Shown here: piece after piece, positions 1-64,000 of the stretch
Position numbering within the stretch: the stretch's first letter is position 1
Layout of the letters: each line of letters begins with the position of its first letter
From: Nitrospirota bacterium
GTDB lineage: Bacteria; Nitrospirota; Thermodesulfovibrionia; Thermodesulfovibrionales; JdFR-86
Direction of reading: 5' to 3'
DNA length: 64,000 nucleotides
NCBI GenBank assembly: GCA_963721805.1
Contig: CAVRJY010000001.1
Coordinates: 1,483,166-1,547,165, forward strand
The notes under the pieces: model-generated
What the model was told of the DNA's origin: nothing
The model's input: the letters and a program-made list of their open reading frames with translations, nothing else
Database searches by the model: none
Program-made: the position numbers and the translations under genes

Positions 1-723
1 TGCGCCCCGGTCGTCGTCCAGGGCCGCATAATCGGGGTCATCGAGCTGATCAACCGGATCGGGCGGGAGAGCTTCGACGGGAGCGACCTGGTCCTGCTGG
101 AGATCTTCGCCGGATACACCGGCACGCTGATAGAAAACGCCCTCTCGGCGCGCGCCTTCAAGGAGATGTCGAGGCGCGACAATCTCACGGACCTCTACAA
201 CGACCGATACTTCTTCCACGCCCTTAAGTTTGAGATCGTGCGCGCGCTCGAGACCGGCGGCGACGTCTCGCTCGTGTTTTTCGACCTCGACCACTTCAAG
301 ACGGTCAACGACACGTTCGGCCACATGGCCGGAAGCCGCGTTCTGAAGGAGGTGGCGGACGTCCTGCGCGGGGTCTTCACGCGGGGCGACGAGGTCATGG
401 CCCGCTACGGGGGCGACGAGTACGTCGTGGTGCTTCCGGGCTCGGGCATCCGCGATGCGGCCGCGATGGCAGAGCGCATGAGGGCCGCGATATCCGGCTT
501 CACCTTCATAAAGCAGCCGGGCGGCCACGGCGAGTTCCCGCTCGACATATCTGACCTGATAACGTGCAGCGCGGGCGTGGCATCGCTGCGCCACAACCTC
601 TCGGCCTCCTGGACCCCTGAACAGATGGTCGACGACCTCATAAGAAAGGCGGACCGCGCGATGTACGAATCGAAGGAAAACGGCAAGGACCGCGTCACGG
701 TCTCGGGCGAGCATACCCTATGA
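1..723 (+). CDS. GAF-GGDEF diguanylate cyclase-family protein, 5'-partial; carries the Hypr/GacA-type signature
   Basis: Frame 1 is open from base 1 (CAPVVVQGRIIGVIELINR = GAF C-terminus), then DNLTDLYN, DLDHFKTVNDTFGHMAGS, RYGGDEY and ADRAMYESKENGKDR. Confidence 0.9.
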   Translation, partial: CAPVVVQGRIIGVIELINRIGRESFDGSDLVLLEIFAGYTGTLIENALSARAFKEMSRRDNLTDLYNDRYFFHALKFEIVRALETGGDVSLVFFDLDHFKTVNDTFGHMAGSRVLKEVADVLRGVFTRGDEVMARYGGDEYVVVLPGSGIRDAAAMAERMRAAISGFTFIKQPGGHGEFPLDISDLITCSAGVASLRHNLSASWTPEQMVDDLIRKADRAMYESKENGKDRVTVSGEHTL

Positions 724-1694
724 GCCATATGAGGGCGCTGCTGTTCGATGGCGTGCTGAACGTAAAGTCCGGCTATCCTGTGCCTGTGCCGGCGGCCGGC
801 GAGGCGCTCGTGAGGGTGAGGGTAGCTGGCATCTGCAACACCGACCTCGAGATCACGCGAGGCTACATGGACTTCAAGGGCGTGCTCGGCCACGAGTTCG
901 TGGGGGTGGTGGAGCGCGGCGAGGGCCGCGCCTCTGCTCTCGCGGGCCGCCGCGTGGTCGGCGAGATCAACATCGGCTGCGGGAGCTGCCACGCCTGCCT
1001 TGCCGGGTTCGCAACGCACTGCGCACGGCGCGATGTCCTGGGCATCCTCGCCAAGGACGGGGCGATGGCCGATTACCTCACCCTGCCCGCCGGCAACCTG
1101 ATCGAGGTCCCCGAGGGCGTGAGCGACGAGGAGGCGGTCTTCACCGAGCCGCTCGCGGCCGCGTTCGAGATCATCGAGCAGGTGCACGTCAGGCCCACCG
1201 CGCGCGTGCTCGTGATGGGCGACGGCAAACTCGGCCTGCTGTGCGCGATGGCGCTCGCAACTACAAGGGCCGAGGTATCGGTGCTAGGCCACCATGCGCA
1301 CAAGCTCGCTATCGCGAGCCGTCTCGGCATGGCTACCTATACCCTGCCTGAGGACGCAGGCGGACGGTCATATGATATAGTTATCGAAGCGACCGGCTCG
1401 GCCGGAGGGCTGGGCACCGCGCTCGGGCTCGTGAGGCCGCGCGGCACCGTCGTTTTAAAGAGCACGGTCGCCGCATCGGCCGATATGAACCTCGCCCCGA
1501 TAGTGATAGACGAGATCACGGTAGTGGGCTCGCGCTGCGGCCCGTTTCAGCCCGCACTGAGGGCGATAGCATCGGGCGCCGTGGACGTGATGCCGCTTTT
1601 GGGCGGCATATACAGGATCGAAGATTCGCTTGAGGCGTTCAGCGCCGCATCCGGTCGCGACGCGCTCAAGATCCTGATCGACCTTCGAGGATAA
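720..1694 (+). CDS. Zn-dependent alcohol dehydrogenase (MDR family)
   Basis: GICNTD, GHEFVG, CGSCHAC..C structural Zn site, GDGKLG Rossmann motif; ATGA overlap with the upstream stop. Confidence 0.9.
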   Translation: MSHMRALLFDGVLNVKSGYPVPVPAAGEALVRVRVAGICNTDLEITRGYMDFKGVLGHEFVGVVERGEGRASALAGRRVVGEINIGCGSCHACLAGFATHCARRDVLGILAKDGAMADYLTLPAGNLIEVPEGVSDEEAVFTEPLAAAFEIIEQVHVRPTARVLVMGDGKLGLLCAMALATTRAEVSVLGHHAHKLAIASRLGMATYTLPEDAGGRSYDIVIEATGSAGGLGTALGLVRPRGTVVLKSTVAASADMNLAPIVIDEITVVGSRCGPFQPALRAIASGAVDVMPLLGGIYRIEDSLEAFSAASGRDALKILIDLRG

Positions 1695-1706
1695 GGAGGC
1701 TGCACC

Positions 1707-2753
1707 ATGAGCGTAAAACTCACACAGCTCGCGAGCTGCTCCGGCTGAGCGGCCAAATACAGTCCTCGCGACCTGTACCACGTGCTGGCACAGCTTCCAA
1801 AATTCTCCGACCCAAACATCCTCGTCGGCTCGGCCAACGCCGACGACGCGGGCGTCTATCGCCTCTCGGATGACCTCGCGCTGGTGTTGACCGCCGACTT
1901 CTTCACCCCGATAGTGGACGACCCTTACGCCTTCGGCGCCATAGCCGCCGCAAACGCGCTCTCCGACGTTTGGGCGATGGGCGGCCGGGCGATCACCGCC
2001 CTGAACGTCGCGATGTTCCCGGCCGGGCCGGTCTACGCCCCGATACTTATAGAGGTCATGCGCGGGGGCATCGAGAAGATGGCCGAGGCCGGAGTCGGCA
2101 TCATCGGCGGCCACACGATCAAGGACAAGGAGCCCAAGTTCGGCTTCGCCGTGACGGGCCTCATTCATCCAAAAAATATACACGACAACACGATGGCGAG
2201 GCCCGGCGACGCGATGATACTCACCAAGAAGATCGGAACCGGCATCGTGGCCACCGGGATCAAGAGCGACAAGGCCCGCCCCGAAGCTATCGCCGAGGCC
2301 ATAGGCTCGATGAGCAGCCTTAACAAACGGGCGAGCGAGATCATGGTCGAGGTTGGCGTGAGCACCGCGACCGACATAACCGGCTTCGGCCTGATCGGGC
2401 ACATGCACGAGGTGCTCGCCGCAAGCGGCCGCACGGCGCGCGTATACAGCCGGAGCGTCCCGTATTTCGATGAAGCGTTAAGGCTCCTGGCGATGGGCAT
2501 CGCGCCGGGCGGCACGAAGGAAAACGTCACGACGTTCGAGAAGTACGTCCAGTGGGGCCATGGGGTCACCGAACAGGACATGCTGCTGCTTTGCGACGCG
2601 CAGACCTCGGGCGGGCTGCTGATATTCGTCCCGCAGGGCAGGAAGAACGAGCTCGTCTCGGCCCTGCAGTCCGAGGGCATCCTCGCAGCACACGTCGGGG
2701 ACGTCCTGGACGCCCCGGCCAGTGGCGACAGGAAGATCTTCGTCGAGACCTAG
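1707..2753 (+). CDS. selD: Selenide, water dikinase (selenophosphate synthetase), selenocysteine-containing
   Basis: AAGGAGG then ATG1707 reads MSVKLTQLASCSG-TGA(1746-1748)-AAKY in frame with ORF 1782..2753; DDAGVY, DFFTP, NALSD, GGHT, TDITGFGL and DAQTSGGLL motifs. Confidence 0.93.
1758..1777 (+). promoter_or_regulatory. Candidate bacterial SECIS hairpin
   Basis: TACA-GTC[CTCGC]GAC-C-TGTA stem-loop starting 10 nt after the in-frame TGA. Confidence 0.55.
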
Positions 2754-2921
2754 CAGCCCTACCCCGCTTCGCGGTTTAGCGTTCGCCTCGCCCCGCCACA
2801 GCCCCATAGCCAATCCGCATCTTAATCATGCGCATCAACTGGTTTGAATAATCATTGTATATAGACTTATCATAATATCAAGCGCCAGAAGCCGGTCCGT
2901 ATGCCGGCAATGAGGGATAAT

Positions 2922-3686
2922 ATGAAGGCATATCTTATATCTATGATCGCAATAATTGTTTTATTGAGCTGCAAGGCGGCTGAACAGCCATCTTTCATCG
3001 ACCCCGCCACCGGCATGGAGTTCGTGAAGGTCAGTGGCGGATGTTATCAGATGGGGGACACATTCGGAGACGGCGAGCTTGACGAGCGCCCCGTCCACAA
3101 GGTCTGCGTTGGAGATTTCGATCTCGGCAAGTTCGAGGTGACCCAGAAGCAGTGGCGGGATGTGATGGGAGAAAACCCCTCCGAGTTCAGTCAGTGCGGC
3201 GGGGATTGTCCGGTGGAAAACGTAAGCTGGGACGATGCGCAGGATTTTATAGCCGCGATCAACAGGAAATACGGCGTGCGATACCGGCTCCCGACAGAGG
3301 CCGAATGGGAGTATGCGGCCCGCAGCGGCGGCAGGCGTGACAGGTACTCAGGGACTAGCAAAGAAGCCGCGGTCGAAGACTATGCCTGGGTCGCGAGCAA
3401 TTCCGAAGGCCATACGCATCCGGTGGGGGCCAAGAAACCTAACGGGCTGGGATTATATGACATGAGCGGTAACGTCTGGGAGTGGACCGGGGATTGCTAT
3501 GATGACGGCTACTATCAGCATAGCCCGGTGGATAACCCGGCGGGTCCGCCCACATGCCTCAGACGGGTGTTTCGGGGGGGCTCGTGGTTTCGGTATCCTG
3601 CGGATGTACGCGCGTCTCTGCGCAGCAACTATGCGCCAGATGTCAGACGCAGCAGTTTCGGGCTCCGCATGCTGAGAATGAAGTGA
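2922..3686 (+). CDS. FGE-sulfatase/SUMF1-domain lipoprotein
   Basis: LLSC lipobox; YQMG, P.H.V, EVT, RLPTEAEWEYAAR, NGLGLYDMSGNVWEW, RGGSW; GAGGG upstream of ATG2922. Confidence 0.88.
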   Translation: MKAYLISMIAIIVLLSCKAAEQPSFIDPATGMEFVKVSGGCYQMGDTFGDGELDERPVHKVCVGDFDLGKFEVTQKQWRDVMGENPSEFSQCGGDCPVENVSWDDAQDFIAAINRKYGVRYRLPTEAEWEYAARSGGRRDRYSGTSKEAAVEDYAWVASNSEGHTHPVGAKKPNGLGLYDMSGNVWEWTGDCYDDGYYQHSPVDNPAGPPTCLRRVFRGGSWFRYPADVRASLRSNYAPDVRRSSFGLRMLRMK

Positions 3687-3781
3687 TCCTCTGGGTCACG
3701 GCCACGGTCAGCATCGGGCTCACCGTCTACTCCCTGCTTATATGAAGCCATACAGCCAATAATACGCGCTATAATAATCAC

Positions 3782-4231
3782 ATGAGCATCGTCCTCGTCA
3801 GCGCCTGTCTCGCCGGCTATCCGTGCAGGTATGACCGCACCCACCGCTTAAACGAAAAGGTCCGCGCCATGGTGCGCGAGGGCCTCGCGGTGCCGATATG
3901 CCCCGAGCAGCTGGCCGGGCTCGGCGCCCCCCGGATGAAGATCGAGTTCGACTCGGAGGGCGGCGGCGCGGCCGTGCTGGACGGCCTCGGAGGAGCGCAT
4001 TTCGAGGACGGCACGGACTGCACGGTCGTGCTTATGAGGGCCGCCGATGAGGTGCTGCGCCTGGCTAAGTTATACGGGGCCACCGGGGCCGTGCTTAAGG
4101 ACGGCAGCCCGTCGTGCGGGGTGACATACGTCTATACCGGCGGCAGGCGGGTGCCTGGCCGGGGCACGGCTGCCGAGCGCCTCAGGCGGGAAGGCATAGA
4201 GGTGCGGGGCGTTGATACCCTTCAGGAGTGA
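3782..4231 (+). CDS. DUF523/YbbK (2-thiouracil desulfurase-like) protein
   Basis: VSACLAG.PCRYD, CPE..AGLG.PR and LKDGSPSCG motifs. Confidence 0.88.
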   Translation: MSIVLVSACLAGYPCRYDRTHRLNEKVRAMVREGLAVPICPEQLAGLGAPRMKIEFDSEGGGAAVLDGLGGAHFEDGTDCTVVLMRAADEVLRLAKLYGATGAVLKDGSPSCGVTYVYTGGRRVPGRGTAAERLRREGIEVRGVDTLQE

Positions 4232-4883
4232 CGTCCGCTCGCGTACGTTTCCGTATTTCACAATCGGGATAATCGCGCTAAACGTGGCTGTGTTCGTGTT
4301 TTCGCTATATGCCGGGATCGAGCCGGTGACGATGCTGTTCGGCGCGGTCCCGCTGGCCCTCATGTCCCACGTGAGCCCCCAGCCGATAAGCCCCCTGGCG
4401 ACCGTCTTCACCTCCATGTTCCTGCACGCGGGGTTTCTGCACATCGGGGGCAACATGCTCTATCTGTGGATTTTCGGCGGCAATGTCGAAGACAGGATGG
4501 GCCACATGAGGTTCCTCGCCTTTTACCTCAGCGGCGGGATAGCGGCTGCGTATTCGCACGCGATCTTAAACGCGACCTCCACGATGCCGATGGTAGGCGC
4601 GAGCGGGGCGATATCGGCGGTGCTCGGGGCTTACATTTATCTATATCCCCGCGCCCGCATAGACACGCTGGTATTCCTGGGGTTCTTCTTCCAGATCATA
4701 CGGCTGCCCGCCTTGATAGTTATCGGGGTTTGGTTTATTATACAGGTCATCAGCGGGATGCTCTCTAGCGCGGCTAGTGAAGGCAGCATGGGCGGCGTTG
4801 CCTGGTTCGCCCACATAGGGGGCTTTCTCTACGGCCTGATCACCGTATTTATCTTCGTGCCTGGAAGGAGGCGCTTGGCGTGA
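4212..4883 (+). CDS. Rhomboid family intramembrane serine protease
   Basis: SMFLHAG..HIGGNM, GASGAI and AHIGGF motifs; TTG start. Confidence 0.92.
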   Translation: MIPFRSDVRSRTFPYFTIGIIALNVAVFVFSLYAGIEPVTMLFGAVPLALMSHVSPQPISPLATVFTSMFLHAGFLHIGGNMLYLWIFGGNVEDRMGHMRFLAFYLSGGIAAAYSHAILNATSTMPMVGASGAISAVLGAYIYLYPRARIDTLVFLGFFFQIIRLPALIVIGVWFIIQVISGMLSSAASEGSMGGVAWFAHIGGFLYGLITVFIFVPGRRRLA

Positions 4884-5776
4884 TTATTGTCTGCCCTCGG
4901 TGCCAGACCAAACTCAGGATTCCTGACGAAAAGATTAAGCCCGAGGGCTCGAAGTTCAAGTGCCCGAAGTGCCCGGCCGTGCTGAATATCAGGAGGCCCG
5001 CGGCTCATGCGCCCGCGCCCGAGGCCCTCTCAGAGCCCGTGATCGAGCAAAAGATCCCGGTAGTGGCCCCGCCGGCGGCCGCAGCGCCCGCGCTCGCTCC
5101 GCACACGGTCCTCGTGGCGCACGAAAACGAGACGGCCGCGCGCGATGCCGAGTCCGCGCTTGCTGCGCTGGGGTTCTCTGTCCTCAGGGCGAGCGACGGG
5201 GTGCAGGCGATGATAGCCGCTCTGAAGGGCAGGCCATCGGTCGTGCTCGCGGATCCCGCGCTGCCGAAGATTGGCGGCTTCGACCTGGCCAGGACCATGA
5301 AAGAACGCCCTGAACTCAGGGGCATAAAAGTCGCGATCATCAGTTCGTCCAGGGACTACCGGCGCGCCCGGCGAAACCCGCAGGTCTCGGCCGATATCGA
5401 CGCGTATATCGACGAGGACGAACTGGCGTCCGGGATGGGCGCGATGCTGCGCACTACGCTGTCTGTCGAGATGCCCCCGGCCCCGCCACCGGTACAGCAG
5501 GAAATAACCCCTGCCGCCGAGGAAAGCGACGCGGAGAAACGCGCGAGGCGGCTCGTCCGCACTGTGTTTTCCGACATAGCGCTCTATAACCCGGAGAAGC
5601 TCGTGGACGCCCTCCGCACCAACACCTTCGCGCAACTCTTCGAGGAGGACATCAGGGAGGGCTATAAGCACTACGTAAGCCGAGTGCCCGACGACGTCCG
5701 CAAGCGGAGAGACTACTTCAAGGAAACCATGGACGATTTCATCGCCACGAAGAAACACGCCCTGGGCATCGAGTAA
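4880..5776 (+). CDS. Zinc-ribbon (MJ0042-type) plus atypical receiver-domain protein
   Basis: CPRC..CPKC N-terminus, Pro/Ala linker, REC-like core, C-terminal ARRLVRTVFSDIALYN helical domain. Confidence 0.75.
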   Translation: MIIVCPRCQTKLRIPDEKIKPEGSKFKCPKCPAVLNIRRPAAHAPAPEALSEPVIEQKIPVVAPPAAAAPALAPHTVLVAHENETAARDAESALAALGFSVLRASDGVQAMIAALKGRPSVVLADPALPKIGGFDLARTMKERPELRGIKVAIISSSRDYRRARRNPQVSADIDAYIDEDELASGMGAMLRTTLSVEMPPAPPPVQQEITPAAEESDAEKRARRLVRTVFSDIALYNPEKLVDALRTNTFAQLFEEDIREGYKHYVSRVPDDVRKRRDYFKETMDDFIATKKHALGIE

Positions 5777-5966
5777 CAAGCCACCGCATCCCCCCAGGAA
5801 GTATTTTAAAAAAGGCTGCCTCACCCGACCGTTTTCGGGCTTCCCATGCCTCACCACATAAAGTGAAATTTCCACATGACAACCTGCGCATTTCGGTGTA
5901 CTATCTGGCTAATCGGCAAAGCAAGCCCCTTGAGGGCTGCAAATTAAAGCCTCAAAGGAGATATCT

Positions 5967-6608
5967 ATGATGAAAGCTTTATCGGCACTGGCACTGGTTT
6001 TGATGTTCCTATTCGCGACGGGCTGCGCCTGCATCAGCCATGACTGCAGGGCTGGTATAGACGACGGCAAGGTCGTATGCAAAACCCTTAATGACTGCGG
6101 CGTCTGCAACGCGCCCACGTGCGAAAAGACCGTCTGCCCGGACTGCCCGACTTGTCCGCCTCCGCCTGCTTGTCCTGTTCAGGCCGCATGCCCGCCCCCG
6201 CCTCCTGTGTCGCACGAACCCTTAGCCACATGCGCGGACATCCCGGACATGAACATATACTTCGATACCAACAAGTACGATCTCGTGACAACGGGCGACG
6301 CGAAGCCGAACGAGAACACGGCCACCCTCGACAAGATCGTCGATAGCCTCAAAAATCCGGACGACGAGATGCTCGGCGTATTTATCGCGAGCCGTTGCGA
6401 CGAACGCGGCTCGATCGAGCTCAACCACAAGCTCGGCGAGAACCGCGCCATGAGCGTCAGAAAATACCTCATGGACAAAGGCATCTCCGAAAACAGGATC
6501 AAGATCATCAACAGCGGCAAGGAAAGCCCTCTCTGCCCGGAGAAGACCAGGGAGTGCTACCAGATAAACAGAAGCGCGGCTATATACTGGTTTAAACTGC
6601 ACAATTAA
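5967..6608 (+). CDS. OmpA/Pal-family lipoprotein with Cys/Pro-rich N-terminus
   Basis: ATGC lipobox; IYFD, CDERGS..LN..LGENRA..VRKYL OmpA C-domain. Confidence 0.85.
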   Translation: MMKALSALALVLMFLFATGCACISHDCRAGIDDGKVVCKTLNDCGVCNAPTCEKTVCPDCPTCPPPPACPVQAACPPPPPVSHEPLATCADIPDMNIYFDTNKYDLVTTGDAKPNENTATLDKIVDSLKNPDDEMLGVFIASRCDERGSIELNHKLGENRAMSVRKYLMDKGISENRIKIINSGKESPLCPEKTRECYQINRSAAIYWFKLHN

Positions 6609-6620
6609 TCAAAGCCGACG

Positions 6621-6659
6621 GGGGCTCCCGGCGTACTCGCCGGGGGCCTCTTTTTTTTT
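6621..6659 (+). terminator. Rho-independent terminator
   Basis: GGGGCTCCCGGCG-TACT-CGCCGGGGGCCTC followed by T9. Confidence 0.9.
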
Positions 6660-6798
6660 GCGGTCCCACGGGTTGCACGTTCACTCTATCCGGATGATTT
6701 TCCGCGGGACTTTCTCAGCGTTTGGGTGTAATATCTTCTCTATCGGCACGGCACGCCCATGGGGGCGGAAAATAAATATTCAAACAGGAGGGATTTAA

Positions 6799-7326
6799 AT
6801 GAGAGCTTCAGCAGCACTGATCGTGGTGATGTTCGCTATTGCACTGGGTTGCGTATGCGTCAATCCGAGCCTCAAGACATGCGAAAAACCGGGCCCTGGC
6901 AGTATGGCCCCGGCAGCGCAGCCGCCTAAGGCTCCTGAAATGGCGAAGACCATGCCGGCCTGCCCGGTGGATGAGCTGGAGAGCCTCCAGGCGACGCTCA
7001 AGGACGTCCGGTTCGATTACAACAAATACGAGATCCTGAAGAGCGACGTACCCAAGCTCAAGACCCTCGCAAAGATCCTCACAGAACACCCGGAACTGGG
7101 CGTAAGGATCGAGGGCAATTGCGACGAACGCGGCACCGAAGAGTATAACCTCGCGCTCGGCGTCAAGCGCGCAAATGCGGCAAAAGATTACCTGACTGAA
7201 AAGCTCGGCGTCCCCGAGATGAAGATAAGGACCTCGAGCAACGGGAAGGACAAACCGATCTGCGAGGAGCATAACGAAAAGTGCTGGGCCAAGAACCGCA
7301 GGGACGAACTTATCCTCACTCAATAA
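6799..7326 (+). CDS. Peptidoglycan-associated lipoprotein (Pal/OmpA family)
   Basis: ALGC lipobox; VRFDY, IEGNCDERGTEEYNLALG.KRA and WAKNRR motifs. Confidence 0.88.
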   Translation: MRASAALIVVMFAIALGCVCVNPSLKTCEKPGPGSMAPAAQPPKAPEMAKTMPACPVDELESLQATLKDVRFDYNKYEILKSDVPKLKTLAKILTEHPELGVRIEGNCDERGTEEYNLALGVKRANAAKDYLTEKLGVPEMKIRTSSNGKDKPICEEHNEKCWAKNRRDELILTQ

Positions 7327-7334
7327 TGAATCCA

Positions 7335-7365
7335 TCCAGGGCCCCCGCCATACACGGGGGCCCTG
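7335..7365 (+). terminator. Strong hairpin after the pal-like gene (possible terminator)
   Basis: CCAGGGCCCCCG-N7-CGGGGGCCCTGG perfect 12-bp stem; no U-tract. Confidence 0.55.
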
Positions 7366-7631
7366 GAATGCCTAAATAAGCCTTTGCCCAAGGGGCGCGG
7401 AGGCCTACAGTGACGTATGTTGACGACGAGGCCCGGTTGGCCGAGTAGTGCCGCGACGGCGCATGATGCGGCTTTGGCGCGCATCCATGCAAGCAACTGA
7501 TAAGCATTTATGGCGGTATTAGTGTTACAATGCAGTGTTGTACAAATCTAAATATTGGCGGTGCATCGAGCTGGAGAAAGAAAGAAAAACCTTTTTGGCT
7601 CTCGTTACACGGCCAGGAGGACTGACAGAGT

Positions 7632-8906
7632 ATGAGTTTTGAGGCATTCGGTTTAGACGCAAGGATTTTAGCAGGAGTAAAGCTAGCAGGCTACGAGTCT
7701 CCGACCCCCATCCAAGTGAAGTCGATCCCCGGCATTATGGAAGGCCACGACCTTATGGGCCTCGCCCAGACCGGCACGGGAAAGACAGCGGCGTTCGTGC
7801 TCCCGATGCTCCACCACATGCTGTCCGCGCATCCCTCGACGGACGGCACGGCCCGCAAGAAGATCCGGGGCCTGATCATCGCGCCGACCAGAGAGCTGGC
7901 GGAGCAGATCAACGACTCGATCAAGGAACTCGGCAAGAAGACCCCGTTTAAGAGCATGACTATCTACGGCGGCGCTTCTGCCCACAACCAGCTGAGCAAG
8001 CTGCAAAAGGGCGTGGACATCGTCGTGGCCTGCCCCGGCCGCCTGCTCGACCACATGGGACAGGGCAACGTGGACCTCACGGGCGTCGAGATGCTCGTCC
8101 TCGACGAGGCCGACAGGATGCTCGATATGGGCTTCCTGCCGGACATAACGCGGATCATCAAGCAGCTTCCGAAGAAGAGGCAGACGATGCTTTTCTCTGC
8201 CACCATGCCGGACGAGATCCGCAAGCTCACCTCGCAGCTTATGCACCTGCCCGTTACGGTGCAGGTCGACCACGGCACGCCGGCCAAGACCGTATCACAC
8301 ACGCTCTACCCCGTGGCCGAGCACCTGAAGACCTCGCTGCTGATCGCGCTGCTCCGGCAGATCGGCTCGGGCAGCGTGCTCGTCTTCACGCGCACGAAGT
8401 CGCGCACGAGGCGCATAGCCGAGCGGCTCCAGAAAGAGGGTTTTAATGCCTCCCCGCTACAGGGCGACATGACTCAGGGAAAACGCCAGGAGTCGCTTGA
8501 CGGCTTCAGGAGCGGCAAGTACCAGATACTGGTCGCGACAGACATAGCCGCCAGAGGCGTGGACGTCCTCGGCATATCGCACGTCATAAACTACGACATG
8601 CCGGATACCTCTGACGCATATACGCACCGCGTCGGCAGGACCGGGAGGGCCGAACGCTCCGGCGAGGCCATCACGCTCGTGACGATGGACGACAAGATCG
8701 CGGTGCAGAGCCTCGAGCGCAACGTCGGCATCGAGCTGATCCTGCGCGAGCTCGAGGGGTTTGACTACAACGTCGCGGCTCCGCCACGCTCCACTGCCCC
8801 GCGCCGCCCAGGCGGCGGAAGCAGGAGGCCGTCATCCGGCTCGCCGCGCGGCGGCTCTGGCGGCGGCAGGACCTCCAGCCGCGGACCCAGGCGCACCTCT
8901 TCATAA
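7632..8906 (+). CDS. rhlE: DEAD-box RNA helicase (RhlE-like)
   Basis: AQTGTGKT, PTRELA, DEAD, SAT, ARGVD and HRVGRTGR motifs; R/G/S-rich tail. Confidence 0.9.
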   Translation: MSFEAFGLDARILAGVKLAGYESPTPIQVKSIPGIMEGHDLMGLAQTGTGKTAAFVLPMLHHMLSAHPSTDGTARKKIRGLIIAPTRELAEQINDSIKELGKKTPFKSMTIYGGASAHNQLSKLQKGVDIVVACPGRLLDHMGQGNVDLTGVEMLVLDEADRMLDMGFLPDITRIIKQLPKKRQTMLFSATMPDEIRKLTSQLMHLPVTVQVDHGTPAKTVSHTLYPVAEHLKTSLLIALLRQIGSGSVLVFTRTKSRTRRIAERLQKEGFNASPLQGDMTQGKRQESLDGFRSGKYQILVATDIAARGVDVLGISHVINYDMPDTSDAYTHRVGRTGRAERSGEAITLVTMDDKIAVQSLERNVGIELILRELEGFDYNVAAPPRSTAPRRPGGGSRRPSSGSPRGGSGGGRTSSRGPRRTSS

Positions 8907-9047
8907 ACGCTGCAAGCCCGCCCTCCGCCGCGCGCGATCCCCGCGCCGGCCGCGGGCGGGCCCTCAGCATCCAGATAACAATTGACTTCCGCGCTCCCGC
9001 GCTGTGATAATAGCCATTATAATTAATGAGGGCGATAAGTAGTCTAA

Positions 9048-9374
9048 ATGGAAAGCGGCAAACTCGACAGAAAGCGCCTGCTGAGGGCCTCGATGGGGAT
9101 CGGGGTGGCCTTCAGCGTCCTCGTATTCTTCCTCATGGACCTGCTCTATTCAGACAGCGGCTCGTGGCGCGAGGTCATAGCGCTGGACCTGAAGTCAAAC
9201 TACGGCATGGACGTCACGATCCACAGCCCGGCGGTCTATCTGGTATACGTGCTGATACTGATGTTCCTGATGGCCGTGGGCGCGGGGATGGGGTATCTTT
9301 TCTTCCGCATAATGGAGAAGTTCTTCTCGCTCCTGCACGGCGCGGCGAAGGACGGAGGCCATCATGAGGGATAG
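9048..9374 (+). CDS. Small two-TM membrane protein, coupled to the cytochrome gene
   Basis: Two hydrophobic segments; stop overlaps the next gene. Confidence 0.7.
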   Translation: MESGKLDRKRLLRASMGIGVAFSVLVFFLMDLLYSDSGSWREVIALDLKSNYGMDVTIHSPAVYLVYVLILMFLMAVGAGMGYLFFRIMEKFFSLLHGAAKDGGHHEG

Positions 9375-10242
9375 GCGCAGCGGCCGCCTGGGCAACCGCG
9401 GCATGGCCCGCATGGGCATATTATCGCTGCTCGCGCTGTTTTGCGGGCTCGCGCTGTTTACGGGATACAAGTACTACAAATACTATTTCGAGTCGCCCGA
9501 CGTATGCATGCTCTGCCACCCGATGGAAGAGGGCTACAAGCAGTGGAACGCGAGCAAGCACAACGACATCATCTGCCAGCGCTGCCACACTATCAGCGCG
9601 ATGGAGGGCAACCGCCTCCTGTTTAAGTACTTCGTCGCGGGGAGCAACTCGGTCGCCGAGGACCACGGCCGCATCGAGCCCTGGAAGCACTGCATGGAGT
9701 GCCACGAATCGGCCGCGTACTCTGGCGCGGTGACGCTCAGGAAGTCGCATGGACATGCGCGCCACGTATTCATGAAGGGCATGCAGTGCAACGCCTGCCA
9801 CACGCCGGACATGCGCACGGATTTCAAGCCTGACCAGAGCCGCTGCCTGGGCTGCCACCCCGAACGCCTCGTGCACGGCATGGGCACGACCGGGATGCGC
9901 TGCCTCAACTGCCACAACTTCATCGAGTCGACCTCATCGCCGGTCTCGGAGGACAAGTGCATCCAGTGCCACAAGGACGTCAAGAAGGGCAAGGTGATGG
10001 CGCAGCTCAAGTGCTTCGACTGCCACCACCCGCACGACAAGCTAAAGCTCATCGACCAGGACTGCATGAGCAGCTGCCATGCCAACCAGGTCCGCGTGGG
10101 CCAGCACGGGCTGCACCTCAGGCAGGGCATGAAGTGCCTCGGCTGCCATAAGCCGCACGAGTGGGCGGTCGGCCCGCAGCAGGCGCGCGGGCTGTGCGAC
10201 CGCTGCCATCCGCTCAGGAACCCGAACGCCTTTATCTATTAG
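9364..10242 (+). CDS. Membrane-anchored multiheme cytochrome c (10 CxxCH plus 1 CxxxCH)
   Basis: N-terminal TM then CMLCH, CQRCH, CMECH, CNACH, CLGCH, CLNCH, CIQCH, CFDCH, CMSSCH, CLGCH, CDRCH; exact start uncertain. Confidence 0.9.
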   Translation: MRDRRSGRLGNRGMARMGILSLLALFCGLALFTGYKYYKYYFESPDVCMLCHPMEEGYKQWNASKHNDIICQRCHTISAMEGNRLLFKYFVAGSNSVAEDHGRIEPWKHCMECHESAAYSGAVTLRKSHGHARHVFMKGMQCNACHTPDMRTDFKPDQSRCLGCHPERLVHGMGTTGMRCLNCHNFIESTSSPVSEDKCIQCHKDVKKGKVMAQLKCFDCHHPHDKLKLIDQDCMSSCHANQVRVGQHGLHLRQGMKCLGCHKPHEWAVGPQQARGLCDRCHPLRNPNAFIY

Positions 10243-10275
10243 AAAAACCTATCTCAGCTTTAAGACAGGTTCGGC

Positions 10276-10461
10276 CTACTTCTCGTACGTTATCGCTTCG
10301 ACCGGGCATATGCCGGCCGCGGACTCGCAGTCGCACGACGAGCACTTGCTCGCGTCCACGACGTAGGCCTTCTCGCCTGCATCGAGCTGGAACACCTCCG
10401 GGCACAGCTCCACGCACGACCCGCATCCAACGCACGTATCCTGATCCACGATTAGTTTCAT
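10276..10461 (-). CDS. Ferredoxin (61 aa, single-cluster type)
   Basis: MKLIVDQDTCVGCGSCVELCP...ICPVEAI; GGGAGG RBS. Confidence 0.9.
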   Translation of the reverse strand: MKLIVDQDTCVGCGSCVELCPEVFQLDAGEKAYVVDASKCSSCDCESAAGICPVEAITYEK

Positions 10462-10545
10462 GCCTGCCTCCCTGGGATTATGTGTGACTCTTGCATAGAT
10501 GATATAACGGCAAGTCCCGCCGCGCAACATCAAGGCAGGGGCCGA

Positions 10546-10573
10546 TAAAGTTTTCGGCCGCACGTTCCGATAA
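10546..10573 (+). promoter_or_regulatory. Sigma28 (FliA)-type promoter
   Basis: TAAAGTTT-N12-TCCGATAA versus consensus TAAAGTTT-N11-GCCGATAA. Confidence 0.65.
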
Positions 10574-10597
10574 GTTACTCATAAGGAGGGAACGGAC

Positions 10598-10774
10598 ATG
10601 ACTACACGCGAGACCATAGAGGCGCTGAGGAACTCCGAGATATGGGTCTGCCTGTCCGACGAGGAGAAGGCCGACGCGATAAGCTACGCTCTCTCCGCGC
10701 TGGGGCTGAAGTTCCATCCACGCGCAGAGCGCGACGACGTGGCCGGGCTGCTCGGGGAGACCTACGGCGGCTGA
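10598..10774 (+). CDS. Hypothetical 58-aa protein (not in the ORF track)
   Basis: AAGGAGG RBS; MTTRETIEALRNSEIWVCLSDEEKADAISYALSALGLKFHPRAERDDVAGLLGETYGG; host-like codon usage. Confidence 0.7.
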   Translation: MTTRETIEALRNSEIWVCLSDEEKADAISYALSALGLKFHPRAERDDVAGLLGETYGG

Positions 10775-10796
10775 GCCTCACCGGACATGAGCCGCG

Positions 10797-11288
10797 CTAA
10801 TCCAGCGCCGCCATGTCCATGCTCTCCGTGACCTGCTTGAGCTTCTTCATCAGCACCGTGCCCGCCCCGGTATTGAATATTATCTTCCTGCCCTGGGGCC
10901 CCCTGACGTCATAAGCGGTGATCGGGATGCGTTCCTCCGCAAGCGCCTGTATCGCGAAGTCAACGTTTCGCTGCCCGACGTTCATTATGCCGTTGGTGAC
11001 GCGCAGTATATCGCCGCCGCCGAAGACCTTGCAGACGAGGTCAGACCTCCGCGAGCCGAGTTCCCCCATGATCTCGATGAGCCTCGGTATCGCGACCATG
11101 CCGTACTTGGGGCTTGCGAGGCCCTCTCCGTTCCACAGCGGGAGCATGAAGTGGTTTATGCCGCCCATCTTCCGCACCGGGTCCCACAGGCATACCGAGA
11201 CGCACGAGCCTAGCACGGTCGTGACCAGGTGAGGCTCCGGGTGCGCGAATATATGTCCTGGGAACAGGTAGTGCTCACCGATGGGCAT
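10797..11288 (-). CDS. cheD: Chemoreceptor glutamine deamidase CheD
   Basis: TVLGSCVSVCLWD, GGINHFMLP, KVFGG and GQRN motifs. Confidence 0.92.
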   Translation of the reverse strand: MPIGEHYLFPGHIFAHPEPHLVTTVLGSCVSVCLWDPVRKMGGINHFMLPLWNGEGLASPKYGMVAIPRLIEIMGELGSRRSDLVCKVFGGGDILRVTNGIMNVGQRNVDFAIQALAEERIPITAYDVRGPQGRKIIFNTGAGTVLMKKLKQVTESMDMAALD

Positions 11289-11335
11289 GGCTGCCCCCTC
11301 TTATGGACTGCGCCTCGTATGGCATGGCGGTTGGC

Positions 11336-12226
11336 TTAGAGGACCTCTTCCTCGCCATCGAATATGAACTCGTTGCCGCCCTCAGAGAAGACGTCCGCGG
11401 CCGCGCCCTCTGACTCGGGCAGCGTCACTACGAACGCGCTGCCCTTGCCCGGAGTGCTGTCGAGGTGTATCGTCCCGCCCATGAACTCCACGAGCGCCTT
11501 GACTATGCTCAGCCCCAGGCCGTGGCCCCGGTGGGCCTTGCAAACGCCTTCGTCGATCTGTCTGAAGCGGTCGAATATCTCCTTCTGCCTGTCCCTGTCG
11601 ATGCCGATGCCCTCGTCCCTGACCGCCAGCACGAGCCTCCCGTCCCTGAGCCGGGCGCTGAGCTCGATCCGGCCCCCCGACATGCTGTATTCGATGGCGT
11701 TCGCGAGGAGGTTCGACACGATGCAATAAAGCTTCTCGGAGTCGGTCCTGAAGGTGGCCGGGCCGGCCGGATCGAGCGAGACGCTGACGACCTTGCCTTC
11801 CGATGCGGCCCTCGGGCTGAAGGAGTCGACCGCGTCCGTCAAAATCCGTCCGATGTTCGATATGGACGGAGCCACGACGGCCTCCCCGGCCTCGATCTCG
11901 GCGGCCATGAAGATGTTCCTTATCTGGAAGTCGAGGCCGAAGGCCTCGTCGTGTATCATGCTGGCGAACCTGGCCACCGGCTCATCGGGCGGGGCGTCAT
12001 GCGCCATCTCGTAGGAGAGCCCTAGGATCGAGGAGAGCGGGTTAATTATCTCGTTTCTGATGTTCGAGAGGAAGTTGCTCTTCATCTGCTCGGATTCGAG
12101 CAGCTTTTTGTTGACCTCGGCGAGCTTCGCGCTCACAATCCTCAGGTCAAACAGCGCCCTCTTGTTTTCCTCGAAGCGAGTCCTCAGCTCCTCGATAAGC
12201 TCCTCGTCCGACAGATGGCTGGCCAT
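11336..12226 (-). CDS. Cytoplasmic HisKA/HATPase protein lacking the H-box His
   Basis: KSNFLSNIRNEIINPL; NLLANAIEY, DEGIGI, IFDRF and GHGLGL boxes. Confidence 0.85.
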   Translation of the reverse strand: MASHLSDEELIEELRTRFEENKRALFDLRIVSAKLAEVNKKLLESEQMKSNFLSNIRNEIINPLSSILGLSYEMAHDAPPDEPVARFASMIHDEAFGLDFQIRNIFMAAEIEAGEAVVAPSISNIGRILTDAVDSFSPRAASEGKVVSVSLDPAGPATFRTDSEKLYCIVSNLLANAIEYSMSGGRIELSARLRDGRLVLAVRDEGIGIDRDRQKEIFDRFRQIDEGVCKAHRGHGLGLSIVKALVEFMGGTIHLDSTPGKGSAFVVTLPESEGAAADVFSEGGNEFIFDGEEEVL

Positions 12227-12396
12227 GTCCCCTCCCTTACCGGTGTCTCTCGTATTTATCTTATCACGAAGCCTCTATTTAGCCCAAACGCGCCTGCGGC
12301 ATTGAATTTTGCCCCCCCGCGAAACTATAATTAACGATCCGAAACCCTGAACCCTCAAAGTCAGGGTTCCGTACATCCGAACCAAGGAGCGTTGCC

Positions 12397-13248
12397 ATGC
12401 CGAAAATTCTTGAAAAGAGGCTCATCCGAAAGCCCGACGTGTTCTATTACAAGGTCGCCGCTCCGGCGATCTCGCGTAAGGCGCAGCCGGGGCAGTTCGT
12501 CATCATCCGCATCAACGAGACGGGCGAGCGCATACCGCTTTCGCTGGCGGACATCAACCCCGAAGAGGGCACGATCAGCCTGATCGTCATGGTCATCGGG
12601 AAGACCTCGGGGGACCTCTCGCTGCTTAACGCGGGCGACGAGATCCTCGACCTCTGCGGCCCGCTCGGCCAGCCGACCCATATCGGCAAGCTAGGGCGCG
12701 TCGTGCTCGTTGGCGGCGGGTTCGGAGTGGCCCCGCTCTACCCGATCGCAAAGGCGTTTAAGGCCGCGGGCAACGTGGTTACATGCGTGATGGGCGCGCG
12801 CAACAAAGACCTCCTCGTCTACGAGGAAGAGATGCTGCGCGTCTGCGACAAGGTCCTCGTTTCCACGGACGACGGCAGCAAGGGTATCAAGGGCGTCGTC
12901 ACGATGGCGCTCGAGGCTGAGATAAAGGAAAACGGCGCGGACCTGGTGATGGCCGTCGGGCCCGCGATCATGATGAAGTTCGTCTCTGCCACGACCAAGC
13001 CGCTCGGGGTCAAGACTCTCGTGAGCCTGAACCCGATCATGGTCGACGGCACCGGGATGTGCGGCGGCTGCCGCGTCGATATCGGCGGCAAGACTATGTT
13101 CGCCTGCGCCGACGGCCCTGACTTCGACGGGCACCTCGTGAACTGGGACCTGCTGATGAGCCGCCAGAAGACGTACGCACCAGAGGAGAAGATCTCCTTC
13201 GACCAATGGAAAGAAAAACACGCGCATATGCTTTGCGAGACCAAATAA
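12397..13248 (+). CDS. nfnA: NADH-dependent reduced ferredoxin:NADP+ oxidoreductase small subunit (NfnA/SudB)
   Basis: GERIPL, GPLG, GGG.G.AP and MVDGTGMCGGCR..C.DGPDFD motifs. Confidence 0.88.
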   Translation: MPKILEKRLIRKPDVFYYKVAAPAISRKAQPGQFVIIRINETGERIPLSLADINPEEGTISLIVMVIGKTSGDLSLLNAGDEILDLCGPLGQPTHIGKLGRVVLVGGGFGVAPLYPIAKAFKAAGNVVTCVMGARNKDLLVYEEEMLRVCDKVLVSTDDGSKGIKGVVTMALEAEIKENGADLVMAVGPAIMMKFVSATTKPLGVKTLVSLNPIMVDGTGMCGGCRVDIGGKTMFACADGPDFDGHLVNWDLLMSRQKTYAPEEKISFDQWKEKHAHMLCETK

Positions 13249-13263
13249 CAAGGACCCGAGGCG

Positions 13264-14679
13264 ATGACAGAAGAAACCCCCAAGGCTAGAAAGATCATAC
13301 CCAAGCGCATACCGATGACCGAGCAGGACCCGGCTGTCCGCGCCACGAACTTCAAGGAGGTCTCGCTCGGCTACACCCGCGAGCAGGCCATGGCCGAGGC
13401 GGAGCGCTGCCTCTCCTGCAAGAAACCCGCGTGCGTCGAGGGCTGCCCGGTCAACGTGCCGATCCCCCAGTTCATAAAGGCGCTCCGCGAGGAAGGCCCG
13501 GCGAAGGCCATAACCATCCTCAAGGAGAAGAACATCCTCCCGGCCGTATGCGGCAGGGTATGCCCGCAGGAGACGCAGTGCGAGCAGCGCTGCATCGTCG
13601 GCAAGAAGCACGACCCGGTCGCAATCGGCAGGCTCGAGCGCTTTGTCGCAGACGAGGCGATGAGGAACCCCTCGACGGTGGCCCCGGTGCTCCCGAAACC
13701 GACCGGCAAGAAGGTCGCTATAGTCGGCAGCGGCCCGTCCGGGCTTACGGCCGCATCGGACCTCGCGCGCATGGGCCACAAGGTCACGATATTCGAGGCC
13801 TTCCACGCCCCCGGCGGCGTGCTGCTTTACGGCATACCCGAGTTCCGCCTGCCCAAGGACATCGTCCGCAAGGAGATCGAGGGCCTGCGCGCGATGGGCG
13901 TGGACATCCAGCTTAACTCCGTAGTCGGAAAGCTGATCTCTATCGAGGAGATCATGAAGGAGTTCGACGCCTGCTTCATCGGCACCGGCGCGGGGCTCCC
14001 GAAGTTCATGAACATCCCCGGCGAGAACCTAAACGGCGTGTATTCGGCCAATGAGTTCCTGACGCGCGTAAACCTGATGCGCGCCTACACCTTCCCCACC
14101 TACGACACGCCGATCAAGCACGGCAGCCACGTCGCGGTCGTCGGCGGCGGCAACGTCGCTATGGACGCGGTGCGCACCGCAAAGAGGCTCGGCGCTACCG
14201 AGGCGATCATCGTATACCGAAGATCAGAGGTCGAGCTGCCCGCTCGCCGCGAGGAAGTCCACCACGCAAAGGAAGAGGGCATCCGTTTTGAGATGCTCAC
14301 GTCCCCGGTACGAATAATCGGTGAAAACGGCTGGGTTACGGGTATCGAGTGCCTGCGCATGGAGCTCTCCGAGCCGGACGCCTCAGGCCGCAGGAAGCCG
14401 GTAGAGAAAAAGGGATCGGAATTTGTGATCCCGGTCGATACCGTAATCATGGCCATCGGCACCGGGGCCAACCCTCTGGTGCCCGAGAGCACGCCAGAGC
14501 TTGCCAAGACGAAATACGGATACATAGTCGCCAACGATGAGACCGGCGTCACTAGCATACCCGGCGTCTTCGCGGGTGGAGATATCGTAACCGGCTCGGC
14601 CACGGTCATCTCTGCCATGGGCGCGGGCCGCAAGGCAGCCAAGGCGATCAACGAATACCTGATGGCCGCCAAGGCATAG
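13264..14679 (+). CDS. nfnB: Nfn large subunit (NfnB/SudA; GltD-like)
   Basis: EAERCLSC..P.C..GCP, CGRVCPQETQCE, GSGPSGL and GGGNVAMD motifs; follows nfnA with no gltB nearby. Confidence 0.88.
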   Translation: MTEETPKARKIIPKRIPMTEQDPAVRATNFKEVSLGYTREQAMAEAERCLSCKKPACVEGCPVNVPIPQFIKALREEGPAKAITILKEKNILPAVCGRVCPQETQCEQRCIVGKKHDPVAIGRLERFVADEAMRNPSTVAPVLPKPTGKKVAIVGSGPSGLTAASDLARMGHKVTIFEAFHAPGGVLLYGIPEFRLPKDIVRKEIEGLRAMGVDIQLNSVVGKLISIEEIMKEFDACFIGTGAGLPKFMNIPGENLNGVYSANEFLTRVNLMRAYTFPTYDTPIKHGSHVAVVGGGNVAMDAVRTAKRLGATEAIIVYRRSEVELPARREEVHHAKEEGIRFEMLTSPVRIIGENGWVTGIECLRMELSEPDASGRRKPVEKKGSEFVIPVDTVIMAIGTGANPLVPESTPELAKTKYGYIVANDETGVTSIPGVFAGGDIVTGSATVISAMGAGRKAAKAINEYLMAAKA

Positions 14680-14681
14680 CG

Positions 14682-15470
14682 ATGCAGCAGCAGACGATGG
14701 ACGATCTTTACAAGGTCAGGGTCCCGCTCTTCGAGGGGCCCCTGGATCTGCTCCTGCACCTCATCAGGGAGAACAAGATCGACATCTATGACATACCGAT
14801 CTCGCTGATCACGCACCAGTACCTCGAATACATCGAGCTTCTGAAGGAACTCGACCTCGACATCGCAGGCGAGTTCCTTGTGATGGCCGCGACCCTCATA
14901 CACATCAAGTCGCGCATGCTCCTGCCTATCGAGGAGACCGCGGACACCGAAGAGCTCGAGGACCCCCGCCTCGAACTCGTCCAGAGGCTGCTTGCTTACA
15001 GGGAGTTCAAGGACGCCTCGCTCGGGCTCCGCGAGCGCGAGGAGCATTGGAGCGAGGTCATGTACCGCTCGCCCGAGGCGGAGCCGGAGCTCGACGAGTC
15101 CGGGGACGGATCGGGCGAACTGCCGCTTTTCAATCTGAACATATTCGACCTGCTCATGGCCTTTAGGAAGATCCTGGATCGCGTGCCGTCCGAGATCGCC
15201 TCGATCACCAAGGAAGCGCTCTCGATCAAGGACAGCATGGCGCATATCATCGAGGCGCTGAGGGGCTCGGAGGCGGTGCGGTTTGAGGATCTGTTTGAGG
15301 GCGTGGCCTCGAAGCCGCACCTGATCATCACGTTTGTCGCCCTTTTGGAGGCCATAAAGATCGGGCTTGCGCGCGTGTATCAGGAGGCCGAGTTCGGGCA
15401 GCTCTGGGTCATCAGGCCCGAGGACCGGCCTGTCGAGACTCCGCAATCAGACGCAGTGGCAGCGGCATAG
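14682..15470 (+). CDS. scpA: Segregation and condensation protein A
   Basis: FEGPLDLLLHLI, EFLVMAATL..IKSRMLLP and TFVALLE motifs. Confidence 0.93.
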   Translation: MQQQTMDDLYKVRVPLFEGPLDLLLHLIRENKIDIYDIPISLITHQYLEYIELLKELDLDIAGEFLVMAATLIHIKSRMLLPIEETADTEELEDPRLELVQRLLAYREFKDASLGLREREEHWSEVMYRSPEAEPELDESGDGSGELPLFNLNIFDLLMAFRKILDRVPSEIASITKEALSIKDSMAHIIEALRGSEAVRFEDLFEGVASKPHLIITFVALLEAIKIGLARVYQEAEFGQLWVIRPEDRPVETPQSDAVAAA

Positions 15471-15491
15471 CCGCCCTGCCCCGTCCCCTCC

Positions 15492-16484
15492 ATGTACGTA
15501 CTCGGCATCGACACCTCCTGCGACGACACCTCGGCCTCGCTGCTTGAGTGCTCCCCCGAACGTGTAAGCATAGTCAGAAACGTCGTATCGAGCCAGACCG
15601 CGATCCATACCAAATACGGCGGCATAGTGCCGGAGCTCGCCTCGCGCAGCCACATCGAGATGATCTGGCCGGTCGCGGCCGAGGCCATGGGCGGCATGGA
15701 CATCAGGCAGCTCGGGCTCGTCTCTGTATGCGCGGGACCTGGCCTGATAGGCTCGCTGTTGGTAGGCTGCTCTTTCGTGAAGGCGATGTGCTACGCAGCC
15801 GGGCTGCAGTTCGTCGGCGTAAACCATCTCGAAGGCCACATACTCTCCCCGTTTCTCGAGGGCCGCTCACCCGAGTTCCCGTTTCTGGCGCTCGTCGTCT
15901 CTGGCGGCCATACGTCCATCTATAAGGTCTCGGACTACTGCGACTATACCGGGATCGGCCGCACCAGAGACGACGCGGCGGGAGAGGCATACGACAAGGT
16001 CTCGAAGCTTTTGGGCCTCGGGTATCCCGGGGGCCCTGTGATCGACCGCCTCGCATCGGAGGGCAACCCGCACGCCGTGGAGTTCCCGCGCGCTTATCTG
16101 CCCGGAGGGTACGACTTCAGCTTCAGCGGGCTTAAGACCGCGGTGAGGCTCGCCAGGGAGTCCAACCCCGGCCTCAGCGACGCGGACGTAGCGGCTTCGT
16201 TTCAGGCCGCGGTGATCGACGTGCTAGTGCGCAAGTGCGAATGGGCGATGAGGGATACGGGCATCAACAGGCTCGCGATCTCGGGCGGCGTGGCCGCAAA
16301 CAGCGGTCTTCGCGCTAGCATGACCGCGATGGCCGAGGCCACGGGCGTGGAGCTCTACCTCCCGTCGCTTGCGTTTTGCACGGACAACGCCGCTATGATC
16401 GCGCTTTCGGGCTACAGGCGCCACCTCAGGGGCGAACGCTCCGGGCTCGACCTCAACCCGAGGCCATACCTTCCTATCGGATAG
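15492..16484 (+). CDS. tsaD: tRNA N6-adenosine threonylcarbamoyltransferase
   Basis: GIDTSCDDT, GGIVPELASRSH, HLEGH, SGGHT, DDAAGEAYDK and CTDNAAMI motifs. Confidence 0.95.
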   Translation: MYVLGIDTSCDDTSASLLECSPERVSIVRNVVSSQTAIHTKYGGIVPELASRSHIEMIWPVAAEAMGGMDIRQLGLVSVCAGPGLIGSLLVGCSFVKAMCYAAGLQFVGVNHLEGHILSPFLEGRSPEFPFLALVVSGGHTSIYKVSDYCDYTGIGRTRDDAAGEAYDKVSKLLGLGYPGGPVIDRLASEGNPHAVEFPRAYLPGGYDFSFSGLKTAVRLARESNPGLSDADVAASFQAAVIDVLVRKCEWAMRDTGINRLAISGGVAANSGLRASMTAMAEATGVELYLPSLAFCTDNAAMIALSGYRRHLRGERSGLDLNPRPYLPIG

Positions 16485-16546
16485 CGCATTACCGATTTTC
16501 GTTATGTTAAAATTTAAGCATTCCATTTATATCCAAAGGAGCAATC

Positions 16547-17722
16547 ATGCTTGCTGACAGGGCAAAGAGAATAAAGCCGTCCGCCACGCTCGCGATGGAC
16601 GCCAAGGCCAAGGCCATGAAGCAGGAAGGCAGGGACATCGTCAATTTCGGGGTCGGCGAGCCTGACTTCGACACGCCTGATAACATCAAGGAGGCCGCGA
16701 TCCGGGCCATCAGGGCCGGGTTCACTAAATACACCCCCGCCGGCGGCACGGTGCAGCTCAAAGAGGCCGTAATGGGCAAGTTCAAGTCCGAAAACGGCCT
16801 GACATACAAACCCGAAGGCATTATAGTCTCCTGCGGGGCGAAGCACAGCCTATATAACATCGCTCAGGCCCTGTACGGCCCCGGCGACGAGGTCATCATC
16901 CCATCCCCTTACTGGGTCTCGTACCCCGATCAGGTGCTCTTAAACGACGCGACCCCCGTAATAGTCCAGACGCACGAGGCTGACTCCTTCATGCTCCGCC
17001 CCGAGGCGCTAAAAGAGAAGATCACCAGGCATACCAAGGCGATAATCCTAAACTCGCCCTCGAACCCCACAGGGCTCACCTATGACCGCCATACGCTGGA
17101 GGCCATCGCGCAGATAGCGGTCGAGAACAACCTCTACGTGATCTCCGACGAGATATACGAACACCTCATATATGACGGCGGCAGGCACGTCAGCATCGCA
17201 TCTCTGGGCAGGGAGATCTTCGAGCGCACGATAGTCGTAAACGGGCTCTCGAAGGCCTACGCCATGACAGGATGGCGCATCGGGTATGCGGCAGGTCCGG
17301 CGCCGATCATAAAGGCGATGACGAACATACAGGGGCAGTCGACCTCCAACCCCTCATCGATCTCGCAGGCCGCGGCTATAGAAGCCCTCACCGGGCCGCA
17401 GGATTTCATAAGCGTGATGCGCGCGGAGTTCGACAAACGCCGGAAATACCTGGTCGGCGAGCTGAACTCGATCCCCGGCATGCACTGCCTCACCCCAACT
17501 GGCGCGTTCTACGCCTTCCCCAACACTGCCAAGCTCTACGGCGGCAAGGTGAAAAATTCCACCGAGCTCTCGATGTACCTGCTCGACGAGGCGATGGTCG
17601 CGCTCGTGCCGGGCGAGCCGTTCGGGAGCGACGACCACATCCGAATATCGTATGCGGTCTCGATGGCCGACATCGAGAAGGCGGTCGTACGCATAAAAGC
17701 CGCGATAGAGAAGCTGGTCTAG
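16547..17722 (+). CDS. aspC: Aspartate aminotransferase (class I/II PLP-dependent)
   Basis: GEPDF, NSPSNPTG, SDEIY and SKAYAMTGWRIG motifs. Confidence 0.88.
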   Translation: MLADRAKRIKPSATLAMDAKAKAMKQEGRDIVNFGVGEPDFDTPDNIKEAAIRAIRAGFTKYTPAGGTVQLKEAVMGKFKSENGLTYKPEGIIVSCGAKHSLYNIAQALYGPGDEVIIPSPYWVSYPDQVLLNDATPVIVQTHEADSFMLRPEALKEKITRHTKAIILNSPSNPTGLTYDRHTLEAIAQIAVENNLYVISDEIYEHLIYDGGRHVSIASLGREIFERTIVVNGLSKAYAMTGWRIGYAAGPAPIIKAMTNIQGQSTSNPSSISQAAAIEALTGPQDFISVMRAEFDKRRKYLVGELNSIPGMHCLTPTGAFYAFPNTAKLYGGKVKNSTELSMYLLDEAMVALVPGEPFGSDDHIRISYAVSMADIEKAVVRIKAAIEKLV

Positions 17723-17723
17723 A

Positions 17724-18623
17724 GTGGAAAAGGAGGCACTGGTGCCTTTCCGCTCCGGGTTCATATCTATCACCGGCAGGCCGAACGTCGGCAAGTCCAC
17801 GCTCCTAAACCAGATCCTCGGCCAGAAGATCGCCATAGTGACCAACCGGCCTCAGACCACGCGCAACCGCATCCTGGGCATCAAAAACACCCCAGAGGCC
17901 CAGCTCGTATTTTTGGACACGCCGGGCATCCATACCCCGCGCCACGGCCTGGGCGCGGTGCTCGTGAAGGAGGCCAAGCAGGCGATCAAGGACGTAGAGG
18001 TCGTGCTCCTAGTGGTCGAGCCCCGCACGCCGCGCAACGACGACCGTGCGGTCATTAAGCTGCTCACCGGCATCAACAAACCGGTCGTGCTTGCGATCAA
18101 CAAGATAGACTCCGTGAGCAAGCCCGACCTCCTGCCCGTGATACAGGCGTACGCCGCGCTTTTTGAGTTTAACGAGGTCGTGCCGATCTCTGCGATCGAG
18201 GGCGAGGGTGTGGACGAACTCGTACGCGCGCTCGCCTCGCACCTGCCCGAGGGCGCGCCGCTCTATCCCGAGGACATGGTGACGGACTCGCTCGAGCGGT
18301 TCATCGCGGCGGAGTTCATCCGCGAGAAGGTGATGCGCCAGACCGGCGAGGAGGTGCCGCACTCGGCCGCCGTAGAGATCGTAACCTGGGAGGAGCGCCC
18401 CAACGGAGTCGTGAGCATCAGCGCCAACATCTATGTTGAAAAAGACGGGCAGAAGGGTATTATAATAGGGAACCGCGGCGAGCGGCTCAAGAGCATCGGG
18501 GTCGCGGCCCGCACCGAAATCGAAGGCCTCTTGGGGACCAAGGTGTTCCTCGAGCTATGGGTGAAGGTCAAGAAGGACTGGCGCATGAAGAAGACCGCAT
18601 TGAGCGAGCTGGGGTTTAACTGA
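17724..18623 (+). CDS. era: GTPase Era
   Basis: GRPNVGKSTL, PQTTR, DTPG, NKID; KH domain GIIIG. Confidence 0.95.
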   Translation: MEKEALVPFRSGFISITGRPNVGKSTLLNQILGQKIAIVTNRPQTTRNRILGIKNTPEAQLVFLDTPGIHTPRHGLGAVLVKEAKQAIKDVEVVLLVVEPRTPRNDDRAVIKLLTGINKPVVLAINKIDSVSKPDLLPVIQAYAALFEFNEVVPISAIEGEGVDELVRALASHLPEGAPLYPEDMVTDSLERFIAAEFIREKVMRQTGEEVPHSAAVEIVTWEERPNGVVSISANIYVEKDGQKGIIIGNRGERLKSIGVAARTEIEGLLGTKVFLELWVKVKKDWRMKKTALSELGFN

Positions 18624-19075
18624 TGCTTCTGAAGATGAAGGTCGAGGGGCTGCTCTTCGACCCCCGGAGCAACATGTACATCCTTCTTTTAAAGGACACG
18701 GACGGCTCCGACACGCTCCCGATCTGGATCGGCAAGCCCGAGGCCGACTCGATCGCGCTCGCCCTGGGCAAGGTCGCCACCCCCCGCCCGCTCACGCACG
18801 ACCTCGTCCGAAACATCATGGACGCGCTCCTGGTTAAAGTCACCCGCATCGTCATCACGCAGATCATGGACAACACCTACTACTCGCTGATCTACATGAC
18901 GGACGGCACGAGGGAGGTCCCGGTGGACTCAAGGCCGAGCGACGCCGTGGCCGTCGCGCTTCGCACCGGCGCGCCGATTTATGTTGAGGACGAGGTGCTC
19001 AACAAGAAGAACTCCGACGGACTCGAAGAGTGGCTCAAAAACCTCAAGCCAGAGGATTTCGGAAACATAATGTAG
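18623..19075 (+). CDS. Bifunctional nuclease (DUF151)
   Basis: LPIWIG, RPLTHDL and DSRPSDAVAVALR motifs. Confidence 0.9.
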   Translation: MLLKMKVEGLLFDPRSNMYILLLKDTDGSDTLPIWIGKPEADSIALALGKVATPRPLTHDLVRNIMDALLVKVTRIVITQIMDNTYYSLIYMTDGTREVPVDSRPSDAVAVALRTGAPIYVEDEVLNKKNSDGLEEWLKNLKPEDFGNIM

Positions 19076-19133
19076 TCCCGGCACCGGGCTCCCGGATGGC
19101 CCGCACCACGACCGCATTATCGTTTGGCCCCTT

Positions 19134-19871
19134 ATGCTGAGAAAGACCGAGGGCATCGTCCTGCGCACCATCCCGTTTGGCGAGGCAGACCTGATCGTAA
19201 CCTACATCACGCTCGATTTCGGTATTTTGAAGGCGTTCGCAAAAAGTCCGCGTAAAACAAAAAGCCGCTTCGGGAGCAGCCTCGAGCCGTTCACGCACTC
19301 CCTCATCGGCGTGATGGGCCGCGAGGACGCCCAGCTCCCGCGCCTCACGCAATCCGACATCGTCCGTCCGCATCAGGCCTTGAGGGAGAGCCTGCGCACC
19401 ATGGTCAGCCTAAGCGCGATGGCTGAACTCACGCTCGCCCTGATGCCCGAATCCGCGCCCAACGAGCCCGCCTTCAGGCTGCTGGAGCAGGTCCTCGACC
19501 TCATGGACTCTGCCCCTGACGATCCGCTCTACCCGCTTGCTTACGCGATCAGGTTTCTGGAGCTCAAGGGCTATGCCCCGGCCCTGGGCGGCTGCGCGAT
19601 TTGCGGGGCCGCATGCTGTGAGTTTTATCCTTCGATGGGCGCGCTGGTCTGCCGCTCTTGCAGGGCCGAGGGCAGTTCGGTGAGGCTTGCGCATGGAAGC
19701 ATAAAGCTATATGAGGCGCTCGCCGGATGGGAGCTCGGGAAACTCAGGAGGCTTAAGGCCGGGGCGGGGATGCTCGCGGAGCTGCGCGCGCTGCTCGACG
19801 CGCACCTCGGACACGTCCTGACGCGGCCCATGAGGACGCCGGACACCGTCGAGGCATTGCGGAACTTGTAG
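19134..19871 (+). CDS. recO: DNA repair protein RecO
   Basis: GIVLR..FGEADLIV, KSRFGSSLEPF; CxxC..CxxC zinc finger. Confidence 0.92.
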   Translation: MLRKTEGIVLRTIPFGEADLIVTYITLDFGILKAFAKSPRKTKSRFGSSLEPFTHSLIGVMGREDAQLPRLTQSDIVRPHQALRESLRTMVSLSAMAELTLALMPESAPNEPAFRLLEQVLDLMDSAPDDPLYPLAYAIRFLELKGYAPALGGCAICGAACCEFYPSMGALVCRSCRAEGSSVRLAHGSIKLYEALAGWELGKLRRLKAGAGMLAELRALLDAHLGHVLTRPMRTPDTVEALRNL

Positions 19872-19874
19872 GTT

Positions 19875-21365
<1,491 letters not shown>

Positions 21366-21514
21366 TTAACAAAGATAATAGCACGCCGGTGCGCATTAGC
21401 TCAACATGCAATTTGTGCAAGTGCGCGCAGGCTGCCGCATGCGCGCAGCGCCGGTCAGCGACATGCCGGTGCGGCTTGCCCAAAACCGGGCAAATATGCA
21501 CAATATTACAAGCT

Positions 21515-22552
21515 GTGTCAGAGATAACCTACAAAAAAGCCGGAGTGGACATCGAGGAGGGGGACCGTTTCGTCGACCTCATCGCCCCGCGCGTCCGCAG
21601 CACCTTCCGAAGCGGGGTCATGGGCGGCATCGGCTCGTTCGGCGCCCTATTCAAGCTCGATACCAGCCGCTACAAGGAGCCGGTGCTCGTAAGCGGCACG
21701 GACGGCGTCGGCACCAAGCTCAAGGTCGCGTTCATGACGGGCAGGCACGACACCGTCGGCATAGACCTGGTGGCCATGTGCGTAAACGACATCCTCACCC
21801 AGGGGGCCGAGCCGCTGTTCTTCCTCGATTACTTCGCGACCGGCAAGCTCTCGCCGGAGGACGCCGCGCGCGTGGTCGAGGGCATTGTGGCCGGCTGCAC
21901 CGAGAGCGGCTGCGCCCTGATCGGCGGCGAGACGGCCGAGATGCCCGGCTTCTACGCGGCCGGAGAGTACGACCTCGCGGGTTTCGCCGTTGGCGTCGTC
22001 GACAGGCCGGACATCATCGACGGCTCTACGATCTCTGAGGGCGACGCGGTGATAGGTATTTCATCAAGCGGCATACACTCAAACGGCTATTCGCTCGTGC
22101 GCAAGGTCCTGTTCGAGCACGCCGCTTTGAGCGTGGATGCGCGTGTCGAGGAACTCGGCTGCACGCTCGGCGAGGAGCTCCTGCGCCCGACGCGCATATA
22201 CGTCAAGGCATACAACGCGCTTAAGGGCAAGGTGCGCGTTAAGGGCATGGCTCACATCACCGGCGGCGGCATACCCGGCAACCTGCCCCGCATATTCCCC
22301 AAGGGCATCGGGGCCAATGTGCGAGAGTCCGCATGGACCTCCCAGCCTATTTTCGGGCTCATCCAGAGGCTCGGGAATGTGCCGAGGGACGACATGCGCA
22401 ATACCTTTAACATGGGCATCGGGTATATTATCGTCGTTCCGCAGGAAGACGTTCAGCAGGCCCTTTTGAACTTACACGCGGCGGAGTATCAAGCCACCGT
22501 GATCGGGAAAACAGTCAAGACAGCTGAGAAAACGGACGTTATATATGATTAA
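21515..22552 (+). CDS. purM: Phosphoribosylformylglycinamidine cyclo-ligase
   Basis: TYKKAGVD, TDGVGTKL, GGETAEMP, HSNGYS, HITGGG and TFNMGIG motifs; GTG start inferred. Confidence 0.94.
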   Translation: MSEITYKKAGVDIEEGDRFVDLIAPRVRSTFRSGVMGGIGSFGALFKLDTSRYKEPVLVSGTDGVGTKLKVAFMTGRHDTVGIDLVAMCVNDILTQGAEPLFFLDYFATGKLSPEDAARVVEGIVAGCTESGCALIGGETAEMPGFYAAGEYDLAGFAVGVVDRPDIIDGSTISEGDAVIGISSSGIHSNGYSLVRKVLFEHAALSVDARVEELGCTLGEELLRPTRIYVKAYNALKGKVRVKGMAHITGGGIPGNLPRIFPKGIGANVRESAWTSQPIFGLIQRLGNVPRDDMRNTFNMGIGYIIVVPQEDVQQALLNLHAAEYQATVIGKTVKTAEKTDVIYD

Positions 22553-23390
22553 GTCAAAACAGCTCATAAGGAAGCTCCTCACTCCGGTGACGATAATGCT
22601 CATCCCTCACACGAGCAGGCGCTCGCTGACTTTCAGCATTCCGAGCGTGCTCATCGCGGCGCTCCTGGCGTTCAGCCTCGTGGGGATGGCGTTCGTGGGC
22701 CTGCTGGCCAGAGACGCGGTGCTCTATAAGTCCACCAAGCAGAAGCTGGACCACTATGACAGCGAGATTTCGGACCTGCAGTCGACGATCTCGGCCCTCA
22801 AATTGGCCGAGGCCGAATTCAGGCGGCTGTTTTCGAAGGGTACGAAGGAAGACGTCCTGGATAACCTTGACACGACCGACAGCGGCTCGGTCGACACCGA
22901 CGTGCTCAAGGCCGAGATAGCCCGCAGCATCGAATCCGTCGGCGAGATACGCGATTACCTGAGCCAGACGCGCGAGCTATACCGCGCCACCCCGATGGGA
23001 AGCCCGGTCGAAGACGGCCACATTACCTCGCCATACGGCGAGCGCGTCAATCCGATCACCGGCGGGCCTGAGTTCCATTCCGGACTCGACATATCCACCG
23101 AACCGGGCACCCCGGTCTACGCCACGGCCGACGGCGTGGTGAGCTTCGCGGGCATGAGCTCGGGGGGTAACGGCAACCTCGTCGCGATCGAGCACGGCTT
23201 CGGATACGAGACCTATTTCGCGCATAACAGGCAGATCGTAGTGAAGGTCGGACAGGTGGTCAAGCGCGGGGAGCTCATCTCGTATGTCGGTTCCACCGGA
23301 AGCTCCACCGGGCCGCACTGTCACTACGAGATATGGAAAGACGGCCGGAGCGTGGACCCGGCCAAATTCCTGGAGGCGAGGAGGTCATAG
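22545..23390 (+). CDS. M23 family peptidase with TM and coiled coil
   Basis: HSGLD, YFAH and STGPHCHYE motifs. Confidence 0.9.
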   Translation: MIKSKQLIRKLLTPVTIMLIPHTSRRSLTFSIPSVLIAALLAFSLVGMAFVGLLARDAVLYKSTKQKLDHYDSEISDLQSTISALKLAEAEFRRLFSKGTKEDVLDNLDTTDSGSVDTDVLKAEIARSIESVGEIRDYLSQTRELYRATPMGSPVEDGHITSPYGERVNPITGGPEFHSGLDISTEPGTPVYATADGVVSFAGMSSGGNGNLVAIEHGFGYETYFAHNRQIVVKVGQVVKRGELISYVGSTGSSTGPHCHYEIWKDGRSVDPAKFLEARRS

Positions 23391-23773
23391 TGTTTAAAAA
23401 GAGCGACAAGGTAGAGTCATTCATAGGCCGCAACACCCGCCTGAGCGGTGAGCTCACGATGAAAGGCACGCTCAGGATCGACGGCATACTAGAAGGCAGC
23501 ATAGAGGTCGAGAGCCTCGTGATGGGGCCCGGCTCGGTCCTGACCGGTGACGCCCGCGCAACGCGCGCGGTAATTGGCGGCGAGGTCAAGGGCGACATAT
23601 ACGCGGCCGAACTCGTAGAGATCAAGCAGACCGGCAAGGTCAGGGGCGATATAGCCACGACGAGGCTCATCATCGTCGAGGGCGGCACGATCGACGGGCT
23701 GGTCACGATGCGCAAGGACGAGTCGAAGATAGTGGAGCTCAGCCAGGAGAGGGCCCGCGCCCAGAGGGCATAG
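23390..23773 (+). CDS. Bactofilin (polymer-forming cytoskeletal protein)
   Basis: beta-helix repeats LRIDG..EG.I, V.GDI; GGAGG RBS with GTG; typical M23-bactofilin pair. Confidence 0.88.
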   Translation: MFKKSDKVESFIGRNTRLSGELTMKGTLRIDGILEGSIEVESLVMGPGSVLTGDARATRAVIGGEVKGDIYAAELVEIKQTGKVRGDIATTRLIIVEGGTIDGLVTMRKDESKIVELSQERARAQRA

Positions 23774-23833
23774 GCCTCGCAAGGCTTCCGCAAGGATTTC
23801 ACTTTTTTTATGTCTGTTTCTGGCTGTTCCTGA

Positions 23834-23923
23834 GGAGAGGTGGCTGAGCGGTTGAAGGCGGCGGTCTCGAAAACCGTTGTAGGGGTAACCCTACCGTGGG
23901 TTCAAATCCCACCCTCTCCGCCA
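23834..23923 (+). tRNA. tRNA-Ser(CGA), copy 1
   Basis: GGAGAGG/CCTCTCC acceptor stem, CTCGAAA anticodon loop, long variable arm, TTCAAAT, GCCA end. Confidence 0.95.
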
Positions 23924-23942
23924 TTTTACTGAAACTCCGCAC

Positions 23943-25823
<1,881 letters not shown>

Positions 25824-25978
25824 TTCATCCCCCGCTGCGCCTTCGATCTACAGCTGCTATCTACAATCATATCAGGCTATAGGCGCAATTCCTACCCTGG
25901 CCCCGATTTCTTAGCCAGGCCGGCACCATGCGCAGCTGTTTGATTTTTGGGATTCCGGTATAGTATTGTCAAGATTCT

Positions 25979-26440
25979 GTGGACGACGCATTTTACATGG
26001 GGCTGGCGCTTGACGAGGCCGCCCTCGCCTTTGACGAGGGTGAGGTCCCGGTCGGGGCCGTACTGGTCCTGGGCGACAGGATTATCGCCCGCGCCAGAAA
26101 CGCCCGCGAGTCCACCGGGGACCCTACGGCGCACGCCGAGGTGCTCGTTATGCGGGCTGCGGCCGCGGGGGGAGAGGCCGGAGACGGCTGGCGGCTCGAG
26201 AAGACGACGCTATACGTTACCAAGGAGCCCTGCGTGATGTGCTCAGGCACGATGATCAACGCCAGGCTCGGCAGGCTGGTATTCGGGTGCTGGGACACGA
26301 AACGCGGCGCGGTAGAGAGCCTGTACCAGCTCCTCGGCGACCCGAGGCAGAACCACAGGGTGGACGTGACCTCCGGCGTGCGCGAAGAGGAATGTGCGGC
26401 GCTTTTAAAGAGGTTTTTTCAGATGAGGAGAGGTGGCTGA
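25979..26440 (+). CDS. tadA: tRNA-specific adenosine deaminase
   Basis: EVPVGAV, DPTAHAE, EPCVMC and FFQMRR motifs; the last 14 nt overlap tRNA-Ser copy 2. Confidence 0.93.
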   Translation: MDDAFYMGLALDEAALAFDEGEVPVGAVLVLGDRIIARARNARESTGDPTAHAEVLVMRAAAAGGEAGDGWRLEKTTLYVTKEPCVMCSGTMINARLGRLVFGCWDTKRGAVESLYQLLGDPRQNHRVDVTSGVREEECAALLKRFFQMRRGG

Positions 26441-26516
26441 GCGGTTGAAGGCGGCGGTCTCGAAAACCGTTGTAGGGGTAACCCTACCGTGGGTTCAAAT
26501 CCCACCCTCTCCGCCA
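26427..26516 (+). tRNA. tRNA-Ser(CGA), copy 2 (identical to copy 1)
   Basis: Same 90-nt sequence as 23834..23923. Confidence 0.95.
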
Positions 26517-26608
26517 TTTTTCTTTCTGAATTATCGGCATCCAAAGCCCGCAGCCTTCCATATCCGTACGCCTGCGGCAACTCAGCCCTGTATGCTCACC
26601 GCACGCCT

Positions 26609-28129
26609 TCAGGGCGATTGCGGCCCTGCCCTCCTGGTAAAAACCCCGGATAGGCGATCTGCATAGCTTAGCCGCCAGCCCTTCGAGGCCAGCAGGTATC
26701 GGTAAAGCGGATAGTTTTCATTGGTAAAAGGGTTTACCGGGGGCATGATGACAGTATTTATCCGGTACTTTTCAAGCAGCCGGTCCGCATTGTCCGTATC
26801 CCACAGCATGTGGGTATAATCATAAAACGCCTCGGTATTGAGCACCCTGCCGTCGATAAACACCTTATATCTCGGGTAAAGGGTCCACATCAAGTACCCG
26901 CCCCAATCATAGTGGTTGAATATATTGCCTGAGACCCCGTTGTCCAGCATGTATTGCGCCGCCCCGCGGGGGTATAAGTTCCAGGCCACGGGGGTCCTTA
27001 TTGCCGCAAGAAGAGTCGTGTTCAGATTCAGGATGCTGAATACGGCCAGCCCCAGGACTATCGCAGCCGTGGCTGCCGCTTTGGCCGCCCTGTTGAAATC
27101 CCGGATCGAGCCGTGCAGGTATGCCGCAACCAGTGGCGCGGTCGAACAGACGAAGAACGGGATGTACCTATAGGCCTTGAGGCTGATAGCGGCAGTAAAC
27201 GCGATCAATAGGAGATGCCGCAACTCCATCTTGAACCTCGTCCTTAGGGCCACCGCGATAACCAGCAGGAAATATGCGGCATACGCTGCGACGTTGCCGT
27301 GATGCTTCAGGGCATACTCCATGGGCGGCATGTACTCCGAGACCTTGCCCTGCAATCCGGAGCCCTCGAACATCAACAGCTCGGAATACGGCCTGTAAGT
27401 GTTCGGATTAACAAAGGTGAGCGCAATGGAGAAGGCCAGCAAAGCGATATATCGCGCCCTGAGAGGGTTTTCTGCCGGGCGCTCCCTGAACCATTGCACC
27501 GCCTCGGCCAAGAGGTATATCGATACGAAGACGCTGCCGATCATGAATCCCCTGTGGAGGTTCGCCCAAAGGACCATCACGGCATACAATGCCGCCACGG
27601 ACGGCGGATGGATCGACCCTTCCCTGTACTTCCGGTGGATGGATTCGAGGGCCACGACCAGCGCGCATGAAAGCAGGAATGAAAACTCTTGCGGCCTGAG
27701 CGCGGTATATCCCATGAGGGTGAACCCCGCGATCACCGTCACGGCGATCCCGCTGGTGAAACCCGCCCCGCTGCGGCGGCAGCCGGCCATTATCATGAGC
27801 AGGACCGCTGAAAGCAGCAGCGCGTTATAGGCGATCAGGCCGTAATACCCGAGGCCCGCATATACGGCATACATAAGTACCTGCGCCATCCAGTAACCAT
27901 TCAAGATTACCTGCCTGTTGCCAGCGGTATCCACAGGCGGGTAGCTAAACGGGTCTGTGGCGGGAATCAGGGAGCGGCTCTCTGAGATGTACCTGCCCGA
28001 GGCGAGGTGCCACCACGTGTCGGCGTCCCATAGCGGACGGCAGAAATTAACGGCGAACAAAAGCAGAACGCCGACCAACAGTATTCTTTTATAAGGCATG
28101 CCTTTTAAGCCCTTCCCACCCGGCATCAT
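26609..28129 (-). CDS. Polytopic membrane protein, possibly GT-C-fold glycosyltransferase
   Basis: Many TMs; DTWWHLASGR after TM1, RPQ, WANLH, SEY.P, WGGYL..F.DGR; start uncertain. Confidence 0.6.
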   Translation of the reverse strand: MMPGGKGLKGMPYKRILLVGVLLLFAVNFCRPLWDADTWWHLASGRYISESRSLIPATDPFSYPPVDTAGNRQVILNGYWMAQVLMYAVYAGLGYYGLIAYNALLLSAVLLMIMAGCRRSGAGFTSGIAVTVIAGFTLMGYTALRPQEFSFLLSCALVVALESIHRKYREGSIHPPSVAALYAVMVLWANLHRGFMIGSVFVSIYLLAEAVQWFRERPAENPLRARYIALLAFSIALTFVNPNTYRPYSELLMFEGSGLQGKVSEYMPPMEYALKHHGNVAAYAAYFLLVIAVALRTRFKMELRHLLLIAFTAAISLKAYRYIPFFVCSTAPLVAAYLHGSIRDFNRAAKAAATAAIVLGLAVFSILNLNTTLLAAIRTPVAWNLYPRGAAQYMLDNGVSGNIFNHYDWGGYLMWTLYPRYKVFIDGRVLNTEAFYDYTHMLWDTDNADRLLEKYRINTVIMPPVNPFTNENYPLYRYLLASKGWRLSYADRLSGVFTRRAGPQSP

Positions 28130-28182
28130 ATTGCACAGCCTTCCGTCTTGCTATATAGTAACATCAGTGGAGGACACCGGAC

Positions 28183-28758
28183 ATGGGCAAGATCAAGGGA
28201 AGCAAGACCGAGCGTAACCTGCTCAAGTCGTTTTCGGGTGAGAGCCAGGCCCGCAACCGCTACACGTACTTCGCGGGCGCTGCGCGCAAAGAGGGCTACA
28301 TGCAGATCGCGGAGATTTTCGAGGAGACCGCGAACCAGGAAAAGGAGCACGCCAAGCGCTTCTTCCAGTTCCTTGAAGGCGGAGACCTTGAGGTAACCGC
28401 CAGCTTTCCTGCCGGGCAGATCGGGACGACCGCCGAAAACCTCCTCGCGGCCGCTATCGGCGAGCACGAGGAGCACACTACACTGTACCCGGCGTTCGCG
28501 GACGTCGCGGACGAAGAAGGCTTACCCGCATTAGCGGCACTCTGGAGGGCTGTTTCCGTGGCCGAGCGCAATCACGACAGGCGTTACCGCGCACTGCTGG
28601 ACAATATAGAAAGCGGACGCGTCTTCAAGCGCGAGGGCGAGGTGAGCTGGCGGTGCCGCAACTGCGGTTACGTCCACAGCGGCCCGGAAGCGCCCGAGCA
28701 GTGCCCGGCCTGCGCCCATCCGAAGGCATACTACGAACTGTACGGCGAGAACTGGTAA
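28183..28758 (+). CDS. rbr: Rubrerythrin
   Basis: GESQARNRY, EKEHA, E.EEH, ERNH; CRNCG..CPAC.H rubredoxin domain. Confidence 0.95.
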   Translation: MGKIKGSKTERNLLKSFSGESQARNRYTYFAGAARKEGYMQIAEIFEETANQEKEHAKRFFQFLEGGDLEVTASFPAGQIGTTAENLLAAAIGEHEEHTTLYPAFADVADEEGLPALAALWRAVSVAERNHDRRYRALLDNIESGRVFKREGEVSWRCRNCGYVHSGPEAPEQCPACAHPKAYYELYGENW

Positions 28759-28884
28759 TAGTTCGTTGCAAATTCTCGCTGCGCCCGGATTTGCAACGGA
28801 TACGGCTACTGAGGGCAGACTATTGGACGCTGCTCCGAGACACGGCGGTCTGTCCGATATCTCCCATGCGGGGTCTTAAACAGA

Positions 28885-29574
28885 TTAAACCGTCTTGAGC
28901 CTGTAGCCCACGCCCGGTTCGTTGATGAAGTAGCGCGGGCGCGCCGGGTCGGGTTCCAGCTTGTGGCGGAGCTGCGCCATGTATATCCTCAGGTAATGGG
29001 TCTGGTTGACGTAGGCCGGGCCCCAGACCTCCCTCATAAGCTGTCCGTGCGTGATGACCTTCCCGGCGTGGCGCACCAGCACCGAGAGCAGCTTGTATTC
29101 CGTTGGGGTCAGGTGCACCTCGGCCTCATCGACCTTGACGCGGCGCATCGCAAGGTCCACCGTGATGCCGCCCAGGATGAAGACCGACTCCTCCCCGGGG
29201 CTCGGCGTACCTGCATGGCGCAGGGCCACGCGGATCCTGGCAAGCAGCTCCCCCGCACCGAACGGCTTGGTGAGGTAATCGTCGGCCCCGGCGTCGAGGG
29301 CCTTGACCTTGTCGTCCTCCTGCCCGCGCGCAGAGAGCACGATGACCGGCACCGTGCTCCACTCGCGGAGCTTCTTCGCGACCTCGATCCCGTCGAAGTC
29401 CGGGAGGCCCAAATCCAAGAGCACGACCGAGGGGTTTTTCCCGGCAGCCTCCCTTAGGCCATCCTCGCCCGTGGCGGCCTCGATCAGCCTGTAGCCCTCG
29501 CCCTGCAGCGTGATCCGCAGGAACCGGCGCATCTGAGGCTCGTCCTCGATCAGCAGTATAAGCTCGCCGGTCAC
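28885..29574 (-). CDS. kdpE: Response regulator KdpE
   Basis: OmpR-family REC plus wHTH (YLRIYMAQLRHKLEPDP); GTG overlaps the kdpD stop. Confidence 0.93.
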   Translation of the reverse strand: MTGELILLIEDEPQMRRFLRITLQGEGYRLIEAATGEDGLREAAGKNPSVVLLDLGLPDFDGIEVAKKLREWSTVPVIVLSARGQEDDKVKALDAGADDYLTKPFGAGELLARIRVALRHAGTPSPGEESVFILGGITVDLAMRRVKVDEAEVHLTPTEYKLLSVLVRHAGKVITHGQLMREVWGPAYVNQTHYLRIYMAQLRHKLEPDPARPRYFINEPGVGYRLKTV

Positions 29575-32276
29575 TGCTCTTCCTCCTCTATGGCCGGCTG
29601 CGGCCCCTCTATCGGCAGGGTGAAGCGGAAGGCCGCTCCCCCGGTCGCACGGTTCTCGGCCCATATGCGGCCGCCGTGGGTCGCAATGATCGCCCGGCTG
29701 ATCGCGAGCCCGAGCCCGATGCCGCCGCCGGGTCCGGCGCTGTGCACGAACTTGTCGAATATCCTCTCCTCCGAGCCGGGCGTGAGGCCCGGCCCCCGGT
29801 CCGCGATCTTGACGACCACGGAGCCGTCCTTCACCTCGGCCGAGATCTCAAGCGGCGAGCCCTCAGGCGTATACTTAAGCGCATTATCGAGGATGTTCAT
29901 GAACACCTGTTCTATGAGCAGGGGGTCGAACCTTACGAGAGGCAGGTCGCCGGGAATGGATACAGCCACGGGACGCGCGGAGAGCTTATCGGCGATCCGG
30001 TTTAAGGCAACGCCGGCTATCTCCTCGATCGAGCCCCACTCCTTCTTGATCGTGAGCCCCTTGGCCTCGAGCCGGGTCATGTCAAGCACGTTTCGGATGA
30101 TGAGGTTCAGGTGCTCGGCCTCCTCGTAGATCGTCTCTGTTAGCTCGCGCTTTGCGTGGTCGTCAAGCACCGCGTGCTGCTCAAGCAGCGTGGTCGCCGC
30201 TCCGGTGATCGCCGCAAGCGGGGTGCGCAGGTCGTGTGAGACCGAGCTGAGCATAGTATTTCTGAGTTCCTCGGTCTCGGCCTTGAGCAGGGCCTGCTGG
30301 GCCTCCTCGGCCAGAAACGCGCGCTCGATGGCCATCGCGGTCTGGTTGGCGAAGCTCTCGATCGCGTGTATCTGCTCGTGGTCGAACGCGCCGGCCGATC
30401 CCGGCGGGCATATGCCGATCACTCCCACGGTCTTCCCCGACGAGGTCAGCGGCAGGTAGAGCGCCTTGGCGCCGGGCAGCGTGTCGGTGCCGAGCCCGGC
30501 GCGCTGGCGGTGGTCGAACGTCCAGCGGGCCACGCTCGATTCCCTCTGGTCGTCAGCGAAGTTGTTCGGGCCGGAATAGACCTCCTTCATCGAGCCGGAG
30601 GGCTCCGGGATCATGATGACTACGTCGCTGGAAAACAGCTCGCTTATGTGTTTGATCGCGGCGGCGCTCAGCCGCTCGAAACCTCGCTCGTGCAGGAGTT
30701 CGCGGCTGAGGCTGTAGAGCGCCGAGGTGCTGCGCTCGCGGCCACGAGCGGCGTCCGCCTGCTGCCGTATGCGCAGCGTCAGAGAGCTTATCACCAGCGC
30801 CACGATTATCATGACGAGAAACGTAAAGACGAACCGCACGTCGCTTACCGCGAACGTGAGATACGGAGGCACGAAGAAAAAGTCGAACGAGGCCACGCCC
30901 AGGAGCACCGCGAGCACCGAGGGCCCGCGCGCAGCATAGCTCGATACCACGACCACGCCGAGGAGGTATACCATCGCCAGGTCCACGAGGGTCACGAAGG
31001 GGTTGATTACGTAGCCAAGCGCGGTGCAAACGGCCGCGCTCCCGATGCTCAGCATCAGGTCACGCGCGCTCCAACGCCACTTCCTGCCGAGCATCCCCGA
31101 CCCGATCGGCGGCAGGGCCTCGGCGGCCTCACCGGTGATCACGTATACGTCGATGTTGCCGCTGCCCCTTACGATATCGTCCAGCGGCGAGCCGTGGAGC
31201 CTGTCTTTCCACCTCGCGTGCGTGGGCTTGCCGATCACGATCTTGGTAACGTTTCGGGTGCGGGCGTACTTCAGTATCTCGTCGCTGGCCTTGTGGCCCG
31301 AGAGCGTCACGGTCTCGGCCCCGAGGCTCTCGGCGAGCCTCATGTGCTCCGCAAGCCTCCGGAGGTCGTCCTCCGAGGGCTTGATCGTCGACGGGGCCTC
31401 GATGTTCACGGCCATCCAGTCGGCCTTAAGCCCTGCGGCCATGCGCTTGGCCGCGCGTATCAGACGGATCGAGCGGGGGTTCGGCCCGACGCATACCATG
31501 ATGCGCTCCCCGGCCGGCCAGACCTCCTGCACGCCCTTGCGCTCGCGGTAATCCTGCATCTGCTCGTCCACGCGCTCAGCGGTGCGCCGCAGCGCGAGTT
31601 CTCGAAGCGCGAGCAGGTTGCCGGTGCGGAAGAAGTTCTCCCGGGCGCGCTCGGCGAGTTCGGCAACGTAGACCTTGCCCTCCCTCAGACGCTGCAGCAG
31701 GGCGTCCGGCGGCAGGTCTATCAGCTCTATCTCGTCCGCGCGCTCCAGGATGAAATCAGGCACCGTCTCGCGCACCGTTACGCCGGTGATCTGGGCCACG
31801 ATGTCGTTGAGGCTCTCGAGGTGCTGGACGTTCAGGGTGGCGTATACGTTTATGCCGGCTGAGAGGAGCTCGAACACGTCCTGCCAGCGCTTCTTGTGGC
31901 GGGTGCCGGGGGCGTTGGTGTGCGCGAGCTCGTCGATCAGGATCAGCGAGGGCTTGCGGGCGAGCGCCCCGTCAAGGTCGAACTCCCGAAGCACAGCGCC
32001 GCTGTACTCTATCTGCTTGCGCGGCAGCACCTCGAGGCCGGCGGTGAGGGCCACGGTCTCGGCGCGGCCGTGGGTCTCGACTATGCCGATCAGGACGTCG
32101 ACCGACTCGGCGAGCCTCTGTCTGGCGGCGCTCAGCATGGCGTACGTCTTGCCGACGCCGGGGGCCGCGCCGAAGAAGACCTTAAGCCTGCCTTCGCGGG
32201 CGCGGTCTTCGTCGACCCTTATCTGGGCCAGCAGTTCATCCGGGCTGGGGCGTCGCTGTTCATCCATCGGCATCAC
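29571..32276 (-). CDS. kdpD: Sensor kinase KdpD
   Basis: GAAPGVGKT, DELAHTN, Usp domain, 4 TMs, GAF, SHDLRTPL. Confidence 0.95.
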   Translation of the reverse strand: MMPMDEQRRPSPDELLAQIRVDEDRAREGRLKVFFGAAPGVGKTYAMLSAARQRLAESVDVLIGIVETHGRAETVALTAGLEVLPRKQIEYSGAVLREFDLDGALARKPSLILIDELAHTNAPGTRHKKRWQDVFELLSAGINVYATLNVQHLESLNDIVAQITGVTVRETVPDFILERADEIELIDLPPDALLQRLREGKVYVAELAERARENFFRTGNLLALRELALRRTAERVDEQMQDYRERKGVQEVWPAGERIMVCVGPNPRSIRLIRAAKRMAAGLKADWMAVNIEAPSTIKPSEDDLRRLAEHMRLAESLGAETVTLSGHKASDEILKYARTRNVTKIVIGKPTHARWKDRLHGSPLDDIVRGSGNIDVYVITGEAAEALPPIGSGMLGRKWRWSARDLMLSIGSAAVCTALGYVINPFVTLVDLAMVYLLGVVVVSSYAARGPSVLAVLLGVASFDFFFVPPYLTFAVSDVRFVFTFLVMIIVALVISSLTLRIRQQADAARGRERSTSALYSLSRELLHERGFERLSAAAIKHISELFSSDVVIMIPEPSGSMKEVYSGPNNFADDQRESSVARWTFDHRQRAGLGTDTLPGAKALYLPLTSSGKTVGVIGICPPGSAGAFDHEQIHAIESFANQTAMAIERAFLAEEAQQALLKAETEELRNTMLSSVSHDLRTPLAAITGAATTLLEQHAVLDDHAKRELTETIYEEAEHLNLIIRNVLDMTRLEAKGLTIKKEWGSIEEIAGVALNRIADKLSARPVAVSIPGDLPLVRFDPLLIEQVFMNILDNALKYTPEGSPLEISAEVKDGSVVVKIADRGPGLTPGSEERIFDKFVHSAGPGGGIGLGLAISRAIIATHGGRIWAENRATGGAAFRFTLPIEGPQPAIEEEEQ

Positions 32277-32303
32277 CGTAAATTATAACAGTTGCCTCCC
32301 GAA

Positions 32304-32684
32304 TCACTCGCTGCATACGTCCACCGTGATCACGATGCCGGAGGCCTTCCCTTTCCTCGCGATGTCTCCCGTCTTGATCTCGCCGTCCATGACCTCGGCC
32401 TTTATGTAATAATCCCCGGCGTAAGACAAGATCCTGATCCTGCCGGTCTGACTGGTCGCACAGGTCTGGTCGGTGCGGTAGACGGACAGCGTATCGCCGA
32501 TATGCATGGCCTCTCTGGCGTCGTCCGTGCCGCCATAGAACAGATACACCGCGTCGCCCTGCTTACGCGTCTCGGCCTTCTCTAGATGGTGAAATATCCG
32601 TGGCTGGTATGAGGCTGCTATGGCAGTCGCGGCCAGGCCGAATGCGAGGACAATCACCATCAGACCGATCATACCGCGTTTCAT
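32304..32684 (-). CDS. Hypothetical secreted protein inside the kdp locus
   Basis: Signal peptide (..AATAIA); beta-rich mature part with 2 Cys; 9 nt after the kdpC stop. Confidence 0.75.
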   Translation of the reverse strand: MKRGMIGLMVIVLAFGLAATAIAASYQPRIFHHLEKAETRKQGDAVYLFYGGTDDAREAMHIGDTLSVYRTDQTCATSQTGRIRILSYAGDYYIKAEVMDGEIKTGDIARKGKASGIVITVDVCSE

Positions 32685-32693
32685 GTCTTCCCC

Positions 32694-33263
32694 TTACCGC
32701 CCGTCCAGGGCGAGGTTGAGCTTGAGCACGTTTACTCCCGGCTCGCCGAGCAGCCCGAGGAACCGTCCATCCGTATTCTTCTGGATCAGCTCCCGCAGCC
32801 TTGCCTCGTCGATGCCCCTCGCCTTTGCGACACGCGAGATCTGGTATTCGGCCGCTGCGGGACTTATGTGCGGATCGAGCCCGCTTGCCGATGCCGTGAC
32901 TAGGTCCACGGGGATCGAGTTTGCATTGTTCGGGTCGGCGGCCTTGAGCGCGGCGACCCTCTGCTTTACCGCGTCGATGAGCGCGGGGTTGGACTGCCCC
33001 ATATTCGAGCCGGACGATGACCCTGCGTTATACGGGTATGGCCCGGTGGCCGAGGGGCGGCCCCAGAAGTGCCCCGGGTCGGTGAACGGCTGCCCTATGA
33101 GCGCCGAGCCTACAGTTACGGAGTTCGATACGATCATGCTCCCGTTTGCCTGCGAAGGGAAGGCGACCTGCGCTATCGCGGTGACCGCGAGGGGGTATAT
33201 TATGCCGGTCAGGACGGTGAGGACCGCCAGCGCGATCAGTGAGGTCAATATCGTGCGTGTCAT
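32694..33263 (-). CDS. kdpC: K+-transporting ATPase subunit C
   Basis: [23 protein letters not shown] and [11 protein letters not shown] motifs. Confidence 0.96.
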
Positions 33264-33276
33264 GTATCTGTCTCCT

Positions 33277-35352
33277 TTAGACTATGTGCAGTGCGCCGAT
33301 TATCATGTCTATGGCCTTGATCCCGATAAACGGGACTATAAGCCCGCCCAGGCCGTAGATGAGGATGTTGTCACGGAGCATCACGCCCGCCTCGACCGCG
33401 CGGTACTTCACGCCCCTCAAAGACAGCGGGATCAGGCAGACGATTATCAGGGCGTTGAATATCACGGCCGAGAGAATCGCGCTTTGGGGCGTGGCCAGGT
33501 GCATCACGTTGAGTTTTCCGAGCGCAGGGTATGTCGCTACGAACGCGGCCGGGAGTATCGCGAAGTACTTGGCCACGTCGTTTGAGATGCTAAACGTGGT
33601 GAGCGTCCCGCGCGTCATCAGGAGCTGCTTTCCGATCTCGACGATCTCGATGAGCTTGGTCGGGTTCGAATCGAGGTCGACCATGTTGCCGGCCTCTTTC
33701 GCGGCCTGTGTTCCGGTGTTCATCGCCACAGCGACGTCGGCCTGGGCGAGCGCCGGGGCGTCGTTGGTGCCGTCGCCGGTCATGGCCACGAGCCGCCCCC
33801 CTGCCTGGTGCTCGCGTATGAGCTTGAGCTTGGCCTCGGGCGTTGCCTGAGCGAGGAAGTCGTCCACCCCCGCCTCGGCCGCTATGGCCGCCGCGGTAAG
33901 CGGGTTGTCGCCCGTTATCATCACGGTCCTGATGCCCATGCGCCTGAGTTCCGCGAACCGCTCCCTGATCCCGCCCTTTACGATATCGTTAAGCCTGATC
34001 GTGCCGAGCACGCGCCTGCCCTCGGCCACAACCAAGGGAGTAGCGCCTTCACGGGCGATATCGTCAACCGCGCTTCGGACTTCGGGAGGGAAGTGGCCGC
34101 CTAATTTTTTCACGTACTCCTCGACCGCGTCGGCCGCGCCCTTGCGGACCTCGCGGCCGCCCAAATTCACGCCGCTCATTCTCGTATTCGCCGAAAACGG
34201 AACGAGCGTGGCGTCAAGCGCCAATATGTCGCGCTCGCGGATATCGAACCTCTCTTTAGCCAGAACTACGATGCTCCGGCCTTCCGGGGTCTCGTCCGAG
34301 AGCGACGAGAGCTGCGCTGCATCGGCCAGAGCCCTTTCGTCGACGCCGCGTGCTGGGATGAATGCCGTGGCCTGCCTGTTTCCCAGCGTGATCGTGCCGG
34401 TCTTGTCCAGAAGCAGGACGTCCACGTCACCGGCGGCCTCGACCGCGCGGCCCGACATCGCTATCACGTTTGCCTGTATCATGCGGTCCATCCCGGCTAT
34501 GCCGATAGAGGAGAGCAGCCCGCCTATCGTGGTCGGGATCAGGCATACGAGCAGCGCGGCGAGGGTGGTGATCGTCACCGGGCTGCCCTGCCCCGCCGCC
34601 TTTACGCTGAAGAGCGAAAACGGCAGGAGCGTGGCCGTCGCAAGCAGGAATATGATCGTGAGCCCGGCCAGCAGGATATCGAGCGCGATCTCGTTTGGGG
34701 TCTTTTGGCGCTTCGCGCCCTCGACCATCGAGATCATGCGGTCCAGGAACGCCTCGCCCGGATTGGCCGTGACCCTGAGGATGAGCCAGTCGGAGAGCAC
34801 CATCGTGCCGCCGGTCACGGCGCTTCGGTCCCCGCCGCTTTCGCGTATCACGGGGGCGCTCTCGCCGGTTATCGCGCTTTCGTTGACTGAGGCCACGCCC
34901 ACGATGACCTCGCCGTCGCCGGGTATGACGTCTCCGGTCTCGGCGAGCACGATGTCGCCCCTCTTGAGGCTCGACGATGGCACGAGCTTGACCTTCGCCT
35001 TGGGGTCAGGCCGGTCGAGCACCTTGGCGTTGATGTCCTTGCGCGAGCCCCTGAGCGCATCGGCCTGGGCCTTGCCCCGGCCCTCGGCCATCGACTCGGC
35101 GAAGTTCGCAAATAGGACGGTGAACCACAGCCACAGCGAGACTGACAATATGAAGGCCGGAGATTCCGCGCCGCCTCGCACGAAAAGCGACTGGACATAC
35201 AGGGCGGTGGTAAGCAGGCTTCCGGTCTCGACCACAAACATTACCGGTTTTCTGAGCTGATAGCGCGGGTTGAGCTTTATAAACGACTCAATGACCGCCC
35301 GCCGCACTATTGCGGGCTCAAAGAGCGGGCGCGTTTTCTCTTTTCTGGACAT
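33277..35352 (-). CDS. kdpB: K+-transporting ATPase subunit B
   Basis: [23 protein letters not shown] and GDGTNDAP motifs. Confidence 0.97.
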
Positions 35353-37163
35353 TAATTAATGCCTCCGGCGAGGACCTGCTCTGCAATCGGCCCGAGCGCC
35401 AGAGCGGGCAGGAACGTCAGGGCCCCGACTATGATTATCACGCCCACGAGGAACGTCACGAACAGCGGCGTGTGGGTGGGCAGGGTGCCGGAGCTTACGG
35501 GAATCTGCTTTTTTGCGGCAAGCGAGCCCGCGATCCCGAGCACCGGAATGATGACCCCGAAGCGGCCGAAAAACATCGCTACAGCAAGCAGCGAGTTATA
35601 AAAAACGTTGTTGGCGTTTATCCCCGCAAACGCGCTCCCGTTGTTGTTCGCGGCAGAGCTGAATGCATATAATATCTCCGAGAAACCGTGAGGGCCGGGG
35701 TTCGATACGCCTGCCGCCCCGGCCTCCGTCACCGAGGCTATCGCCGTGCCTACCAGCACCAGCGAGGCCGGTATCAGTATCACGAGCGAGGCCATCTTCA
35801 TCTCGAAGGCCTCGATCTTCTTGCCGAGGTACTCGGGCGTGCGGCCTACCATCAGCCCCGCGACGAATACGGTCACAAGTACGAACATCAGCATCCCATA
35901 TAAGCCCGAGCCCACGCCCCCGAACACGATCTCGCCAAGCTGTATGAAGAACATCGGCACCATCCCGCCAAGCGGGCTGAAGGAGTCGTGCATCGAGTCA
36001 ACCGAGCCGTTCGAGGCGGCCGTGGTGGCCGTGGCCCAGATCGCGGAGGACGCTATCCCGAATCTGACCTCCTTGCCCTCCATGTTGCCGCCTGACTGCA
36101 TTACGCCGGCCGACTGGTCGATGCCGCTTATGGCGGCAAGCTGCGAGTTGCCCTGCTGCTCTATATAGCCCGTAAACAGCAGCAGCGGGATAAATATGAT
36201 CAGCATCGCCGCGAGGAGGACCCAGCCCTGCCGGGTGTCACCCACCATGCGGCCGAACGTATGGCAGAGGGCAGCGCTGATGAGCAGTATCGCTAGCAGC
36301 TCCAGGAAGTTCGACAGAGCGGTCGGGTTCTCAAACGGGTGGCTGGAGTTCGCGTTAAAATACCCGCCCCCGTTCGTGCCGAGCATCTTTATCGCCTCCT
36401 GCGAGGCCACCGGGCCCATGGGGATAACCTGTTGCTTTTGGGTCGCTTTCTCGGTCACAGGATTCCCGGCAGCGTCCATAATGGGATTGCCCTGACCGTC
36501 TACCTTGGCGTTATCGTACGTCAGGGTCTCGACCATCCGGGCCGTCTTATACGGGCTGAAGTTCTGGATGACGCCCTGCGAGACGAGCACGAGGGCGAAT
36601 ATAATCGAGAGCGGGATGAGTATGTATAGCGTCGAGCGCGTGAGGTCGACCCAGAAGTTCCCTATGGTCTTTGAGCTGTGGCGCGAAAGCCCACGGATGA
36701 GAGCGACCATCACTGCCATGCCGGATGCGGCAGAAACGAAGTTCTGCACCCCTAAAGCGGCCATCTGCGTGAGGTAGCTCATCGTGCTCTCTCCGCCGTA
36801 GCCCTGCCAGTTCGTGTTGGTCACGAAGCTCATCGCGGTATTAAAAGACGAGTCCGGCGAGACGGCCGCCATTGCCGCCGGGTTAAGCGGCAGGAGGCTC
36901 TGAGCGCGCTGGATCAGATAAACCGCGAGCACCCCAAACAGGCTGAACCACAGCACCGACGCGGCATAGCGCTGCCACGACATCTCCTCCTCAGCGTCCA
37001 CTAAACACACACGGTATATCAGCCGCTCGACCGGACCGAGCACCCGACCGAGCACGAACGGCTCGCCCATGTAAACACTGGCCATATAAGCGCCAAGAGG
37101 CTTTACGAAGGCCACGAGCACCGCAACGTAAATCGCCATCTGTATCATCATATTCGCTGTCAT
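35352..37163 (-). CDS. kdpA: K+-transporting ATPase subunit A
   Basis: TNTNWQ, GTNGGG, ASNGS and NNGSAF selectivity motifs. Confidence 0.97.
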
Positions 37164-37252
37164 TAGAAAATCTCCGGCTTCAGCAGCGCCACGAACAGAT
37201 AGATCAATAGTCCCGTGGAGATCGCCCCGCCGATCCAGTAAAGTATGTCCAT
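37163..37252 (-). CDS. kdpF: KdpF (29 aa)
   Basis: MDILYWIGGAISTGLLIYLFVALLKPEIF; stop overlaps the kdpA ATG; AGGAGG RBS. Confidence 0.92.
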   Translation of the reverse strand: MDILYWIGGAISTGLLIYLFVALLKPEIF

Positions 37253-37265
37253 GCCGGGTCCTCCT

Positions 37266-37346
37266 CTACAGCCTTCCGAAGAGCCTGACCATCAGGCCCG
37301 CTAGTGCGAAACACGCCACAGCCGCAACTAAAAATACGATGTCCAT
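37266..37346 (-). CDS. 26-aa hydrophobic peptide upstream of kdpF
   Basis: MDIVFLVAAVACFALAGLMVRLFGRL; AGGAGG upstream; single TM. Confidence 0.7.
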   Translation of the reverse strand: MDIVFLVAAVACFALAGLMVRLFGRL

Positions 37347-37369
37347 GTCTATGTCGGCCTCCTGTTTGA

Positions 37370-37435
37370 ATCGTATCACTAAACAAAGTAAAATAGGCGC
37401 AAAAATAGGCATCCAGGGTGTAAATATTCCGTAAA
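37370..37435 (-). promoter_or_regulatory. kdp promoter with KdpE-like box
   Basis: TTTACggaataTTTACACC, then 38 nt, then TGaTACGAT extended -10; resembles E. coli TTTATA-N5-TTTACA. Confidence 0.65.
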
Positions 37436-37549
37436 TTATTTATGTTTATCAGGCGGGCTGATTATATGCCGCTGCCTTCAATAACAGGAGAGGCTCCCCC
37501 CGCACCGGCCGCAGGGAACCGGGCGAGGGGAGTCAAGAAGAAGCCTTCC

Positions 37550-38332
37550 TCAGAATGTCAGCGCTACGGTCACTCCGCCCCAGAGCACGGAGTTATGAGT
37601 GTCGCCCGCGTTTGCCAGCGAGCTTTGCTTCATTATGTATGCCGCGTCCTTCGTAAGCGGGAAGTCGTACGCCAGCGACGGCGTGATCGAGATAGCCTTC
37701 GTCACGGGTATTTTTACGAAGCTCGAGAGCTCTCCGTTATAGAAGCCGCTGTACTTCCTGCCGTCCTTTTTAAGGCCCATCGCTTCATTGTTGGTGTCAT
37801 ACCCCACAGATGCGCCGCCTCCGGCCGTGATCCCGTGCCAGAGCTCAGGGCTCGTCTGGCTCACCGCGAGCACCGCAAAGCCGCCGCCATCGCCGCGTCT
37901 GAGATTCTGGTAATACGTTATGCTCGGGTTTAAGATCGTCGCGTACGATGCCGAGACGAACGCCTCCTCGTCGTTTGCGCCCACGACGCCATAGTAGATA
38001 TAGCCCGCGCTCAGGCTCAGGTCCTTGACCGAGTATGTGTATTTAAGAGTCAGGTCAGTCTCGTTCGTCTGCTGGATGTCAGGATTTCTGTCGTAGTTCA
38101 TCCACAGATTGGCGTTAAACCCGCCGTAGTTGAAGTCTATCGAGGGCTGTATCACCCACCCGTCGCTCAGGACGAGGCCGCGCCAGACATACTGGCTCAG
38201 GTAGCTTACCGACGCCGTAGCGGATGTGGGTATGGAAGGGGCCGCGGCCGGGGCCTCATCGGCCAAGGCCACACCAGTTACCCCCAGAACCAGCAGCAAC
38301 CCCAATGCAATACTCGTAAACCTTCTTGACAT
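37550..38332 (-). CDS. Outer-membrane beta-barrel protein (TorF/Gcw-chp-like)
   Basis: Signal peptide, SQYVWRG, ETDLTL.Y, alternating beta strands, terminal Phe; CAGGAGG RBS. Confidence 0.75.
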   Translation of the reverse strand: MSRRFTSIALGLLLVLGVTGVALADEAPAAAPSIPTSATASVSYLSQYVWRGLVLSDGWVIQPSIDFNYGGFNANLWMNYDRNPDIQQTNETDLTLKYTYSVKDLSLSAGYIYYGVVGANDEEAFVSASYATILNPSITYYQNLRRGDGGGFAVLAVSQTSPELWHGITAGGGASVGYDTNNEAMGLKKDGRKYSGFYNGELSSFVKIPVTKAISITPSLAYDFPLTKDAAYIMKQSSLANAGDTHNSVLWGGVTVALTF

Positions 38333-38390
38333 CTGATTATCCTCCTGGTTAATTGTTAAGACGCCCCATGGCCCTTCTGCCATATTGAAA

Positions 38391-38456
38391 AGCCTATCAC
38401 GAAACAGCGCGATATTGAAGCAATAGCGCGGGCTTATGGTGTAAATGTATTGTAAA
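38391..38456 (-). promoter_or_regulatory. Second KdpE-like promoter, upstream of the beta-barrel gene
   Basis: TTTACaatacaTTTACACC, then 38 nt, then TGaTAGGCT; same geometry as the kdp promoter. Confidence 0.65.
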
Positions 38457-38480
38457 GAACGGGGGTATTACGAGGGTGCG

Positions 38481-40124
38481 TTATTCGGCCGGCTCAGTGC
38501 GGGAGATGCGTATCCGAAACTCAGTACCGTTTGAGCGGTTGAGCTTAACATCGCCGCGGATCTGCTTTGAGAGCGTCATGACGATCTGCATCCCGAGCGT
38601 CTTCGTATCGTTGATGTCGACGGCTTCCGGCATCCCGACGCCGTTGTCCCGGACTACCAGCATGTAATCGCCCTCGATCAGCCCGAATCCGACATACAGC
38701 TCTCCGGGGCGGACATGCGGGAAGGCGTATTTCAGGGCGTTCGAGACGAGTTCGTTGACAATCAGGCCGCATGGGATGACAGTGCTTACGTCGACCTGAG
38801 CTTTCTGGACGTCCAGGCGGAGCTTGATCCTAGATGCGTCGGCGTTATAGGTGTGAAAGAGCTGGGTGACGAGGCCCTTCAGGTATGCCTCGATGTTTAT
38901 GGTCGCGAGGTCCGTGGAGTTATAGAGCATCTCGTGGATCATGCCCATCGCCCTCACCCGCGACTGGCTCTCGACGAGGAGCTCCTTTGCGGTTGCGTCG
39001 GACACCTGCGAGGACTGGAGCCTCAGGAGGCTCTGGATCACCGCGAGACTGTTCTTCGTCCTGTGGTGGACCTCCCTGACAAGGATCTCGCGTTGTTCGA
39101 GGCGCTCCCTGAGCGCGGTCTCGAGCGCAGCGAGCGTGTCGTTGATCGATGCGCTGAGCTCCCCGATCTCGTCGCCGCCATGAAGCTCGATCCTCGCGGC
39201 GTGGCTGCCCGAGGCGCGGATGGCTTGCAGGTCCCCGCTTACCTTTGCGAGCCTCACAAAGACGTTGAGCTTGAGCAGCCACCACATCAGGACGACAGAG
39301 ACGACCGTGATCGCCAGCAGCGCGAGCATGAAATAGCGGACGGTGTTTAAACCCTCCTGATAGATGCCCCGCTTGAGGTTTACGTCGAGCACGAGGGCTG
39401 GCTCCCCGAAGATGTCGTCGAGGACTGCCGATGCCCTGAGCGTCTTGTCATCGAGGTATTTTACGGACGGGCTGTCGCCGGCCGCAGCGCCGCCGGTGGC
39501 GCCGAACGAAAGGTCGAGGTTCGCTTTCTTCGAGAGCCCGGCGAGCCCCGCGGGATCGACGTACCTGGCGGTGATGAACGTGCCCCGCACCGGCCCCTCG
39601 TAATTGCTCTTCACTATGGGGCGGGCCGAGAGCAGCATGGGCGTCTTTCCGGCCATGATGAACCCGGAGTAAGAAGCGGTCGCGCTCGTGATATGGGCGA
39701 TGTCCGGGTGGCGGGCAAAGAGGTCCCTGAGCGCCGCCTCGGGGACGGCCATCGGGGCGTTGTTCCTGAAGTCGTACGCCCGCTCGTATAGCACCTGGCC
39801 GTTGGAGTCCAGTATGACGATCAGGTTTAGTTCGAGCTTCACGAACGTCTTGTCTATCATGTTGGTGGAGAGGAAGGCGGGGTTGCGGTCGCGTGCGAAC
39901 TCGTATGCGTCGTCCCAGGCCGACCAGTCGATGTTGTTGGAATGCAGGAAACCGATCTCGCGCTCGAAGGCGTTGACCGCACGCTGCACGTTGGCCTCGG
40001 CGTCCTTGCGCTCAAGCTCGACGAAGCTCCCGAGGATGATCCTGCCCGAGAGGGCGTACACGACGATGAGCGCCGCCGCGAACACGGCGCATATGATCAG
40101 CATCGACTTGGTGTACAGCCTCAA
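38481..40124 (-). CDS. CHASE4-HAMP sensor histidine kinase (HisKA_2 type)
   Basis: DWSAWDD (CHASE4), DEIGEL (HAMP), EVHHRTKN, NELVSNALKYAF and DNGVG motifs. Confidence 0.9.
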   Translation of the reverse strand: MRLYTKSMLIICAVFAAALIVVYALSGRIILGSFVELERKDAEANVQRAVNAFEREIGFLHSNNIDWSAWDDAYEFARDRNPAFLSTNMIDKTFVKLELNLIVILDSNGQVLYERAYDFRNNAPMAVPEAALRDLFARHPDIAHITSATASYSGFIMAGKTPMLLSARPIVKSNYEGPVRGTFITARYVDPAGLAGLSKKANLDLSFGATGGAAAGDSPSVKYLDDKTLRASAVLDDIFGEPALVLDVNLKRGIYQEGLNTVRYFMLALLAITVVSVVLMWWLLKLNVFVRLAKVSGDLQAIRASGSHAARIELHGGDEIGELSASINDTLAALETALRERLEQREILVREVHHRTKNSLAVIQSLLRLQSSQVSDATAKELLVESQSRVRAMGMIHEMLYNSTDLATINIEAYLKGLVTQLFHTYNADASRIKLRLDVQKAQVDVSTVIPCGLIVNELVSNALKYAFPHVRPGELYVGFGLIEGDYMLVVRDNGVGMPEAVDINDTKTLGMQIVMTLSKQIRGDVKLNRSNGTEFRIRISRTEPAE

Positions 40125-40233
40125 GGGAAATGCTCCGTTTCCAGACCGGGATCATAGATATTAAACTTATGGCGGGTGGCTGTCAACTTGCCCTGAACGG
40201 GCAGGCAACGGCCCGATGCGATGAGGGAAAAAA

Positions 40234-40311
40234 TGGGGTGGGTGATGGGACTTGAACCCACAACACCTGGTGCCACAGACCAGTACTCTGACCAATTGAG
40301 CTACACCCACC
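40234..40311 (-). tRNA. tRNA-His(GTG)
   Basis: G-1, GTGGGTG/CACCCAC acceptor stem, CTGTGGC loop, CCA. Confidence 0.95.
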
Positions 40312-40400
40312 GTTTTGCAGACCACCTATTATATATAAAAACGGTACCAGTCTTTCAAGCGGCGCGAATCAGCGCCCCGGCGTTCGTGTATAATTTCAGG

Positions 40401-41358
40401 ATGGCGAACCACACAGAGACGCTCGACAAGGGCTCCCTGACACGCTATGCGTGGCTCTCGATAGCCGCTGCGCTCGTGACCATGGCGCTGAAATCCGCGG
40501 CCTATATGCTTACGGGCTCGGTCGGCCTGCTCTCAGACGCGATGGAATCGCTCGTGAACATGGCGGGCGCGATAATGGCGCTTGCTATGCTGCGCGTAGC
40601 GGAGCAGCCCGAGGACGAGGCCCACGCCTATGGCCACGGCAAGGCCGAATACTTCTCGAGCGGGTTTGAGGGCGCACTGATATTGATAGCAGCGCTCGGG
40701 ATCGCCTATGAAGCCACAGTGAGGCTGCTTCACCCAAAACCGCTCGAGCAGATCGGGATGGGTCTCGCCATCTCGGTCGTGGCCTCGCTGATCAATCTTG
40801 CCGTGGCGCTCGTGCTGATGAGGGCCGCGAAACGCCGCGGCTCGATCACGCTCAAGGCGGACTCCCAACACCTGCTCACGGACGTCTGGACCTCGGTAGG
40901 CGTCGTGATTGGCGTGGGAATGGTCGCGGTGACGGGATGGCAAATTCTAGATCCTATAGTCGCTTTTATAGTGGCTGCCAATATCATATGGGTGGGCGGC
41001 GGCATCGTCTTTGAGTCCATACACGGTTTAATGGATATCTCTCTTCCGCCCGCAGGAACTGGCCGTCCTGCGCCGCATACTCGACGGCCACCTAAAAGAC
41101 GGGATCAGCTATCACGCCTTCCGCACGAGGCGCTCGGGCACACGGAGGTTCCTCACGCTGCATGTCTTAGTGCCCGGAGAATGGACCGTGCAGCGAAGCC
41201 ATGACCTCGTCGAGGCGATCGAGCAGGAGATCTGCGATGCGTTTCCGAACATCAACATACTGATCCACTTCGAGCCGCTCGAAGACCCCAGCTCATGGCT
41301 GGACACTGACCTCGACCGCACCACCTACAATGGCGAGGGCAAAAGCTGCGAGAAATAA
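40401..41358 (+). CDS. Cation diffusion facilitator (FieF-like), +1 frameshift near 41050
   Basis: SDAMES, YGHGKAE, HLLTD and DP motifs; the C-domain ([25 protein letters not shown]) continues in another frame. Confidence 0.85.
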
Positions 41359-41470
41359 GGCGTACGCGTGAAAGAGCCCGCTGGATCCAGTCGATAAAAA
41401 AACCGGGCCCCGATGTGCTGGAGCCCGGCTGTTGGAGCTTAGTCTTTAAATAGAGGGGCCAGTCGGCCCC

Positions 41471-42784
41471 CTATCTTATCTCGTAACCTGCCTCGCTGTG
41501 CTGGGTGAGGTCCAGGCCCTGAAGCTCCTGGTCGCGGGTGACGCGCAGCCCCATCGTCTTGTCGATGAGCTTCAAGAGCACAATTGTTACAGCGATGGAA
41601 TAGATAGCGACCACGCCGATGGCCTTGAGCTGCACCATCAGCGTCCCGGCGTTGCCCAGGAGAAGGCCGTCCGCGCCGCCGGGGTTGATCGCCTTGGACG
41701 CCAGCAGGCCGAGGGCTATCGTGCCGAGCGTCCCGCCTACGCCGTGCACGCCGAAGGCGTCGAGCGAATCGTCATACCCAAGCTTGCCCTTGAGGTTGAG
41801 CGCGGTGAAGCATACAGCACCCGCGGCCGCGCCTATCAGGAGCGCGGAGGCCGGGGTCACAAAACCGGCTGCCGGGGTGATCGTCGCAAGCCCGGCTATG
41901 CAGCCCGTGGCGCCGCCGAACATCGTGGGTTTGCCCCTTATGGACCACTCAAGTGCCAGCCATACGATAGTCGCCATGGCGGCCGCGAAGTGGGTGTTGA
42001 CGAGCGCGATCGTGGCAAGGCCGTTTGCGGCAAGCGCACTTCCGGCGTTAAAACCGAACCACCCGAACCACAGCAAGCCCGCGCCTAGCACGGTCATGGG
42101 CAGGTTGTGCGGGACCATCGGCTCGTTGCCGTAGTCCACGCGCTTGCCGATCATTATCGCCGCGACGAGCGCCGAGATGCCGGACGTCAGGTGCACGACC
42201 ATCCCGCCCGCAAAATCGAGCGCCCCGGCCTGCTTTAGCCAGCCACCGTCGCCCCATATCCAGTGGCAGACCGGGTCGTAGACCAGCGTGCTCCAAAGCA
42301 CCATGAATACTAGGTATGACGAGAACTTGATGCGCTCGGCCAGCGCGCCGCTGATCAGCGCCGGGGTTATGACCGCGAACATGCACTGGTAGATCATGAA
42401 GGTCAGGTGAGGGATCGTCGGGGCATAGGCCGCGTAGGGCTCTACGCCTACCCCGCTGAGGCCCACCCACTGAAGCCCGCCGAGCCAGCCGCCCGCGACA
42501 TCAGGGCTGAAGGCCAGGCTGTAGCCGATCAGGCACCACTGCACAGTGATCACCGCCATCGCCACGAAGCTCTGCATTATAGTGCCGAGCACGTTCTTGG
42601 TCCTGACCATCCCGCCATAGAACATCGCGAGGCCGGGCGTCATAAGGAGCACGAGTGCGGTCGATACCAGGATCCATGCGGTATCGCCAGCGCTTATCGC
42701 GGAGGGCGGGGCATCGGCCCCGAAGGCCGTGCCAGTTACGGACAACGCGGAAACCACTATGAAGAACAAAGAAGCCTTGCGCAA
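41471..42784 (-). CDS. amtB: Ammonium transporter
   Basis: GDTAW, DFAGG.VVH, WFGWFGFNAGS and DDSLDAFGVHG motifs; GGGGAGG RBS with TTG. Confidence 0.95.
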   Translation of the reverse strand: MRKASLFFIVVSALSVTGTAFGADAPPSAISAGDTAWILVSTALVLLMTPGLAMFYGGMVRTKNVLGTIMQSFVAMAVITVQWCLIGYSLAFSPDVAGGWLGGLQWVGLSGVGVEPYAAYAPTIPHLTFMIYQCMFAVITPALISGALAERIKFSSYLVFMVLWSTLVYDPVCHWIWGDGGWLKQAGALDFAGGMVVHLTSGISALVAAIMIGKRVDYGNEPMVPHNLPMTVLGAGLLWFGWFGFNAGSALAANGLATIALVNTHFAAAMATIVWLALEWSIRGKPTMFGGATGCIAGLATITPAAGFVTPASALLIGAAAGAVCFTALNLKGKLGYDDSLDAFGVHGVGGTLGTIALGLLASKAINPGGADGLLLGNAGTLMVQLKAIGVVAIYSIAVTIVLLKLIDKTMGLRVTRDQELQGLDLTQHSEAGYEIR

Positions 42785-42821
42785 AATCGTTCCTCCCCAG
42801 GATTAATTTTACATAATTGTA

Positions 42822-42837
42822 TGCACAAACAATGCCA
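42822..42837 (-). promoter_or_regulatory. Sigma54 -24/-12 promoter of amtB
   Basis: TGGCATTGTTTGTGCA with correct GG/GC spacing; AT-rich tract and candidate enhancer sites upstream. Confidence 0.75.
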
Positions 42838-42984
42838 AATAATATTTTATTTATTTAACCAATATATATATCTCTTAGTTAATGTGATACATGAGACATA
42901 ATTGTGATATATACAATTTTGTCTTACGTTATTGTAGATATGATAGTCAATTTAAGGCGGGGCCGGGTCGATGGAAAACGCGTA

Positions 42985-44538
42985 CTAAGAGTATTTCAGG
43001 GTATCAGGGTCGATGCCGTACTTCTTGAGCCTGTAGCCGAACTGCCGCGGCGTGATGCCAAGCGCCGTCGCCGCGCGGTGCTGCACGAAGGAGTTCTCTG
43101 ATAGCGCGCGGATCATCCGCTCGCGCTCCAACGTTATGACATCCTCCTTAAGCGAACCGGGATGCGCGTGAGCGTGCTCAGGGGAAGACACACCGTATTC
43201 CTTGTGCGGGAACCCAAGCGGTATGTCCTCGGCGCGGACCGTATCGCCCTCGGTCATGATCACCGCGCGCTCGATCACGTTGGCGAGCTCCCGGATGTTG
43301 CCCGGCCAGCCGTAGCCCTCGAGGGCCTCCATCGCGGGCTCCGAAAACGAGATCCGCTTGCCGTAGTCGTGGCTGAACTTCCCGACGAAGTGCAGCGCCA
43401 GCAGGCGTATGTCCCCGTGGCGCTCCCTCAGCGGCGGCAGCACTATCGGCACCACGTTGAGCCTCCAGTACAGGTCGCTGCGGAACGTCTTGTTGCGCAC
43501 CCCTTCGAGCAGGTCGCGGTTAGTCGCCGCGATGATACGCACGTCAGCGCGCAGCTGCTTCGACGAGCCGACCCTCTCATACGTCCGCTCCTGCAGCACG
43601 CGCAGGAGCTTGGCCTGAAGCTCCACGTCAAGCTCCCCGATCTCGTCGAGAAAAATCGTCCCGCCCTCGGCCATCTCGAACCTTCCTATGCGCCGGGCCG
43701 TGGCGCCCGTAAACGCGCCTTTCTCGCAGCCGAACAGCTCGACCTCAAGCAGGTTCGCCGGAAGCGCAGCGCAGTTGACCGCCACGAACGGCTTGCCCGC
43801 CCTCGGGCTCTGAAAGTGTATAGTGCTCGCGATGAACTCCTTGCCCGTCCCGGTCTCGCCCAACAAAAGCACCGTCGCGCTCGTCGCCGCGACCTTCATC
43901 ACGCTCTTGAGCACCGCCTGAAAACGGTCTGACTCGCCCACCAGGTTCGGCAGGCTGTACCGCGTGCGCAGCTGGGCTCGGAGGTTCTCGTTGTCTCGGT
44001 CCGCACGGCGGTAAGTCCGCCACAACGCGACGAACTGAGCTATGAACGACGACACTATCCCCAGCACGCGGAGGTCGTCGTCCAGCCCGCCGCGCTCATC
44101 GGAGTATATCCGGTCTACGCTCAGCACGCCCATCGCCGCGCCCTTGAGCATGATAGGCACGCAGATGAACGAGATGCCCTTCTTCGTCGGCCTCGACCCG
44201 GTGCGGTTTAAAAACTTCGGCTCGGCCCCGATGTCAGGGATGAACATCGGCTGCCCGCTCTCGATCACCGAGCCCACGATCCCCTCGCCCGCCTTGTATA
44301 TGCCGCGCGAGATCTCATCCCGCGTAAGCCCGTGCGCCGCAACTATCCGAAGCTCGTCCGTCTCCTCGTCTCTGAGGAACACGCACCCGCGCTCCAGATC
44401 GAGCATTATCCCCAGCGTCTCCATCGCCGCCGTCAGGTTCTCCTGCAGGTCGAACGAGCCCGTCAGGACCCGGCTGACCTCCAGCACGGCCTCCAGCTCC
44501 CGGTTGCGGCTCGTTATCAGTCTGTCTTTGGGGTTCAT
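42985..44538 (-). CDS. NifA-like sigma54 activator (GAF-AAA+-HTH)
   Basis: GAF domain; [21 protein letters not shown] and WPGNIREL motifs; C-terminal HTH ([15 protein letters not shown]). Confidence 0.9.
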
Positions 44539-44750
44539 GCTATTCGTCGGCAATCGGTTGCCGATTGCCTTATCTGTAAGATACTACAAAATCGTCACTC
44601 CCTGCAAGTTCAATCTTATACCAGAATGTCTCGGTTGGCCATATATAGGGTGATCGCACAAAATGGCAGCCAAGCGGAAAGCAGCAATAGCGGGAAATTC
44701 AAGAGGGCCGCGACCCAGGACGGGCAGCGACCCTCGATCAGTTCATGACT

Positions 44751-45101
<351 letters not shown>

Positions 45102-45255
45102 TTAATATGCCGAATGGTCTCCATTCAGCCGATGCCAAATTGTAACCGAAATCCCGACAAAAAATACACAATAATGCAAAGCCGCTTATCAACCTGTCTC
45201 GTTGCCATGCCAGGCCCATTCTGATATAGTGAGATAACAAAAAGGGGGATGGCAG

Positions 45256-46761
45256 GTGCTCACGCAGAGCGACGTAATATACTTCATCGTCACCGACAGG
45301 TTCTGCTCGCTCAATCCCCGCGATGGCGCCGGGGTCGAACCCGGCAACCCCTACGCATACCATGGCGGCAATTTCGAGGGCGTGCTCAGCAAGATCCCGT
45401 ACCTCCGAAACCTCGGCGTGACCGCGCTCTGGCTCACCCCGGTCTATACCAACATCCAGACCCCCGTAAACGGGATGTGGGGATACCACGGCTACTGGCC
45501 GCTGGATTTCGAGAGCGTGGACCCTCACCTCTACAGCCCGGTCGAGGGCGTCCCGGAGGGCAGCAAGCTCTACTTCAAGCGCCTCGTCGACGAGCTGCAC
45601 GCCGCCGGGATCAAGGTCATACAGGACATGGTCGTAAACCATGCGGGGTATAACCACCCCGGCCTCAGGGACGATCCGGGCACGCCGATCAAGTCCTGGT
45701 GGTTCAACCCCGCCTCGGCCACGTGCGAGACCGAGTGCAGGCTCTCGGGCCTGCCTGACCTCGACCAGGACAGGATCGAGGTCGCGGACTACACTATCGG
45801 CGTGATCATGGACTGGATCGAACAGACGGGTGTGGACTGCATCCGCATGGACACGGCCAAGAACGTCGAGCGCGTGTTCTGGAAATATTACAAGACCTAC
45901 GTCAAGGGCCGCTACCCGGACGTATCGCTGCTGGGCGAGGTGCTCGACTGGGACATAGACGTGATCTCGAGCTTCCAGCGGTTCTACGCCTTCGACTCGC
46001 TCTTCGACTTCCCGCTGCAGCGGGCGATGCAGCAGGTCTTCGTGGATGACGCGAGCCTCCGTCTCCTGGCCTCGCCGATGCTCTCGCCCGAGGACGCGCC
46101 GGGCATCCTCGACCGCGACACCCACTACACCAACCACAACCGCCTCGTCACGATGCTCGACAACCACGACCTCCCTTCGCGCTTCATGACCTCGGCCCTC
46201 AACCGCCTGGGCTTCGTGCACTCAAACGCGGTGCGCACGTACAAGCTCGCGCTCTCGTTCCTGCTGACGATGCGCGGCATACCCCAGCTCTACTACGGCG
46301 ACGAGATCGGGCTCGAGGGCGGCGCTGACCCCGACAACCGCCGCGACATGCCTTGGGGGAAGTTCAGCCCGAATCTCGAGCCGACTAACGGCTACTCCTC
46401 CGAGCGCGAGATCTTCCTGCACACGAAAGAGCTCATCCGCATCAGGCGCGGCCACCCGGCCCTGATGTTCGGCAACCTCACCACGCTGTACGTCGACGAC
46501 CTCGCATACGTCTACTTGCGCGATTGGGGCGACGACGTCCTGATCGTCGCGATCAACAACGGCTACCTCCCGATGCAGACGCCGCTGCTCGCCGCGGTGG
46601 ACATCAACCCTGCTATACCGCCCCGGATCAAGGCCCTGCTCAGGGGCAGGGCGCTGCGTGACCTGCTCAATCCCGGGCGGCCGCGGACGCGCGTAATGGA
46701 CGGCCTCATCCCGGTCGAGCTCGAGGGGAAGACCGCCGCGATATTCTCGCCCGAGGCCTGA
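45256..46761 (+). CDS. GH13 alpha-amylase family glycoside hydrolase
   Basis: DRF, GYHGYW, DMVVNH, RMDTAK, GE, DNHD and YYGDE motifs. Confidence 0.9.
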   Translation: MLTQSDVIYFIVTDRFCSLNPRDGAGVEPGNPYAYHGGNFEGVLSKIPYLRNLGVTALWLTPVYTNIQTPVNGMWGYHGYWPLDFESVDPHLYSPVEGVPEGSKLYFKRLVDELHAAGIKVIQDMVVNHAGYNHPGLRDDPGTPIKSWWFNPASATCETECRLSGLPDLDQDRIEVADYTIGVIMDWIEQTGVDCIRMDTAKNVERVFWKYYKTYVKGRYPDVSLLGEVLDWDIDVISSFQRFYAFDSLFDFPLQRAMQQVFVDDASLRLLASPMLSPEDAPGILDRDTHYTNHNRLVTMLDNHDLPSRFMTSALNRLGFVHSNAVRTYKLALSFLLTMRGIPQLYYGDEIGLEGGADPDNRRDMPWGKFSPNLEPTNGYSSEREIFLHTKELIRIRRGHPALMFGNLTTLYVDDLAYVYLRDWGDDVLIVAINNGYLPMQTPLLAAVDINPAIPPRIKALLRGRALRDLLNPGRPRTRVMDGLIPVELEGKTAAIFSPEA

Positions 46762-46801
46762 GCGGTCTCTTATGCTAGAATTTATATATGGAGATTGCTG
46801 A

Positions 46802-47638
46802 ATGCTGAAGCTCAGAGACGGCGTGGTCGAACTGTACCGCAAGGCCGCGACCTCGCTCCCGCCTGACGTCGAGGCCGCGCTGCGGGCAGCGTACGAGTCC
46901 GAGGCAGAGGGCTCAAACGCGCGCGCCGCGATCACGCAGTACCTGGAGGAGATCACAAGCTCCCGCGAGGGCAAGGTCCCGCTATGCATGGGCAGCGGGT
47001 TTCCGGTATTCCTCGTAAAGGCCCCGAAGGGCCTGAGCCAGAAGGAGCTCACCGAGACGCTGATCGAGGCCACGCGCATCGCTACGCTCAAGATCCCGCT
47101 TAGCCAAAGCGCGGTCAACATCATCACGAACGTCAACACCGGCGACAACACCGGCACCGGGTTCCCGCGCATCGTGTTCGAGGAGTCCCCAAACCAGACG
47201 CTCACTATTGAGCTGCTTCTGGAGAGCGCGGCCTCAGACACCATGGGCCGCACCTACGCCCTCCCCTCGCCCGAGATCGGGGCCAATGCAGATTTCGACG
47301 CGGTCGAGAAATGCGTGATCCACGCGCTTCGCAACTCCGGCATGAAGGCCTGCCCGCCTTATATCATAGGGGTCGGCATCGGTGGCTCGCGCGAGCAGGT
47401 CACCGCGCTGAGCAAGCTCCAGCTCCGCCGAAGGCTGCAAGACAAAAACCCCGACCCCGCGCTCGCGGCGCTCGAAGACCGCACGCTCGGCGCTGTAAAC
47501 GCCATCGCCCCGGAGGGCGACCGCAAGGTCATCGCGCTGGGGGTGAAGATTGGGGCAGGACATAGGCAGCCCACGGCGTACCTCGTCGACGTGGCCATTT
47601 CCTGCTGGGCTACACGACGTGCGAAATTGATTTGGTAG
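46802..47638 (+). CDS. Fe-S hydro-lyase alpha subunit-like (fumarate/tartrate family), divergent
   Basis: LPPDV, PLCMGSG (for PxCQDTG), NTGDN, CPPYIIGVGIGG and CWATRR motifs. Confidence 0.8.
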   Translation: MLKLRDGVVELYRKAATSLPPDVEAALRAAYESEAEGSNARAAITQYLEEITSSREGKVPLCMGSGFPVFLVKAPKGLSQKELTETLIEATRIATLKIPLSQSAVNIITNVNTGDNTGTGFPRIVFEESPNQTLTIELLLESAASDTMGRTYALPSPEIGANADFDAVEKCVIHALRNSGMKACPPYIIGVGIGGSREQVTALSKLQLRRRLQDKNPDPALAALEDRTLGAVNAIAPEGDRKVIALGVKIGAGHRQPTAYLVDVAISCWATRRAKLIW

Positions 47639-47647
47639 CCTTCTTTG

Positions 47648-47771
47648 AAAGCGATCGAAATCGCGTGATACGTTGTCACGGCTTCGAAGACACGCCCTCG
47701 GAGTACGTCTCAGTACACCGTCGGGCGGTCTTCTCACCGTTCCTAGTCTGACGCTGATTTCGGCTCGCTTT
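47648..47771 (-). repeat. ~120-bp palindromic repeat, copy A
   Basis: AAAGCG...CGCTTT termini; CAGACwAGG, GTGTAC..GTAC and GTATC shared with copies B-D. Confidence 0.8.
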
Positions 47772-47821
47772 GCGAAGTGCGCGGCCCAGCCGCTGCCTCC
47801 GCGCCTCGCGGTCAAAAGCAT

Positions 47822-47998
47822 GTTCTGATGCCCCCGCTTAGGCATACATACGCATACCGCGCGCGCGTTTTCTTTTATGTGTTCGGATGTTTGGGACAAT
47901 AATTGGACTAACCCTCTGGAATAATATTGTTTTTCTGAGTCCATTCCTGTTCGGATGTTCGGATGTTTTACCCGTAAATTCCTTTGTTAGTTCGGATG
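47822..47998 (+). repeat. Iteron-like GTTCGGATG direct repeats
   Basis: Exact copies at 47881, 47949, 47957 and 47990; variant GTTCTGATG at 47822. Confidence 0.65.
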
Positions 47999-48198
47999 CC
48001 GCTGAGCGCCGGCGCGGCCTCCTTCGCCCCCTGCCCCGCCCATCAGATATGAATCTATCTTGCTCATCGCACCACTATACACCAAGAAACACCAAACTTT
48101 GGTTTATATATAAACCAAAGGCTATAGGAAAATTTCATCACCGTGCGTTTTCTATTAACTTACGATTAACTATAGTTAGTGAACCCATATGTGAAGCC

Positions 48199-48231
48199 TT
48201 GACTCCTGACCTAAATATGGACTATATTTAG
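48199..48231 (+). promoter_or_regulatory. Toxin-antitoxin promoter and operator
   Basis: TTGACT-N18-TATATT with palindrome CTAAATAT-N5-ATATTTAG over the -10. Confidence 0.7.
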
Positions 48232-48245
48232 CCTTGGAGGAAAAC

Positions 48246-48515
48246 ATGAAACTATCCGAGCAGATAAAGCCGATCAGCTACCTTAAAACCCATATCGCGG
48301 ATATAGTTCGCGACCTTGGCAAGCGGCACGACTCTCTGGTGATAACCCAAAACGGCGAGGCCAAGGCCGTGATTCAGGACATCGCCAGCTATGAGCAGAC
48401 ACAGGAAACCATGGCCCTGCTTAAAATCCTCGCCCTCGGCAATCGCCAGATAGAGGAGGGCAAAGTAGAATCCGCCGCTGATGTGATAAAGCGTATCCGC
48501 GCGGGCCGGGCCTGA
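48246..48515 (+). CDS. Phd/YefM family antitoxin
   Basis: IKPISYLK, LVITQNGEAKAV motifs; GGAGG RBS. Confidence 0.9.
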   Translation: MKLSEQIKPISYLKTHIADIVRDLGKRHDSLVITQNGEAKAVIQDIASYEQTQETMALLKILALGNRQIEEGKVESAADVIKRIRAGRA

Positions 48516-48841
48516 TGGGCCTTCAGGTCCTCCTGACCGCCGATGCAGCGAGCGACCTAAGCGAACTTTATGATTATATAGCCTCGCACGATGCCCCGCG
48601 CAAGGCCGATCAGGTACTGGATAAGATAGAGGATAGCTTCAACAGCCTGTCGGAATCTCCCCTGCGCGGATCGTATCCCAAGGAGCTCCTTGCCCTCGGC
48701 ATACGCGAATACCGGGAGGTGTTCTTCAAGCCATACCGGATTATCTATCGGGTTGCAGACAAAAAGGTCTATATCGTCCTGATCGCCGATGGCCGCCGCG
48801 ATATGCAGACATTGCTTCAGCGCAGACTCCTCGAAGACTGA
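48515..48841 (+). CDS. RelE/ParE family toxin
   Basis: A.SDL.ELYDYI, PLRG, YRIIYRV and DGRRD motifs; coupled to the antitoxin. Confidence 0.9.
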   Translation: MGLQVLLTADAASDLSELYDYIASHDAPRKADQVLDKIEDSFNSLSESPLRGSYPKELLALGIREYREVFFKPYRIIYRVADKKVYIVLIADGRRDMQTLLQRRLLED

Positions 48842-48948
48842 GCACGGGGGTAGCGGGCATTCATCCCCTTCCTTGGAGGCCGGGAGCAGCAGCAGGCGGG
48901 TCTCAATTAAGCCGTTGACCGCTCGCACGATTATGCATAGGCCGCATT

Positions 48949-49068
48949 AAAGCGAGCGAAATTTCGGCAGACAAGGAACCGGGCGAAAAACGACCGGAGG
49001 CGTACTGAACGTACGTTGAGGATCGTTTTTTGAACGGTGACGCAGTATCCCGGAATTGCAGCCGCTTT
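48949..49068 (+). repeat. ~120-bp palindromic repeat, copy B
   Basis: AAAGCGAGC..CAGACAAGGAAC..GCGTAC-TGAAC-GTACGT..GACGCAGTATC..CGCTTT. Confidence 0.8.
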
Positions 49069-49089
49069 CCAGAGAGCTAACGGAAGAGC

Positions 49090-49512
49090 TTACTTTACTA
49101 CTAGCACCGCGCATGGCGAGTGGTCGACTACGCGGGCGGATACGCTGCCGAGCAGAAACTTCCTTGCCCCGTGCCTGCCGTGCGAGCCGACGACCAGCAG
49201 GTCGATCTTCATCTTGCGCGCAGTCTCGATGATGATGTCCTGCACCGGGCCCTGCCGCACTATCGTCTTTATCTCGAGGTTCGTCTTCCCCGCGACCTTC
49301 GTGCGTATCGCATCCATCTGCGCCTTGGTCTCGCGCTCCAGGGAGTCCGTGATGCGCTGCCGCTCCGCGTCAGAGAGTTCCGTCAGGTACAGCTCAGGCA
49401 CCACTCCGAGCACCGAGAGCGAGGACTGAAACTTAATCGCGATATCTATGGCCTTCCTGAGGGCCTTGTCGGATGCCTTGGAACCGTCATGAGCTACCAG
49501 AATCTTCTTCAT
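49090..49512 (-). CDS. Universal stress protein
   Basis: KKILVAHDGS, DLLVVGSHG and LLGSVS motifs. Confidence 0.92.
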   Translation of the reverse strand: MKKILVAHDGSKASDKALRKAIDIAIKFQSSLSVLGVVPELYLTELSDAERQRITDSLERETKAQMDAIRTKVAGKTNLEIKTIVRQGPVQDIIIETARKMKIDLLVVGSHGRHGARKFLLGSVSARVVDHSPCAVLVVK

Positions 49513-49659
49513 AGTGTCGAGCTCTCCGTCAGCCGTATTTTCAGACTAAGTGATATTGTAGCACCAGCGGGGAGATAAGGCCACGCATTTTTTATCTTCT
49601 GCTTCTGCGCCTTCGGTGATATAATCTCAGCAAGACACCTAACGCAAGGGGGACATGAG

Positions 49660-50223
49660 ATGAAGACCGCGCTTTTGATAGCCGCCCTGCTGGCCGCAGC
49701 GCCGTCGGCGGCCCTCGCTGCGGACGTATACGTCAAGGACCGCTCGCCGATGTTTCAGGTCACGCCCGGCTCGGTCTACCACTACTACGTGAGCCCCGAT
49801 GAGCTCCCCCCGAGCGCCCGCTTCACGCCCGACTTCATCACCGCGATGTTTGTGGACGGCGCGAAGGCCGTCTCGCGCAAGGACGCCGATGCCGCCGTAC
49901 GCCACATGCTGCCGGACGCCAAGGTAGTAGTAGCCGAGCAGCCCCGCGAGGAGGAGAAGGACTTCTCCTCGCCCAGGGAATACGCCGACTACCTGAAGGC
50001 CAGGTGGAAAGGGGCATCGAGGGTAAGGTGCAGGATCGAGGAGGCCGGTGTCGTGATCGCTGACGACGGCCAGAGCGCGATGTTCAAGGCGAAGTTCATC
50101 AAGTCGTACTCGGTCAAGGGCAGGAGGGTCATAAACAGGTCATTGATCATGGCCGACGTCAAAAACACCCCGGACGGACCGATGATCGCGAAGATGGTCT
50201 TCAGGCGGATGGGCGGGAAATAA
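49660..50223 (+). CDS. Hypothetical secreted protein
   Basis: Signal peptide ending AALA; GGGGA RBS; host-like codon usage. Confidence 0.7.
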   Translation: MKTALLIAALLAAAPSAALAADVYVKDRSPMFQVTPGSVYHYYVSPDELPPSARFTPDFITAMFVDGAKAVSRKDADAAVRHMLPDAKVVVAEQPREEEKDFSSPREYADYLKARWKGASRVRCRIEEAGVVIADDGQSAMFKAKFIKSYSVKGRRVINRSLIMADVKNTPDGPMIAKMVFRRMGGK

Positions 50224-50228
50224 GCGGA

Positions 50229-51221
50229 CTAGGCCGCCGGGAATAAAAAAAGCATGCCCCGGCACAGCAGCCACGAAAGCATGATGCAGATCGGCAGTGT
50301 GAATATCCACGCCAGCACTATGCTGCGCGCCACGCCCCACCGCACGGCCGAGAACCGCTTCGTGGCCCCCACGCCCATTATCGAGCACGCCTTGACGTGA
50401 GTAGTGCTCACCGGCATGCCGAAGAACGTCGCGCCGAAGATGACGCCCGTGGCCGCGATCTCGGACATGAAACCCTGCACCGGCTCCATCTTGAAGATCC
50501 CGACGCCCATGGTCCTGATCACTCGCCAGCCGCCCATCGCCGTGCCGGTTCCCATCGCAATGGCGCACATCACCATGACCCAGAACGGGACCTCGAGCGA
50601 GTGGAGGTAGCCGCCGCTGAACAGCGAGAGAGTGATGATGCCCATGGCCTTCTGCGCGTCGTTTGAGCCGTGGCTCAGGGCCATCAGGGCGGCCGAGAAT
50701 ATCTGGAGCCGGCCGAAGTGTTTGTTGAGCGTAGAGGCCGGGTAAGTCCCAAAGGTCCTAAGGAGCGCGTACATCAGGACATAGCCAGCGAGCAGCCCCA
50801 GTATGGGCGAGGTCGTGAGGGCCACCAGGATCTCGCCGATCCCTTTTAGATTGAGCACCCCGAAGCCCTTGTACGCAACCGAGGCCCCGATCAGGCCCCC
50901 TATCAGCGCGTGCGAGGAGCTTACGGGCATGCCGATCGTGATCGTCCAGGTGTTCCACAGTATCGCTGCGAAAAGGGCGGCCAGCACGACGGTGTCGGTT
51001 ATGGCCTTCGGGTCGACGATGCCCTTGCCTATGGTCTTGGCGACCGCGGTGAACAGCAGTGCTCCTACGACGTTCATCACCGCGGCGAGCACGACGGCCT
51101 TCATCGGGGTCAGGACGCGCGTCGAGACTACGGTTGCTATGGCGTTTGCCGTATCGTGCCACCCGTTGCTGATATCGAATAGCAGGGCGACCGCGATCGT
51201 GAGGATTACTATTTCATGCAT
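50229..51221 (-). CDS. Inorganic phosphate transporter (PiT family)
   Basis: NGWHDTANAIAT, PVSSSH, HGSNDAQK and PVSTTH motifs. Confidence 0.93.
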   Translation of the reverse strand: MHEIVILTIAVALLFDISNGWHDTANAIATVVSTRVLTPMKAVVLAAVMNVVGALLFTAVAKTIGKGIVDPKAITDTVVLAALFAAILWNTWTITIGMPVSSSHALIGGLIGASVAYKGFGVLNLKGIGEILVALTTSPILGLLAGYVLMYALLRTFGTYPASTLNKHFGRLQIFSAALMALSHGSNDAQKAMGIITLSLFSGGYLHSLEVPFWVMVMCAIAMGTGTAMGGWRVIRTMGVGIFKMEPVQGFMSEIAATGVIFGATFFGMPVSTTHVKACSIMGVGATKRFSAVRWGVARSIVLAWIFTLPICIMLSWLLCRGMLFLFPAA

Positions 51222-51834
51222 GCTTAAGGACGATGCCTTCGAGAATGTTCGCTATGTCCTCGCACTTGTCGGCCGCGTCTTCGAGGTGCTCGTAGAGGTT
51301 CTTCCACTTGATGATCATCGTGGGCTTGTCGTTGAAATCGTCGAACAGCTCGCCAAGGGCGTTTCTGAATATGCGGTCGATCTTGTTTTCCATCTCGTTG
51401 ATCTCGATGCAGTATTCCTTGACGTGGGCGTAGTCCTTGGTCTCAAGTTCCTTAAATGCCCTCTGGATGGCGTGCGTGGTGTCGTGGAGTTCCTTCGCGA
51501 GGTATACCGCCTCCTTCGTGGGGGCCTCGATCCGAAACACGATCATCTTGTCCACGCAGGCCCATACGAGGTCCACGACGTCGTCTATGCGCGAGGCCAG
51601 CATGTGTATGTCCTCGCGGTCCAGGGGCGTCAGGAAGGTCTTGTTGAGGTTGCGTATGATGTCGTGGGTGATCATGTCACCCTCCTGCTCGAGGTCGTGG
51701 ATCTCCTGCACGATCTCCTCGGCCCTGCTGAAGTCCTCCACGAGGACTACGAGCCTCTCGGTGGTCTTGTTTGCGTTGTTGACGGCCTTGTCCAGCAGCG
51801 CAAAAAAGTCTATCTTCGCCGGGAAAAATTGCAT
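51214..51834 (-). CDS. DUF47/PhoU-like phosphate transport regulator
   Basis: LEQEGD, TFLTPLDREDI and EDAADKCED motifs; upstream of the PiT gene. Confidence 0.92.
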   Translation of the reverse strand: MQFFPAKIDFFALLDKAVNNANKTTERLVVLVEDFSRAEEIVQEIHDLEQEGDMITHDIIRNLNKTFLTPLDREDIHMLASRIDDVVDLVWACVDKMIVFRIEAPTKEAVYLAKELHDTTHAIQRAFKELETKDYAHVKEYCIEINEMENKIDRIFRNALGELFDDFNDKPTMIIKWKNLYEHLEDAADKCEDIANILEGIVLKHA

Positions 51835-51963
51835 GGTGTGAATATTATACCATTGCATGCCTAATATTCAAATCTGATTGTCCGCCGGGCCTGCGGGCGC
51901 GGGTTGCTTTGATATCGGCCGGCGGGTTTTGCTATACTAACCCCTCGCGAGAAGTGGCCTGTA

Positions 51964-52037
51964 GGCGGCGTAGCTCAGTCGGTCAGAGCATGCGGCTCAT
52001 ATCCGCAGTGTCCGGGGTTCAAATCCCTGCGCCGCCA
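51964..52037 (+). tRNA. tRNA-Met(CAT), elongator type; CCA not encoded
   Basis: GGCGGCG/CGCCGCC acceptor stem; TGCGG-CTCATAT-CCGCA anticodon arm. Confidence 0.9.
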
Positions 52038-52273
52038 TATTCTTCTTGCCACGACGCGGCTCGGTGATTTTTCCGGCCAGCATGCCCGCCATCTGACAGC
52101 AAACCCATCGCAGCCATCTTCGCTACCACGCTCAGTCCTAGCCCAATGTCAAATTACAGCATACATTTTGCCTTCATTTTTTGTTAATATAGCAGCTTAT
52201 AATTTGCGCTATAGCTGGCAGCCAATAGACCGCTTAATCGGTCGCGGCAAACCAATATCTTTGAGGTGACGAC

Positions 52274-52492
52274 ATGAAGTGCTGGGAGTTCAAGAAATGC
52301 GGACGCGAAAAGGGCGGCGCGAAGGAAAAGGAACTGGGCGCATGCCCCGCGTATCCGGCCACGGGAAACAAGTGCGCGAGGACCACTGGCACGCTGTGCG
52401 GGAACAAGGTGCAGGGTACCTTCGCGATGAAGCTTGCAAGCTGCATGTCATGCGACTTCTATAAGAGCCCTTATTACGACAAGTCCGTCTAG
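52274..52492 (+). CDS. Small Cys-rich two-CW-domain-like protein, paralog 1
   Basis: CWEFKKCGRE..CPAYP..CAR..GTLCG.KVQG.FA..CMSCDFY; GAGGT RBS. Confidence 0.8.
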   Translation: MKCWEFKKCGREKGGAKEKELGACPAYPATGNKCARTTGTLCGNKVQGTFAMKLASCMSCDFYKSPYYDKSV

Positions 52493-52515
52493 GGCCGGCA
52501 CTGCGAAGGGTAACC

Positions 52516-52743
52516 ATGAATTGCTGGGAGTTTAAGAAATGCGGACGCGAGCGCAACGGGAAGCTTGAAGGCGAGCACGGCGTATGCCCGGCATATCCCA
52601 ATGACGGCCATAGGTGCGCTCGCGTGGCAGGCACGTACTGCGGCGGCAAGGTCCAGGGCTCTTTCGCACGAAAGATCCTCGACTGCATGAAGTGCAATTT
52701 CTACTTGAGCGAACACTACGACACGGGCTACAGAAACCTATAG
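52516..52743 (+). CDS. Small Cys-rich two-CW-domain-like protein, paralog 2
   Basis: Same 7-Cys pattern as paralog 1. Confidence 0.8.
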   Translation: MNCWEFKKCGRERNGKLEGEHGVCPAYPNDGHRCARVAGTYCGGKVQGSFARKILDCMKCNFYLSEHYDTGYRNL

Positions 52744-52802
52744 CTTCAGCTCGGCCGCGCAAGCGATATGCCAATCCCCCCGGCCTTGCAATTCGAGTTA
52801 CT

Positions 52803-53216
52803 TCAAAACTCCTTGAAGACCTTGGCCAGCGAGTCCCCGGCCACGTGCATCCGAAACTCGTTGAAGTACCCAAACGGCGTTCGCATGACCGAATACCCCG
52901 TGCGGACGAGCCGCGCCTCGACCTCGTCGGCCACCGCGAGCGCAAACTCCGGCTCCGCCTTGCTCGAACTGAGGTGGTTAAACGAGTGCAGGACGATCTG
53001 CTTGGTTTCAAACTTCCCGGCGAGCCACTTCACGTTCTTCGTGAACTTCTCGACGACCCCCGCGCCCTTGGCCTCGTCCCCGGCCTCGGCGTGGAAGAAT
53101 ATGACCACGGCCCCGCCTGAGGTCGCCTCCTCGCGCCCGGCGTCCGGCGCATCGGCCAGGGACTTCGCGGCTGTCTTGTACCACCACTCGTGCGTATAGA
53201 ACATCAGGAGCCTCAC
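52803..53216 (-). CDS. Stand-alone archaeal-type ThrRS editing-domain protein
   Basis: MRLLMFY, IVLHSFNHLS and TPFGYF motifs. Confidence 0.8.
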   Translation of the reverse strand: MRLLMFYTHEWWYKTAAKSLADAPDAGREEATSGGAVVIFFHAEAGDEAKGAGVVEKFTKNVKWLAGKFETKQIVLHSFNHLSSSKAEPEFALAVADEVEARLVRTGYSVMRTPFGYFNEFRMHVAGDSLAKVFKEF

Positions 53217-54763
53217 AGGCCGACCTCCATCCCCTTGTCCATCGAGTAGACCGGGTATAAATTAAACCGCTTGACGCGCGGCTGCCTCACGAAGTAATCC
53301 GTCCTGTGCCAGAGGAAGACCCACGGGGCGTCGTGCACTATTATCTCCTCGGCCTGCGCATAGCTGCGGTCGCGCTCGGCCTCTGTCGTTGCGGCCTCGC
53401 CCTGGCGGATCAGCCCATCGACCTCAGGGTTTGAGTAACGCGTGCGGTTTCCGCCCGCTCCGAAGTTAGTCGAGAGAAACAGCGGCGCCAAAAAGTTCTC
53501 GGGGTCGGGGTAGTCCGCAAACCAGCTAAGCGAGAACATGTCCGCCTTGCCTTCGTTTACCGCGGCCTTAAACCCGCTCCACTCAAGCTGGACGATGCGC
53601 ACGTCGAGCCCCGCGTCCTTCAGGTATGACTGCATGACCTCGGCCATGTCCACGACCTGCTGGTCGGCCGTGATATAGAAGTTCACTACAGTGCCCCCGG
53701 CATGCCGTGCCTTTATGATCTCCCGCGCGCGCGCCATGTCAAACGCGTAGGGCTTCGGCGGCGGCCAGCGCCTCAGTGCCGCCGGCACTGGGCCGTCGGC
53801 CAGCTGGCCCCTGCCCTCCTCGATCGTCCTTAAGATCCGCGCGCGGTCGATGGCCATGCTTACGGCGCGCCGCAGTTCAGGGTCGTCAAACGGCGGTCGC
53901 GAGCAGTCCATCCCGAGGTAGTTCGTGCTGATCGTCTCTTGAGAGGAGATGAGCCCCTTCCACTTGGCGGAACGGATATAGCACATGAACTCCGACGGCG
54001 GGATCTGCAGCACGTCGAGGTTGCCGAGCTCGAACTCGGCCACCGCGGTCAGCTCCTCAGGGATTACGCGGTATACCAGCCCCTTGACCGCGGGCGCGCC
54101 CTCGAAGTACGCATCGTTGCGCCTGAGCACGACGGCCCGGCTCGGCTGCCATGACTCGAGCATGAAGGGGCCGGTCCCTGCCGCATGGGCCGAGAAGTCA
54201 TCGCCCCAGCGGCGGACGTCCTCGGCAGGCACTATGTACGCGGTCGGCATCGTAAGCAGGTACAGAAACGGCGAGTACGGCCCGCTTAAGGTGATCTCCA
54301 CAGTGCGGTCGTCGATCACGCGGATGCCGCGCAAGGATTTTGCGCGCCCGGCCATGAAGTCATCGGCGCCATCGATCCTGTCGAGCACCCAGGTCTGCGA
54401 GGCCCTGGTCGCGGGGCTCAGCACGCGTTGCAGCGAATACCGGACGTCCTCGGCGCGCAGTTCGCGGCCCGAGTGGAAGCGCACGCCGCTTCGGAGCACG
54501 AAGCGGTATCTGAGGCCGTCGGCCGAGACGCTCCAGCTTTGGGCCAGATCCGGCGCGACCTTGAGGCCGGGGCCGAGCCTGACCAATCCGTTAAAAATTT
54601 TCGCGGCTATCGTCCCTCCGGTGACGTCGACTATCAGCGCAGGGTCCAGCGTGGTGGGGTTGGCGTTCAGGCGCATATAGACGTAGCCCGCGATGCGGTT
54701 TTCCGAAGAGCATGAGGCCAGAAGGAGAAACGTCAGGACAGGCGCTATGAGGCGGCGTAGCAT
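53213..54763 (-). CDS. ABC transporter substrate-binding lipoprotein (family 5, OppA/DppA)
   Basis: LASC lipobox; TLDP, PDLA.SW, GTGPF, LRRAVSMAIDR and W.ADYPDP motifs. Confidence 0.9.
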   Translation of the reverse strand: MLRRLIAPVLTFLLLASCSSENRIAGYVYMRLNANPTTLDPALIVDVTGGTIAAKIFNGLVRLGPGLKVAPDLAQSWSVSADGLRYRFVLRSGVRFHSGRELRAEDVRYSLQRVLSPATRASQTWVLDRIDGADDFMAGRAKSLRGIRVIDDRTVEITLSGPYSPFLYLLTMPTAYIVPAEDVRRWGDDFSAHAAGTGPFMLESWQPSRAVVLRRNDAYFEGAPAVKGLVYRVIPEELTAVAEFELGNLDVLQIPPSEFMCYIRSAKWKGLISSQETISTNYLGMDCSRPPFDDPELRRAVSMAIDRARILRTIEEGRGQLADGPVPAALRRWPPPKPYAFDMARAREIIKARHAGGTVVNFYITADQQVVDMAEVMQSYLKDAGLDVRIVQLEWSGFKAAVNEGKADMFSLSWFADYPDPENFLAPLFLSTNFGAGGNRTRYSNPEVDGLIRQGEAATTEAERDRSYAQAEEIIVHDAPWVFLWHRTDYFVRQPRVKRFNLYPVYSMDKGMEVGL

Positions 54764-54766
54764 GGC

Positions 54767-55808
54767 TTACTGCGGGTCCGGTCCCTCTCTGAAGATATCG
54801 AGCACAGCCATGAAAAGCGCGATGCACATCGGGCCTGCTATCAGCCCGAGAAACCCAAAGACCTTCATCCCGCCGATCACGCCGAAGAATATCAGGAGGG
54901 TGTGCATCTTCACCCGGCCCCGGATGATGAGCGGCCTGAGGATGTTGTCGACCATCGCGATCACGCAGACGCCTATAAAGACCAGCACCATCGCCTGCAC
55001 CACAGCGCCCTCGACGAACAGATAGATCGCCACCGGCACCCATACCAGCGCGGTGCCGATCATCGGGATAAACGAGGTCACCGCGACCGCGAACCCAAGG
55101 AGCACGAACGCCTCCACGTCGAGGAAATAAAACGTGACGCCCGCGATCAGCCCCTGCACGAAGGCCACCGCGAGGCCGCCGTAAATCGTCGAGATCACGA
55201 TGTCCTTGACCATCAGGCTGAGCCTGTCGCGCTGGGCCTCGTTAAACGGCAGCTGCCGGCCGAGCCACTCGAGGAACTTCCTCCCGTCCTGGAACATGAA
55301 GAACATCGCCACGAGCGTCAGGAGGGAGTCGACGACGGCTATCAGGAAGTTCTGCGTCCCGGCCTGCAGCCTGTCGATCAGCGAGCTGCCGACGCTCGCA
55401 AACCCGGACTTCACAAGCGCAGGCAGGTCGGCTCGGGCTGATATTCACAAGCGGGCCGAACCTGGCGACGAACCACGTGACCTTCGGGTCGTTGAACATA
55501 GCGCCGAAGTTCGGGAGGATAACCCCGCTTGAGGCTATGAGGTTGGCCTCTGCGGTGAGCATTATCGCAAGCGACGAGATCGGCGCCATGATGACCAGCA
55601 GCACCACGACCACCGTGGCGGCCGAGGCCAGCGGGGGCCATTTCATGTGACGCAGGAAAAGCGCGTACAGAGGATAAAAAACCGTCGCGAGCACACCGGC
55701 CCACGCCAGCGGCCGCGCGAACGGCAGGAGCACCTGATAGCTCCCGTAGCCGAGCGCCAGCAGCATCAGCGAGAGCACCGCGATATGGAATTTTCCCCTG
55801 TAACCCAT
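54767..55808 (-). CDS. AI-2E (PerM) family transporter, frameshift near 55436
   Basis: N-half PF..PLAWA..YPL and C-half F.FQDG, QG, DNILRP, FG.LGL..GP lie in different frames. Confidence 0.85.
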
Positions 55809-55886
55809 TTCAGGAGATTATCGCACAAAGACCGCTAAAATGGCGAGGAAAAACCGCAGGGCCCGGATACGGCGAAGGGGAAAACG

Positions 55887-55918
55887 AACAGGGCCGCGAG
55901 GTTGTCGCGGCCCTGTTT
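55887..55918. terminator. Hairpin terminator downstream of tRNA-fMet
   Basis: AACAGGGCCGCGA-GGTTG-TCGCGGCCCTGTT stem with flanking T/A tracts. Confidence 0.7.
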
Positions 55919-55925
55919 TCTATCA

Positions 55926-56002
<77 letters not shown>

Positions 56003-56065
56003 AAGAGATATACTAACCTTTCAGGGGCCTGCAAGTCAAACCAGATGGGGTTCGGATGAAGCGGG

Positions 56066-56758
56066 TTAAAGGCCTTTTTTGAGCGCATCCCTTGCGGCCG
56101 CGGCCTGGGCGTCCTTCTTGCTCCGGCCCCGGCCGGAGCCGCACAGCACTCCGCTTACGTATACCTCGGCCGTGAAGACGCGCTCGTGCTCGAGGCCGTC
56201 CTCGGCCACGATGCGGTACTCCGGGGTCCCGTCAGACTCGCCCTGCGTCCGCTCCTGCAGCTCGGTCTTGTAGTCGTGAAAGTCGCCCGAGCGCAGGGCC
56301 TCGTCGAGCCTCGCCCCGAGCCGCTGCATGATGAACCGGCGCGCGGCATCCATGCCGCCGTCGAGGAAAATCGCGCCTATCAGGGCCTCAAACGCGTTTG
56401 AGATGATCGACTCGCGGCGGCGGCCCCCGGTGCCCTCCTCGCCCTTTCCGATGCGCAGGTACTGGCCCAGCGAGATCTCGCGGCCCGCCTCGTACAGCAC
56501 ACGGCCCTTGACCACGTATGACTTGATCTTGGACATGTCGGCCTCGCTGAGCGAGCTGTCGAGCCTGAAGAGGTGCTCGACCACGACCAGGGCGAGCACC
56601 GAGTCGCCGAGGAACTCCAGCCGCTCGTTGAAGCCGTATGGGTCGCCCGAGGTCTCGTAGTGGTATGACTTGTGCGTGAGGGCCTGAAGCAGGAACGCGC
56701 GGTCCTTAAATGCGTATCCCGTCGCCGCTTCGAGACCGTCTATGTCGGGTTCGGTCAA
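56066..56758 (-). CDS. rnc: Ribonuclease III
   Basis: [23 protein letters not shown] and dsRBD ([14 protein letters not shown]). Confidence 0.95.
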
Positions 56759-58002
56759 TCCGCGAACCGCTTAAACAGCAGGCAGGCGTTCGTGCCGCCG
56801 AAGCCGAACGAATTGGAAAGCGCGGCCCTGACGTCCACCTTGCGGGCGGTGTGGGGCACGTAGTCGAGGTCGCACTCCGGGTCCGGATTGTCGAGGTTAA
56901 TGGTGGGAGGCACTACCCCGTCGCGGATGGCCAGGACCGAGGCGACGGCCTCGACCCCTCCGGCCGCTCCGAGGAGATGTCCGGTCATCGACTTGGTCGA
57001 GCTTATCGCGAGCTTGCGGCTGTGCTCTCCGAAGACATGCTTGATCGCCAGGGTCTCGAGCTCGTCCCCTGCCTTGGTCGAGGTGCCGTGGGTGTTTATG
57101 TAATCGACCTCAGCGGGCTCCATCGAGGCGTCCTTGAGCGCCAGCCTCATGCAGCGCGCCGCGCCCTCGCCCTCCGGGGCCGGGGTGGTCATGTGGTATG
57201 CGTCCGAGGTCATCGCGAACCCGGCGAGTTCGGCGTATATGCGCGCCCCGCGCGCCTTGGCGTGCTCCATGCTCTCAAGCACGATGATCCCCGATCCCTC
57301 GCCCATCACGAAACCGTCGCGGTCGCGGTCATAGGGGCGCGATGCGCGCTCGGGCTCGTCGTTGCGGGTCGAGAGGGCCTTCATCGCGTTGAACCCCCCG
57401 ATGCCGAGCGGCGTAATGACGGACTCGGTGCCGCCGCAGATCATCGCGTCCGCGTCGCCGCGCGCTATGATCCTGAAGGCGTCGCCTATCGAGTGGCTTC
57501 CGGTCGCGCATGCGGTGCAGGCCGCGGAATTCGGGCCCTTGGCCCCGAAGCGCATCGAGATATGTCCGGCCGCTAGGTTGATGATTACCATCGGGATGAA
57601 AAACGGGGTGATCCTGCGCGGGCCGCGCTCCATGAGCACCTTGCTATAGTGCTCGATCGCGGGCAGGCCGCCCATGCCGGCCCCGACGATCACGCCCACG
57701 CGCTCGGCGTTCTCGGGCGTGACCTTAAGCCCTGAGTCGTCCATGGCCATCTGAGAGGCCGCTATGGCCAGATGGATGAAGCGGTCCATCTTCTTTACTT
57801 CCTTGGGCTCGATCCAGTCCTCGGGGTTGAACCCCTTGACCTCGCCCGCTATCTTTGTGGCGAAGGCCGTGGCGTCGAAGTGCGTGATCGGCCCGATGCC
57901 CGAGCGTCCGGCCTTCATCGCCTCCCACGAATTCTCCACCCCGATGCCGAGCGGGGTTACCATCCCAAGCCCGGTGACTACAACCCGGCGTTCTTCGCGC
58001 AT
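56755..58002 (-). CDS. fabF: 3-oxoacyl-ACP synthase II
   Basis: [23 protein letters not shown] and NSFGFGG motifs. Confidence 0.96.
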
Positions 58003-58229
58003 TAGGCGGCTTTGCCCTTTATGTAATCGACCGCGTCTTTGACCCTCGTGATCTTCTCGGCGTCCTCGTCCGGTATCTCGATCTTGAACTCCTCCTCGAA
58101 GGCCATGACCAGCTCAACGGTGTCGAGCGAGTCCGCGCCGAGGTCGTCCACGAACGAGGCCTCTGACTTCACTTCCTCGATCTTGACGCCGAGCTGCTTT
58201 GCTATAATTTCCTTAACCTTGTCTTCCAT
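58002..58229 (-). CDS. acpP: Acyl carrier protein
   Basis: [19 protein letters not shown]. Confidence 0.96.
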
Positions 58230-58263
58230 GCCTTAAGTCCTCCGTCGATTCCTTATTTTTTCA

Positions 58264-59010
58264 CTACATGTACATCCCGCCGTTGACGTGCACGACCATA
58301 CCGGTTAAGTATGCGGCCTGCGGCGAGGCCAGAAACACCACGGAATTCGCTACGTCCTCCGGGGTCCCGAACTTGCCAAGCGGTATGGCCTTGAGCATAT
58401 CCTGACGCACGCCCTCAGGGAGGCTGTCCGTCATGGCGGTCTGAATGAAGCCCGGCGCGACGGCGTTGACCGTCACCCCGCGCGATGCGTACTCTTTTGC
58501 GAGCGTCTTCGTAAGCCCGATCATCCCGGCCTTGGCAGCGCTGTAGTTGGCCTGCCCGGGGTTGCCGATGAACGCGACGACGGACGATATGTTGACGATC
58601 CTGCCGGAGCGCTGCCGGACCATCAGCTTTATGGCCTCGCGCGAGCACAGAAACACGCTCTTGAGGTTCGTGTCGATCACCGAGGCCCAGTCCTCGTCCT
58701 TCATGCGCATCAGGAGGCCGTCGCGGGTGATCCCGGCGTTGTTTACCAGGATATCTATGCGGCCCATCCGCTCGGCCGCAGCCTTAAACCCCTCGGCCAC
58801 GCTCGCCGGGTCGGACACGTTCATCTTAAGCGGCATGGTCCTGACGCCGAAGTGCGCCATCTCGGCGGCCGCCTTCCGGGTGCCCTCCTCGGTGGTGCCG
58901 ACTACGACCACGTCCGCGCCAGCGGACGCGAGCCCGTGCGCTATGGCGCGGCCTATCCCCCTCGTGGCGCCCGTTACGAGCGCAACCTGTCCGTTAAGGT
59001 CGATCTTCAT
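58264..59010 (-). CDS. fabG: 3-oxoacyl-ACP reductase
   Basis: TGATRGIG, NNAGITRD and YSAAK motifs. Confidence 0.95.
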   Translation of the reverse strand: MKIDLNGQVALVTGATRGIGRAIAHGLASAGADVVVVGTTEEGTRKAAAEMAHFGVRTMPLKMNVSDPASVAEGFKAAAERMGRIDILVNNAGITRDGLLMRMKDEDWASVIDTNLKSVFLCSREAIKLMVRQRSGRIVNISSVVAFIGNPGQANYSAAKAGMIGLTKTLAKEYASRGVTVNAVAPGFIQTAMTDSLPEGVRQDMLKAIPLGKFGTPEDVANSVVFLASPQAAYLTGMVVHVNGGMYM

Positions 59011-59082
59011 AGATTATTGCCTCAAAAATCACGCTCATTGTATCAGAAAACTCAGGGGCTTTTCCACTTACTAACCACAATA

Positions 59083-61747
<2,665 letters not shown>

Positions 61748-61838
61748 TTTCACGCATATCATATCATGCCCAGCCTGATTCAAGAATCCCCCCACGATGC
61801 CGATAAGAGAGTAGAAGGAACGATGGAGGAGGCCAGGG

Positions 61839-62093
61839 ATGGCGATACTTGCGGATAACGAGATACGGTATTCATATATCCAATATGATGATGTCGACTT
61901 TAGCACCACCAAGTCCCTGATCGAGTCGGGCGTGTTTCATATCTTTCTTCTGGCGGGGAAGAAGTGGGACATAGAGGTATCGCAAATCACCGAAGACTTC
62001 AGGGATTATGTCGTATTCCACGAAATACCGTCATACGTCACCGGCAGCATACACAGCGCGAACAGGATTAATAAAAGCGGGTTAGTCGCGTAA
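61839..62093 (+). CDS. Hypothetical 84-aa protein
   Basis: GGAGGAGG RBS; lower GC; no recognisable motif. Confidence 0.5.
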   Translation: MAILADNEIRYSYIQYDDVDFSTTKSLIESGVFHIFLLAGKKWDIEVSQITEDFRDYVVFHEIPSYVTGSIHSANRINKSGLVA

Positions 62094-62181
62094 GGTTGGA
62101 GTTCGAGGCCTGGCGCTAAGCCGCAAGTTTTTTGTAGTTTTATCTGATAAAATATTTAACAGGATGAATAATAACGCGAAC

Positions 62182-62418
62182 ATGACGCTGTCTGACAAAT
62201 GCCCTATGTGCTGCGGGTCGATGACCGCTGGCAAGACCACGTTCACGGTGGAGTTCGGCTTCGGAGTGGTCGTCGTGCGGGATGTCCCGGCAACGGTATG
62301 CGCACAATGCGGCGCGGACTGGATCGACGACGCGGTCACCGCAAGGCTTGAGGCCATCGTCGCGGATGCGGAACAGAAACATCACACGGTCGAGGTGACA
62401 TCACTGTCGGCAGCGTAG
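62182..62418 (+). CDS. YgiT-type zinc finger (MqsA N-domain-like) protein
   Basis: CPMC.G.M..G.T, V.DVPA.VC.QCG motifs. Confidence 0.82.
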   Translation: MTLSDKCPMCCGSMTAGKTTFTVEFGFGVVVVRDVPATVCAQCGADWIDDAVTARLEAIVADAEQKHHTVEVTSLSAA

Positions 62419-62455
62419 GCTACCCCCTAAGGATTCAGGCACTCAAATGCCCACA

Positions 62456-63138
62456 TCACTCCGGGGAACGCACCGCCGGGCCAAGTCGGCTGCCGTCCGG
62501 GCGGCCGCCGTAGAGCCAGAGCTCGACGCCACCGCCATCGCCGCCGAGGGCCCCCGCCGTCGAGTTGTCCCTCAATTGGCCCGACCATACCCAGCTGCCT
62601 TTGATATTGAACGCAGACTCGGTGTTGTATATTCCCTTCAACTCCGCCATCGAAGGAAGCCGCCATCCGCCTCCACCCACACTCAGGTTGCTGGCATAGC
62701 TGGCCGCCTGATCCAGTTCATCGTTTGCCCGTTGGCAGGAACCCACTGAAGCCCGGTTTTGTTGTCTGTGATGATTCCCTCTTTCATGGCATACCTGCCC
62801 ACCAAAGGAGCCTTAAGCATGCTCGTCTGCCCCTCTGGGGCGCTCTGTATCTCTACGATCGAGGATTCCATTTGAGTTTCTCCGAGCAGAGGGTATATCT
62901 TGTATGCAGAACTCGGATACAACCCATTGAACTTGAATGTTCCATCCGAGCCAGTAGTAGTCTCGAACTTATCATATCCCTTCAAAGGCTCCACCTGTTC
63001 TGCGATAACCTTAACCTTAGCCAGAGGCTGCCCATTACCATCTACAAGCTTTCCTTCAATCCCTGACTTCTTACCACCAAAACCGCAGCACAGCACAAAG
63101 ATCAACGAGACAACGAAGACTTTGACCAATACTCTCAT
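62456..63138 (-). CDS. Secreted carboxypeptidase-regulatory-like plus DUF1566/Lcl (C-type-lectin fold) protein, frameshift at ~62713
   Basis: Signal peptide; G.LVDGNGQPL..V.V..TTGSDGTF.F; DNKTGLQW, NW(D)QA..Y, WRLPS..EL, WVWS, AVRS. Confidence 0.78.
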
Positions 63139-63181
63139 TACCCCTCCAGCAATAGGTTATTGAAAAAACTAAATACTGGAT

Positions 63182-63213
63182 ATTGTAGATTGCCCCCCCC
63201 CCCATAGAGTCAA
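63182..63213 (-). promoter_or_regulatory. Sigma70 promoter with G11 tract in the spacer
   Basis: TTGACT-ctat-G11-caatc-TACAAT (20-nt spacer). Confidence 0.7.
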
Positions 63214-63305
63214 GAAGAAAATGATATTGATATGCGGTAGTGGCAAACGCAATCAATGCCGTTTGACCTTGTGGGGCGCGGGGGGCTACGTTATCCTCTT
63301 CCCCG

Positions 63306-63549
63306 AAAGCGCGCCCAAATCGGCTTCAGACAAGGCAGGGCGAGCAGACCGCCCGATGGTGTATCCCCCTGAAAGCGAGCGATATTGCGTCAGACAAGGA
63401 ACGGTGAGGAAAACGACCGTAGGTGTACTGCATGTACATCGAGGGAGGATTTCCGAGCCAGTGACGCAGTATCACGCAATTGCAGCCGCTTTCACATAGA
63501 GGGCAACTTTGTCGACAAAGACGCAGTATCAAGCGATTTGGAGCGCTTT
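63306..63549 (+). repeat. Palindromic repeat copy D (split) with copy C nested at 63372..63492
   Basis: D left arm AAAGCG..CAGACAAGG..GGTGTA; complete copy C; D right arm GAGGGC..GACGCAGTATC..CGCTTT. Confidence 0.8.
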
Positions 63550-63561
63550 AAAGAAGGCTAC

Positions 63562-64000
63562 TTACGCCGCTTCTTCTCTTTGCAGGTCCTTGAGGGTCGG
63601 CAGTTCGGTGAGCGAGTTCAGCCCAAAGTACTCGAGGAATTCTTTGGTCGTGCCATAGAGTATCGGCTTCCCCGGCGCCTCCTTCTTGCCCACGATCTCG
63701 ATCAGTCGCTTATCGAGGAGCGACTTCATCACGCCGTCGGCGTTGACGCCTCGCAGTTCCTCGACCTCGACCTTCGTAAGCGGCTGTTTGTATGCGATGA
63801 TCGCCAGCGTCTCAAGCGATGCGGGTGAGAGCTTCTGTGCCTTCACCACGCCCATAAGCTTTCTGGCCCATTCGGTCATGGCGGGGTTTGCCGTAGAACT
63901 GATAACCGCCCGCGAGCTTGCCAAGCAGCACGCCGCCCTGGCGCTCGGCGTAGTCCTCGACGAGTTCGTCCAGCAGCGCGCCGATCTCCTCGGGCGAGAG
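63562..64000 (-). CDS. scpB: Segregation and condensation protein B, 5'-partial, frameshift at ~63891
   Basis: LAGGYQF, then LS.ASLETLAIIAYKQP, PGKPILYGTT..FL.YFGL. Confidence 0.92.
   Translation of the reverse strand, partial: SRPRRSARCWTNSSRTTPSARAACCLASSRAVISSTANPAMTEWARKLMGVVKAQKLSPASLETLAIIAYKQPLTKVEVEELRGVNADGVMKSLLDKRLIEIVGKKEAPGKPILYGTTKEFLEYFGLNSLTELPTLKDLQREEAA

Follow-up and report, generated by a model that had tools for sequence, protein, structure and literature searches.

An orphan and probably frozen diversity-generating retroelement variable region at the 3' end of a DUF1566-type gene in a Nitrospirota genome

The 3' end of a gene of the DUF1566/Lcl class, located on the minus strand close to the end of a Nitrospirota contig, is very probably the variable region (VR) of a diversity-generating retroelement (DGR) target, and this VR is probably an orphan, most likely a frozen relic that is no longer diversified. 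Homology with proven DGR targets provides strong evidence that the tail of the gene was written by a DGR and that it belongs to the DUF1566/Lcl_C lectin-fold class of variable regions. Since no cognate template was found for the copy in the window (the whole stretch of 64,000 nucleotides that was analysed), its attribution to a DGR draws on this homology rather than on a template-VR pair of its own. Four observations together make a frozen relic the most likely outcome: no DGR machinery was found in the genome, the gene is interrupted by a frameshift, residues of the otherwise constant scaffold have been lost, and the flank that accompanies proven targets has decayed. The features of the locus are collected in the table.

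Table. Features of the orphan target gene and its surroundings (positions in the window)
Feature	Positions	Strand	Remarks
Whole target gene, read as one	62456-63138	-	Signal peptide, CarboxypepD_reg/transthyretin-like domain, DUF1566/Lcl_C lectin-like domain
Frameshift site	62707-62718	-	N-terminal frame ..QTMNW, C-terminal frame from DQAASY..; family alignment continuous ..MNW.QA..Y
Approximate 5' edge of VR homology, GACAACTCGACGGCG (D N S T A)	62555-62569	-	Matches the D-S-S-S-A template start; placed by homology
Putatively mutagenised VR core	62483-62557	-	NNC codons where family templates have AAC
Constant GC-rich 3' VR end, expected place of the IMH	62459-62482	-	DNA conserved across the family; common to VR and template in proven pairs
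Degraded copy of the conserved 3' flank	62427-62455	-	Stop, TGT GG, then three 8-nt units
Flank units GCATTTGA (intact); GTGCCTGA and ATCCTTAG (degenerate)	62443-62450; 62435-62442 and 62427-62434	-	
Weak 6-bp hairpin GGTAGC-CTAC-GCTGCC	62409-62424	-	At the place of the family's strong GC hairpin
Copy of the abundant repeat bordering the islet	63251-63363	.	blastn of intergenic 63139-63565 gives 461 genome matches

The first-pass annotation had described a single DUF1566/Lcl gene. While the assignment to this class stands, the gene is in fact split by a one-base frameshift, overlooked at the time, into two overlapping minus-strand open reading frames (ORFs), 62683-63138 (151 aa) and 62456-62746 (96 aa). 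The two frames overlap over 62686-62746 and the sequence is one base short of the family reading, such that the first frame ends with ..GLQWVPANGQTMNW and the second starts with DQAASYASNLSVGGGGWRLPS.., at a place that is unbroken in every homologue. The frameshift could be an assembly error. The N-terminal ORF matches PF13620 (CarboxypepD_reg) over residues 27-81 at 29.1 bits (E 1.3e-6), a score below the curated Pfam cut-off of 32.3 bits, and PF13620 is also given for its protein in the precomputed annotation. The C-terminal ORF matches PF07603 (Lcl_C/DUF1566) over profile positions 24-83 of 117 at 19.5 bits (E 1.3e-3), which is likewise below the Pfam cut-off (34.9 bits), and its last 39 residues, the tail in question, fall outside this profile match. 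No other Lcl_C match occurs in the genome. The gene combines a C-type-lectin-like (DUF1566/Lcl_C) domain with a VR at its 3' end, as do DGR targets of category d (CLec2).

A search with the N-terminal ORF returned 59 homologous proteins of 183-255 aa (43-63% identity, E 5.5e-51 to 1e-25), nearly all of which are annotated with both PF13620 and PF07603; a typical family protein has about 230 aa. The closest is P0002, at 63% identity, and the best identity in a metagenome search with the same query was 58%; the DNA of the target gene was not found in 40 related genomes. In the family alignment the body of the protein is well conserved and the stretch from S.AW to LAVRS.K is hypervariable, being rich in N, D, S, Y, G and F. 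The predicted model of one family member (P0005, mean pLDDT 88.4) has as its best PDB match the C-terminal domain of Legionella Lcl, 8q4e (E 5.2e-6, TM 0.59 on target, 26% identity over 110 columns), and its N-terminal half matches transthyretin-like and carboxypeptidase regulatory domains.

Members of this family are proven DGR targets. Candidate templates (TRs) were scored by the number of matches plus the mismatches at which the candidate has an A. By this measure the VR of locus L009 aligns with a TR in locus L062 over 135 nt, with 21 A-to-N changes and 2 other differences. L062 is the RT locus of the same genome and lies outside the ±10-kb flanks of L009; it holds both the template and the RT for L009, organised as a canonical target-Avd-TR-RT-target cassette whose RT displays LPIGNLTSQ and YCDD motifs. 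Similarly, the VR of L029, whose tail is of the same type as that in the window, aligns with the TR of L090 over 103 nt, with 11 A-to-N changes and 1 other difference; this TR adjoins an RT and lies on a different contig from the VR. The gene is complete at 63 of 75 metagenome loci, and cis templates were recovered at L100, L104 and L142/L143 (the latter two being one sequence, represented twice), with an RT on the same contig as the cis template at L104, L142 and L143. No cis TR was seen within ±10 kb at any of 34 genome loci when the last 110 nt were scanned without gaps and with tolerance for adenines; some of these loci hold OmpA-fused or truncated genes for which the wrong tail was scanned, and templates did emerge once RT loci and metagenome contigs were included. 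One candidate TR, L138, was dropped as a plain direct repeat, with 57 matches and zero adenine mismatches. Overall, of the 27 genomes with a family member, 5 have an RT of the DGR type (E <= 1e-40 to the L062 RT); the 27 are mainly MAGs, and in most of them none was detected. At L005 (10001-11888) a family gene is truncated after approximately residue 175 and has a slightly overlapping 453-aa DGR RT gene immediately downstream; this junction is without VR, Avd or TR and looks like a deletion between target and cassette.

The tail of the window gene can be aligned with the family templates codon for codon. These templates encode SSSAW-NFNFNNGNENWNNR(D/N)NSNNNR-(V/G)F(G/A)VRS. Compared with the non-cognate TRs of L071, L142 and L090, the window tail shows 37-43 matches and 21-23 mismatches at template adenines, along with 8-12 non-adenine mismatches and one extra codon; non-cognate pairs among other family members have 5-6 non-adenine mismatches per 60 nt. 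At the protein level, A-G-A-L-G-G-D-(G)-G-G-V-E-L-W-L-Y-G-G-R-P-D-G-S-R is positioned over A-W-N-F-N-F-N-N-G-N-E-N-W-N-N-R-N-N-S-N-N-N-R of the template. Nearly all template AAC codons are NNC or NNT in the window, the A, G, E, W and final R..AVRS are retained, and the constant blocks A.., E.W and AVRS sit where the templates have no adenines. The constant-looking segment that had been singled out in the first-pass annotation, GCGGTGCGTTCC at 62465-62476 (minus strand), encodes AVRS and indeed falls inside the family-conserved VR end. The pattern of NNC/NNT at template AAC/AAT positions is therefore present against the non-cognate family TRs, with five deviating scaffold positions at which W, F, F, R and S of the templates are G, L, G, G and P in the window. 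With family TRs that differ from VRs at adenines, RTs nearby, and a tail that follows the templates codon by codon, the DGR footprint proposed for the 3' end of this DUF1566/Lcl gene is well founded. The proportion of template adenines that are kept is 44-62% in proven pairs and about 18% in the window when measured against a family-type template, most replacements being G. Several scaffold and flank differences of the window are T-to-G or T-to-C changes, those relative to the templates falling on non-adenine positions. Such T-to-G and T-to-C changes are not a product of DGR mutagenesis.

The family also shares DNA beyond the coding sequence. Many family genes have TGTGG after the stop codon, followed by three to four tandem 8-nt units, NNATTTGA. 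An 8-nt spacing separates successive TTTG[AG] motifs in 37 of 53 intervals, and at least two flank units are present in 32 of 69 family flanks. The units occur after all five of the proven targets examined and after the cis target of L062, and the flanks of five templates have 0-1 of them; the flank motif is thus confined to the recipient side. In known DGRs, the IMH and the inverted repeat lie on the recipient side (PMC5758913, as far as described there). The units often precede a GC hairpin whose loop is 4 nt long, approximately 35-45 nt past the stop; for four homologue flanks the folding z is -3.9 to -7.1, and none of 200 shuffles is as good. Units and hairpin are conserved in non-coding DNA within the first 60 nt after the stop (loci L002-L170, for example L100:2804-2870 and L029:2576-2640), and the MAGs that carry this flank are labelled Nitrospira, Desulfobacteraceae, Syntrophus and others. 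In the window, the constant VR end is conserved and the units are partly kept; the 66-nt flank folds at z = -1.48, with 19 of 200 shuffles at least as good, so the hairpin is not above chance. The short downstream hairpin noted previously, GGGCAT-TTGA-GTGCCT, does exist (62437-62452), but it is not the conserved flank element, and a z of -1.48 is not beyond chance.

The target gene resides in a 1.5-kb low-GC islet. In 500-nt bins, GC is 0.50-0.56 over 61501-63500, compared with approximately 0.66 just before and 0.59 after. The islet is bordered by a P-type ATPase gene on one side and by a copy of an abundant repeat on the other, the strongest matches of this repeat covering the 63251-63363 core at 82-95% identity. 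A second, partial repeat copy is found in the window at 47714-47771. The end of the window is the end of contig C1, and the start of contig C6 holds a second version of the locus that is 98.2% identical over 3.4 kb and lacks the islet. The C6 version encodes an intact 942-aa P-type ATPase (C6:450-3278, L171) and the same 84-aa ORF, past which its cargo consists of a 571-aa P-loop protein (3650-5365, minus strand) and a 344-aa transposase-like ORF (5644-6678), followed by a repeat-like spacer, scpB and thrS. In the window, the cargo between the 84-aa ORF and scpB is a zinc-ribbon ORF plus the DUF1566 gene, and the scpB parts of the two versions are only 86% identical (58634-64000 compared with C6:1-8000). 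Both small window ORFs converge on the lectin gene from the plus strand: the ORF at 61839-62093, the 84-aa ORF common to the C6 version, has no family match, and the ORF at 62164-62418 encodes a zinc-ribbon protein with weak matches to the MqsA antitoxin (E 2.6e-3) and YokU (9.7e-3).

The two versions of the locus also bear on how the frameshift is to be read. The P-type ATPase gene of the window (59083-61912, minus strand) is split into four ORFs and differs from the C6 copy by 57 substitutions and three frame-breaking single-base indels (59520, 60233 and 61115). The idea that the whole assembly is frameshift-ridden was rejected, as the rpoB frame is open over 1316 aa and a further 10 P-type ATPase genes are unbroken. 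This leaves two readings of the end of C1, a variant of the locus in decay or a contig end with poor polishing and errors confined to it, and the same doubt extends to the frameshift in the lectin gene. An 11-G run at 63193-63203 (minus strand), about 55-65 nt upstream of the ATG of the target gene, is likely a spot of homopolymer sequencing error and possibly a slippage tract in the promoter region. Contig C7 has a P-type ATPase match whose score and open-frame length are the same as those of C1:799224-799763. A further split ATPase lies on contig C8, and it may be that the small contigs hold variant versions of stretches of the large ones.

Three components of category d (CLec2) DGR systems, a cognate TR, a DGR-type RT and Avd, were not found in this genome assembly, which comprises 2.78 Mb in 9 contigs, is 94% complete and has 11 kb as its smallest contig. 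There is no match to PF00078 (RVT_1) at E <= 0.01 in the genome, the L062 RT as a tblastn query of the genome reaches no better than E 0.43, and a protein search of the genome's own proteins for an RT returns nothing at E <= 1e-20. For Avd, tblastn of the genome with the L062 protein as a single query has a best E of 0.65. An adenine-tolerant scan for a TR across the 9 contigs, on both strands and with four VR lengths, yields A-rich chance matches only; applied to the family, this approach does recover the TRs of L009, L029, L100, L104 and L142/L143. The template that the first-pass annotation suggested looking for by BLASTn at word size 7 did not emerge from the genome, where the query itself is the sole match, nor did the paralogs sharing the 3' end that it also suggested looking for: the tail is unique in the genome. 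Likewise, a template pattern derived from the VR has 0 matches in metagenome contigs and also 0 in viral contigs. An Rfam search of 61500-64000 has no match at E <= 1. A DGR-like RT is found in 0 of 10 genomes of the same family and in 1 of 30 genomes of the same order. The earlier proposal of a remote or orphaned target is consistent with an assembly in which no RT, Avd or TR was found. Two findings had been named in advance as speaking against a DGR, namely the lack of a TR and an RT and a C-terminus that is invariant among homologues. The first is what this genome presents, whereas the C-termini vary across the family.

Is the gene perhaps a live remote target? Absence of the machinery is not proven, given a completeness of 94%, a smallest contig of 11 kb, cassettes that elsewhere lie on contigs of 2.6-3.5 kb, and a locus that exists in two versions. 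An RT, an Avd and a TR that escaped assembly or binning, or that reside on a phage or plasmid, might rewrite the gene in trans, in which case the frameshift would be an assembly error. Remote targeting is real in the family, as the L009-L062 pair within one genome and the L029 VR and its TR on different contigs attest, and remote targets have been described in other systems (PMC5758913, in the parts consulted). Moreover, the DGR cassettes of other MAGs sit on contigs of just the size of which this assembly keeps none, and the gene lies on a variant version of the locus, at a contig end. However, no RT, Avd or TR turned up in the 2.78 Mb, the template pattern is absent from the viral and metagenome contig collections, and none of the same-family genomes has a DGR-like RT. 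In addition, the window has only degraded forms of the flank repeats and hairpin retained by proven targets, and conserved scaffold codons that are free of adenines have changed. We therefore regard ongoing rewriting in trans as the main alternative to a relic, but an unlikely one.

A frozen relic accounts better for these observations, and would have arisen as follows. At an earlier time, and probably in another host, a DGR RT would have copied an AAC-rich template RNA of the type A-W-N-F-N-F-N-N-G-N-E-N-W-N-N-R-N-N-S-N-N-N-R-V-F-G-V-R-S, as homology with the proven pairs suggests. Adenines would have been misread and the cDNA would have replaced the 3' end of the gene, which by analogy with the same pairs could have left NNC codons on a constant scaffold and a GC-rich constant end. 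The gene would then have reached this genome without the retroelement, as cargo of the 1.5-kb low-GC islet beside the repeat; the islet is observed and the transfer is what we infer from it. In its present genome, no template, RT or Avd appears to be at hand for rewriting. The first-pass annotation had proposed that the gene encodes a hypervariable protein, and for the present this is unlikely, since the gene copy is broken by a frameshift.

Frozen variable regions, presumably orphaned, are common in the family. Close pairs of family members were compared across genomes or samples, and 6 of the 9 informative pairs differ as little in the VR core as in the body (identity for VR and body, 0.91 and 0.91 in L021/L024, 0.95 and 0.94 in L002/L004), and it is this equality that indicates freezing. 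In the 3 other pairs, the VR is far more diverged than the body (0.65 vs 0.93 in L118/L123, 0.69 vs 0.89 in L100/L101, 0.77 vs 0.88 in L008/L010). One more close pair, beyond the 9 informative ones, is identical.

A more speculative scenario, to which we give rather little credence, is that the tandem NNATTTGA units, which occur right behind the stop codon of family targets from several phyla, are an undescribed recipient-site signal of one DGR lineage, and that orphan targets travel alone in cargo islets and can be used again by any resident DGR of that lineage, being dormant rather than dead.

It remains to consider the composition of the tail, from which the first-pass annotation had started. 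Its counts are exact: the 96 nt at 62462-62557 (minus strand) hold 6 A, 35 C, 42 G and 13 T, and the 21 codons at 62489-62551 (minus strand), which encode ALGGDGGGVELWLYGGRPDGS, include 18 NNY, 16 NNC and 7 GGC. The gene body is A-rich as had been stated, with 8-19 A per 48 nt compared with 3 and 4 A in the final two 48-nt blocks, and GC is 0.79 in the tail, 0.51 in the gene body and 0.607 genome-wide. Over both strands, 9,181 of 5,548,972 genomic windows of 96 nt (0.17%) have at most 6 A, and 4,146 of 822,264 windows of 21 codons in ORFs of at least 300 codons (0.50%) have at least 16 NNC. The composition of the tail is rare in this genome, not unique, and the weight of the case for a DGR therefore comes from homology with proven variable regions. 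Across 68 family genes, whose host loci have a GC of 0.37-0.64, the last 32 codons contain a median of 15 NNC and the bodies are 17-41% NNC; since the tails are NNC-rich over this range of GC, host GC is no explanation. Within the family, the window tail is nonetheless extreme by comparison: its last 96 nt have 7 A vs a median of 16, a value as low in only 2 of 68 members, its 42 G are the family maximum, and its last 32 codons have 8 GGC, for a family median of 2 and maximum of 6. This heavy GGC excess is not predicted by random mutagenesis of adenines. It could reflect a G-richer template, a strong preference of the RT for A-to-G changes, or GC-biased local change after orphaning. An origin of the GC-rich tail from the abundant repeat, or from any repeat, was ruled out because the tail and the 370 nt downstream are unique in the genome.

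It is very improbable that the tail was never written by a DGR and is instead a fast-evolving, glycine- and GC-rich lectin loop shaped by ordinary mutation, by slippage of GGC-type repeats or by local repair biased towards GC: the surplus of GGC and G, the AT-to-GC changes in the non-coding flank as well as at non-adenine positions of the scaffold, and the thousands of equally adenine-poor windows in the genome would fit such a loop, but the tail is homologous position by position to VRs with proven templates, has NNC where templates have AAC and constant blocks where they have no adenines, and shares its NNC richness with genes from hosts of widely differing GC.

How does the window gene compare with known systems? 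[quoted passage not shown] 2018, PMC5758913, from the parts of the source consulted). At the level of this class, and going by its description in that source as far as consulted, the window gene is alike in having a C-terminal VR on a small secreted or lipoprotein-like DUF1566 protein and a constant scaffold with NNC codons and a terminal V-R-x motif, and the family is alike in including members with an AAC-rich TR, Avd and an RT with LPIGNLTSQ and Y-x-DD motifs. Unlike that class as described there, the window copy is without TR, RT and Avd, is frameshifted, and has a CarboxypepD_reg/transthyretin-like domain as its N-terminal partner. The likeness to the C-terminal domain of Legionella pneumophila Lcl (8q4e) is one of fold alone, seen with the family model, and the C-terminal ORF of the window has a weak Pfam match to Lcl_C.

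The cassette of Bordetella phage BPP-1 is ordered mtd-avd-TR-brt and has an IMH and a downstream GC-rich inverted repeat (PMC5758913, in the parts consulted). In keeping with that account, the window family has a GC-rich constant VR end, a flank restricted to the recipient and a GC hairpin (4-nt loop) in many members. Unlike BPP-1 as portrayed in the same parts of that source, which has an Mtd-type fold, the window family is of the DUF1566 type, and it has three to four tandem NNATTTGA units between the VR end and the hairpin, which the consulted parts of PMC5758913 do not mention; in the window copy itself, both units and hairpin are degraded. DGR targets that are remote, that is, non-adjacent, are known for instance from Treponema denticola (PMC5758913, in the parts consulted). 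The L009 and L029 targets resemble them in being far from, or on another contig than, RT and TR. By that partial account, a remote target of this kind keeps its TR elsewhere in the genome, whereas none was found in the genome of the window.

DGR targets of the DUF1566 class have thus already been described (PMC5758913, as far as consulted), to which the window copy adds one more orphan example and, taken singly, little else. For annotation, an adenine-poor and NNC-rich gene end is no proof of ongoing hypermutation. Within the family of the window gene, frozen binding tips appear to be at least as common as actively diversified ones, and the conserved flank with its 8-nt repeats and hairpin is a candidate for target recognition by this DGR lineage. 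A binding tip written by a DGR can, it seems, outlive its retroelement and, judging from the islet, may move between genomes as a small cargo gene.
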